A stretch of DNA of 64,000 nucleotides, taken from Podarcis filfolensis (lineage: Eukaryota). Position numbers and translations under genes: made by a program. Below the pieces are notes generated by a model, which saw only the letters and a program-made list of their open reading frames with translations, had not been told where the DNA came from and ran no database searches. The stretch is from NCBI GenBank assembly GCA_964270895.1, contig OZ185437.1. The stretch is one strand, 5' to 3'. Of the stretch, positions 1 to 64,000 are shown one piece after another (the stretch's first letter is position 1; the number at the start of each line of letters is the position of its first letter).

Positions 1-323
1 AGAACTCTTTTGCCAACTTGCAAATAAATGGAGACAGTATGGTTGAAAGGAGCCATAGGGGTGAGGGAGAGGAAGACCATGAATCATCGTCTTCTGGTAG
101 GGTGCCAGTTCTTGACACCTCCATTGAGGAAACAGAATCGGATGCTAGCAGCGATAGTGAGGATGTGTCTGCCCAACTTCAGTTGCCTGTATCCTCTGCT
201 CAGCAGAGACATCTGAATGCAAGTCAGCCAGCCTTGGATAGACCAGTGGTGGGGAGTGGGGTGGGAAGCACCAGTGTAAGGTCTAGAAGGCCTGATGGAC
301 AGTGCACAGTAACTGAAGTTTAA
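1..323 (+). CDS. RNF146: RNF146 (PAR-dependent E3 ubiquitin ligase, Iduna), C-terminal part of the last coding exon; 5'-partial
   Basis: Frame open from nt 3 (NSFANLQINGDSMVERSHRGEGEEDHESSSSGRVPVLDTSIEETESDASSDSEDVSA...VRSRRPDGQCTVTEV*), matching the vertebrate RNF146 C-terminus as I recall it. TAA at 321-323. Tail-to-tail with ECHDC1 as in human. Confidence 0.96.
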   Translation, partial: NSFANLQINGDSMVERSHRGEGEEDHESSSSGRVPVLDTSIEETESDASSDSEDVSAQLQLPVSSAQQRHLNASQPALDRPVVGSGVGSTSVRSRRPDGQCTVTEV

Positions 324-997
324 ATCTAGAGCCATGTTTTGAAAACTCAGTCTTGTATATGTACATTTTGTCTGTATTGGCATTGCATTCCAGCCTAGCA
401 ATGTATTCAAAGTGTTTCAGGGTGGGAGGAGGGGAAAGGGAAAACCAAGCCTGGTCCTTGAACTTGTAAGAAAATCTCTTAATATTTCTTGGCTGGAAGA
501 TTCAATGTTTGAAGAAAAAAACAAAACCCTGGGGTGTGTTAATGGTTTGACAGCTACTTAGCAATACCCAGTTTCGTAAACGTTTCACGTTTTATTTTGT
601 AGTATATGCTCATCCCCAGTAAAACCCTGTCCCCCTTTTTGACCAGTGTATATTCACTGTACAACTTGGAAATGTCATCATTCTTCATTGCATTAAGTAT
701 CTTTACTATCTGCATGGATTGATGTATGGAAGGAAAACTAAAGCGAACTGGAAATGAACAAGAATTGGGGGTATGAACCAGATGCTTAATTTTAACATAA
801 AGTAGGTGTGACTTCTAAAGTTCAGATGTTTTACTAAACAAAGAGCAATCATCTTCCTGAATGAAATGTAAAATAACTCCTGTTGCAGAGTTTTACTTGT
901 AAACACTTCATGGTGTCTTCATCGGCTCTTCCGTCTAGTCCCTGTAGCTTGTTTGTTTTCTTGTTCCGTCTGGTTTTTGTTACAAAATTTATAATTT

Positions 998-1003
998 AAT
1001 AAA
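998..1003 (+). terminator. Probable RNF146 polyadenylation signal (AATAAA)
   Basis: AATAAA about 675 nt after the stop, preceded by U-rich sequence; ends a TE-free, UTR-like block (324-1020). Confidence 0.65.
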
Positions 1004-2529
1004 CTACATTTTATCAACCACCTGAGCTCTGTTTCCACATGGGTCTGCACCCATGTCATCTTGAAGTTAGTTATCAAAGGAGGAATGGACACTGGTTAAT
1101 TGTAGGACTTTGTGTGCTGAAAATCAACATGAAACACAATGTGCTGAAGATTACACAGTGCTTGAAAAAGATGGTATAATATATGGCTCTATAAAAACCC
1201 ATTCATTTCTCCTGCCTTGCCTAATCTGCCAGGATAGGGAATCTGCAGAAATTTGTAATGTAGTGAGATAGGCAGAAAGCCAAACAACAGCTTGCTATTT
1301 TGGTTAAGTACCATCTGTGAAAATACACCTCTCACAGACTTTCTGTACTATTGCTAACATTGGGCAAAGACATCCTTTCGTGTGGGGTGTGGATAGATTA
1401 CTTGGTGGAAAAACCATCACATCCATAGCCTGCAGTTGGGTGGGTGGTAGTCCAAAGCTGATATGGTGTCAGGAGACAAAGGGAACATTGGGTCCTGTGG
1501 ATTCACAGCTATTGTAGAACACTCCATTTTGCCCTACACTGTCACTAAGAACACCACTACTGGAATTTCCAGTGGGTGTCTTGGGAGGCCACTGGAAGTG
1601 TTGGTGTCTTGCCCATAGCCCATTTTGTTCATCTACTAGCTCCTTACATAACCTTTGGCTTTGACCCTTTAGGTTTCTGTGATTTTATGGACGGCTCCTT
1701 TGCAATTAACATATGCAATAGCTGACTATCAATAGTGTTCGGTACTGAAAATGGAAGTCTAAGAACTGGAACTCCCCCAGTCTTTCATTCTAGGTACAGT
1801 CTTTGCTTCAATTCTTGGTGGCCACCACTGAGCACTACCTCCTTTCACATTTAACATTGACCTGCATAGACATTGTAAAGTATCAACAAGTGTTATAACT
1901 AGCTATGTGAACCCAGTACCATTTATACATGAAGTAAATGACAAGCAGGCCTCCATAGTAAAGCCACAATCATGGCAGCATGAAAGAGATTCCTGACCTA
2001 TCCATTAAATACAGCTGAATAGCTACTGCACAAAATAGAAATCTCTTTTGTTATAAGCATATCTGTAAGTGCCAGGGTACTGTGTATCATTTGGTGGTTA
2101 TTAGTCATTTCTGGTAATACCGTCTTCAATAAAAACACAAACCTAAGTTTGTGCTTCTGCACAAAGCTATTCTTTCCCTGGTCTGTTCTCAAGCTTAACA
2201 TCCATGGGATCCCCACATAAGAAGTGGCAGCTAACTACTTGGGTTACACATAAATAGGGGCCTGGTTATAGATGAACATCACAGTACAAACCTCATTTTA
2301 ATCAGCCTGTTTGCACATGGATCTTTTGCAGCTCTGAAAAAATACTCTATTTATCTCCATATGTACTAAAAAAACAAGAGATGATACTCTTTAAAGTACA
2401 GTTCTCCATCCACAATAAAGCAATTTAAATAATTTATCCTAGTCCCATAATGTGAACTAGTTTAATAAAAGGCAGCTGATGTTTTAGGTCAGGAAAAGCG
2501 AGGGCTCCAAGGAAGAGTATACCTCTAAG

Positions 2530-2662
2530 CAGGGCTTTTTTCCAGCCGGAATTCAACGGAACTGAGTTCTGACACCTCTCAGGTGGTTGCCATTGTGATT
2601 CTAAGAAGTGGGAAGTGTTTATGGTCAGTTCCAGCACCTCTTTTTCTAGAAAAATAGCACTG
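2530..2662. mobile_element. hAT-type MITE
   Basis: Imperfect TIRs CAGGGCTTTTTTC / GAAAAATAGCACTG; 8-bp flanks CCTCTAAG (2522-2529) and CCTCTAAC (2663-2670). Partial copies of the same interior at about 10848-10942 and 24938-25020. Confidence 0.75.
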
Positions 2663-3970
2663 CCTCTAACATATTGCCAGTTTTGCAGCTATCAATGTGT
2701 TTCACAAAGCTGTGGGACATTGATATATACTGATATTGAACATGCTCTATTTTGCACCCTGGCACCATGCCTTCATGTCAACAATGCTGCTGTATCAAGC
2801 AAAATGAAGGACGGCTCTAATAACACTTTCATCAGGAATGATTCTATAAATTAAGTGAATTCAGAGAGCCTAGCTGTAGTTATTTTGGATTCTCTGTGCA
2901 AGCCTCCAGCAGGGATTCACAATCCTTGGCTTGCCTTTATAACAAGCCAAAAATCATGCTTGTTATGACTCACCATGCTGAGAGATGAGCAGGGTCTTAC
3001 TTCATATCACACCATTCTCCAAGCTAGGAGGTCAGTGGGCGTGGGGGGACGCTTGCTGCTTTCCAAGAGTCTCCAAGGCTCAGTTGTTAGCTGTTGAGCA
3101 CCTGCTCTTCTCAGGAGAAGCACATATATTCTTCCTCAGTATTGCACTCAATAGGTTGGAAATGTGCTCACCAGTGATATGTTTGTCTATGAGCACTTCA
3201 GTTTTTCTTGATAAATTGAGTTATAAAAAAGCTGTGCTGCAGAAAGCTTGAGTCAAGAGGTTGCCATGTTTCACCCACCACTGCAAATGTCTTGCTGTAA
3301 CAGACTTTATGATTTGTCACAGCTTTGTATGCCGAGTGTATCACCAAAAAGAACAAAACAAATAAAACAAATCTGCACTCCTCTTTGCTGGATCAACTGC
3401 TATCATTACTGGCTCTGATAAGGTCTATTCCCCACCCCGCCTCCCAGGTGACATAAAAAGAATAACAGTAGGGTCATCATTAGAAAGGAAGAACTACAAA
3501 TAATAGTATTACAAACAGAACAGAAGTAATGACTTGTTTGACTCAAAGTTCTTGCAGTCCTAACACAAATATGAGGAAGTTTATACTATAGAAACTACAG
3601 CTTTAAATGCATCAAGGATATTGTATACAAAACCAATTTACTGTTTCCACAAAGCAGCTAGATACTGGTTTTGGCACTTTGAATGCAATTGAAAGTTTGC
3701 AGATGCAAGTCATCTTGGAGATGCTTTTTTGCATAGGCTGAAAAAGGTAAGGTCAATTAAGTTAACCAGGAAATCCATCAAATATGTCTTTGATCCATAT
3801 ATGCCTAGACACCATCACTGATATTTGCAGATACAGCATAAGATTGTGTGAAAATCCGTTTTACATTTAACAATGTGTCTGCCAACTTTATCTACACAAA
3901 GACCTAAGATGAAGGTGAGATGTTCTTGCACTTAATACAAAATCTTATAGCACCTTCAAGAATAACAAAT

Positions 3971-4120
3971 GCATAAGCTTTTGTAGATGAAATCCACTTA
4001 ATCAGATACAATGTGGACTTGGGTTCATGAAAGCTTATGGCATAATAAATTTGTTGGTTGTTAAGGTGCCTCAAGATTCTTTGTTTTTGCTGCAACAAAC
4101 AAACACAGTTCACCTTTCTG
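3971..4120 (+). mobile_element. Penelope-like element terminal remnant with inverted 5' piece
   Basis: GAAAGCTTATGGCATAATAAATTTGTTGGTTGTTAAGGTGCCTCAAGATTCTTTG...GCTGCAACA resembles the reptile Penelope pseudo-LTR end; inverted copy of the AAGCTTATG region at 3971-4009. Confidence 0.7.
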
Positions 4121-4946
4121 GTGTAAGTTTGAGATGGTTTAATAAGCTGAAGGCAGAAGCTTTGGGGCTGTGCATGTAGTGTATGAGCTCACTGAGTACC
4201 ACCTAGATGAAGTTTGAGGAAAGCTATACTGTTACTTATTTTAGTTCTGACCTGGCCAATTCTCAGTGTACATGTACACAGGGCTAAAGTTGCTTTTAGG
4301 TTAAACCTATTTTTGATCAAACTATGTCAAACTTGGGCATGATTGTTTCCAAGAGCTTTGAACTGGAGACATCAACAACAACAACCAAACCCATTTGAAA
4401 AGGATATCATCTTACATCCATCTCAGGTCTTTGCAAGGATAAACTTGGCTAAAATGCTGCACTTGCCTTTCAAAATATTATGCCCGTACATAACATAATG
4501 CACATGAAAATAATGCATTCAGTGAAGATGCTTTGAAAGAGTAAGTTTAATTACTACTCCAAGTATGATAGCTCTTACTACGAGAGAGAGGAACATCTTA
4601 CATATACTCACTGGGATGCAAATGTCTCCCGGCTGATTTGCAGACTTCCATATGCATACAGCCTCCATGTGCAATATGCAGCAAGTTGCTGGAAGGGAAA
4701 TATATATACATATATATTTACCCTACCTGGGACTAAGCTCCCAGCATTTCTTCCATTTTTCAAGAACAAATTTCCCTAATCTCCACTTTAGCTATGATCA
4801 GAGTATAGGGGGCTTATAATCAAACGTCCCAGAAAGTTAATGCCCACTGAGTTGATACAATTCTTAACAGTTTCTCCCAAATCCCTGTTTGGCAGCAGCT
4901 GTTTGTTTGGAAAAGAAAGATCAAAACCATTTCTTTTGTGTGTCAT

Positions 4947-5352
4947 TTATTTATGTTTTGTTCTCTGAGCCAAAGCCTGCAAATTGGCAGGCCCACCCCA
5001 AACAGTTCCAAAAACCTCTTTTTCGGTCGTCAAGGCAGCTTCTAACTGCAGCTCTCGTCCTGCAGAAACCACTTTCTTCACAGCCTGAATTACTGCAGGA
5101 GGGCCCTTTGTGTATGGTCTGAGCCATGTACGTGTTTCTTCCAGTGACTCAAGTTCATCAGACGAGGACAACACGGCTTCTACCAGGCCAATACGAAGGG
5201 CGGTCTCTGGATCCACTTTTACAGCACCACTCAGCAATTTGAGGGCAGGGCTGCTGCCAAGGATTTGTACGAGCCTGGCAGCTCCTCCCCAGCCTGGTAC
5301 TAAGCCCATCTGCTTGTGGACAAATCTAATTTCGCTCTCCGGGGTCATTAAC
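4947..5352 (-). CDS. ECHDC1: ECHDC1 last coding exon (406 nt including TAA)
   Basis: Acceptor TTTCTCACTGACAG|GTTAATG at 5353; LMTPESEIRFVHKQMG...RTKHK*; stop at 4949-4947. Confidence 0.97.
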
Positions 5353-8300
5353 CTGTCAGTGAGAAACAAGTATTCAGTTGTTAATTTATACTGAAGCTTA
5401 GCAGTCAAGCCATCTCAGTTCTCTCTGCCTCATTCCTATGCAAAGCACAATTTCGGATGGCAAGATGCAGACTGTAAGTGTTTTCTAACGTTAGGCAGGC
5501 TAATGCTACATCAAGCAAGCAATTTGCAGAGACTGAATCCAAAGTAAGGCAAAACAAATGGATCAATTTGAAAGGGAAGACAACAACCTTTAATCCAAAA
5601 TGAGAAGCCAGCATTTTTATATTAGGTTGAATATTACCTTTCAGATCAGAAATACGCAAGGACAGATTCTTATTACCACCTCAGCATGGGTCAGGGGTTG
5701 TTTAAGGACAACCTATGCTCATTTTCAACGACTTCAGTCTGAGGAATTGCAATGAACACATATCTTCTTCTTTGGCGATCACTCGTAGCCGAGTAAGATT
5801 GTCTTCCATAAACACGGTTTTAACAATGAGTCCGTAAGTGACTGGAGGCCAATTCTGGACCCACACGTCCTTCCACAGTGCAGACATTGGTTCCCGGGCG
5901 GGAGTTGATCACGGTGTGGATTTGCCAGGCGTGCCTTCCTCTTAGCACGTTTCTCCCTTGAGTTTGAGTGTCTTCAAAGTCCATGACACCTTTGGTAAAG
6001 GCTGTTCTCCAACTGGAGCACTCGCAGGCCACTGTTTTCCAGTTGTCAGTGTTTATACTACATTTTTTTAGATCTGCCTAGACAGTCTTTAAACCTCTTA
6101 ATGAACACACATAAAACCCTATGGGCATGGGGCTGAAATCAGATGGCAAGACTGGGAGGGATTGTTTTGCCATGAAGCAGCCCATGTTTTGCTGGACTTT
6201 CTTAGCTAAGCAAACATTTGTGGTCATCAGGATTCCATTGGTCCCATTTTTATTTTTTTTTAAAAGGAATGCCAAATGGGGCTTACTCCCAAGTAAATAT
6301 GCACAAATTGTCAGCCCTAGTCCTAGTCTGTTTATTTATTCAAAGCCCTGGTCCTAGTCTGTAAATTTATTCAAAGCCCTAGTCTTAGTCTGTAGATTTA
6401 TTCAAAACATTCACATTTTAGTGAAGAATCCAGGCAGCACGAGAATCAAGAAGTGATGGGGAAAACAACAGAGAAAAATGAGATTTTGTTCTATAGTTCA
6501 GTAAAAAAGAGAGAGAGAGAGATGGCAATTGCTATAATTGTCAGGCCCTTGCCTTTTTTTGCGTCTCATGTGAATGCTCTTTATTGTGCTTTAAAAATAG
6601 AGAGAGAAGCACAATGCTGAGGTTAATGCCACTTTGCAGAGGAAAACTAGTGCAGTTACCAGCTGAATTGGAAAAGGCCAAGCAAAATGATAAAGGGGCT
6701 AAAGTAACTCCCATATGAGGAAAGGTCACAACACCCAGGACCCTTTTTTTGGGGTGGGGATAGGGCAAATAAGCGAGAGAGAAAATGATATGTGCAAAAT
6801 TGTGCATGGTGTGCAGAAGGAAGGGACACCTCAGGAAGCCGAATGTTACAGGTTTCAGGGCAGACAAAAGGAAGTGCTTCACACAGCACACAGGTAACTA
6901 TAGGATTCGCTACCCCACAACATAGTGGTAGCCACCAACTCGGACAGCTTTAAAAGGTACTTATACAGATTAATGGAGGACAAGACTATCAAAGACTCCT
7001 GCCCATGATGACTATATATTAGCTCCAAAATCAGCGGCGATGTGCCTCTCACTACCAGTCGCTGGGGAGAACAATTAGGAAGAGTTGATGCTGCACTCGT
7101 GTCTTGCTTGAGGGATTCCTGCAGGCATCTGGTTGGCCACTGAGAGAACAGGATGCTAGACCAGGCAGGCCTCTGGTCTCTTCCATCAGGGCTCGTCTTA
7201 TGAACCTGATGATATGTTTCTGTACTTTGCTGGAATAGGGCCAGAGACTTGAACAGGCTTGCCACAGTAAATTGTTCGGCAGCATCCGCTGGCCTTCGCA
7301 GCTCACGTCTTCCACAACATCTATGAACTTACCTTATTGTGTACTATCGTTGTGGTGATAAAACCTTGGCACAGTCAGAGTGGATATCAGGGGGGAGAAA
7401 GAGAGACAGTCGCACATAGGTCAGGAAGCAGGAAGGAATGAGGGGTGGATAACGGAGGGGAAGAAGAGAGTGAGCAGCAGGCAAGTATGGGGCGGCGGTT
7501 ACGAAGAAGGAAGAATGAGGCTGAGATCAGGATCATACAGAAGACAGAGACAATATGCAGATTGAGAGCTTCTGGAGAAGCAACAATACATGCATAGGTT
7601 TTATTTGCTGGGTACGCAGAACCCTGAGTTTCTCCCACTGATTTTAACCAGAAAAAAAATTAAAGGAATGTATGCTGTAACAACCTGAACATGGAAGGCA
7701 TAATTTTTGAGAGAAGTTCTTATAAATGTGCAGCCACTGCTGCCACCATTCTCCATGCTTCCCTCGCAGGCCTACACAGGAGGAACATTATGTGGACATA
7801 AGCCAATATTATCACGTGTGCTACACAGAACTCAGTCATGCAGACAAATAATCTTCCGCACTGAACATGGACTTTTAAGGTTGTCTGGAGAATGCCCTGT
7901 TTAATATGTATCTGCTTGAATCTGCTTTCAAATATAGAGAAATTTGTTTGGATTATTGCTATTAATAGGTAACAAACAGAAAAAAACACACCAGCAACTA
8001 GACAATAATCCAAAACACTGTGGTCCATGCTGCTGGGAAAATGGCAACTCTGGGCTATATACATAGAATTGTAGAGCTGGAAGGGACTCTGAGGATCATC
8101 TAGTCCAGCCTTTCTCAACCTGTGGGTCCCCAGATGTTGTTGAACTACAACTCCCATCACCCCTAGCTAGCAAGGCCGGAGCTCGGGGATGATGGGAGTT
8201 GTAGTCCAACATCATCTGGGGACCCACAGGTTAGTCCAACCCCCTGCAATGCCGGAATATGCAGTTGTCTCATACAGGGATTGAAGCTGCAGCCTTGGCC

Positions 8301-11300
8301 TTATCAGCACCATGCTCTAGCCAGCTGAGCTATCAGACACATTGTTTGAAACAGGATGGAAATTAAACACAAGGGAAGGGCTGTGGCTCAGGAGTGGAGC
8401 CCATGCTTTGAATGCAAAGGGACCCAGGCTGAATCCCCACCTTCTACGGGTAGATCTGAGACAGGCTGAGGGCAGGCAGACTGAGTTAGGTGGAGTCATG
8501 CCCATTTTTCTTAACAGGACAGCCTCCACGGCTTGCAGCTCTAAAAACGTGTTTAAAATGCAGATGATTAAAAAGGCCGGTCTGACTTTTGCAGGTCACT
8601 GCAGATATCATGAACTCAGCTGACCAATGGAAGATTAAAAATGAGTATCCCTCACACTTCATGCATAAAGTGATCCCTCCGTTTCTTAGCTTGCACCTTA
8701 TTTCTGTGAGCACATCATTGGCTCACATGAACACACTGCACCAAGCTCGCAGCAGTGTTTTGTCAGCTTACATTTCTCAAGAAGAGCTCATATGTGAATG
8801 CTCGGTGTGAAATTTAGGCCATATATTTGTAAGAAAGAACTGTGAACAGAGGAAACTTCATTTCGCATTAAAACCATCTTGTTTACTGGACCGCTGCTCT
8901 GGATTTAAAAAGAAGAAATAAAAAAACCATAACAACGCCTGTGTGTTCCTCTCTAATGATATGACTTGTGATTCAAGTAGCATGGTCTGGAATACTAATG
9001 ATTTTTACAGTTTTCCTAGAAGAGAAGGATAAGCAACCTAGAAAATGCAAGAATTTGATCTGCCATAGCTCCAAAGCTTTATTCACTGGCAAGCAGGGGG
9101 AGTGAGGAGAGGAGGGGAGTGTGATGGAGCCACATATCTCAGAATCTACTTTGGTATCACTTACACACACAACAAAGCTGTGTGTATTTTGCCCATGTAC
9201 AAATGTGCTTTGCAAATATAAAATTCAACCTAAGTTTCTAGTTAGGAGATGTGTAGAGATAAGGTCTCCCACATTTTCAGGCCTGCTGAAGAATCAAGAG
9301 TTACAAATCCCAGACACCTCTGGCAGTATTCTAGACTGACTGGAGTGGGGGGGGGGGCGATTTACAGATGTAGAGTCTGCTTCAAGAATATCATAGGTAA
9401 AGCTAAAGGACCCCTGGATGGCTAAATCCAGTCAAAGGCGACTATGGGGTTATGGCGCTCATCTTGCTTTCAGGCCGAGGGAGCATTTGTCCACAGACAA
9501 CTTTCCGGGTCATGCAGCCAACATGACTAAACTGCTTCTGGGGCAATGGAACACCGTGACGGAAACCAGAGTGCACATAAATGTCGTTTACCTTCCCACC
9601 ACAGCGGTACCTATTTATCTACTTTCACTGGCATGCTTTGGAACTGCTAGGTTGGCAGAAACTGGGACAGAGCAACAGGAGCTCACTCCGTCGCACAGAT
9701 TCAAACTGCTGACCTTCTGACCTAAAGCGTCTATAAAGGTCTAGGCTGTGCCTCCTCCATTTATCCAGACGAGGTAAGTGTGGGTTATTCAGGATAGAAA
9801 CCTGCTCAGCATTTTATTTTCTAGTCCAATTCAAAGGTCACCTTCTCCCAGAACCGGGTGATCAGTGGAACTGACCTCCAGCTTACAAACTTCTGCTTCC
9901 CAGCTCTGCATCTCCCTTGAACTGCAACAGAGAAGGGGGACCTGAGGGCTTCGTTCACATAGAGCATGTGCCAGCAAGTTCCTCCCTATCTTCCTTGGAT
10001 TTCTTTATTCTTCCCTTACCAGAGCACTGTGAGACAGAGCTGCAGAAAAGCCAGCCATGTAATGTAGTAATCAGACCTATGCTAATGCCCTATTCTCTGT
10101 CCCCCCCCTCCATTTCTATATCATTGCTAGTAGCACTGGGAGGAGTTCGAAAGTGATTGAAGTTAAAGCCATATCTTCAGTTAGCAGAAGCATTAAACAT
10201 GAGATCTCAAACTGAAGTTTCCCACCTCAGGCCAGCTTGTAATTATACAGTATTTCATGCTTGTAATTATACAGTAATATCTAAACTGTGTGGCTAAATG
10301 CAAAGCTATTTTTAATTGATGCTTCTCCTCTCCGCTTCCCCTTAAAAGAAGTTGAAAATTTGTTTCTGCACAGAGCTCTTCAACTTCATTTTTTTCCGTG
10401 CCAAATAACCTGATCGTGGTATGAGGCCTAATTACATAGATTCAGACACAAGGAGCTGGCATTAGCACAGGAGTCGAACACAAAAGGAGGATGGCGGGTA
10501 GAGGAAGTGATCCATGGGTCATGGGTGCTTTAGTTGAGATTCCTGCATTGCAGGGGGTTGGACTACATGATCCTCGGGGTATCTTCCAACTCTACAATTC
10601 TATGAACACCCAGTACCCCTGACCATTGGCCAAGCTAACTGGGCCTGAACTCCAAATGGCCGGCATTCTTCTGGCATGCCTGTAACATTAGCTCATCCTC
10701 CAGCAGCACATGAACATGGTGAATGCCCAGCCACCTGGAGAGCAAACCCAGCCTGTGACACTTCCACTTCTGCCTGCCACCCCAGCTACCAGAAAAAAGG
10801 AACTCCCAAGAGTTACAGGTTAATTCACCACCGGGGAGGGGACAACTAGGGCTTTTTTCAGCCAGAACTTGCCGGAACTCAGTTCTGGCACCTCTCAGGA
10901 GGTGGGCGCCATTGCCATTCTAAGAGAACAAGTGTTCTAGAAAAATGTCAATGGGGACAACCACTGGCTAACTCTCCTGTCACCAATGAGTGAGTTCGTT
11001 ATTTATTTAGTAAGTGTCTATCCCACCCTCTCCCCAAGGGAGAAGTTCTCCCCGCTTGTCATTTTATCCTAGCAACAAAACGATGTGGCAAGTTAGGCTG
11101 AAAAACAGTGACTGGCCCAAGGTTGCCCAGTGAGCTTAATGGCCGAGTGGGGATTTGAACCCTGATCTCCCAAAGCCTAGTCCAATGCTTTAACCACTGT
11201 ACCAAACTGGTTGTTCAGGTCAGCCTGTTTAGCCCTCCCCTGCTTTCCGCCAAAGCATGAAGTCTGAAAGAGCAGTCTGACATGCAGGGGGAAGACCCTT

Positions 11301-14300
11301 GGGTCGTCAGAAGTATTCAATCAGCACCTCACCCCCAGGTTTCAAATGAAGAAGTTTTTTTATTAAAGTCAGAGATAAAGGTATAAGGAGAGGAGAGAGA
11401 GAACAGGTAAGATAGCGCAAGCAGAAAAGCAAACAGTTTACTGTCTAAACAACCCACACTAGACAACAGAGCAAGGATTACCCATGATGTTGAGGAGATG
11501 ACCAGGGTTTTTTAAACCCTGTAGATACAATTCTCTATGCAGGTATGGCTATGTGCACTCAGACAATCACTACAGGCACTTGGGGACTTGACAAGGGATG
11601 CCTAAGAGGATGAAAGGTTGATACTTCTCAACAAGCTAGGAAGGAGGAAGTAAAAAGGTGACACCAGGGAGAGATTTCCTAATTACTTCAGGTAGACAGA
11701 ATCCATGGGGGGGGGCGTTTCAGCTTGCAATGCGACAGGAAAGTTACTATGTAATTGGGAATCTATGCCATTAAAGAGACGGGCATTTCGTTCTCAGGCT
11801 TTTCTCCAAAATGAGCTGTTCAAATATAAAGAAAGGGGGTAGTGGAATTGCTTGACTTTATGACTAAGCAACAGGAAGTAGTGATGGCCACCCATTCAGA
11901 TGGTTTTAAAAGAGGATTAGACAAATTCAAGGAGGATATGGCTATCAATGGCTTCTAGTCAAAATGGTTATGTTCCACTGCAGTATCCCTCTGTATACTG
12001 TATAGGTGGGAATAATGAGCAGGCGCGCAAAATATGGTCTGAAGCTCAACATCAAAAAAATGAATATCATGGCAACTGGGCCCATCACCTCCTGGCAAAT
12101 AGAAGGAGAAGAAATGGAGGCAGTGAGAGATTTTACTTTCTTGGGCTCCATGATCACTGCAGATGGTGACAGCAGCCACGAAATTAAGAGACGCCTGCTT
12201 CTTGGGAGGAAAGCAACGACCAACCTAGACAGCATCTTAAAAAGTAGAGACATCACCTTGCCAACAAAGGTCCGTATAGTAAAAGCTATGGTTTTCCCAG
12301 TAGTGATGTATGGAAGTGAGAGCTGGACCATAAAGAAGGCTCATCGTCGAAGAATTGATGCTTTTGAATTATGGTGCTGGAGGAGACTCTTGAGAGTCCC
12401 ATGGACTGCAAGAAGATCAAACCTCTCCATTCTGAAGGAAATCAGCCCTGAGTGCTCACTGGAAGGACAGATCGTGAAGCTGAGGCTCCAATACTTTGGC
12501 CACCTCATGAGAAGAGAAGACTCCCTGGAAAAGACCCTGATGTTGGGAAAGATGGAGGGCACAAGGAGAAGGGGACGACAGAGGACGAGATGGTTGGATA
12601 GTGTCTTCGAAGCTACAAACATGAGTCTGACCAAACTGCGGGAGGCAGTGGAAGACAGAAGTGCCTGGCGTGCTCTGGTCCATGGGGTCATGAAGAATCG
12701 GACACGACTAAACGACTAAACAACAACAACAACAATGAGCAGGCAGAGGTCTGTTGTACTCATGTCCTCTTTTGAGCTTCCCATAGGCATTTGGAAAGCA
12801 CCTGAGGGAACAGGATGATGGGCTAGGTGGGACTTTGGCCTGATCTCTTCTCATGTTCTTATGTAACCAGTTTTCTTATTGTGGAAGTTAAAAAGATTCC
12901 TTCTAATCCAACATTTTTACAACATAGGACACAACACTCAAATGGGTGTAGGCGTTCCCTTTGAAATATTCCCTTTTATTTATAAAAATTTGTTAGATTG
13001 CCGTTCTATCAACATACACTCAAGGCAATCTATTCTATTTAAAGCCAAGAGCAAACAGCACAAAGGATTGTTGAAAAAACCCCACGATACTAAAATGCTA
13101 TGGCAGCATGAAAGAAAAGTGCTAGGAGAATGAAGTAGATGAGATTGTATCTGCCACTCTTTCCCAGGCACAATCCAAATGTGAAAACAATGTCTGAACA
13201 GGCTCCCAAGTCTGCTCAGGGATGCATTTAACCCTACCTGAAGTCACATGCAGTGGTGAGTTCCGCTCCTCCTCCCAGAGCTTTCCCTTGCACTAGTGCA
13301 ACTGTAATCAGAGGTAACCTACACAAAACGGGGAGCAAGAAAGAAACCATTCAAAATTACAACTACAGTCAAAGGGTTAAATGATCAAAAGGCATGCTAT
13401 TCCAACCAAGAGAAACAATGGTTTGTCTTGGAAAGTAAACATGACACATAAACATCAGAAACAAAAGCAATTATCGTAGCAACAGTAAAAATACAAAAAA
13501 AGCAGTAGATCTGCTTCATATTTGTTTTACGGTTCTCTTTTGTAGGCTATCTTGAAAATGTAGATTAATAAAATTACGTTTTAATAATTTTTTTTATTTT
13601 TAAAAAAGGTGAAAGTAAGCATTAAAGTGCACACACATTGTGAAGACTGCCGGGTTGGGGGGGGGGGAATTGTAAGCTTTCATGTTTTTCAGACTTTATG
13701 GAGGACTGGCACCTGTTTAGTTTTGTCCATTTATGGTGCCATGTCATGACACTCCCCCTCCCGAAAGCTACCTTATCTCTGCATATATAAGTAAGTTTTG
13801 GGGGGGGGGGGACACATAACCAGAGTCAGACATTCTGTTAAATTTTCTAATCTTTTTTATTCTGTATGACACATTTAGAGGAACAACTCAAAAGCTAATA
13901 TGGGTACCTGGCTAGTGAGGTTTGGAGCTCTCAAGAGGCCAAAATTAGAAATAGTGTATGAAAGCTACAGCCCCCAACATTGACATGAATCGATAATGAA
14001 ACTCAGTTATAAGATGTGTCACGAAGAACTGGAGACTGAGAGGTTACTGGCTACAAATTTTGGGGAATTCGTTTTCCGAAGCTCCCTCTCCCACAAGTTT
14101 GCCTCACGGTCTTTCATCCTCTGTCACCTTTTTCTCGTGTGACCTTGGGCAGTGATTATTCTATGCAGCAGTAAGTCTGCATTCTGTTATAGAAACGTCT
14201 GAAACAATGGGAACAGGATTAAATGTCAGAGAAGGATGGGCTTTTGTTTCTCATCTGGAAGTCCTTAGGTCATTCTACAAAAAAAAAGCCCTCTCATAAA

Positions 14301-17300
14301 ACTGAAGGTCAGAAATAATCCAAAACAATAGCGGCACGAGAAATACGGCTTCCCAGTTACTAAGAGAGCCTTAAGAAATGCTGGGGAGAGAGAAACCTTT
14401 GTGGGGGTGGGGGAACAGATGGTGGATTAAACTAACAGTCTCCTCCTCTGCACATGTTGCTTCCATACCCCTATGTAGGTTGAGGACATACTGCTTGCCA
14501 ACTTTTAAGAGATGACTTCAACACTTTCTAGAAATTGAGACAGAAGTTTCAGGGGGTGGTATGTCCCTGCCCCTACCACCAAAGGCTTTGTTGTCATTTC
14601 GGAAAACTTCAAGAGTTGTAAATGTCATCTGCTTATAAGAACCAATGTTTTAGTTTCCAACATCTCCAGGCTTACAAATCATGCAACATGCAAACATGAG
14701 ATGCTACTTTTGCATTTATTTATTTTTTGCTAGAGCTACAATTCAAGCTGTTGAACATTTTAAAAGTTAATCAGACAAAACACACTGACCTCATGAGTTT
14801 GGTTAAGGTGTTTTGCATGAACATACACATGTCCATCCCATCCTATAAAGAAGGAGGAAAACAGTTAAAATTATCCTGAAGTACACAAATTCCCAAAGGG
14901 AATAGCTCTGAGCTGACATATAATAACTTTCCTAAACGTTTTGCCTGGGTTCTGTACTCTAAACTGTACCAAAGACATTGTGCTCCAAATCAGCTACTGA
15001 CTGCTACCAATGGCTCCATAAAGATGCTAAATAGCACTGGAGACAAAATAAGCACTGGGACATTCCACAGCATAACTGCCAGGACTCTGGTGCTCGGGTC
15101 CTGTTTACAGGTTTCCCACAGCCATCTATCCGGTTGGCCACTGTGAGATCAGGATGCTAAATAAGATGGCTCACTGGCGTGATCCAGCAAGCTCTTCTCA
15201 TGTTCCTTAGACACATAGTCATCCAATGCTACTCTATGGAACCAGCCCTGCAGGTAAGTACAGAACCAGTGCAGAATAGCATTTGCAACCACTAACCTAC
15301 AGAGCTAATTCATGAGGAATCTATAGTTGATGGTCTCAAATGCTGCTGAAAGATAAAGCAAGAGTCACTTAACCTTCTCCTGATGGTCATCCATCAGGGC
15401 TAGCAAGGTCAACTGGGCTGCAAAACCAGGTTCTGCCCAAAACTGGTAAGGGCCAGAATAATTGGTTTCATCCAAGAACATCTGTACTAAGCACTTTCCC
15501 AAGAAAAGAGGTCTTTGCATTTAGGTGGAAGGTGTTGCCTGCCATTGGATCCAGGGCAGGCTTTATTAGGAGTGGTTACAGCACAACCCGGCCACATAAC
15601 GATGCATTAACCACTTGCTGGACCCAACCACTATTTCCCCTCCTCCAAGCGGGTTAAGAGGGCAAGTCAGCATTGCTACAAGCCCGTTGTCCACACTGTC
15701 AGGCCCCAGTGGAATGAGTGACTGGAGATAGTGTTTGGTGACCAAGTAGGAGTGACTGGGTTAATGGTGTGCTTGTGTGTGCTGGTGAAGATGTAGTATG
15801 GGTTGGGCGATATTAAATTAGTGCATATTGTATGATTTATGCAGATGTATCACAGAATTTGGGAGGGATGGTGAACAGTGAGGCGAGTGTTGCATTTTGG
15901 GTCAGGGTGTGCCTTGGCAAGGGAGAGGCTGAAGAGGGAAGGGGCTCCTGACTAAAGACAATTCAAAATGTGCTGCTGTGTTTTTGTTGTGGGCATTTTT
16001 CTTTTTGTTATCTTGTATTATCTTGTAGTTTCTCAGGCTGTTTGTTATATAAGCATATTGCATTTGTTATTTTGTACACTGCTTAGTGGCTGAAATAGGG
16101 ACTCTGCAATCTCTAGATGCCGATTCCTAGCTTTTACAATACACAGGCTTTTTTATTTTGCAAAACATTTTTAAAAAATGAATTTGAGACCCTTAGCCTT
16201 TTCTGTTTTTATTTCTATCTATTTGGCACATATTTTTGTTCTCTTCTTCATCTACCTAAAGGTAGCCTGAGTGGCTGTACATCTCTCTCTCTCTGCAATT
16301 TTATTGCTGTTTTGACATGGTATTGTTGTTGGCTTGCATTCGCTTTTTAACTGTTGTAAGACACTGCAAGACAGCTCTCTCTCTCTCTCTCTATATATAT
16401 ATAATATAATATAATTAGGAATACAAATTCTATTCATAAATGAAATAGGATTGAATAAAGCTGAAGAACAAATACATTTTCCACCCTAAGCAGTGATCTC
16501 ACTATTTAACTTAAAAAACACCCTGAGCAGTGCACAAAGCAGGCCAGAAGAGAAGTCTAAAGTGTTGATGAATACAAAGATGCCTGTGTTTATGGAAGGG
16601 AAGGGGGAGAAGAGGAACTATTCATAGTGAAGAGTTTCAAAACAAAGCCACATTAATGATCTCAGAGCATTTCTGCTTCTACAAAGTAAGACTGTCAGCT
16701 GGTGCTAACTCTTGAATGGCAACCAGAAGGCGGACTGGGGAGTGCAGGCCATTATTAATATCTTATTAATTAAATGCCATGGAAGGCAGAGACTGAAAAG
16801 GCTTTGGCTCTTGGCTTCAGTTAAATGAGCCTAGCAGATTGAAGAGGAGCCCTTGATGAATAAGACCAAAAGCACCTATCTGGTTCAACATCCTATTTCC
16901 CATGGTGGCCACTCAGATTCCTCTAGAAAGTCCATAGGCAGGTGAAAGGAGGCTGCATATATAGCCGTCATGACTCATGGCCATATCTTACATATCAAAC
17001 ATTCTCCTCTGGCAAAACTGGCTGCTACAGAAAGGCATATCCAGTGGTTTGGGTAGTTCTTTCAGAGAAGATTTCCAGCTAACATTTAGCTGCTCTGCAC
17101 CGCACAATAAGTTAAACTATGGGCTACTGAGACCACACAAACATGTGAACTCCCAGAGAAGAACTTTGCTTCTCCCCAGTCCTTTTTGCTGCAATGCCTG
17201 TGTTAAGCTAACCAGTGCCAAGTAGCCAAGTCATCAGAGGGATGGCCTTTTCACCACTGCTGGAAAAGACCAGTGATATTTTTCGTATTTTCTCAACACC

Positions 17301-20300
17301 CACAGGGCAACACCATTCCCCAACAATAAAACCTGTTTGCGACCCTGTAACATGCTGTACAATAAGCCTGCAACTCACACACACTTAACTTGTGAGCTTT
17401 AAGCGCTTGGCAATTTATTTATTTTTTAACAATTAAAAGAAGGGAAGAAAGGAGGCAGGCATCTGGGAAGAAAAGACTTTGGCAGCCCCACTTGCCATTG
17501 TACCCAATGTGTTTTGACTATATGTATTTTGGCTTTAGGTGCAATCTCCAGAATGTAGGACTTACTGTAATTATTTTCAAAATGTGCAGTGAGAAACATC
17601 AAGCAAAGGTGAAAATAAATTACTGCCAGGCAAGATATAGCCTGAAAACTCACACTCAAGGTTCTTGAAAGACACTGGGAGTTCTGAGCCATTATTTAGA
17701 AACAACTCTCCTATGATTCAGATACCAGAAAGCAAAAGAACCTCTCATTGTAGTTAAACAGAGGGTGATATGCAACATTTGTCATATTCAGAGTAGGCTT
17801 AAATCCACTGATTTCAAAATGACTAATGCTGGATATCAGGGAATTCAGCCAAGTGAAAGGAATTTCAAAAGGGAGAGATTACAGCACATGCTTAGCTCTC
17901 CTATTGTAATCAATGGGAGATAGAAAGATAGAATGTGAGATAATTTTACACAGCTAATTACCAAAGTGATTTGGGAAGTCTGACATGCTTTCAGAGAATG
18001 GAATTTAACAAATACTTTTTAAAAAAATCTTAAAATACTGGGGTAAGTCTGCTGCTGAGAAAGTGTTTTAATCAAATCAAGTCAGACCTCCCTGTTTCAT
18101 ACTGTGAGGAATATACAATGTGTGGTCCATGCCAACAAACCCAGGAAACAATTTTATTGAACCAAATTTGGGTCACAGTAATTGCACAAGTTTATGACTC
18201 ATGCCAAGGAGTAAATTTATTTTATTTCTCACATTTTGGAAATGAGATTTCCAAAGGATAGAAACATACAGCGATCAGTTAGGAGAGCACTGTCTTTTAT
18301 TCTTGCTGTAACAATAAACAAAGCCAGTCATTTCATTTTGTCCTGAGGAAAGTGAGAGCACTTTTCAATGCTGGCTTGAAAACCACTGTGAACTGACATG
18401 TTACAGCACTGGACAGGTTACTCAGCACTAATGACAGCTTTTAGTGTCCTACGTCGCTTTATGGATCCAAGTCCTTTTTTAAAACCTAGTATTAATCCTG
18501 CCATTATTTAAACAAAGGCTGTGGCTGAATTCTTGCAAAGAATGAGATGTGATTGCAGGGAATAAAATGGACAAATATCCTCTGTGGCCAAGAATAACAA
18601 CAAGCTTGATACTGGGAATTTCTGCCTCATCCTATGTAGGTTTACTCAGAAACCCACCCCAGTGTGGGACTTACTTCCAAGTGTACATAGGATTGCTGTC
18701 TGAGGAATAAAATAAACCTTGCAAAAATCTTCTCAGAAGTTGTCCCATTCAGTTCAATGGAGCTTGTTCCCAGATAAGTGGGTACAGTGGTTGTTGAATG
18801 GCTTGTCTCCTGAACAAGTCAGCTCCCGAACGCCGCAAACCCGGAAGTGAGTGTTCCGGTTAGCGAATGTTTCTTGGAAGCCAAACATCTGATGCGGCTT
18901 CCGATTGAGTGCAGGAAGCTTCTGCAGCCAACTGGAAGCTGCACCTTGGTTTTCAAACTGTTCCTGGAATCAAACGGACACCCGGAAGGGATTAAGTTCG
19001 ACAACCAAGGTACCACTGTATTTGGAATGCAGTCTAAATAGCTTCCTTTTAACAGGAGTCTCCCTCCACATAGATTTCTTTCCCATTAACTGAACTGCAG
19101 GTGAAGGAGACGGATCCACTTTAACAGCTTGGGAAACCAATCAAGCTCATCTTACAGTCTGCAACCAGTCTCATTTCTCTGAAGATTTAAAAAAGTTTTA
19201 AAGAAGAAATGCAATAAACTGAGGGAAGAATTTCCAGCATGGAAATTCTGAGTAATAAATCAAACACACGACCCCTACACTTGTACTACTTGCAATTTGT
19301 CATTCACTTCTGAAAGGCTGACAGCACATTCAGCATCCAGACACAAAACAGAATAATTGTTATTGTTTTCTTATGATGATTTGCAGGGTCATCTTTCATT
19401 GAGGAACAAGTGGCTCAGAACATTAAACAGTGCATGAGAAATTGATTTCTACTATCACTTACCTGTGGGCTGGACAGCGCCCTGACAGCATTCAGATCAG
19501 ACCCTGAACAAAAAGTGTTTGCTGCACCACGGACAATTAGCCCTTTTCCATCCGCCCAGTTTTCCAATTCAGCAACCCTCTCCTGTAGCTCTAGCATCAT
19601 CACACCTGCCATCAAAAGAAGGAACATGTGAGGGTCACCTTTAGAATGCATTTTATTAGAAAAAAAACTAGTTTGAAAACAATTATATGGTTCTATGATA
19701 ATGATATACGATTCTATATGAAAAGGCTATACTATCAGCATCTATACTTTCTATTTTTTAAAAACAGAACTATTGTTGACTCTGTCCTGGCTGCACCTCT
19801 TTCCTACGCACTTTGGAAAGTGCTAGTGGAAGAAAAGTGCCAAGTGTCCCTCCAGGGGAATGGCTGGGTAGGGGTCACCAAACTTTTTTTAAGCCAATGA
19901 GCACATTTGGAATTTTGAGGAAGTGCTGTGGGTGCCAGTCACATGCTGCAGGGCATACAGTCTCACAAAACGATGCTGTGGAGTGTGAGGTAACATGAAA
20001 TGGCTGCTGGGAGAGCATGATATAATGGCTTACACATCTTTAAAAAACAAACAAACCAGAAAAAGAGACGGGACTAACCACAAAATCATGCTGGCCACAC
20101 ACACCCCCAACCTCCCAGAGGAAAAGAATTATCAGTCACTGCTCTACATGCTCACATGTAGTTACTCCTCACACTTCTCTTGTGAATTTTTTTTCTTGGT
20201 AAACCTGTGGCTTGACACTTTTAATACCCCCAGATGATTTAATGGATTGTCAATATGGTATATTTATTGATTTGAATCCTTTATTAGTTTATTTATTAGT

Positions 20301-21492
20301 ATCCTATCCATACTCTTGAAAGAACGTAAGCATGCAGTGGCCAAACGCCACCCAATGGGAGAATGTATCAGTATTCCAGGGTCTCCACTGTTATAAGCTT
20401 CTAGCTGTAATTCACAGTGAGAGGACTTGACCTATGATTTCCTAAATCCTCCACCCCGGTGGTCATATTTCAGTCTCCATGGTCAGCAGTGATTAGCCTA
20501 AGGTTACCAGATTTTTTCCAATGAATCTGGGGACACTTTTCAACTTCAATGGATTTTGTATGGGTACTGATTTGTAAATCCGAGGACTGTCCCCAGGAAC
20601 GGGGACGTCTGGTACCCTTAGACCAGCATACAGGTCTATAGAAAAGTGCTTGTCCAGCTTTTATGCCCTTTCTCTGGAACACTGAGGAAGTCAGAGCAAC
20701 TTCCAGAAGCAATACAAGACTTTTTTTAAAAAATCCATGCTGGCATTCAGTAGCAATTTCTAGATCAGCATTTGGTTAATCCACCTACATTTCTATATTG
20801 AAAATCCTTATGAATATTGCTTTGGACTTGGAGCCTTAAGAAAAGACCAGGTTATGAATTTAAATAAACCAAGAATTAAGTACATTTGGGCAGATATATA
20901 AAACAAAGAGAAAAGAACTGGGGCATCTGGCTTCAGGCTCACTGAACCGTTGTGACAAAAGGCGTTTTCAACATCTAAAGTGTGGTATTACAGAGTCCCT
21001 GTGAAGAACATGACCTATTTTAAATCTCTGTGATTGCAAGATAATTCTCATCACATTTGAAGGCAAGTGTTAAGGAGTCATTTCTGCCTTTGCACATACT
21101 TAAGAGGAAGCAAACACATACTATTAAATGTATTAATAATTAAGAAAGCATTCACTTATTTGCTATACTAGACGCCCAATAGCTATCACTCTCTGGGCAT
21201 CATACAAAGAGGAGAGAAAATATAAATGTACATAACAAATTGCAAAAACCATCCACAACACATTGCTAATACCTGTAAACGCATTCATAAACCTTGGATT
21301 GTTCAATGTCAGTATCCCAATCCCATCATCTTCTTTAGAAAGGTCAACAGATCCACCTGCAAACTGCTGAAGCTTCTTCCTTATTTTCTCCTCCTCAAAG
21401 CCATGAGTATGGCTATGGAGAGACATACTCACTTGTGGCAACAATCTGCCATGAGTAATTCGATGAAAACTCTTCCATAGTAAAATGGTCAT
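4947..21492 (-). CDS. ECHDC1: ECHDC1, ethylmalonyl-CoA decarboxylase (crotonase superfamily); join(21492..21273,19605..19463,14842..14790,13318..13238,5352..4947), 300 aa
   Basis: The five exons splice in frame through GT-AG introns (phases 1,0,2,2) into a 903-nt ORF. Product: MTILLWKSF...GILTLNNPRFMNAFTGVMMLEL...FCSGSDLNAV...DGMDMCMFMQNTLTKLMRLPLITVALVQGKALGGGAELTTACDFRLMTPESEIRFVHKQMGLVPGWGG...VWGGPANLQALAQRTKHK*, colinear with human ECHDC1. Crotonase oxyanion-hole motifs GSDL and GGGAE present. Confidence 0.97.
5764..6099 (-). mobile_element. RTE-clade LINE, 5'-truncated 3' end
   Basis: Frameshifted translation RFKD..K.CSINTDNW..ACECSSWRTAFTKGVMDFED...CGRTCGSRIGL.SHLRTH, the C-terminal Zn-finger-like tail of RTE ORFs; GAAGAAGA tail; direct repeat AATGAACACA at 5751-5760 and 6100-6109 (TSD). 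Confidence 0.85.
6314..6406. repeat. Minisatellite, 3 x 31 bp
   Basis: Unit GCCCTAGTCCTAGTCTGTAAATTTATTCAAA with few substitutions, starting at 6314, 6345 and 6376. Confidence 0.9.
6660..7202 (+). mobile_element. CR1 LINE 3' fragment (decayed)
   Basis: Remnants of the CR1 RT C-terminus (ELEK..KMIKG...YEER...KIVHG...FRADKRK.FTQ) followed by the CR1 3'UTR (GGCATCTGGTTGGCCACTGAGAGAACAGGATGCT...CTTATG). Confidence 0.8.
8061..8333 (-). mobile_element. tRNA-Ile-derived SINE with CR1-type 3' tail, interrupted by a MITE
   Basis: Minus strand head TAGCTCAGCTGGCTAGAGCATGGTGCTGATAAGGCCAAGGCTGCAG resembles tRNA-Ile; tail ATTCC..CATTGCAGGGGGTTGGACT...CCCTTCCAGCTCTACAATTCTATG. Confidence 0.8.
8106..8232. 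mobile_element. Palindromic hAT-type MITE nested in the SINE
   Basis: CAGCCTTTCTCAACCTGTGGGTCCCCAGATG...CTACAACTCCCATCA / TGATGGGAGTTGTAG...CATCTGGGGACCCACAGGT; target ATCTAGTC; right TIR partly deleted. Related partial copies near 35668-35775, 50625-50700, 54697-54790 and 61525-61600. Confidence 0.8.
8372..8510 (+). mobile_element. Squam3-like tRNA-derived SINE (degenerate); further copies at 28165-28346(-), 34113-34310(+), 41050-41165(-), 57055-57210(+), 60900-61005(+)
   Basis: Shared head GCTCAGTGGTAGAGCA..TGC.TTGCATGCAGAAGGTCCCAGGTTC and body GGAGAGC.GCTGCCAGTC...GGCAGCTTC across copies; family name from recall. Confidence 0.6.
9395..9722 (-). mobile_element. Sauria SINE
   Basis: Diagnostic core GCCAACCTAGCAGTT..AAAGCA...GTAGATAAATAGGTACC..GGGAAGGTAAAC and (TTTACC)n tail on the minus strand; 5' end missing. 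Confidence 0.92.
10512..10605 (+). mobile_element. CR1 3' tail fragment; a second copy at 27001-27100(-)
   Basis: TTAGTTGAGATTCCTGCATTGCAGGGGGTTGGACTA.ATGA.CCTCGGGGT..CTTCCAACTCTACAATTCTATGA. Confidence 0.8.
11015..11209 (-). mobile_element. MIR/CORE-like SINE; a second copy at 47165-47350(-)
   Basis: Minus strand GTGGTTAAAGCATTGGACTAGG..GGGAGATCAGGGTTCAAATCCCCACTCGGCCAT.AAGCTCACTGGGCAACCTTGGGCCAGTCAC: tRNA-like head plus CORE domain. Confidence 0.75.
11874..12865 (+). mobile_element. CR1 3' end (11874-12024 and 12745-12865), split by the Bov-B insertion
   Basis: GTGATGGCCACC...TTTAAAAGAGGATTAGACAAATTCAAGGAGGATATGGCTATCAATGGC before the insertion; GCTTCCCATAGGCATTTGG...GGCCTGATC...TCATGTTCTTATG after it. 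Confidence 0.8.
12025..12733 (+). mobile_element. Bov-B LINE (RTE clade), 5'-truncated, young copy
   Basis: Uninterrupted RT C-terminal frame (YGLKLNIKK...EIKRRLLLGRKA...IDAFELWCWRRLLRVPWTARRSN...WRALVHGV..RTRLND*), (CAA)n tail, 11-bp TSD AATGAGCAGGC at 12014-12024 and 12734-12744. Confidence 0.95.
13238..13318 (-). CDS. ECHDC1: ECHDC1 coding exon (81 nt)
   Basis: TTTTGTGTAG|GTTACCTCTG...GACTTCAG|GTAGGG; LPLITVALVQGKALGGGAELTTACDFR. Confidence 0.97.
14790..14842 (-). CDS. ECHDC1: ECHDC1 coding exon (53 nt)
   Basis: CTTTATAG|GATGGGATG...CTCATGAG|GTCAGT; DGMDMCMFMQNTLTKLMR. Confidence 0.96.
15080..15208 (+). mobile_element. CR1 3'UTR fragment; another at about 16845-16950(-)
   Basis: GGTTGGCCACTGTGAGATCAGGATGCT...GATCCAGCAAGCTCTTCTCATGTTC matches the 3'UTR of the CR1 copies at 6660 and 11874. 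Confidence 0.7.
18785..19018. mobile_element. Tc1/mariner (Tigger/pogo-like) MITE
   Basis: TA|CAGTGGT ... GGTACCACTG|TA; TA dinucleotide on both sides. Confidence 0.75.
19463..19605 (-). CDS. ECHDC1: ECHDC1 coding exon (143 nt)
   Basis: TTTGATGGCAG|GTGTGATG...CCACAG|GTAAGT; (G)VMMLELQERVAELENWADGKGLIVRGAANTFCSGSDLNAVRALSSPQ. Confidence 0.97.
20499..20620. mobile_element. Short MITE with TAAGGTTACCAGA / TCTGGTACCCTTA termini (hAT Tip100-like)
   Basis: Inverted termini and internal GGGGACA / TGTCCCC subterminal repeats; TSD degraded (GATTAGCC vs GACCAGCA). Confidence 0.6.
21273..21492 (-). CDS. ECHDC1: ECHDC1 first coding exon (exon 21494..21273; ATG at 21492)
   Basis: CTTTCCAG|AAATG ACC...; donor TTTACAG|GTATTA; MTILLWKS...HGFEEEKIRKKLQQFAGGSVDLSKEDDGIGILTLNNPRFMNAFT. 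Confidence 0.95.
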
Positions 21493-21587
21493 TTCTGGAA
21501 AGGAGCACAGAGGAGAAATCAATCCAGGTTGATGATGCCTAATTGCATCTTATTTTTCAGACCTATCTAAACAAAATAAAAAAATTC

Positions 21588-21676
21588 CTTCCAGTAGCAC
21601 CTTAGAGACCAACTAAGTTTGTTATTGGTATGAGCTTTCGTGTGTATGCACACTTCTTCAGATGTTGAAGCTCACG
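21588..21676 (-). mobile_element. Penelope-like terminal remnant carrying a minimal hammerhead core
   Basis: Minus strand ATCTGAAGAAGTGTGCATACACACGAAAGCTCATACCAATAACAAACTTAGTTGGTCTCTAAGGTGCTACTGGAA, the reptile Penelope pseudo-LTR end as I recall it. Confidence 0.8.
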
Positions 21677-23804
21677 TTTAAACCTCTTTTTAAAAAATGT
21701 AAGATATTAATATTTGATTTTTAATAGTGTTCTTAATTTATGGAATGTCTGACATTTTATCTTGCAGGCGTTCAGCAATATAAATGGCCAATTAGCATTT
21801 TCATAATGCCTCCTTGATTTCATCCACATGAAACCAACCAAGTGTGTTTTGAAGTTCTCCAGCAATAACTAGGTCAGCCCTTGAAATTTTTGCCATAAGT
21901 CTAGTAAACCATAACCACTAATAGTTCGACACTAACACCAAGAACTCAGTCAGACATCAACATCACTCTCTAGCCACAGTCCCCACCTTCTCTACTAAAC
22001 TATGGCTACTCAATGGCTTTGCTATATTGAATGCTGGAGAAAAACCAGCAGCAACTTTGTTATGTTGCTACTGCTACAGATAAACATTCCCCTATAGCTT
22101 CCAGTTACTACTATAAGATTAGCAAATTTGATAAAATGGGATTAGTACTCATGTACATCCCGAGTAGGTTCACAAAGTATTCACATGAAAAACCATGGTG
22201 CCTGGGTGATGCCTTTTAAAATATCTATTGGATTTATTCTAAGCAGATACTCCATCTCCAATTTAAATAATGCTAATCTTGTATCACTGTTACTTGATTT
22301 ATTATTTTAAAGTGCTTTTATTTTATCTCAGTTGCCCTGATAGAAGCTATTGGATACTTTTTCTTTCTCTCTCTCCTTTTTTTAAACTTGGAGGGCCTGT
22401 TAGGCATTTCATTAACAAAACAGATGAATACGTCTGAAGGTATATGTTAAAATCAGCATTCTTCCTAGTTATTTCCCCAACAAAATGACTTTCTACCTAA
22501 CCTAGTTTCACCTGCAACTGCTAAGGTTTTCAAATCCCATTCAGGAAAAGCAAACCATCAGGAAAAGCAAACCAGAGCCATCTTTAAAGGATATGAACGA
22601 TTCAGGCCCAAATATGATCCACAAAGCTACCCTATGATAATTGATTTGTTTCCACAAACAGGAGAATGATTAAGGTACAGTATTTGTAAAGACAACATCT
22701 TTCTGTTTCAGAGTTAGGCTCTGAGGCTTCCTGAATTAATAGCTGGCAAAGTTCCCCCATCCCTGCAAGATTCATGAGCCTAAAACACCAAAGTACTGGA
22801 AGTTTTCTGCTTTTTATGGTTATTAAGAGAGATTATATTATAACCCAACAAAACCCTTACTTTCCTTTCCCTCTGGTAATAGCTAAGAGGAAAAATCCTC
22901 AGCTTTCAGACAAATAAAAACTGGAATGGGCAAAGGTATTTTTTCCCATTCAGTTTTACCTCTGAACAAGACACGCTTCGCCTAACCTAAATGAGAAAAA
23001 AGGAGATGAAGATAGCAATCACCACCAAAAATTACATCTGCTCTCTTTATTGTTTTTCCTTTTATCTAACTTAACATATATTTCACTTCCCTAATTTCTT
23101 CCCATTTCTTTTTCCCCACAGGCATCATTACTTTGAAGTGCTCAATTTTTTGGATGGCAAACCAAGTGCTTTCAGATTTACATAGAATTCATTTGTTCTG
23201 TCTCTTTCATGTTCTATCGAGATTTTGGATTTTCTTTAGCCAGCTGAAAGCCCACACATCTCTTGGCCTGGTTTGAGAAAAAGTTAGAGGGAAAATATTC
23301 CACATGGAGTTTTATGGTTGTTTTTATGATGGTAGTGACTCCCTTGTTAATTAATAAAATTATTTACTTTTGCTGTTATTTATTTTCAAATGAATAATTT
23401 CTTTCTTTCTTTCTCTTTCCCAAGAGAGCTGATAACATCAGAACATCTATGTACACCATTTTTTTCAGATAATGAGTATTTACTTTTTACCCAAACACTT
23501 ATTTTGAGTATTTATAAATTGTCTCTATATTTTTAAAAGAATCCAACATGGTTCACAGCACACATTTTTAACAGCCAGATACAAAACCCCCACATTTGCT
23601 TCCCTACCCACATAAATTCATCTGAAAATGAATAATAATCTCCCTTCTCTCCAGAACTATAATCCTAGCTAAAAATAAATATTGAGTTCATTTGAAGGAC
23701 AGGTGACAACCGATTTTTTTAAAACAAACAAACAAACACGCAAAATATCTTATTTAGAATTCAATCAAATATAAATCAAAAGCTATAAACCGCAACGGAG
23801 ATTT

Positions 23805-24290
23805 ATTAATTATTTATTTCATTTATTATCCACCCATAAGCCTAAGGTACCAAGGTAGGGCACAACCATTTAAAATACAGCATTAAAAACAGTTTAAACT
23901 ATACGACAATCACCAGAATAGGGTGGGTCCTAAAAATACGCATCTCAAGTGTCAAAGGGTAGGGTAAAGAGTTGCATATTCAGCATTCAGTGTAAACTGT
24001 ACAGTGAAGGTGTCAGGCACGTTCTGTGAAGAGGGAGTTCCACAGCTTATGGGTTGCCACAGAGAAGCCCCTGTCCTGGGCTGCTCCCCCCCCAATAAAA
24101 AAATTCTGGGGCAGCAGAACTACCAAGAGGGTGCCCTCTGTTGATCTTAACAGGTGAGAGGGTCTGTAGGTAAGAAGGCTGTCTTTCATATATTTGGGGC
24201 CTACCACATTTAAGGCTTTAAACACCAACATGTGCACCTTGGATTGGGCCCCAAAACTAACCGACAACCGATGCAGCTGTTCTAAAAGGA
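23805..24290 (-). mobile_element. L2 LINE 3' fragment
   Basis: Translation KVHMLVFKALNVVGPKYMKDSLLTYRPSHLLRS...FSVATHKLWNSL matches the L2 ORF2 C-terminus; AT-rich tail toward 23805. Confidence 0.8.
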
Positions 24291-26603
24291 GGTTTACTGT
24301 TACATGCCACCCTGATTTCCAAGCGGTGAGAGATGCCAGGGGTTCCAGCGGTTACTCAGGGTTTGGTATCCTTGGAATATTTATTTACACATATATATAA
24401 CCTGGGCAGAAGTTGGAGGGGTTCACAGAATTAACACCCCAACAGATCTTGCTTCTCCGCTGTTACCAGGAGAGCCCCAAAGTCCAGTGCAGAGCTAAAT
24501 GTGTCTTGCTGTCCTCAGCTTTACAATATCCTTCTGATTCTTTTGCTCACTCACACAATTCTCTGCAATGTAGCAGCCCTTCCTTCCTCCCCATTTGGAT
24601 GCTCCCGACAGCTCAACCCTCTGAAGTGCATATCAAGGCTCTAGAAGTGGCCATCTGGTCTCTGTGTACAAAGGACTCGCTGGACCGGTTTCTTATATTT
24701 GCATCATATACCTTAATCTTCACCCCCCTAAAGTCAGCAAAACTGAAAGGTCTCAGCTGATTTTCAAGAATTGTTTTGTCTAAGCCTTTGGTGTATTTTC
24801 AAATGTTGTTTTGAAATAGTAAATGTGTTCTCTTTAACCCTGTCTGTATGTGGCCACTACACAGGAGCATAGAAGCCGGAAGCCCAAGAACTGAAGTCTC
24901 ATAAATGCAACCAGTGATGAGGAGTCAAAGTGCAAGTTTTCTAGAAAAAGAGGTCCGGAACTCACCATGAACCCTTGTTCTCTTAGAGTGGCGCCCACCT
25001 GAGAGGGGCCGGAACCCAGTTTTTAAAGAACACATGATCAAATGCTCTGGGAGCTGTTGCTTAGTACTTACTTTGTGCTAAAGCCAGGAAGCAGTTTCTG
25101 TCTCCACCAGGTGAGCAGAAATGGATGCCCAGTTTATAGTTACAGGAGCGGTTTATGGCAAATTGTAAAATGTTTTTATTGTTCTGACTACACAGGCTCA
25201 CATCAGCAAGATCAGTCACAGAGGTTGGCTGTAAAAACCCTCACTATAGCCAAACCATTTCCAATTAAAATTCACACAGTCTCACAAAGGTGAAGTAAAC
25301 CTATATTCCTTCTAATACATCTTTGCTTTGAATGCTCAGCTCCAGACTCGGAGGTTTTGTTACAATCATGTGGTTAAATAGATTTTGTTAAACACAATTA
25401 GAAAAGCCGTGCCTTATAGATATAGACACATGCATGCAGGACATTCATATGTAGCAGCAGGAGTGGGACTGTGCTATTGGCCCAGCCCCCAACACTGCGT
25501 TCCCTTCATCCTGACTTTCACATGTTGAGCAAAGAGGTCTGAAAGAGAACTGTTGGCACAAGCTCTACACAACTGGGAAGCCCATGCAAGCAGAGATGCA
25601 ATGTTGGGGTGGGGAAAGAAGCATAACCCTCTTCCTGCTGCTACATTCAAGTGCCCTAGACACAAGTCAGTGTGTGATTAGAGCTACGCTGAAGGTCCTT
25701 TAGGACGCAAAGTGGGAACATATTGATCTTTAGACCACAGCAGTGACAGAAAACACCAGGCCTCTCTTGTCTTCAATGCCGTTGGATCAATTCTAATTGA
25801 CGTTTCCCACACTCATCCCAGTTGAGCACTACACTTTAACCACAGGGCATGGTACCAAGCAACTGAAGGATCTATTTAGCATGGTGGCTTCCCTTGTGTG
25901 AGTTGACTACCTTCACTGACAGAAAGGGATGGAGGAAGGAGAAAGGGAGATTCTCTGGTTCAACGCTTTAGACTAATCAGTGCAGACTGTGACCTATAGC
26001 CTGAAGGTTTGGCAGATGCTGAATCAATGCGTCAGGAAACTGGAGGAAATGTGCCAACAGACCCTTAGAAATGCCTTCTGTGCCCACTCTCATATAGCTG
26101 CATCATCTCAGGGTGGGATTTTTAAAGGAAAAAGCAGAACCTGGATCTAGTGCAGATAAGCACAGAAAAAAAGAGGGGGGGGGGGAGCAAGAAGCACTCC
26201 CCTCCCTTAGTCACGGCTTTCTTTTGTGCTAGAGCCAGGAAGCAGAGAAAACTGAATTGGGCACCTGTCCATGGAATCTACGTTCATGACCCCAGAGGAG
26301 AGGAAAAACCCAAGCCAATAACCACACAGCACACTTTTATTTGAAATGGTTCCGACAGGCAAATATACATTTGTCCCAATTTTGGAAAAATGTGCATCTA
26401 AGTATATTTGCTAAATGACATGGGCAAACTACGAGTGTATATTTGTAGGATAAGAAACTGTTGGCAAAGTGGTTATTTAGGCAGAGGTTGGCCATAAAAA
26501 GACTTTTGGCCCTTTGTAAAGTGCCATGCACACCAGTGGGGGTTGATAAATAACAATAATGTTCACAAATTTTAACTGCTTTTTCATTCATGATGATGAC
26601 ATA

Positions 26604-26747
26604 TAAAATCAGAGAATTGGAAAGGACTATGAGGGTCATCTAGTCCAACCCCCTGCAATTCAGGAATCCTGCCCAGAGTCATCCCTGGGTGGACTCGAAC
26701 CACCAGCCTTCTGGTTAACAGCCAGATACACTGACACACTGCGCCAC
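26604..26747 (-). mobile_element. tRNA-Asn-derived SINE with CR1-type tail
   Basis: Head GTGGCGCAGTGTGTCAGTGTATCTGGCTGTTAACCAGAAGGCTGGTGGTTCGAGTCCACCCAGGGATG aligns to vertebrate tRNA-Asn(GTT); tail ATTCCTGAATTGCAGGGGGTTGGACTAGATGACCCTC. Confidence 0.8.
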
Positions 26748-29269
26748 TGGAAGGATTTTAATGCCTTTCCAGTTGCTAGGTAGACTTGAGGCATCTACAA
26801 ACGCAGTGTTAGCAAATTATTATCAAAGCAGCTTTTCTTCATAGGGTTTCTATTTTACATTCAATATTCATTGGGTACTTAGAATGAATGAGAACACAGG
26901 AGAAATGACTTTGGAATGGTGGCTTTGAAAATAGTGATGTTCAAGATTTTTAAAACTGCACAGTATTAACCTTTGTTTTTCAAAGAACAACAGTAGTCAG
27001 AGAATCATAGAATTGTAGAGTTGGAAGGGATTCCAAGGGTCATCTAGTCCAACCCCCTGCGATGCAGGAATCTCAACTAAAGCATCCATGACAGATGACC
27101 CTTTAGTGTTTTATACATTTCTCCAATTGGGAGCTCAAAGCTTCTTTTTAAACAAGACTGCAGTAAGGATTTACCCAGTGCACAACAAATGCCCAACAGA
27201 CCACACAGTGTCTCATCCACCTCTCTAGGTCAGAAGCAGTTTTAAGGTAATAACACATATTAGCCTAAAAAACCCCTCACATTTTTTTAAAAAGTTGCAT
27301 CTCTGGATTTATAGCTCATTCAAAGGCTGCAAACTTTCCCAAAAATAGAAAGCATATATAAACCTTAAGGAATCTAATCTAATCTACTCTGGTTTGAACA
27401 TAATTTTTGCCTTAGCAGCTGTCATTGTCCATCTCTATTTCCCCACCCTGGATGATATTTACATTTACGGAGGCTTCTCAAACTTCTGTGGGTTAAAATG
27501 AGCAAAGACATTCATAGCACAGCAAATCTGGAAATAATCAATGCAGTATAGATTAAACAGGTAGTCAGTTTGGTAATAAAATTCCAAATTAGAATTTCTT
27601 GCCTGGCACTGATTTAGAATTCTGTGCACACTCTATACTGACATTTCACTGTCAAATCTTTGTACATTAAGCTTTAGGAAGAGAGATTGTGCAACAGCCT
27701 CAGGATATGCTTGAAGAAAACCAATTTTTGTACCATCAACTCTAATTGCCTTTAAACTAATGGAAAAGAGCGAAAATAGTTAAGAGACCATGAAAAAGGG
27801 GAAAACTAGAAAGTTTATGCTGCAATCCTTAGAAGTTCCATAGCACATTTAGGCAGATAAATACCATTTTTTCTTCATTTTAAACATGAAATATCTTACC
27901 ACCTCTTATTTCTTCTTATTGTCTATTATTCAGGTATATCCCAACTTAACAGGACAGACTCAAAAAGCAGCGAAGGGGATCTCTCTCTCCATCACACACA
28001 GTATACTCTATCCAGGCCACCAAGAGTTCAAGGACACGTTAATTTAAGGGATAAACATTTGGAGAGAGGAGGTGTGGTAGACATTCATTCTAAGTACCCA
28101 ATGCCCAGGAAGAGTCCCAAGGGGCAGTCAGAGAGGCTCGGAGGGTTATGTTTGGTCACTGGGCATGAGGTTAGATACAGAAATATACCGAGCCAGACCA
28201 TTCATCCATCCACACTGGACTGGTGGGAAGCTTCTAAGGTTCTTAGGTTAAGAGACATTCTCAGCCCTACCTGGAGATGCTAGGGGGTGAACATGGGACA
28301 TTCTGTGCGCAAAGCAGTGCTCTACTGCTGAGCCATGCCACTTCCCCAAGAAGATTCCCCATTGCTGCTCAAAAGGGTTTCAAAAGTCATCTAATTCAAT
28401 CATTGGGCAAAACTCATCCATCACGCCTGTACCAATCATTCCACTTAATCCAGATTGCAGTATACTACATAGAGCACTTTCAGCCCTAAGCATGTTTCAT
28501 TGGCTGTTAAGTCCTACCAGATTCAATATGGGTAACTCTGAAATAAGTACACTTATGGTCACAGCCTGCATTTCAGAACCTTACAACTCCTTCAGATTCT
28601 GAAATTACATCAAACCTTTTACTTTTGAGAGTTTCATCATGACACTATAAAAAGAACAAGCCCAAGAACTGTCAACAGGCAGCAGGACTCTTCTTTCCAT
28701 ATTAACAAAATATGGAAATAAAAAAGTACGTAAGGAGATGACTGTATCACTCCCTGCAGCATATTAAGAGCTTAATTTGAGCCAAGGTTATTGCTAGATT
28801 CCTCTTAGAAGAGATAAAACACATTTCCCTGCCAAACTAATTATCAATGCATGTGGTAGTTGCACAAACCTGCCACACAATAAACGTTTATGTAGAATTT
28901 TGTAATGTGTAAAACTGCCAGAAGGAACCACGACCAAGCTGTACTCCGTTTTTTGGGGGGATGGGGATGCTATTCCAGCTAACACTGGTCTCCAGCAGGT
29001 GGTTGCATTCCAGGATGGGTCGCAACAGCTGCGCTACCACCGTGCAAATACAGGGCAAGAGAAAACCAAAAGCCGTCCTCACACTCTCGTTTAGATTAGA
29101 TGTGTGTCCTACGTCTGAAAGCACCCCAGACTGGAGTCCCACGCATCCTTCTTTCCCAACCAGGCACGGTTTATTTACTTATGTAACCATTACGCCTTAA
29201 TACAAAGGGGGAGACAGGAAGGAGAAAGCCAACCAACAAAAGCAGCAACTTAATTACAGGAGAAAGGGA

Positions 29270-29960
29270 AAGAAGCCAACAATTAGCGTTCATAATTCTC
29301 GAAGGGGGAATCGAAAGCTCATTTCCCCAGAGTCTGGCGTTAGGGTTCTTGCAACTAAGGGTTATGTATTTGCAGAGACTAGTCCACACCAGCAGCAGCA
29401 GGAGGAGGAGGAGGAGCAGGAGGAGGGAGAGGTCTGGGCTGCCGCATTCGCGTCCTCAGGCGAACGTGCCTCGCCAGGATCACTAACCTGCAGTCCGCCA
29501 GCAGGAAGCGCCGCAGCGAGAAGAGACGCTTCGTGTGACCGCGAAAGGATTCCGCCAGGAAACCCCGCCCCCTGCACAGAGGTTCCGTGGAACGGGGCGG
29601 CGCAATGGTAGAGCTTATTTGTTACATACGGATCTAAGGAAAGATCCTCGCAAGCCTGCGGTGAACGGGGTCGGGACCAGCTGTTTTCAACCCTCACTTT
29701 CTAAAGCTAAAGGGTGCAACGGAGTGGCTTCTCCGGTGCTGCTGCTCTTCAGGAACAGATCGGTGATTAGAAGCACGCAGCTGCGTTTCCCGTGGAGCAA
29801 CTGCAGGCATGGTCGCACGCGTGCACGCGCCCCCCTGTGGCTTCGCCTTGCACACGCATCCAGAGCCGCAATAGCCCGCTGCTTTCATTTCTTCTGCCTT
29901 TTGCAGAGTCGGACCGTTGACCCTTCTAGGCTCCAGTGCCGGATTTTCGTAAAAGCTAAA
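29270..29960 (-). promoter_or_regulatory. CpG island, probable ECHDC1 promoter
   Basis: The only extended CpG-rich stretch that is not a TE; GC box CCCCGCCCCC (about 29563-29572), CGCG palindromes at 29815-29829; lies about 8 kb upstream of the first coding exon. Confidence 0.75.
29488..29560 (-). other. ECHDC1: Probable ECHDC1 non-coding exon 1 (5' boundary approximate)
   Basis: Strong donor CTGCAG|GTTAGT at 29487 inside the CpG island; no ATG in the exon. The downstream exon begins 2 nt before its ATG, so an upstream exon is required. Confidence 0.6.
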
Positions 29961-30115
29961 CAAGCTATAGCTATTTGTTTGGGGGCCCCAAACAAATTTA
30001 AAGGAAAAAAAGACCTGGATGTACATTTCCAAAATATAAGATAAAAAACAAAATAAAATAAAACCTACATACAGCAACAGTGTTTTGTGTTGTGTAGGCT
30101 CCTATGATGTAAGTA

Positions 30116-30359
30116 CAGTGGTAACTCAGGTTACATACACTTCAGGTTACATACGCTTCAGGTTACAGACTCCACTAACTCCACTAAATAGTGCTTCAGG
30201 TTAAGAACTTTGCTTCAGGATAAGAACAGAAATCGGGCTCCGGCGGCAGGGCGGCAGCAGGAGGCCACTTTAGCTAAAGTGGTGCTTCAGGTTAAGAACA
30301 GTTTCAGGTTAAGAACAGACCTCTGGAACGAATTAAGTACTTAACCCGAGGTACCACTG
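30116..30359. mobile_element. Tc1/mariner (Tigger-like) MITE
   Basis: TA|CAGTGGTAACTCAGG ... CCGAGGTACCACTG|TA; repeated internal TTCAGGTTA(C/A) motifs. Confidence 0.85.
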
Positions 30360-31320
30360 TATTGGGCCCCACCTGCTAGCCTGCTCTCTAAGATATTACT
30401 GGTTTGCTCATTTCTATATATAGGGTGCCTACATTCTGCATGTGCAAATGGCTTTAGCTACCTACAGTATTAGGTCCATAAATTACCATAAAGCATATAT
30501 TCAACACAAAAAAACAGTGACAAAAACATTTTCCTGGTCTTACTGGGAGCAGGTTCTTGCTTTGCTGCCTGAGAGCTGCAGAGCTGCATGTGCTTTCCAA
30601 AGGTATAGCTTCCTAGGTGGAGATCGTCACAAAATTCAAGCTAGGACCATAGTAGTCTGGACAGCAGGAACTGACCAAGCAGCACCACTGATACTGCTCA
30701 TTAAATGGCCAGGGAAGTATGAGAATGTAAGCCTCCTTCAGATGACCTATTTATTGAGCATTTGTCCTGACTGACGTTCTGAAAGCTGATGCAGAGGTTA
30801 GATTAGATCTCGTCTTTCTTTATAATTCGTTCCTATTCATTTGGAATGAGCGTTCCACACAAGGAGCATTCATCCTGCATTGTTTTGCAGGGTGTTTATC
30901 TGTCTTCCTGTTAATCATTAATTCAGCCCACCATTTTTAATGCATTTTCCTGCCACTTCCCCAACTGCAAAAAATCATTTTAAAAGTGGATGTGTTGTTC
31001 AAGGGCAACAGAGCACATGAATCCACTTTGGTTGTGCAAACCTACATTTCCCCGTTTGTGCTTGGATTCCTCCTGCAAAATACTGACAGTCTGGAGGTGA
31101 CCTGACTGCCAGCACAACCAGGCAGTATTTTACTGATGCAACCAGTAAAATTGTGTTCTCAGCCAAACAGCCGATGTCGTGGTTTGAAAAGCCAATAAAC
31201 TCCTAATTCTGCTCTAGCTTGACTCTTTTCAAGGGGCACTAGTTAAATCACAACAGAGAAAAGAATCCTTGTGTATAATCTGCTGCACAGGATAAAATAA
31301 GACCCATTTGAAAATTTGTA

Positions 31321-31325
31321 ACACA

Positions 31326-31376
<51 letters not shown>
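31321..31376. repeat. Compound microsatellite (AC)n(AG)n
   Basis: About 11 AC units followed by about 17 AG units. Another compound (CT)n(AT)n at about 16374-16410. Confidence 0.95.
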
Positions 31377-31380
<4 letters not shown>

Positions 31381-31547
31381 ATGGTGGATGACTAACCAAA
31401 GAGTATTGCTCCTGAAACAAGAGCTGGTGTTTTGAAAGTGCCAACATTGGGGAAATTCAGATAGCGAGAACTTGGTAAGCATCCATGCTGTTTACTGTTT
31501 AATGATTCTGTTCTTTCACACCCATTTTAATGGGGTGAAAGGATTAT

Positions 31548-31893
31548 AAAAGTAAAGGGACCCCTGACCATTAGGTCCAGTCGTGGCCGACTCTGGGGTT
31601 GCGGCGCTCATCTCGCTTTACTGGCCGAGGGAGCCGGCATACAGCTTCCGGGTCATGTGGCCAGCATGACTAAGCCGCTTCTGGCAAACCAGAGCAGCGC
31701 ATGGGAACACCGTTTACCTTCCCGCGAGAGCGGTACCTATTTATCTACTTGCACTTTGACGTGCTTTTGAACTGCTAGGTTGGCAGGAGCAGGGACCGAG
31801 CAACGGGAGCTCACCCTGTCGCGGGGATTCAAACCGCCGACCTTCTGATGGGCAAGTCCTAGGCTCTGTGGTTTAACCCACAGTGCCACCCAC
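31548..31893 (-). mobile_element. Sauria SINE (second subfamily)
   Basis: Near full-length; same core as 9395 but with the CACAGAGCCTAGGACTTGCC head and TGGTCAGGGGTCCC tail variant. Confidence 0.92.
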
Positions 31894-32209
31894 GAAAGGA
31901 TCATATTATGGGATTAATCTAAGTGCTTGTGAAATCCACGCAGGTGTTCCAAACACAAGAAAAAGAAATCCATACCTATTATATACAAGAAGGCTAACAG
32001 TGTCAGCTAAGGAAATGTTAATATTACACTAGCTGTATGGAGGGTCTGTCATATACCAACACATTTCATAATCGTAGACTGCTGTAAATTGGTGTAGTGT
32101 TTCTCTAGGTAGTATGCTGTCACCTAGCAGCAGAACAGGGAATAGCATGTTTAATATCACCAGATAGGTACTGTATAAGGAGGGCCTTTTACCAGCTTTA
32201 TATTTTATT

Positions 32210-32745
32210 TCATAAAATTTATATACTGCTTGATTTAAAAAAACTAAAACCCTCAAAGCAGGTTACCAAATGAATAAAACAATAAGATTATTAGTAAAAT
32301 TAATTAAAATGTTCAAAAAATTAAACCAATAAACTTAAAGCCCTGGCATTCTAGATATCTGGGTCTAAGCAAACATGTTTTTAGCCAAAAAGAGTACAGT
32401 GAAGATGCCATATCTGAATTGGGATCACTTGGTCACTGTAGTCCATCTATCTGTAACCTTAAGAATGAGAAAAATCTGTGTGGGACTGCCCTTGAGCCTG
32501 GTCCAGAACCTGCAGCTGGTAGAAAATGCTGACAGCATAGTACTCCTCTGCTAAAGCATCTGCACTGGCTGCCCATATGCCTATTGAGCCAGGATCAAGG
32601 TTCTTGGGTTGATATACAAAGCCCTGAACAACTTGGGCTCAGGATAACTTAAGGACCACCTCAAACCTTATGGTCCATTTTGATCACTGAGATCTTCCAG
32701 AGGAGTGATGCTAGTTGCTCCCCATGGCCTCAATTAGAAAATGGC
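32210..32745. mobile_element. Two L2 fragments: 3'UTR (-) at 32210-32410 and ORF2 C-terminus (+) at 32480-32745
   Basis: Plus frame GLPLSLVQNLQLVENA..LLKHLHWLPI..IKVLGLIYKALNNLG..LKDHL, typical of L2. Confidence 0.7.
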
Positions 32746-33734
32746 ATTGCCACTCTTCTAGCAGAGATGTAGCAGTTGTCCTCTCTTTTCATTTTCTGGT
32801 GTCTTTTGAAAATCCTTTTGAGCTTACAGCTGTTTAATTTTTGATTAGTCAGTCACAAAAATGATTATCTGTATTATTATTTTTTAATTGAATGTTTTCT
32901 TTTTTAATAGTATAATATACCACTTCAATACTTTATGATATGGTGGTATAGAAATACTTTTATAAATATGAATACTAAATATGTTGAATAATCGTATTTG
33001 GTATCTGCAGAATTTGAAATGGAAGCATTTTAGTGTGTTTCAAGTACAACAGCTCTTGGACATACATGCCTCCTTCCCCCAAGGAAATAAACAGTAGTGT
33101 ACTGCTCAAACTTCGGATGATGCTCCCTTAAAGTTTTGAACTCAGAAATTTTATATCAAAATGCATGACAAGATAAATCTTGGGCTAGGTTGAGTTGCTA
33201 ATTTTCCAGGTGAAAATTACCTATGAAACCTTGTGATGCCAATTCTCAAAGTCATTTCCTGATTCACTGACTATTCATTGTTATGTAAATAGAGACTTGA
33301 TGACACCCTCCGCTGGGTAGGACAATGTCCACACTCCATTCTCAGTTCTCTTGCATACAAGCTGAACATGAAGCTGTATGGCGATTAGGGCTGCTGACTT
33401 TTCACATGTCCAATATACCTGTATGGAATATAGGTGATCATTTCCATTTGTATGCTTGGGAAAAGTGGTATCATTTTGCACATCAGTCAATTGTGACATG
33501 CACAAAAACAGGCCATGCTGCCTTTTATTTTAAAGGTGCAGCACTACTGTTTTGCAATATCACAATCACAAAAAAAGGCTAAGCTAATATGTACCGTAAT
33601 CATGAATAGGACTGACACACCCAGACTTACATGTGGCAGCTGTCAATCAGAAGTCCTGCAGCCGTGAAGGGAAATAACATTTGTGGAATTTAGTATGGTG
33701 ATTACTACAGCACCGGCAATGTGAATGACACTTC

Positions 33735-34060
33735 CAGGGTGCACGGGGACAGATCTCTGCCCCTAGAAGCTTACAGTCTATAATTCACATTGTTGTGTGG
33801 GGCAACAGAGGGAAATGGAGTCTTCATTTGGGGAAAGGGGATGCCTGAGTTATTCCACTTACAGTAGAGCACTAGGATGACTAGTTTGTGCCAAAGTTTC
33901 CTTCGAAAAGCTAAGTTTTGAGGCAGAAACTAAAGGAAGTTCTGTGAATCAGGAGTGAAGCAGTTTCAGGCATGAAGGGCAACAGGGAAAGAGGCAGAAG
34001 GGGTATGAAACCTTTGGACAGCGGCGGGTGCTAGAGCTTGAGAAGCAAAAACCACAGGTG
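33735..34060 (-). mobile_element. Ancient L2 remnant
   Basis: GACAGATCTCTGCCCCTAGAAGCTTACAGTCTA resembles the reverse-strand 3' end of old amniote L2. Confidence 0.5.
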
Positions 34061-35049
34061 GGGATGTCTTGGTGTAGGAAGAGCAGAGAGAGAAAAGAGG
34101 GCAAGTTAAGCTCTGGAGGACCAAAGCTCAGTGGTAGAATATCTGACTTTCATGCAGAAGGTTCCAAGTTCTTTCCCTGATGACATCTCCAGGAAGAAGT
34201 GGGAATGTTTTTTTCTGAGACCTTGGAGAGCTCCTGTCAGTCAGTGTAGATGGCACTGAACTGTGCGGACCAAGTGCCTGACTTGGTTTAAGGCAGCTTC
34301 TTATCTTTCTAATCATGTCTTCACATCTGTAAAAGGTACAAAGTCTTTGGGAGGGGGTTTGTTTGGCAGACCCAAACATGCACAGACATTCCTAAAAGTG
34401 TGGTTTTCTTCCTCATTGGTACACCACCTCCAAAAAACGAGTGGGACCCCTTCACACAGAGTCTTCCACTCTGTTCTTCAGGAGATGTAGAGTTAACTCA
34501 AAGCCAGCAGGCCCCTCTGTTTTCACATTCAAATGCTCTTGGGAAACTGACTTCAAATCCCACAAGGCTGCTCCAATTCTCACTTTTGTTTCCATAAATT
34601 AAACGTATGCTTTCAAACAAAACCTGCTAAGAATAGCAGGTGGGCTGCTTTTCTGTATCCATGTGCAGCATTTCCATGTATGATGTTACTAAGAGGTACA
34701 AAATAGAAGCATCTTTAAAAGAAAGACTCCCCCCCCCAAAAAATAAGAAAACAAACAGCAATAAAATGCCAGCGCTGATGGCAATTCACATACAGAGCAA
34801 TCTTTTGAAGGCTTCCAGCTTTGACACAAATAGAAATTACAGAGTATATAATTCATATATCCATACTACAATTAACTTGTTGAGAGATATCCCCTCCATA
34901 GCATGGTGTGGTCACTGGGAGCTGATGGGGGTGTTATTTCTGTATATACGTAGCTGGAGAGTGGCAACAATACAGTGTCAAAGCTACCATATTTAGCCAC
35001 ACCTCTTATTACACTATGATGAGTCAAGTGTTCTGAGAGAGCTACTTCC

Positions 35050-35495
35050 TGTTAGAATTCCTGCTCCATGATTGCAGTCATGGGATTGTTGTCTTTCACA
35101 TGACGGTATATGTTTTGACTCCACAGAGTGGGATGTGATGGAGACAGGATGTTTGTGTTACTCTGTTCCGTGAAGTGGGATTATTGTCCTTTGTTCTTTT
35201 TCTCTTTGCTGTTTGATGCTAGAGAGAGAGGGAGCCATGCTGCAGTGCTCCGTGTGTGTTTATATGTAAATAAAGTAGATTAGGAAAAATGCTGAGTTGC
35301 TGAGGTCTGTTACGCAACTGCGCAAACTCTGCGGATCCCTAAGTGTGCCGATGTCGGGTGGCATCGGTCGCTGTGATGTTCGGGCTGAAGAAAGCTTTTG
35401 AAGCTCCCAAACAATCGACCAGGAGGGAGAGAACATGCCAGTCGGGCATGTGTCTCTACCAGGGTCCTACTCCAGTGTAGGCTAAGCTCCTGACA
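35050..35495 (+). mobile_element. Solo LTR (446 bp)
   Basis: TGTTA...TGACA termini; perfect 5-bp TSD CTTCC (35045-35049, 35496-35500); AATAAA at 35269. Confidence 0.85.
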
Positions 35496-38052
35496 CTTCC
35501 CACTCTTTGGCCCATCACTCTTCTTGGGGGGGGGGCCTTCTGCTGCCCTTCACCATCTGGACACCTCAGCCCGAACAGCTGACAATAGTGACACAAGTTC
35601 TTTTTGATGAATCAAGGTGTTCTCTTCTGCAAATTAGCATCTCTGTGAACCTCTTACCCCCCACCCTGGTGCCCTCCAGACGTTAGATGCTACAACTACA
35701 ACCACCCACCCCTACCCAACAGAGGTGGATGGGGCTGATGGAAGTTGTAGTCCAAAGGAGGGCACCTGGTTGGCATCTTTCAATCCTACATGTCTGCAGT
35801 TGCTCCGTTGCAAAGGATCAGGTACTTAGGCTTCTGCCAAAGTAGCTATCTCTGTGGTAGAAGAAATAACATTTGAATAATCTATATTCTTGCATGTTCT
35901 CTGCTCATTTCTGTCCTATACAACAGCTATGAGTTATCATGCAAGTGTACATATTAAATGATGATCACTGTTGCTTTCTGTTCCATCTTTCTGTTTAGAC
36001 TAGGAATTCTTTTTTCGGGGGATTCAAATTATCAGTTTCATTCTAGATGGCAATATTTAGGGAAATTTTCTTTGTGGAAGTTGTTTCAGGAAGAGACATT
36101 ATCTACCTTCTGATTCCCATGCTATGTACATACGCACAATCATATTTTGTTGTTTCGCATAAGGTCACTAGGGGGCACATAGCTCTTGAACAGTGTATTT
36201 GGAAGCAAAGCCTGACGATGCCGGATCACTGTGAGTTCATTCACTATATACTTTAACAGTACTGATCATTTATTAGTTTGTAGGCACGTTTAACAGCTTG
36301 CTTGAAAAAACCCCACACAGGTAAGATAGGACACTGCTGCATTATTTCATCACAATGGGATAATAAAAAGAAACACTCTTTTAGTGCTTTCTCTGCTAAA
36401 TCCATTTCCTGTTTCTCTCTTTCCCTAAATTATCTTTGTTCCTCAATGTAAAATGTACTTTTCACAAGGGGAGGAGTGCAAGAGGAGGAGAGAATATGTG
36501 CAATACAAAATAGGGGTCTTTTTAATTTCTTCGACTGTGTTCATATATTTTCAGTATATGAAGGAGCCTTGGGCATGTGCACTCCTTCCTTCCCTGTCAT
36601 CCTCACTGCAGCCATGAGAAGGAAATTGGAAGCATTTGCTTTTTGTTTCAACTAACCACAATGTGACATTTTTTCAAAACTGAAGCACATAGCTTTTCAG
36701 CAGGGAGACAAAATGTCATCTTTTTATTTACTTTCTTTTTTATTAAATACAGAATAAAACAAAATCATTGCAGAAAACAGGTAAGAAATATCAAAGCAAA
36801 GGAAAAAAGGGGGTAATACATTCTACATGTGACATCAGGTGTAAAGCAGATATAGACATGTCTGGAAAGGAACAATCAAAGTCCTTAAAGTGCATTCCTA
36901 TTTATTTCTTTAAAAGTCCTGCAAGCATTGGCCATACTATGGCATTCCTGATCGAGAACTCCATAGTGCAGTTGGTCAGAGCTAATTCTTTTTAAAAATA
37001 AAATATTACCATGACAAACAACTCAAAAGTGCAGTTGGAGGGTATTACGGTTAAGTATATTTGTTTAATTGACACTGAAATGAGGAATGGCTGTTGCTGA
37101 AAGGCTTTAACTGGAAAATTCAGCTAAAGAAGTGGTTTCTGTGCTTTAACTGGTTTTTAATTAACTGTTGTTATTCTCTATTAGCTAACACATGAGTGTT
37201 TAACCTTAGATCAGGTATTTGGTTGTAAATCTCCATTTTGAAAGGGAGTTGCCTTTAGTCTCTTTTCTCAGGCTGTATGAGAATAAGATGCCTCTCCAGG
37301 ACCTGCATACCTTAACGGGCTGGAATGCAGGCTAATGGAGCCTGTGAAAGAGAGAGCTAGGTTTATCAGCTCTGATTATAAGTTTATTTCTAAGAAGATG
37401 AACCTGTGCAGGACTTGGAATTATTTGGATGCATCATTTACTGTGTTTTGTTCTGTTTAGGAGAACGTTCCGCAACTACAGTAAAGTTTTGAACATTCTA
37501 ATGGGTCTGGACAATGCTTCATTCCAAAAGGACCCCGTTTTTATGCATCCAGTCGCTTCAAACTGCACAATATTAATATCTGCAATAATTACATCATACT
37601 GTATACAAAGCAAATAAGCGATAAATAAGAGAAATAAATGGTGGCACACCAATATAAACCAAGACATCCATATTTCCTGTGCTAGCATGGATTGTGAATG
37701 TTTCCTGTGCTAGCATGTGCTAGCATGGATTGTGAAAGTCTGTAAGTTCTAGTTAATTCTGTCCAGATCTAGTTCTCTATCTTAAACAATGGTTTCCTAT
37801 TTGGAGGCCATGGAAAACTACTTTAAGAAACTAAAATACCTTAAACTGAGCTTAAGAGGGGAAGAGAAAAGGGAAGGGAGAAAGGAGCATACAGGCACAC
37901 ATATCATATTCAAGGTGACAAACCATGGTTTACTGGACTGGGAATGTTATGTCTGAACTATGCCTAAGGCTGTATTTGCATAGCTTTTCTCACAATTTGG
38001 CATATCAGTGCCAGGAAGACAGAGTTTCTTAAAGGAGACTTGCCATGCAAGC

Positions 38053-38856
38053 TGTCAGAGCTGCCCAAGGTCCCAGCTCACAAAGGACCAACGCTGCTTC
38101 GTTGTTAAGTACAAAAGTCTTTATTGAAGTTCAGTTTCACTTCCAGAGCCGCAGCGCGCAGCTCTACGTCTCAACTGTCAGACCGCTGATGCTCCGTCTG
38201 AGTCTCCTCCCCCCAGACACCAATTTAAGACTCTAGCCTTACTCCACCTCTTCCTCTGTTCCTTCCGCCTCTGGTTCTGCCTGGCCGTTGGGGTCTCGCC
38301 CTTTCTAGACTCTTCTGACGCTGAGTCCCCTGAGCCTTCCCCCTCCCTCCGGCGGGCTTTAGGAGCTGGTTCCCCATCCGGGTCTCCTGCTGTTCCCCGC
38401 GCCTGTACATTTGAACTTGGCGCGCGCGCCCAGCCGGTAACTTTTCTCCTGACCGTTTCACTGCTGTTGCTGTCACTGCTTCCCCCTCTGGGGGGGCTAG
38501 CTGCAACTGACCTCCCCTCCGTTGGAGGCGTGGTCAGCCCTGACTCCCTCTCTGGAGGAGACGCTGGCCCTGACACATGTGACTCTTCCCCCCCACTACG
38601 CTCTGGTGGGGAAACTGGTCCCGATCCCCCACTGCTGCTTTGGGGTTCCCCTCTGGCTCCTTGTTTCTGGTGCGTCCCCCCTGGGACCCCCCTTGCCCTG
38701 ACCATCGGCGCCCCCTTCTGGGAATCTTCTGATTCGCTGGAGAAGCTCATGGAATCTCTCGGGCCACTGTCATACTCCCCTACGCTGCCCTCAGATTCTT
38801 CCCCTTCGCTCTCCATTTCCTCTCTCCCCTGTGCTCCTGCTCCTGAGTCCCTGACA
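38053..38856 (-). mobile_element. Solo LTR (804 bp) with a 212-aa ORF in U3
   Basis: TGTCAG...CTGACA perfect inverted termini; perfect TSD CAAGC (38048-38052, 38857-38861); AATAAA on minus at 38125-38120; CpG-rich. Confidence 0.9.
38178..38816 (-). CDS. LTR-encoded ORF, function unknown (acidic Ser/Glu N-terminus, Pro-rich middle, Arg/Lys-rich C-terminus)
   Basis: ATG-initiated 212-aa ORF lying wholly inside the solo LTR; expression not shown. Confidence 0.35.
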   Translation of the reverse strand: MESEGEESEGSVGEYDSGPRDSMSFSSESEDSQKGAPMVRARGVPGGTHQKQGARGEPQSSSGGSGPVSPPERSGGEESHVSGPASPPERESGLTTPPTEGRSVAASPPRGGSSDSNSSETVRRKVTGWARAPSSNVQARGTAGDPDGEPAPKARRREGEGSGDSASEESRKGETPTARQNQRRKEQRKRWSKARVLNWCLGGGDSDGASAV

Positions 38857-39769
38857 CAAGCCTATTCTGGCCTTGCTGTGAGTTCTATTTGCCACACCAT
38901 GCTCAAGGTGCATGTGGCTTAAAAAAGCGCCACGTAATTGTGCTCCTAAATACATAACACACCCCCTGCAGTTCAAACATTGCTTCGGTTCAGCAGCAAA
39001 TTTCCTAGCTGAAGCCTGCTCAACCTCTACAGCCAGAAAGATGATGTTTTCAGAAGAGTTTTGCCATTTCAGCATCAGGCACCTGTCCAATTTCATCAGA
39101 ATTGTGTCTGCTACATTTTAGCACATCCCCCTCCCTCTAATGATTAAACTACATGCCTGCTCTTCATTTCCCAGTGCTGACCCTCTGCAGCTGTACAGCT
39201 GCACTGTGTAAGCCGTACCATGGAAGCCCTGAGCTTTCTCTCTCTGGACAGTTATACTAAACATTTATTTCATTTCACAAAGAGGGCAGCTTCTCTGTTC
39301 TTCCCATATATAGTCATGTTGGGGAAGAACAGGAGCACTGAGGCATTAGTTACAATGACAGGTTTACAAAGTGAAAGCAGAAGGTAAGTCTTAGAACAGT
39401 ATAGGGGGAAGCAGCAGAGGAAAACTGCCTTAGTACTTCATAGGCTTGTCTGAAGCTGGCTGGCAAGAAGCTGGCATTCAGCTCTCTGCTCTTGTGATTC
39501 CCTTCACGCATTGGCAGCCTGAAGCGGGCACAGCGACAAAAATCAATGAATGAGTAATGGTGCGGCATTCTGTTTTTCAATGCTGAACTCGACACAAAAC
39601 AAGGCATGGATTTCAATGAAATATTATGGCCCCAAAGCACAGCTCATTGCTATTGAAAGCTATGCGACTTTGTTATAGTCTAATTGTTAGTTATGGGATC
39701 GCAGGGGGGCAAGGATCACCTAAAATTCCTGGGTGCCAGGTTCTCCCCACAGTTGCTGAAATTAGTAAA

Positions 39770-40360
39770 TGTGGGGTTTGATCAATGGATTTAGCAAGAC
39801 CTAATAAATCCAGCCAGCTTCCTCAGGAGCTTGGCTTAGAGAGGTGCCATCAAAGAACAAGGACAGGTGATTGCAGAGTCATTACCCTGACGAAAGGTGA
39901 GGCATTCAGCATCAGCCAAGAAGGCAGGTTCCGTTCCTCTAGCTGTGTGCTAGTTGACAATAAACAATAGCAGATTTGGGAGGCGGAGGTTGTCAGGGCA
40001 ACAGAGGGTGGGATGTCACCACAGGAAAAAAAAGGTGTTCTTTAAAAATGGTTTAAGAGCAAGGGTTTTTGGGAAGAAGAAGGGAGAGGCCAGAATGCCA
40101 CGTGATGCTGGCTGGGAGAGGCAGAGAATGGGGATCATAGCTGGCTTCTGCTCTCAATCCAAGCTTGCTGAAGCTCTGAGAGGAGCAACAAGAGATACAC
40201 TTTGGGGTGTAATGTTCTGCACTCAATAAAACTCAGGTGCAAATATGTGTGAATAAACCATATTTCTTAAAGACACTCGCCTCCCTTGTGCCTCATTTTC
40301 CCCAAGGGAGCAAACCCTAGGTAAGTGTCAAGGCCCCTGGAAACTCCTGCTACCATTCAG
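39770..40360 (+). mobile_element. LTR-like sequence, 3' boundary uncertain
   Basis: Begins TGTGGGG; TTTAAAA TATA-like element near 40042; AATAAA near 40225 and 40252; no TSD found. Confidence 0.45.
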
Positions 40361-40646
40361 CAGGCATTGGGTTCCACTGGGAGAAAAGATAAGGCAGGCA
40401 TTTGCCATATATTTTGCTCTATAAGACTCACTTTTTCCCTCCTAAAAAGTAAGGGGAAATGTGTGTGCATCTTATGGAGTGAATGCAGGCTGCACAGCTA
40501 TCCCAGCAGCCAGAACAGCAAGAGGGATTGCTGCTTTCGCTGCGCAGCAATCCCTCTTGCTGTTCTGGCTTCTGAGATTCAGAATATTTTTTTTCTTGTT
40601 TTCCTCCTCCAAAAACTAGGTGTGTCTTATGGTCTGGTGCGTCTTA

Positions 40647-41001
40647 AAGGTAAAGGTACCCCTGCCCATACGGGCCAGTCTTGACAGACTCTAGGGTTGT
40701 GCGCTCATTTCACTCTATAGGCCGGGAGCCAGCGCTGTCCGCAGACACTTCCGGGTCACGTGGCCAGCGTGATAAGCTGCATCTGGTGAGCCAGCGCAGC
40801 ACACGGAACGCCGTTTACCTTCTCGCTGGTAAGCGGTCCCTATTTATCTACTTGCACCAGGTGGTGCTTTCAAACTGCTAGGTTGGCAGGCGCTGGGACC
40901 AAACGATGGGAGCGCACCCCGCCGCGGGGATTCGAACCGCTGACCATGTGATTGGCAAGTCCTAGGCGCTGAGGTTTTACCCACAGCGCCACCCGCGTCC
41001 C
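40647..41001 (-). mobile_element. Sauria SINE (young subfamily), full-length
   Basis: Complete GGGACGCGGGTGGCGCTG head to TACCTTTACC tail; 13-bp TSD CTGGTGCGTCTTA (40634-40646, 41006-41018). Confidence 0.95.
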
Positions 41002-42276
41002 TTTCCTGGTGCGTCTTATAGAGCGACAAATACGGTAATAAGTAAGAAACAAGCAGCTCTCCAGGGTTTCAGGCAGGAGTCTCTTCTAGCCCTACTGGGG
41101 GCAGAACATAGAACCTTCTGTTTGCAAGACAGATGCTCTACCGTTGAGCTACAGCTCATCCCCACATGAAGGGAAAGGGATAGGTAACTACAATGCTTGT
41201 TGCAAGTGTATTGCTAATGGATATTAAGTCTCATATTACACACACAGTAATACCATGTGAAGTAGAAATAGCCTTGATTCCCTTCTACTGTTGGTTCAAC
41301 AGTCTGCTCTGAAACTAATATTCAATTTATGCAACAGAAGTGTTGCAGATAATAAAGTGATAGACACTGAGGAATTGAGGCTGGCTGATACATCCTCTGC
41401 ATTTTATTTCTTTGATGCCATTCTTCTGCAGGCCTTTCAGCAGGAGGCAGCAGGAGGATGTAATCCTGAAAGGACCACACACAGAGATCATTTCTACAAA
41501 TAAGCCAAGGGCAAGGAAAGGAGCAACAGGAGGCAGTGGCTGGGCTAAATCCCTCAGGGAAGGAGGGGCATTTGCCAAGGAGGAAAGTAGGCAGGGAAAG
41601 GGTGAAGTAATCTTTTTTGGGCCACTGATTCACATACTGAGGAGAGTTGAGATCCCACACCTGGGGGCACCCGCTTGGAGAAAGCTAATCTTTGGCACTT
41701 CCTCCTTTTTCTCAAGGTGATTGCTATTTGTATACACAGAACACATAATCCCACTATCACTTACAATACTTCATACTTCAGAATAGACCACTCTGCCAAG
41801 GGCATTTTCTTTATATGACCGAAATGTCAATGCCTCATAGCAATAAATACTATTATTTATATAGCCCTCTCACACCAGGGAGGCTCCTGTCTTCTTGGCC
41901 CTGGGAGGAAAAGGCAGCCCAGCCTTCTAAAGAAGGGGCAAACTCGGGGTCAAAGTATGTATCTCCTCTACCCTTTGCCTATTGAATACAATGAAAAGAT
42001 GTTCAAAGGCTTTCCCCGTTTCCTCAGGAGGATTGGTCTAGCTGGCTCCAGTCATTTCCATTGTATGCAAGGAACAGACCATATGCAAGCCTATCACACA
42101 CATCCATCAAGATCAATGGGACTTGGGGAGCATTGTGATAAGCACCTGGGTTAGTATCAACTATATGCAGAGACCTCCATTAGTCAATTGCGCTCTCTCT
42201 CTCTCTGTTAGAAAGCATTCATTCTGAGAGATTGCTCATGAAAATCAGGAGAAGTAGGGTGGTCACTTGCACATTG

Positions 42277-42418
42277 CATACCCCTCAGCTGTCCTGAGCT
42301 AAGTGGGACATCCCATTTTGGGGCACTACGCTCTCGCACAAGTCACCTGGCTCCCGTGAAATCACAGCCCCAAAAGATGTGCGTCCCTGTTTTCCTCTGG
42401 GCCTTGTTGGAGGGTATG
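42277..42418. mobile_element. MITE with CATACCC / GGGTATG termini
   Basis: Inverted termini, internal GGGAC / GTCCC repeats, flanked by direct repeat ACATTG (42271-42276, 42419-42424). Confidence 0.55.
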
Positions 42419-42884
42419 ACATTGTCCAAAAAGGAAAAGAAAAGAGGGCACAGATTTCTGTTTGCACGTGCCAGTTTACAAGCAAACTATATTTATGCGC
42501 TCTCTGTTTGAAAACATCGCAGAACCTCCAGGCAAAGCTGCAAGAGTTAAATTGCTAGGATGCCTAATGGAACAGAAGACCGCCTGATCTGCTCTTGTGT
42601 CTTTAACGCAGCAGATCAATTTGCAGAAATGTATTCATTCCATTTATATCCCACTTTTCCATGTGAAGGCAGCCAATGTAAAGTCTGACACCTAGTGTGC
42701 ATAGCCACCCGTAGTCCTTTAACTATTCTGGCCCCAAGTCATTTAGGGCTTGAAGGAAAATGTGGGCTATAGTGGGTGAAGGTCTTCATGAAATGGATAT
42801 AACTATGACCCTGAATATCAAACTACCATTAAAGGGACAGCTAGAGATGCCAGATTAATGGCTGGCAACCTTCTTCTGTTTTAA

Positions 42885-43850
42885 ATTTTTTATTTGTGAT
42901 TTTTAGTTATATACATTTCAATAGTTTTACAGTCATTTTAACATTTCAAAACTTGGCTGACTTCCTCCTCTTTCTGCAGTTCCTTAAATTTATATTTATC
43001 ATTTCCTGCATATTCTAAAGTAACTTAACTTATTATTTTATTCACCTACTTTAATAATTTACTCTTATGAAACTGCAGATTATTATAATACCTGTTTACA
43101 ATTTATTTGTACATATTCAATAAACCATTTCCATTCTTTTATAAAAAAAATGCGTTGTCTTTATTTCGCCATTTTTGCATAGTCCATGAGTTTTTGTATC
43201 CAATCTTCTTTCATTGGAACTTCTTTCCATTTGGGGGCAAATAACATTCTTCCTATGGGGACGCGGGTGGCGCTGTGGGTAAAACCTCAGCAACTAGGAC
43301 TTGCCGATCGCATGGTCGGCGGTTCGAATCCCCGCGGTGGGGTGCGCTCCCGTCGTTCGGTCCCAGCGCCTGCCAACCTAGCAGTTCGAAAGCACCTCCG
43401 GGTGCAAGTAGATAAATAGGGACCGCTTACCAGCGAGAAGGTAAACGGCGTTCCGTGTGCTGCGCTGGCTCGCCAGATGCAGCTTGTCACGCTGGCCACG
43501 TGACCCGGAAGTGTCTGCGGACAGCGCTGGCTCCTGGCCTATAGAGTGAGATGAGTGCACAACCCTAGAGTCTGACAAGACTGGCCCGTACGGGCAGGGG
43601 TACCTTTACCTTTTAACATTCTTCCTACTGTAATTGCGTACATGAATAAATTTCTATGCTGTTTAGGTAGTTCTACCCCTATAATTCCCAGAAGGAAAGC
43701 TTCTGGGGTTTTTTTCTTTACAAATGTTATTTTAACATCTTTTTCAATCCATTATATATCATTTCCCAGTAAGCTTTAACCTTACTGCAAGACCACCACA
43801 TATGACAGAAAGCACCTTTTTTTTCTTTGCATTTCCAACACTTACTCCAA
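42885..43850 (-). mobile_element. L1-clade LINE ORF2 3' end, interrupted by a Sauria SINE
   Basis: Minus frames give SKCWKCKEKKGAFCHMWWSCSKVKAYWEMIYNGLKKML..KPEAFLLGIIG..LFMYA..RMLFAPKWKEVPMKEDWIQKLMDYAKMA: L1 ORF2 CCHC knuckle and C-terminus; AT-rich 3' tail toward 42885. Confidence 0.8.
43257..43613 (+). mobile_element. Sauria SINE (young subfamily), full-length
   Basis: Complete element; 14-bp TSD TAACATTCTTCCTA (43242-43255, 43614-43627). Confidence 0.95.
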
Positions 43851-43984
43851 CTGATTTTAAAATCAAGGACATGTAAAAGCTACTCATGCATTAGCCACAG
43901 GAAGGGTTAACATGTGAATCCCGGAAAAAAAGTGACAGGCGGGGTGCCACAGGGGGCTGCCTCGGCCCGTTGTTGTTTTAGGGA

Positions 43985-44425
43985 AGCTTTTAATGTTTGA
44001 TGTATTACTGTATTTGAAATATACTCAGAGTCGCAAAGTGATTTCATGCTCTTTATTCAGCTCATAGTGGTGAGGAGGAATGAATGAATGTCCCCTCAAA
44101 GTATCTGCTTTATATACATTACTTACACAATGGGCTGCACATGATTGGCTCATTCTGGAATTCTACTGTAAGCCAATCAGGTTGTGGATTCACTTATATC
44201 TGGAGCATGATTGGGTGGTTCCTGCCAACCAATCATACTGCTGCATTGTTCTAGGACCAATCAGACTGCTGCATTCTGAATCCTATTGTTCTAGGACCAA
44301 TCAGACTGCTGCAGTTTGGATCCTATTCAACTCAGTACATAACAGTATTTTAATATTTGGTTGGAAGCTGCCCAGAGTGGGTGGGGAAGCCCAGCCAGAT
44401 GGGCAGGTAATAAATTATTGTTGTT
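43985..44425 (+). mobile_element. L2 3' tail split by the solo LTR
   Basis: TTTTAATGTTTGATGTATTACTGTATT [LTR] TTAATATTTGGTTGGAAGCTGCCCAGAGTGG..GGGAAGCCCAGCCAGATGGGC..AAATTATT. Confidence 0.7.
44015..44344 (-). mobile_element. Solo LTR (330 bp) with a CCAAT-rich U3
   Basis: Minus strand TGTTATG...TTTCA; perfect TSD GTATT (44010-44014, 44345-44349); TATATAAAG at 44116-44108; AATAAA at 44057-44052. Confidence 0.88.
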
Positions 44426-44434
44426 GTTTGTTGT

Positions 44435-45042
44435 TTTAACATATTCATAAAAAACGTGGATGAAGGTATTGAGGGGATGCTTATCAAATTTGCAGATAAC
44501 AGCAAACTGGGAGGGGTAGAAAGTGTCAAAGAAGACAGAACTGGGAATCAAGGTGAACTTAACGGATTGGAGAACTGGGCCCAAACTAACAAAATGAATT
44601 TCAAGAGGGACAAATTTAAGATTATGCACTTAGCTAGGAAGAACCAGCACAAATATAAGATGGGGACACTAAAATGAACTAGGGGTTCTTTGTAGACCAC
44701 AAGATTAACATGAGTCAACAGTGTAATGCAGCAGCAGCAGCAAAAAGAAAAAGAAAGAAAAGCTAATCCTATTCTAGGCTGCATCAACAGAAGTATGGAG
44801 GATGGAACAAGCTTGTTTCCTCCTGCTCTGGAGACTAGGACCTGAACCAATGGATTCAATTTACAGGAAAAGGGATTCTGACTAAACAGCAGGAATAACT
44901 TTCTGGCAGTAAGATCTGTTTGACAATGGAACAGACTTCCACGAGAGATGGTGAGCTCCCCTCCCCAGGAGATTTTTAAGCAGAGGTTGCATGGCCATCT
45001 GTCATGGATTACCCTTAGGGTCCCTTCTAACTAGAATTCTAT
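44435..45042 (+). mobile_element. CR1 LINE fragment with internal deletions
   Basis: FNIFI..DEGIEGMLIKFADNSKLGG..LENWAQTNKMNFKRDKFKIMHL (RT, FADD-type motif decayed), then LGCINRS, WNRLPREMV and the CR1 tail. Confidence 0.85.
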
Positions 45043-45719
45043 GCTGTGTGCCATGCACCTTGTCTTCCATATTTATAACTACACATAAAGATGTCCTCCA
45101 TCTTTATAACTACACTGCTGACCTCCCTCAGGGGTAGTGCAGTCCCACAATGCTAGTACTGAAGCAGGATTCACTACCATATGTGGAATGGGTGCATGTG
45201 TATGTTATTTTGCCCTTTGCCCCAGGCAGCAAAATGTCTTGGGCTGGCCTTGGTTGGGAGAATGGCGAAGCGTATAACTAAGGCTGCTGCCTTTGCTCAT
45301 TCCCCAACATTGTGTTTGGTTCACGTGTATGTCTCGCTACAGGAAAAGGCTGACACCACATTAGATGATAGCATATGTGTGCACAGTAGTTTATTTACAA
45401 TCATCTCCCATTCCGTCATGCTTTTATTTTTAATATGGGACTGTAACCTAGATGGCTCTTTCAACATTGCTGGCATAATTCAGGAAAGACCTACCAACTT
45501 GGGCTGGCTCATGAGGTGAGTTAATTTTAAGTTTCAATAACCTTGGCAGCACAACTATTAAGTAAACAAGGCTATTTCTGAGCCAATAAAATGTGTTCAT
45601 TAAAGAGAACTAAACATATACAGTCTGCATGAGTTAGCTACTATCTCTGACCTTCAAACTTCAATGTCAGCCTTTCCCTGTTATCACAGTTTCCCTCTAA
45701 TACTTTGTGTCACCTTAAC

Positions 45720-45869
45720 CAGTGCTTTTTTTCTAAAAAAAAAAAATGTTTAGGGGTACTCTCATTTCCCTACTCATATTGAAATACTGCGCCTCAATGA
45801 GACCAAACTTAGATTCACAAAATGTTTAGGGGTATGTGTACCCCTCTGTCCCCCCAGAAAAAAGCACTG
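45720..45869. mobile_element. hAT MITE
   Basis: TIRs CAGTGCTTTTTT / AAAAAAGCACTG; 8-bp TSD ACCTTAAC vs ACCCTAAC. Confidence 0.85.
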
Positions 45870-48021
45870 ACCCTAACTATAATTCATATGCAGTGCATCC
45901 TTATTATACCAAATACATCAATGCAAACCAGTGTCAACCAATATAACAGGTATGTGCAATGAGCAGGAACCAGAACACCGGATCCTAAAACTCATTTTTT
46001 AGCTGCTGCAGAAAGTAAACATCACTTCTTTGTTTCTGCCAGCTGCATGACAGGCACAAATTCACTAGCAGACATTTCCTCACCTTGTAGTTATATTGCC
46101 AAATATATTGATAGTCATAACAAGGTGGCATAGCTGTAGCTGAAGTTTTGTTGGTTCAGCTTTTTGGGACCTATCTGATTTTGGTCACATGAACACCTTC
46201 CATTTAAAGCACTCATATATTTATTTATGAAGAGCAGCTTACAGTTTACTGTAGTTCTGTGAGACCAGAATCCTTAACAAACTAGTTCCCAGGATTCTTT
46301 GGGGGAAGTCATGACTGTTAAAGTGGTATAAGAATGGTGTGTGTGTGACCTTTGAGTCTGTACCTTTGAAGAGAATTGGTGCCCTGGGCTGGATGCAGTA
46401 TTTGGTGTTCCAATCTCTGAGCACAGAACTTTTTGAGAGGAGAGAAAACACCTGGTCAACTTGTAGATCAGACTTTGATATCTGATGATGCGTTGAAGGA
46501 AAGGGAAATGTTTTTGTCTGTGCATGTGTGGTGTAGCCTTGTCAAATGCCTGTGGTGGACTTGTTTGTATCTCTTAAAACAGGAGAACAAGGTTTAGAGA
46601 TTGCATTAAAAGTAGATGGGCTACGTCATGCCATCTGCATAAAGTAAACAACATATTCTGAATCCCAAGAAGTGATTAACAGCTAAATTTATGAATATAT
46701 TTAAAGTCATCATTTCAACACACTGTTAATATACCATACTTCCATAGCAGTGGCAACGGCAAAGGTCTAGCTATTGAACTGGTTGCTGCCTGTGAGCTAT
46801 TTCTACTATGCAGTACAGATCAGGGAGCAGGACCATCTGTTGACTTCATTTATCCAGGGCATGGACTGCAGTGCCCAAGGGCTCTGAAATGTTATTGATG
46901 CTATTAGCAGTATACGTATACAGCTCTTTGTAGCCATTATGAAGATGTGCTATACAACAGTTATGGGAAACAGTCCTACTGAAATGGCGCACCACCGCAA
47001 TGAGATGATCCCTTTTTGTTTTGCTTTGTTTCTTTCCTTCACATAGCCACTAAAAACTTTTAATGGTTTGTCTGAACTCACTTCCTTCTTGAGATGATAG
47101 TAAAGGCAAAAAACTAATCCAGAACTCTCTGAGCATGATCCAGCAAGGTTAAACACACTTCTAAATTTGTTTATTTGTTTATTACATTTCTATTCCACCT
47201 GCTCCTCCAAGAAGCTCAAGGGGGCACCCATGGTTGCCACCTCCTCATTTAATCCTCACAACAACCCTGTGAGGTAGGCTAGGCTGAGAGCAGGTCAATG
47301 GCCCACAGTCACCCAGTGAGTTTCATGGTGGAGTGAGGACTAGAACTATAGTCTCTTGGAAAGAATTAAACTACGGCATTCTCTTTCTCCAGTGATATGT
47401 TTACTTTTGTCTGGATTGTGTCCTTGATTTGCATCCATTACTTTACTACACATGCCAGTGCCGATGCTTATTCTAAATTCTCTTCCCTTAACTTTGTTGC
47501 ACAATGACATTGTCCTTAGTTTTACTACAAACCATACTATTCCAATTCAGTGCTGAAGAAAAACATGAGCTACAGTCTACAAATAATGGAGCTCTGGTAT
47601 ACAGTGCAATTTTGTCTTATTTAATTTCCGCCTTTGTGTCACACTGCAGGCTGGTTCTGATTCCCCACCTCCGCCCAGCAGGCAAAGAGTGGGTGCTCAG
47701 TTTAGTTGGAATCCATCTGATTATAATGAAAACAGCATTGTCAGACCAATGCAAATAATCTCCTTCAAGAAATGTATCAGATTTAATAGCAGATCTCTGG
47801 AAGAATGTTAAATTATAACTCACCCTTCTTTTTCAAATTGGGTTAGAGAGTTGAAGTGCTGTGCAACCCAGAATTAAGAATCACAGAATTAGGCAGGACT
47901 CCCAGATGACTCAGAGAACTCCTAATTTAGTCTTTCAAATTGAACCACAATCAAGGGCATGAATCAGTAGCTTTTTTAGGCAGCTTTCTGAATCAAGTTT
48001 GCTTACAGGGTGGGTATTCCT

Positions 48022-48362
48022 GTTAAACCACTGAGCCTCTTGGGCTTGCCGATCAGAAGGTTGGTGGTTCGAATCTCCACAATGGGGTGAGCTCCCATTG
48101 TTCTGTCCCAGCTCCTGCCAACCTAACATTTCAAAAGCACACCAGTGTAAGTAGATAAATAGGTACCACTGTGGCAGGAAGGTAAACCGGGTTTCTGTGT
48201 GCTCTGGTTTCCGTCACGGTGTCCCGTTGTGCCAGAAGTAGTTTATTCATGCTGGCCACATGACCTGGAAAGCTGTCTGTGGACAAATGCCAGCTCTCTT
48301 GGCCTGAAGCGAGATGAGCATTGCAACCCCATTAACCGTCCAGGGATCCTTTACCTTTTTTT
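48022..48362 (+). mobile_element. Sauria SINE (same subfamily as 9395), 5' end clipped
   Basis: TAAACCACTGAGCCTCTTGGGCTTGCCGATCAGAAGG...CCTTTACC tail. Confidence 0.92.
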
Positions 48363-50852
48363 TTTTCCTTACCCTTAGTTTCAAGGTTTTTTTACCTTAC
48401 CCTTAGTTTCAAGGTTCAGGACCTTCAGAGTGCTCAAACTGAAAGGTGAGAAGGAAAGAAAGAGTGTACAGTAATATGATATCTTATCTCGTCTATTTGT
48501 GGTTTTCAAGCATCCTACCCACAACATTTCCATGTGGACTTGCTTGCTGAGGAGCCCACACACATCTACCTGGGTATGTCAGAAGCTTCCAGGCTCAATT
48601 AGGCTCCATACTTCATTCATGAACAATGACAGCCAGGCTACTGAAAGCATACTCAGGATATGCCTAATACTTTGCTCATTGCAAGGAGGATTGGCAATAG
48701 TAAGGCAGCTGTCTTCAATAACAACTCATCTGCTGTTACTGATCTTATCTTAAAATGAGAACTTGCTGTAAAAAAAATTGGGGGGAGGGGGGGAGGAGCC
48801 CCTGTTCAGTTTCAGAGGAACCCCAGTATTTCCACACACAAAACTGAGAGCCACTGCTCTGCATCCCTTAGTTATGTCTGTCTATCTCAGGGGTGGAGGA
48901 CATTTTTTGAAATCAACGTCCACATAAAGAGCCAAAACCAAAGGTCCCTGGGGTATCCCTTCTCTCTCAGCCACCTACTTTATTCCAGTTACCACATACT
49001 GTACATACTGTACTTCACTTTCCACCAGATTTTCCCCATTCAGCTTTACTTCTGTGTTGGGTGGAGAAGCAGCTGTTTTCCTGTCTTCCAGACCAGCAAG
49101 TGTGCTAGGGCAGGAGAAAGGCAAAGCAAACATCCGTGGGGAAGGGCATGTGCAGGGCAAAAGAAGCAGGTCAGAGATGCTGGCACATGGTGCTGGCACA
49201 TGGTGAAGCCAACTGGCCACAGGCAGAAGGTCTCCCCTACCTGCTCTAGCTAAAGAGTGAAGAGCTTAACTCTAGCTCAGATGGTCTACCTCCTGGTTCT
49301 TTTGCACAAAGAGCACCCTCTTACTCCAAGAGAAAGGAGAGACTTTTTAGAAGGCCAGGAAGAAGTACCGGTATGTCTTTGGAAAGTACTGGTCTGGCTG
49401 GAGCTGGACAGCCCACTAAAATACTGTAGCTTGTCAGGCCAGACTCAGCCTTTGGGTTCATCACCCCTATGCTAAACCATGGTATAATGCAATGTAAGCC
49501 CCAAGGCTTACATGACACCCCTACCTTCTGCATGGCTAGGAAGAGGAATTCCGAATCTTTCCCACTTGATTTCCATTAACTACAGGGTTGTTGTTTTTTG
49601 TTTTCCAGCTAAGGATCCTGATGTATCCCTAACAATGGTTAGTTGCAAAATAAGCTAACTTCAGACAATGGTTGGTGGGGTGGGGGATGAGAGGCAGCTA
49701 GGCTTGCTTCACGTAGCACCAAGCCATGGTGCCCAAATACAGCCTATGCCAAACATGTCTAGAAGCCAATGGGCACAACCTTACTTTCCCTCTTCTGCAC
49801 ACATTCAGATGCATGTCTGAGTGATCCCGTATTGCTTAGCCTGGTTGGTTTGTTGGTGGGAAGCATGCACATATAGACACCAATCCATCTGGAAGTTATG
49901 CAGGTTTCCTTTCCTGAAAGTGTAATGTAGCTCCATTTACACAGGATTTATTAGAAAAGCCATCCTATACTTTTGCCCTAATTTGGCATTGCTTCATCTG
50001 TTGCTGCCACTATTGAATTTTCCTCCCAATGATCCAACACTGGGGACCACCCTTTAACTCCATATGGGACATGTTTGGCATCTGCAAGAAATCAAATGCC
50101 AAGTGGAATATGTTTTCGGCGGCAGCAGCTGGAACTGAGTCTCTCTACTTGGCTGCTTTCCTGGGTGATCTTGGTTTCTTTTCCTTATTCAACTGCTGGA
50201 TGGGGTGGTGCCTATAGCTCTGCTTAAGGGTTAATCCATGCTGTAACATAACCAAGAAGCTCTGGTCCGCCTGCCTTCATAAAAGCTAACAATGGGTTCT
50301 TTGGGCAGCAGAGACTTTGCTGTCGGGCAAGAGATCAATTGCACTCCTATGTAAAACAATGGGCATTTTAACATCATGACTTCCAGTGGCATCAGGCCAA
50401 GGTCTGCATTGTTCAAGTTATTGCTATAGTGTATCTAAATGTTTTGTCTTTAATTCAGCTGAATTTGGCTTCAATTAGCAAATGTGGTTCTTATATTTAT
50501 GAGCATAGCTCAAGAGCATTCAAGGCAGCCGGCAAGGAACGCACAGCCCTGTCCTGCTCTCTTTCTAAGTTCTTGCAAACATTGAACTTGATATATTTGC
50601 TACAGCAGTTTAGAATAGACCAGACTAAAGCATGGATGGGGAACCTTTGGCCATATTGTTGAATTCCAGCTCCCATCAGCCCCTGCCAGCTTGACCAATG
50701 ATAAAATGTCATGTGAGTTTTGAGCCCAACAACAATTGAAGGGTCACAGGCTGTACATTCCTGTCCTAAAGTATCTTCAACCTTAGGGAAATCTATTGGA
50801 AAGTCTGCCAATCATCTAAGAATCATTTTAGAATGATTCTAGACACGAATGG

Positions 50853-51600
50853 TGTTAGCAACTGCATACGTCTGGTCAATGGGTGATCAAGCCACTAGCC
50901 AGGGAGCAGGAATCGTGTAGAGAAGGGAGCTGAAGACAATAACCAGGTCACCTTTTATTTAAATAATTAACAACAGGCTGGCTACTTTACAGTGCTAATT
51001 TTGTTCACAGTGCTAACTGCAGTACATTAATGCTTACACACAGTGTTTTTTCCCCCTAGAAAAATAGGTGCCAGTACTCACTGTGAAGCTGTTACAGTAA
51101 GTGCCACACTTTTTACCCTTGTGTACCCCCTGAAAAAAGCACTGCTTACACAAGCACTCAACTGGGGGAGAGGGCAGCTTCAGTGTTGGTGATTTGGGCT
51201 AAAGGAGAGTCATGGACAATGCATCGCATAGCTTTAACCAGAATCTTGTTGCTGTGTTGGCCACCAAACCCAAAGTTCTTGACAATCTTTATACTGGGAG
51301 TTTATGTGACTCAGTTATCTGGGCTAGGAAACAACTCTCTGGTTGGTTGACACCAATGGCCTGTTCTACATTCCATTAGCTGTTTCTCTATGGCTGAACT
51401 GTCCAGTATCTCCCTTTGGGCCTCTGCTTCTGGTTGGTGTTATGACATCCTGTTGGTTTCTTCAGCTTTTCTAACTTTACTAGTAGCTCAGAGACTCTTA
51501 GCCCCTTAACCCTTTCTCTTCAGCCTTATTAGTGGGGGTGGGGATAAACTCTTCTCCATTTGCACTCTCACTCAATTATTTCTATGCTTATAATCATTTT
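50853..51600 (-). mobile_element. Probable ERV-like solo LTR, 5' boundary uncertain
   Basis: Minus strand: CAGTATAAAG TATA near 51290, AATAAA near 50955, end in ...GCTAACA at 50853; no TSD confirmed; interrupted by a MITE. Confidence 0.45.
51041..51144. mobile_element. hAT MITE
   Basis: TIRs CAGTGTTTTTT / AAAAAAGCACTG; perfect 8-bp TSD CTTACACA (51033-51040, 51145-51152). Confidence 0.9.
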
Positions 51601-52615
51601 TCATGGGTGAGTGTAAAACCATGGTTTGTGTTGACCATAGTTAAGGACCCACACCATAATTTTTTAAGAGTTTTATACACACGCACACTGAGCTTTATCA
51701 AAATGGATTCTCATGTAGTTTATAATGATAATATATGGCATTATCCAAGTAAAAATATTGCACACAAAGTATCATGGACAAATATCAATACAATATTTGA
51801 AATAGCTAGCAAAAAAAAAAATATTTTCAGCTTGGCACCTAAAAGATGAGCTGAGCCTCCTTAGGAAAGGCATTTCACACCTGGGGTGTCACAGGCAAAA
51901 AGGTCCTGGAGACTGAGCTTCTAGATGGACAAACTATGCTTTTGAGTTCCTTGTTTCCCATCTGTTCAGGACACAGGTTTCAAAAATCCACTCCCATCTC
52001 CATGACTCAGCAGCTTCCTGAGCAGAATAACAGCCCTAACTAACTGTGGTTTGTCAATGGTCTGTGAATATAGATTTATTATTTTTTTAAAAACTTATAG
52101 TTAGCACAAACTTCTGGTTTGCAAACTGCTTGAAATTGTGATTTCAGGCCTAGTTTGCAGTCCCAAACACACCACAACTTGTGAACAGGGTCAGATTCAG
52201 ATACTGAAATGAAACATGGCTTAGCGAAGCAAACCATGGTTTTGTGTTAAATCTAAATACAGCCATAGTGATCTAACCACTATTTCTAGTGTCCTAAAGC
52301 AAAAGATAGGGACCATGGACTGTAGCATGCATACCACAAACTTCTCATATTGGGAAAATATCTGATGTGTACTGTATTTCATTATGTTATGCATTGGAAA
52401 TAATATTACATAGATATATTTCAAATCTGCAAATCTGCAACGAATTAAATAAGTATTGCAGAAATCTCCTCATAACCAGAGACTTCACAATGCAACATAA
52501 TAACTGGAAACATATGGCAATAAATTCTCTTGGTGAGGCAACAAGAACTCTATGCTTCCATGATTTGCCATACGCACACATCTGAGCTATGACTGAAGAC
52601 AGTTTGGGGGGGGGG

Positions 52616-53400
52616 TGACAGCAAAAAGACTGCTAAATCAGGTCCTCCTTACAGAGGGCATGTGTTGCGGTGAGTTCATCAGGACTGAACTCATTGTTGT
52701 GTGGGTGGGAGCGATTGGATAGCCACAACAACCCAATTGGTGGTCCCTCGGTTGCTGGGCAGATGTGGCCAACAGGATTTTTTGTGTATTAGCTGAGGGA
52801 CCTTTATATATACCGCTGCACGTTGCGTTGAACTTCTGTTTTTCACTTCGTGCACCGGATCACCCGCCCACCCTCCCTATATTTAGGGTCTTGCTATGAC
52901 CTTGTTATGCTGTCATGGGTCATCTGTTCTTGGGACAGGGGCCCAGTAGGAATTTTCCCATTTGGTTGATGGGCTGGTGCCACTTGGGTTTCACCTGCCG
53001 CGTAGCAAATCATCACAACTTTGTAAGGTTAGGCATTGGTTCAAGGTGGCCTGGAGGGGAAGTCGGAGAACCTGGCCCCTCCAATGCGCAACAGGTATTC
53101 CGTTAAAGGAATCCAGGGACTTGGCATGCTTTTGTCGACCCCTTTCTAGGGGTAGGGCCATGCAAGAGTCCCTGGGAGCATTTTGGGGTGAGCTTGAGTC
53201 ACGTGACCGAACCAATGCTCCCCCACGGTGTACTGACGATATGGTGGGGCCCAGTCGTCAGTGCTGTCCTGCTGAGGTCAGGCACAACTAGTCGGGAAAA
53301 AATGCCAAAACAAACCACTCACTATCTGTAATCAATAAAGTTGTGGCCAAAATTATGCCAATAACCTAAAACTAAATTCCGTGTCAATTGTGTCTTTATT
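52616..53400 (+). mobile_element. LTR-like terminal unit without TG..CA ends or TSD, possibly Ngaro/DIRS-type
   Basis: ATTGG boxes, TTTATATATA at 52803, CACCCGCCCACCCTCCCT at 52861, AATAAA at 53334; CpG-rich relative to flanks. Superfamily is an inference. Confidence 0.5.
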
Positions 53401-54872
53401 ATTGGGAAGCTCCTGGGGATCTTAATACGCAAATAGATAAAGCCATAGGAATACTTGGATGGACATTGGCATGGAATGGCCAACTATTGTCAGGACTATA
53501 ATTTAACGATGCACCTTTGAAGGCTGCTTCAGAGACCAATGCCCCAATCTTGGGAATGAAGAGTTGTAAACTAAAATTGCGCCACACACTTCTTTTGTGT
53601 ACCATAGCACCTTGCCCTCAACTCTTGATGTGTTAAGGTCACACCATGTTTATAATTTTTTACTGTACTGTTCTGGATGGGTTTACACTTCCTCTGAAAG
53701 AACATGTACACAGCTTGGGAGTACTCCTTAGTCCACAGGCTCAGATCTCAAGGATTCGATGCAGCACTAGATTTGAGATGACTAACAACTAAATCTCCAA
53801 GCCGCTGTGGGATCTATAATAATAGAAACTATGTGTTGTAATTTGCACTAGGCATTCTACAAGAAGACGAGCTTTTTCAAATGTTGCAGCTGAAGCCTCA
53901 TAAAAGCTCAAGGACTTTGAGAGAGTTTAGTTTGATTGATCACAAAGGCTTGAAAGTGCTTGCTTCTCTCTTCCCCTTCCCCCCAAACCTAGAAGGCTTT
54001 TGAATGGGCCAAGACAGCAGCAGGTGCTCCCAAAACCCAGGTAGAGCATCTTTTTCCACCAGGAACTGATACTGGTCCCAGAGAAAAGGACCAACACGGC
54101 TTGATTGGAAAACCTGCCACATATTTTTGTTTCATTTGTTTGGGTGGTATATTTATTGCCTTGCATTTTCAGATAAGAGCTCATGTCCTTACTGGAATGT
54201 GCATTTAATGCTTCATTCACATTTAAATAACTGTAGAGGGAAAGCTTTTAAGAGCATTACTTAGCTCACACTATAAATAGAGTCTTATATAAAAGAGGAA
54301 GTTTCCTAATTTAATGAGTTCCAATCAATATTATCAACTTGACTCTGACTGGATTCATTATGCCTGGCACAGAAGGACTATATTTACCTTTCGAACCAGC
54401 TATCATCCTACTGGTGTCAGTTAAAACTCCACTGAAATCCCTGGCACTACTTCCCAGTAAATAATATGGCTTGGGGTTGCTAATCTCACTTGGTTTGGTA
54501 TATCAGATGCTGCCACTGTTTGTATTTTCCAGAAGTAATGCTTTGTTCCAGAACACTTTAGATAAGTTCATGCAGTTCTACTATACTTTTGCTCAACTGC
54601 TTTCAGGCATGAGTTATATGATGTGCCATCATCTCATGGATATAGGTGCTTTAGCTAGGCCCCAAAGGCAAGTTTAGATAGCAGGCTAGTCTGGGAAGGG
54701 ATGGGGAACCTGTGGCCCTCCAAATGTTGTTGGACGACAACTCTCATCATCTCTGGCCACTGGCAGTGCTAGCTGGGGCTGACGAGAGGTTGTTTTATTC
54801 ATATATTCCCAAAAATGTATTCAACTGAACTGCCAGATGTCCTCTAACCTTCCATCTTGTTTACAAAGAAGT

Positions 54873-55155
54873 TGTAACTGTTGGCTTTGCAGGGAGAGAT
54901 AAGGCAAAAAGAGGAAGCAGTAGGTTGTGACAGGGATTGCTTATGCTAAATGCCGATAGCCAATAGAATCATTGTAAGTATTAACGAATGTAATTTAACT
55001 GTATAAATTGCATGAGCATGCCATGAAAAGATGTGAAGGATTTGGAACTTGATTCCCCTGTCCCTTCTTACCTCAGTCTGAATAAGCCCTTTCTTTTTCT
55101 ATCCCCGGTGTGATTATTGACTTGTCACCCCAGCATTGGACTTTTGTCCGTAACA
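54873..55155 (+). mobile_element. Probable short solo LTR (283 bp)
   Basis: TGTAA...TAACA termini; 4-bp flanks AAGT vs ACGT (one mismatch); CCAAT and TATAAAT present. Confidence 0.55.
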
Positions 55156-58123
55156 ACGTGGTGGTGTAACAGCAATATATACAATAAAATATAAAACACA
55201 GTTATAAGAGTACAAAATCATTAATTGACTGAGTCCAACAATATATGGAAGGCCACAACTTCCCCATCTCTGGCCTAGCATAAGGTGTGCACTGATTGCA
55301 CATGTGTAAGTTTTTGCCCTGGGCCCTTCCAGAGAATTTTGTGTCTAAGTGAATTGCTGTGAGGGCAATCAAACACTGCAGCTCTGTTCTAGGCATACAC
55401 AACGAGCTGATGCATGCATGTTTCTCCCAACAGAAACCTTCATTGCACAGTCTCAATCAGATTTTAATACCACCACAGGCTTGGGGGGTCCACTGAGCCC
55501 TCAATAAGTGATCAGTATTGTAAGCTACAAACTTACTGGGGTTGCTCACAGGCAAGTGTGGATCCAATAGATTTTTATCCTGGAGAAATGCACATACAAT
55601 ACCTTTCTTGTGCAAGTGCCCTTGGGGGACTGGCATGACAGTAGATACGCATGGGGAAAGTGCATATGGCCTAGCCAGACCACAGTTACACGAATGCCAA
55701 ACAAGGACAGATCCCACTGTGGAACTTGCCTCCCAGTAGTGGTGTCACTGCTGTATACCAGGATCGGGTGGGGCAGGGCCATGGTGAGGTCAGGGTGATT
55801 TAGCGATTCTTGTGCTCCTACTGGTGTGCCCAAACCATCTCTAGCTTGCCACCATGCACTGTCCAAACACTGTCCCAGTGTGCACCAGTGACAGCACTGC
55901 CAGGAGGCCAGGTCCTCAGTGGGGTCCCTACCTGCCAGCCACTCCTGACAGTTACTATGGCAAGGTGTGAGAAAGTGAAAGTATGGAGAACAAGAGTAGA
56001 TTTAGTTGAACGTTCAGTTGTAGCCACTGGTCTTCTGTCTTTTTCCCAACAATGGAGGGAGGTTACATTTGGCTGGGCATAGATTTACTCCTAGGGTATA
56101 TGATGACAGCCTCAATTAGCCATAGAGCAGAAGCTAAAAGATGACTATAAAATGTGTTGGCCACAATAATTCTTTAGTTATCTGAAGTTAAGGTGTTCAC
56201 AGTCCAGTTGTGTGAATGGGAGACTTCAGAAGCTGCTCTGAGATTCCTAAAGGAAGAATGGCCCAGGAGTATAGTAAATAAATGCATAATATGGAAAAAA
56301 TGTTGCACAAGAGAGAATGCTATGTTAACTTAGCCATATGTAAAGTTTACAATGCATGTTCTAAAACTTAAGTAAAAGTGTGATAGGTCCCATTCTGGTT
56401 CTTCCTTTCATTCTGGGTTCACCTCCAGACTGTCAGCATTTTGTGGGAAGGATTCTAGTGCATACTGAAAACACAGGGATATGCAATTAAAGTGCTCTGC
56501 TGCTCTAGCACAGGAAATCCACTTAAAAAACAACAACAGACTTTTTATGGTTAGGAAAATGACTGGGAAATGCATTGAAAAGTGTGGGTTGAACGAATAA
56601 TGAAGGGAAGATGTATAAACACAGCACAAGCAAATTAGGAGGAATGTTCAATCAAGACTAGGCGTGGTCCAACCCCTCTGTAAGCCTTGCACAAGCAAAT
56701 CTAGGTGAATGCTTAATTAACAGAAGACTTCCCTCATCGAAGCCTTTCCCCAGTTTGTGAGGCAATCTCATTTGGGCAGCCTGCTATGAGCTCTTCTTGT
56801 GTGCTTCATCTGAGATAATCCTTTACTCTGGCATGATCCACACCTTCAAGACATGCCATGGTTCATGAGTTGTTGTTACTGCTTTTCTCTTGTTTATATG
56901 CATGAGCATGGGCACAATCCTTTCCCAATCACAGATCACGTGTATTTTAAAAGGAAATCAGAATAAACGTCACCTCTGATGATTTACTCATATTCTGTAA
57001 TCCTCCTGCTTCAAAATTCCAATATGGCTCAGATGAAATGGTCCTTGTGAAAGGGACCTAGCCCAGGGACAGAGCACAGGCTTTGCAAGCAATCATTCCA
57101 GGCATCATCTCTCTCTTGTCCTGGAGAACTGTAGCAGGCAGTGTAAACAATATTGAATTGGATGTGCAAATGGTGTGACTTGGCCTTACATGGCAGCTTA
57201 GTGAGTTCCTATAGCCTCTGAGCAGCAAAGATGCATTACACTCTTATTGTTATTTTTACATGTTTTGCAAATCCAGTGAGATACAACATGGTAAGCTTAC
57301 ACTGCTGTCCTCTAGATTGCTCTCTCAGGCTTTCCATTGCCACATACTAGCATACTGTGCCTCCTCAGATTCTCCTCTCCTTGGGCTTCAGCAGGAGAGC
57401 ATCCTCCCACTCCTCTGGCCAATCAGGCCTTGCTGGCTTGTCCCCCTCCCTCCCTTCTCAATCACGCAGAGAAGGAAGAGGATTAACAGTTGGTTCCTTG
57501 TGTGCGATCAAGTTGCAGCCTGCTTGGATTCTAAAGAAAATGAAGAACTGATGTAGCCTGCTTGTTGGATGAACGTGGCGCAGTGCAAAATATAAAAGCT
57601 AAATGGCTTGGAATGAGAATCAAGAGTGAGCATCCTTCAGTGCTGACAAGCTTTGTTCTGCAAGACCTGTAGGGCAGGTTAACAAGGCCTCCAGGAGCTG
57701 ATACAACACAGTTAAATGGAGCTGAAGTAAGTCAGAGAGCAGGAAGACTGCAGTGAGCTGCTTAGCATCTGCCACAGTCAAATTCAATATAGTTATCAGT
57801 TCTTTGGACTGCCTTGTAATGACTGGGTCTGAGGACAAACGTCAGCCCTCAAGCACAATAGCACCATTTTATTATGACTTGCAGGGAGAAACCTCTCTTC
57901 TTGATCCTTAACCCATCATTACACATGTGAGATTTTCCAGTCTCAATCATAATGCAGCGTCCTTGTTATCTCAAGTAGGCACGATGGTGGCAGGACCCAA
58001 GTCAGTGGTGCTTTTTCACCTGTAACAACTTCTAAAGCTTTCTCTCTTCCTAGCAGGGTTTACAATCAGCAGGGAAATAAAGAAACCAAGAATTTTCTAC
58101 AACTGATAGGTGATGGGTTAAGC

Positions 58124-58385
58124 CATGGGTAGGTAAACTAAGGCCTGGGGGCCACATCTGGCCCAATCGCCTTCTAAATCTGGCCTGTGGATGGTCTGGG
58201 AATCAGTGTGTTTTTACATGAGTAGAATGTGTGATTTTATTTAAAATGCATCTCTGGGTTATTTGTGGGGCATAGGAATTCATTCATTCCCTCCCGCCCC
58301 CCCCCCAAAAAAAATATAGTCCGGCCCTCCACAAGGTCTGAGGGACAGTGGACCAGCCCCCTGCTGCAAAAGTTCACTGACCCTA
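58124..58385. mobile_element. hAT non-autonomous element
   Basis: Perfect 8-bp TSD GGTTAAGC (58116-58123, 58386-58393); GGCCC subterminal repeats; decayed CAGGG / CCCTG-type termini. Confidence 0.85.
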
Positions 58386-58624
58386 GGTTAAGCTGTCTCC
58401 TCTCACCTGCCCACCTTTAAAGGTTCTACCTTGTTTTATAGGGATCCAGCAGCAGACCAGTTCTTCATGCACATGTGCTGCTATCATGGCTAGATCGACT
58501 CACATTCAAACTATTCTCCTGACCTACAAGTAAGCTTGCATTGCTAATTCCCGGTTGGCAACAGGCTGCTGTTCCTTTAGCACAGTCATTTCCAAACTAT
58601 GCACTGTGAAAGAACAGCTCGTGT

Positions 58625-59192
58625 TGTGCTGGTCCAGGGGGGAGGTTACCGTGGGGCGAGGTCCAGGACCTGAGTTGAGGGTCAGCAGACAGTCCTCCAC
58701 GGGTGAAGCGGGGTCCACAGCGAGAAGCCGGGCAAGGACAGGAACTCTGGGGGAATAGGACTGGATGCTGGCCAAAACAGCTCTTCGACGACGTTGCTCC
58801 CGCAACCTGGGACCGGGCTGGCTGGCCTTTATCTTCTCTGAGGCCAGGGGCGGCCCTGGCCCCCAGGAGACCCGCCTCTCCTGGCCTTAAGGTGAGCACT
58901 CCTCCTGGGAGAAACCAGTTCCCTTCGCCTCTCTGCCCTGAGCCTCTGCAGTTCAGGAGAGGCTGAAGGGTTACTGGACCCAGGGGGAGACTCACCTGTA
59001 GGCACTGAGTCCTCAACCACCTCCGGAGCCAGAGTGGATTCACCTGGTGCCTGCTCCTGAGGATCCGGCACAGGTGTAGGCGCTTCAGAATCAAGGCCCT
59101 GCCCCAGCTCAGCCGGCCCTGGAGGCGGGGACTCCTGTGCAGGCTGGGATTCCTCCGTTTCAGCCTCTGAATCGGATTCCCAGGCCGTCACA
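58625..59192 (-). mobile_element. Solo LTR (568 bp) with an open frame through U3
   Basis: TGTG...CACA termini; perfect TSD CGTGT (58620-58624, 59193-59197); CpG-rich. Confidence 0.88.
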
Positions 59193-61048
59193 CGTGTGGT
59201 TTGAGAAATAAGCTCATTCAATCATTAAAAGCTGCTGCGGGCCCTAAGTATCCACCCACAGGGGAGGCTGTATATGCATCTATGGGTGGATTACTATTCT
59301 GGCCTTGCTTCCTTTTAATCAGTTTCTGCTTGAGACGGGCAGTTTTGCTGTGTCTCTGCACTGGGTGTGATTGATTTAATCAGTCCTGAGCCACCCATGT
59401 GCAGTGTTTACCTGCCCTCAGAGGAAGCTGCCTATAGGATCCTGGTATGAGTTGCTGCTCTGAGATGGCCTCCTGCTAATTAGGACACACACACCAGTGA
59501 CCTACAGAAACACAGGGGTTGAATACCAGCTGTTTTATGGTATCATGCAAAATGGGATGTTTCCCCCCCCCCTCTGTGTGTGTGTGCTTTGGCAATTTCA
59601 TTGCAGATTATAGTTTTGTTTTTTGTTTGCTTGTTTATTGACTAAAGATGCTTCAGTTTAACACAGTAATCTCAGCAGTGAACATAGCACATGCATAAAA
59701 TGGCAGAAAAATACTTAGCAAACATCTGGATTGTGATGCACAATAAACAATGGTTGAGCTAGACACCAGAAAGGCCCTGTGTAACCAAAAGAGAGCCCTT
59801 AAGCAGCCCTCTGAATTAAAATATTGAATGGCGCTTGCCATTCTTGCGAAACAAGAAGTTTTACAACCTAGGTGCAGCCGCAGTAAATGCTTTCTGGCAG
59901 AAGCAAGGTAAACATCATATGGCACCTTTAACAGCACCTCTCTGGTTGAATGTTAGGACTGTATATATGGGGCAAGTAAACTGACTTTATATACAAAGAC
60001 CTTGAATCTGGCCTGGTAGTGCAGATCCTTAAGCAGGGTTTAAGCTATTGATGGGGTGTTTGTTTCTTTTAAAATACAAAGCCCAATAACTAGAAATGAG
60101 AAAGAAAATAATTTTACAAACAAATCTTTCTAGATTGTGATGTGGAAGAACAAAAAAGCATCAATCACAAATGCATCTTGTGCATCCCTGCCGGAGTGAG
60201 TAATTTGGGGAATGCATTTTCTTCTTGCTGCTGCCAGACTCACTCTCAAGCTCATTAATTTAGCTTCAGATAATGGCAGCAATATAAAGCACTTTTTCTA
60301 TCAGCAGGTTCTATACAAAGAGGGAAAAAGGTAAATGATAAAAGACCCAGTTCTGTTTTCTGCGCTACAATAGAAGAGTGCAGTCCAATTTCCATCTCTT
60401 CAGACCACTGTTCATTGTGGAAAGGAAGTAGCGAGCCAGCCTTATCATTAGGCAGAGTTAGGCAGCCATCTTAGGCACTGAATGTTCCAGGGTGAGAGCA
60501 GCTGCTGCAGACCTCTCCCCAAGCTATTCTGCTTTGATAGTCTTTATAATGCAGTTGTAAAAATAAATTAAATAAATACTAAACTCCCAGGACGCACACT
60601 CCAGCAAGCATCGTATATGTATCTGCATTGCTTCTCTCCCATGATGCATGCCTTGAGCTGGCACCGGCATTGCTGCAGTGCAGCATTGCACCAAGTAGTG
60701 AGTAAGCACTGTCTGGAGCAGGGACCAAGCAGCAAACAGCATCAAATTATAGTGATATTAGCTCTATGGTACAAGCTGTCTTTTTGCAGAGGAACATTGG
60801 CCTTGGTTGTTAGCATCCATTTGAAAGAGACAGAGAGAGCACAAAAAGTGTGAATCATAGCAAGATTGAAACCAGAGCCAAGAGGGAATGCTGGTAATGA
60901 AGGGGAATGCAGCTCAGTGGTAGAGCTCATACATTGTATGCAGAAGGTCTCAGATTCAATCTCCAGTCAAAGGGATTGCACCAAGGAGAGCTGCTGCCAG
61001 TCTGGGGCCTTATACATTTTTTGGACTCTCATCTTTCCCAGCTTGGCC

Positions 61049-61524
61049 TCATGACCTCTGGATCAAGCAGCAGTCTGGGTATGGAGTTGGGATTGCAGGG
61101 GCACCAGGCTTATTTCAAGGCTCTATGGTGATGTTTGGAGATCAGGAGACCACTGCACCTGAGGCTGGTAGACAGGAGACCCCAGAAGGACCTCCAGCAC
61201 CCCCAGGGCCTGTAGGACCAGAGCCAGAACCCTCACTTGCATGAGGAACCCAGTGCCTCCCACTCTACCTCACCGGTCCAGCAGTGCAGGGCATGCACCA
61301 GCCACAAGGTTAGGAAATGTAAGATAAATCCATCTTCAGGCCAGAGGGTTGACCCTTTAAGAATCATCCTTTTTCCACAAGGGGTTAGAGGTAGAGCCTA
61401 GAAGAAGTCATATGGAGGCAGAGGCTTAAAAACCTGTCTTTGTTGTTGCAGGTTACGTACCTGGAGCTATCTGTGGTTCTCCTTGCCGTTCCTGTGGAAT
61501 CCCACATCAGACCAGAACGTGACA
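61049..61524 (+). mobile_element. Decayed LTR of the same Pro/Glu-rich type, boundaries approximate
   Basis: Ends in GTGACA; interior reads GDQETTAPEAGRQETPEGPPAPPGPVGPEPEPSLA; TTTAA TATA-like element downstream; no TSD confirmed. Confidence 0.4.
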
Positions 61525-63525
61525 TCTCCAATGGCTGTGCTAACTGGGGCTGATGGGAATTGTAGTCCAAAATACCTTGAGGACACTAAGTTAGGGAAGG
61601 CTAGAGCTGCCAATATGGGGCTGAACAAACTGAAGTAGCTTCATCTGACCAAACGTTTAGGAAGATCCTAGGAGAGCTAGCCCATGGCGTGCTGGTCAAG
61701 CTGGAACATGAATGGATGAGGCTATTTGAAATGGATTGGGCAATGAAGCTGGGAAACAGCAGGCAGGAGACAAGAGAAAGAGACAAGACTGTGAAGAAGG
61801 GCAGCAGGCCAGCCTTGAATAGTGCCAAGGCTCAGTCCCAGCATTTGTTTTCATTGCCAAGGCTCAAATCCCTGGAATTGATGAGCTGATGAAAGTGCCT
61901 CTGAATAATAGAGCAAAGTGCATATTCCTCACCCCCGAGTTAACTACACAGAGTCTTCATGTATCAAGGACTACCTACATAAGGGCTTTCCCAAGGCTTA
62001 CTGGAGACCCACATCTTTTTCAAGAAAGCAAGCATGGAAGTCAGGCAGGAAGAAGAGACTTGCAACAGTGCAGACAAGGCAGGAAGGTGCCGCTTAAAGA
62101 AAAATCCAGGCAGGGAAACATTTAAAGGAGTTTATCACCAACCTCCATTTTCTTGTCAAAGCAATCCTCTGCCAAAAGCAGTTACTGTATATGTTACTGT
62201 CTTATCATGAAATAATTTAAAAGCCTGTTATCTACTACTCTTCTCAGGGTGGTTCAGTGAGTCTGTTTAGTCAATAATGCGACACATCCTCTCTCATTTT
62301 CCCTTGGGCTAGGAAATTAGATGAGGGGAAGAAATCAATGCATGCAGACAACGCAGTAATTTTACCTCATGTTCTCTGCGGTTGCCCTTCTGATACCTTG
62401 GCCTGTAGTGGTGCTTTCACTTATGTAAATTTCTCTATGAAGGCTGAATGGTAATTCAAGACACTAAAGCTCTATTAGGCTTCAGAATTAATCCAATGAC
62501 TCAGCTTTTATATGGCTAACTAAAACTGGAAATAATGGAGGAAAATACTGGAGGAAAATAGTTTTTTAAAAAACACAAACACCAGTGGGCAAGCACTTTG
62601 GATTACTGCACTGTATTTTGCTTGTATATTACACAACAGCAGCGTGCTGTCTCTTGCATTACATCAGTTTGCTTCTCCTGGGGTTAATTGAGTTTGTCTC
62701 CTATCTAAAGAGAACAGTCTAGACCAAAAGACAAATAAATATAACAGACATCCCATGCACATCACTGAATTGTACCTCCCAGAAAAGAGAGTATCTGGCT
62801 TTTAAACTATCAGTATTAAGCTGACTATAATTTATTTTCTATAAATTATAAGGTTTATGATTACACAACCCTTCTGTGCCCCCAACACTCATTTTTTCAC
62901 ACATTAAGAAATGCTTGATTTCTCAGAACTTCTGAAAAGTCTCCAGTTTGCAGCTGATGTGATAAACCATGAATGATCTTTATCATTCTTTTAATTTTGT
63001 TTTATGATTGACCTTATCTTACAGATTTTTATGTACTCTTGTTCAGCTCTTACATGTTTCAGACAAGAACAACTCGTCACATGACAAAATATGGCACGTG
63101 GAAGGACTTAAAGTAGTCTCCAAATGGAGCTTGTGAACTACAATTCAGCCACAGAATATTTGCTTATATTTTGTTTGCTTATAGATAACATAGTTTAGGT
63201 GATGAGTTACATGTTTGCAGGAATATGGGGATCCCCCACACACCATATATTATTGTAAGCAACTCTGAGTGTCCTTGACAGATAGATGGTTAGGATATAA
63301 GATTCAAAATGCTTGATCAAGTGTGAGATAGGATATTAATACTTTCTTTAATAAACCCAACATACTAGTTACCAAAGTGTATGAGGGCTGACACTGACTG
63401 ATGTCTGTACTCTAACTAGTGAACCACTGAGGATCCTATCACAACTTTGAGATCAGATGAAAATGGCTCAAGGTAGTTCTTGCTTTGAAAGGGTATCTGT
63501 GAAAAATGATGATTGGCTGGTCCTT

Positions 63526-63691
63526 GGCTACATAGACACCATATATTTAAAATACATTCTCCCCCTCACCCTGAAGAATCCTGGTTGCTGTGGTTTGTTA
63601 AGAGTCTTGGGAATTGTAGCTCTGGGGAAAACTACAGTTCCCAGGATTCTTGGCAGAGGTGTGTGCTTTAAATGTATGGTGTGTATGCACC
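63526..63691. mobile_element. PIF/Harbinger-like MITE; a partial relative at about 46235-46345
   Basis: About 25-bp imperfect TIRs GGCTACATAGACACCATATATTTAAA / TTTAAATGTATGGTGTGTATGCACC; internal palindrome AGAATCCTGG..CCAGGATTCT. Confidence 0.6.
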
Positions 63692-64000
63692 TTTTTTAAA
63701 AAATATAATCATGAAGTATCTCCTCCCGCACCTTCCTGTCAGACTGCTGTACACTCAGCACATACAATTTTCACATGGAGAGTTTGCCCACACCTTGGCC
63801 AAATTTCAAGTCCCTCTTCAACATGTATTAGAACATATGAGCAAAGCAAATGGAAGAATGTAAACATGACCAAAACCATATTTTCCTTGCCACTCCTCCA
63901 CCCTCTCTGCTCTTAAATTCTCCTTCTGGTATTTTCCACAGGCAGCCTCGGGGATAGCATTTTACCATGGGAAATTAATTCGTTGTCATTCTCTGGGATT

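Follow-up and report, generated by a model that had tools for sequence, protein, structure and literature searches.

The window, the whole stretch of 64,000 nucleotides of Podarcis filfolensis DNA that was analyzed, contains on its minus strand at 38053 to 38856 a solo long terminal repeat (LTR) of 804 nt, assigned by its sequence and by the architecture of its parent to a Ty3/Gypsy chromovirus family designated A. The sequence-only reading that preceded this analysis had called it a solo LTR, and this was borne out by the TGTCAG...CTGACA ends and by a 5-bp target-site duplication, GCTTG, adjoining the LTR on either side (upstream copy at 38857 to 38861, downstream copy at 38048 to 38052, minus strand). 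As was also claimed, a minus-strand frame is open for 225 codons from LTR nucleotide 2, running from 38855 to a TGA at 38180 to 38178. An ATG lies 40 nt in (38814 to 38816, starting at 38816) and opens a 212-aa peptide with the motifs that had been quoted, and the polyadenylation signal AATAAA (38120 to 38125, minus strand, starting at 38125) follows about 50 nt past the stop, just as described. A genome search for family A LTRs gave 2,486 first-look candidates, of which the 40 that were scored had 97 to 99% identity; most of 30 fetched family A loci carried a 5-bp duplication at both ends. Among the target duplications of solo LTR loci (L001 to L030 and L061 to L090), 14 of the 25 counted began with G, orientation being uncontrolled. 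Elsewhere in the window, a 155-codon minus-strand frame at 4950 to 5414 matched ECH_1 (enoyl-CoA hydratase; E = 3e-12), the sole Pfam match among the 103 window frames of at least 85 codons. An inverted pair of 356-nt segments (40646 to 41001 and 43258 to 43613; 95% complementary and 2.3 kb apart) consists of members of a dispersed SINE-like repeat, with further copies at 9483 to 9720, 31646 to 31894, and 48031 to 48290.

The strand carrying the open frame contains 11% T, and the earlier caveat was that a purine-rich, T-poor strand could have produced the ORF by chance. The shuffles did not uphold this, since, when the ORF span was shuffled 3,000 times with dinucleotides preserved, the frame in question came out open in 9 shuffles and at least one sense frame in 37. 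An antisense frame of 264 codons is also open (38128 to 38922, plus strand). It is not conserved, its third codon positions coincide with those of the sense frame, and it carries a stop in both related families tested; it was therefore rejected as a real gene and regarded as a by-product. A Pfam search with the sense and antisense ORFs matched no family, and the best score in an ESM Atlas search, 0.82, was taken as a lead only. Four sequencing runs from other organisms, guessed to be RNA, yielded fragmentary contigs of relatives that were uninformative on expression, start site, and splicing.

A genome search with a polypurine tract (PPT) pattern gave 41 matches, nearly all of them GGGGGGATGGA immediately ahead of an LTR, and the sequence around 36 of the 41 was fetched for the architecture of the parent. 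Full-length copies have two LTRs about 5.9 kb apart, with a 5.1-kb internal region taken up by gag (Retrotrans_gag, CCHC) and a pol encoding protease, reverse transcriptase (RT), RNase H, integrase, and a Tf2-type SH3 domain. The order PR-RT-RH-IN between two LTRs, the presence of gag and absence of env, the TG...CA ends, the target-site duplication, and the PPT before the 3' LTR place the element in Ty3/Gypsy, and an ERV origin was rejected. The best PDB match of the retrieved protein P0005 was Ty3 Gag-Pol (E = 1e-132). Related elements comprised a sister family, B, with a 753-nt LTR of about 70% identity and paired LTRs that are almost 100% identical; subfamily C, which is very young; and a distant family, D, with 57% Pol identity and a 434-nt LTR without significant nucleotide match to that of A. 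Pfam Chromo scored 43 bits in the D-type protein P0017 and was not detected in A, B, or P0006. The A/B region that follows SH3 nevertheless aligns with the Chromo region of P0017 and has a dN/dS below 0.1, which argues that it is a putative diverged chromodomain homologue (chromo-like). In an integrase tree of the retrieved proteins, the clade was placed among squamate, fish, and fungal chromovirus-type sequences, the tree including no named Sushi-ichi or Amn element. A GGGAAAC heptamer, the sequence of the PEG10 slippery site, occurs in the gag-pol overlap of B (L111:2424) and D (L216:2351); the overlap in the tested copies of A and C lacked it. Several family B copies have open frames of 1,879 to 1,881 codons (C2:110038216, C12:187119, C13:54025783, C11:46950238, and C3:27941528), which may join gag and pol in a single frame.

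What follows the 5' LTR is no tRNA-binding site; in families A and B, this stretch complements 11 nt lying 146 to 147 nt from the LTR end, and tRNA priming was rejected because the primer-binding site (PBS) complements the element's own LTR. In the window LTR, this self-primer is AGACGGAGCAT (38189 to 38199, minus strand), the predicted 5' end of R, which doubles as codons for D-G-A near the ORF end. Four primer positions differ between A and B with matching, compensatory changes in the PBS, further covariants occur in L106, L119, and family D, and the self-primer/PBS duplex occurs in the minimum free energy fold. The complementarity points to self-priming of the Tf1/sushi type, a group whose elements are described as self-priming in PMC4600332 and PMC6317226. 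From the self-primer position, the RNA would start at window position 38199, 24 to 29 nt past a TATA-like TTAAAT (38223 to 38228, minus strand), and U3 would extend from 38856 to 38200. The earlier statement that the U3 is the ORF thus stands insofar as the frame covers all of the predicted U3, but the ORF also enters R by about 20 nt. A search for a tRNA-primer PBS, with TGG following the LTR, mainly turned up solo LTRs, and these were reused as a sample unselected for identity (n = 29). The 2 to 7 nt right after the self-primer complement are hypervariable, with 16 variants even among near-identical copies (L091 to L160, L227, and L228), and may be a trace of the primer's capped 5' end or of nucleotides that RT added without a template.

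The sequence-only reading had suggested that full-length elements would use the frame of the 3' LTR, with reading possibly coming in from the PPT side. This proved correct, as the pol frame is continuous through the PPT in A, B, C, and D, and the upstream frame leads to integrase and SH3 in full-length copies. Two copies of family A have an integrase frame (...GGFEGGM-DVRDSG...) that passes directly into the LTR frame. In family B, where 30 loci were picked by LTR identity alone, SH3 is in frame with 208 LTR codons in 16/16 3' LTRs. Subfamily C showed a 1,546-codon frame in 73/117 rows, and a single frame leads from SH3 to the LTR stop at 29 loci (28 of C and 1 of B) out of the 30 fetched, a sample biased to open copies because the query carried the tail. 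In family D, the frame extends 109 codons into the 3' LTR where the LTR pair was fixed and stops just past its own self-primer, inside R; among 12 loci picked for long frames, 8 reach the LTR stop, 3 are frameshifted, and 1 has no frame. Tail length across families ranges from 109 to 232 codons. The same tails are present on Pol in public Podarcis gene models, and protein searches found the U3-coded part only in Podarcis-labelled or unlabelled records. All long-tailed A to D types among the retrieved proteins form one clade of the integrase tree (support, 0.997). The other chromovirus Pols retrieved mostly stop about 100 aa beyond the SH3 motif, and of 116 measurable proteins, 94 terminate no more than 150 residues past it. 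The window ORF (38178 to 38855, minus strand) very probably comprises the last 225 codons of pol and corresponds to the C terminus of Pol in full-length elements.

Evidence against an uninterrupted frame came from the junctions of family A, where in-frame spacing was kept in 12 of 34 measured copies; 21 were one or two G short in the G-runs that directly precede the LTR, and 1 had a larger deletion. Nine of 36 copies were open from SH3 into the LTR frame. The G losses strike different runs, copies with substitution-interrupted runs mostly retain the long spacing, and no G-run loss was found at the junctions of young family B copies (16 3' LTRs), which together points to slippage after insertion rather than assembly error. 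The commonest G loss was scattered on a noisy tree, built without the rearranged copies L103, L115, and L116 and distorted by deletions, and two small clusters share one, leaving room for a frameshifted lineage that spread in trans. L092, L101, L104, L108, L124, and L125 have in common the in-frame loss of 204 nt from the internal acidic linker that precedes the PPT.

Selection on the LTR-coded part was estimated by counting among natural copies. The dN/dS was 0.23 for A-B (bootstrap, 0.14 to 0.35), 0.24 for C-B, and 0.50 for A-C (0.27 to 0.92), compared with 0.05 to 0.19 in the integrase core, which is far more strongly selected, and 0.34 to 0.43 in the internal acidic linker. Gap-free D pairs gave 0.20 to 0.44 in 15/15 non-independent pairs. 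In a frame-blind nucleotide alignment of A and B, mismatches at codon positions 1, 2, and 3 numbered 48, 31, and 94 (p = 1e-8), a result stable under three scoring schemes; past the stop, the A-B alignment had no codon periodicity, and the codon-position mismatches of A-C alone were not significant (p = 0.16). Codon fits of U3 with iqtree gave a likelihood of -1537.4 versus a lower one of -1560.8 with the first parameter fixed at 1, the identity of that parameter as omega being unconfirmed, and the selection claims rest on the counting estimates instead.

Variant counts within family A, pooled from 57 full LTRs of 58 loci, separated inherited from private changes. Singletons comprised 32 synonymous and 91 nonsynonymous changes and 3 stops, whereas changes common to at least 4 copies comprised 32 synonymous, 30 nonsynonymous, and 0 stops (Fisher p = 0.001), corresponding to a dN/dS of about 1 (neutral) for private mutations and 0.3 to 0.4 for shared variants. 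Subgroup-wide indels were multiples of three (-9, +15, and -3). Of the 29 unselected family A LTRs, 17 were open for at least 227 codons (3 with compensating alignment gaps) and 12 were broken. Neutral private mutations together with constrained inherited variants show that purifying selection acts in the replicating lineages while solo copies decay, and the window copy is therefore most likely a fossil. Neutral decay among copies had been put forward beforehand as the refuting observation; the private mutations do behave in this way and the inherited variants do not, and because private neutrality is expected after insertion, decay of copies is the wrong test. With no upstream pol, and with its own promoter starting 20 nt before the stop, the ORF of the window copy is most likely not translated.

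The encoded tail is of low complexity, acidic and then basic, with 8 S/T-x-x-D/E motifs and basic clusters (coordinates on the minus strand). The motif SSESEDSQKGAP (38706 to 38741) is retained unchanged as a peptide in family B despite synonymous changes in 6 of its 12 codons, and is also found in P0004 and P0006; in the motif GGGDSDG, 5 of 7 codons are synonymously changed, and TTAAAT of family A reads TTGAAC in family B with Leu-Asn kept. The block encoding ARAPSSNV (38406 to 38429), by its 24 nt identical between A and B with zero synonymous change, is probably a DNA cis-element as well. Toward the end lie the cluster PKARRREGE (38337 to 38363), presumably NLS-like from its look, and a terminal basic run with (I/V)LNWC (38217 to 38273), which bears the only helices predicted within the U3-coded part, at low confidence. 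Distant families end in a similar basic run plus LLCW, and (I/V/L)L(N/S/C)W is common even to D and P0019. AlphaFold models of the stretch from the chromo-like domain to the end (4 sequences) had a mean pLDDT of 40.7, and even the chromo-like part was unfolded, which makes them weak evidence on disorder.

Vertebrate Tf1/sushi elements were reportedly treated by Butler et al. in 2001. The V-clade of these chromoviruses (Sushi-ichi and Amn) is like the lizard element in Gag, in the order PR-RT-RH-IN-SH3 followed by a chromo or chromo-like domain, in a PBS that complements its own LTR and not a tRNA, and in having a vertebrate host, but the lizard Pol goes on for 300 to 480 residues past the SH3 motif, through U3. 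The Tf1/sushi LTR ends TGTYANR...CTNACA, as tabulated in PMC3601003 (Table 3), are partly matched. In plants, the CRM group A (CR motif) and beet Bingo chromoviruses are described, in PMC3059260 and PMC3605345, as having a polyprotein frame that reaches into the 3' LTR. The lizard element shares this feature, whereas it is self-priming with lizard relatives rather than carrying a tRNA-Met PBS in a plant host, and its frame spans all of U3 and the self-primer. According to the same descriptions, the LTR-coded CR motif replaces the chromodomain in CRM/Bingo, whereas in the lizard the chromo-like domain stays upstream of the PPT; the two are likened by description. A UniRef entry from Podarcis muralis, "Gypsy retrotransposon integrase-like protein 1" (UniRef100_A0A670KNJ5), belongs to the same clade and has the whole tail at 56% identity; the P. 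muralis entries are automatic gene models whose names are silent on the LTR overlap. A literature search that did not extend to Repbase, Dfam, GyDB, or subscription journals, so that an earlier description is possible, returned no report of pol running into the 3' LTR for vertebrate or lacertid elements. Extension of pol into the 3' LTR is already known in plants, and the lizard case is a variant and not a new class of element. It would represent a vertebrate retrotransposon promoter with full dual coding, in which enhancer, TATA region, start site, and self-primer lie inside a frame selected for amino acids, and a clean natural example of how an LTR acquires a coding role, one with counterparts in the CRM elements of plants and the U3 genes of retroviruses. 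The finding is also a warning for annotation, as solo LTRs by the thousand in these lizard genomes bear a 200-codon fossil ORF, and gene predictors list these as hypothetical proteins (P0013 and P0015 are such models).

Taken as a whole, the locus is a solo LTR left by a presumably self-priming Ty3/Gypsy chromovirus; its ORF is very probably the end of pol and likely encodes a long disordered integrase tail that would aid nuclear entry or the hold on chromatin. Given an RNA start at the self-primer of the 5' LTR, U3 would be present only at the 3' end of the genomic RNA and would be translated as the end of Gag-Pol. The protease would then release an integrase with SH3, the chromo-like domain, about 135 acidic residues, and about 225 U3-coded residues that end in a basic helix. 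The tail, of low complexity and turning from acidic to basic, would remain attached to it. A role of the tail in nuclear import or chromatin tethering has about an even chance and is the likeliest one by analogy with Ty1 integrase, which, according to PMC9673352, has a large disordered C-terminus with a terminal NLS, a targeting stretch, and CK2 sites; the S/T-x-x-D/E motifs and basic clusters of the lizard tail are the points of resemblance. The likeness is a functional analogy only, Ty1 being a copia element with no homology shown, and an NLS role is judged from motif look and this analogy.

The same frame and selection data would also fit a U3-coded stretch made within Pol and then cut off by the protease as a small separate protein, a chaperone or regulator. 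Conserved hydrophobic patches in the internal acidic linker might be cleavage sites; however, no cleavage site was identified, and Ty1 integrase retains its long disordered C-terminus (PMC9673352), so this is unlikely. A further explanation, for which the chances are rather poor, is that the frame is open mainly for RNA reasons, a stop near the poly(A) site keeping the 3' UTR short enough that it would escape nonsense-mediated decay and the peptide being near-inert filler. The stop about 50 nt before AATAAA in A, B, and C and just inside R in D, the scaling of tail length with U3 length, and the low complexity all fit, but motifs survive synonymous change (6/12, 4/4, and 5/7 codons), a dN/dS of 0.2 to 0.4 exceeds mere stop avoidance, and the terminal basic-LLxW motif recurs in LTRs without nucleotide similarity.

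In the sequence-only reading, the 212-aa peptide begun at the U3 ATG was the candidate for an accessory protein in its own right, perhaps a nuclear regulator; the trans-activator role that this implies drew no support from the analysis. MMTV sag and lentiviral nef are separate genes on spliced RNAs whose coding sequence overlaps the U3 of the 3' LTR, and the lizard element likewise codes over this U3, but its frame is the end of pol, with no stop separating the two, and has neither a start of its own that is conserved nor a frame distinct from pol. The U3 ATG is present in 21 of the 29 unselected family A LTRs and is TTG or TGG in the other 8; it is TGG in the youngest subfamily, C, is missing in family B, and corresponds to Thr in the outside proteins P0004, P0005, and P0006, so that it is not conserved across subfamilies or families. 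Translation from an in-frame ATG inside the PPT of A, B, and C, by way of a spliced or internal RNA, would agree with the U3 frame being intact behind frameshifted A junctions, but the codon is GTG in several D copies. With the predicted start site only 20 nt before the stop, a stand-alone protein of the Sag or Nef kind is improbable, and the data do not support the original claim. A compositional accident, in favor of which the low T content and the open antisense frame could be cited, has a negligible chance and was refuted by the shuffles, the codon-position bias, and dN/dS including the family D pairs, the frame being kept between families with dS above 1.

A bolder and quite tentative possibility concerns a clade of recently mobile lizard chromoviruses in which the whole U3 promoter and self-primer have become coding. 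In these, the U3-coded stretch and the basic-LLxW helix at its end would be a novel module for targeting or importing integrase, or else an accessory protein freed by the protease, and would have evolved in parallel to the CR motif of plant CRM elements while the chromodomain was diverging.

The 5' and 3' LTRs of families B and C do not differ (100% identity), and full-length copies, nearly identical and numbering in the dozens, occur on all large contigs; both look very recently mobile. A B element nested within an A element was found at L111. Older full-length A and D copies, often in nested arrangement, are concentrated on C19 and toward the ends of contigs. Young C copies, in contrast, are scattered, and the concentration of the older ones looks like retention and not targeting.
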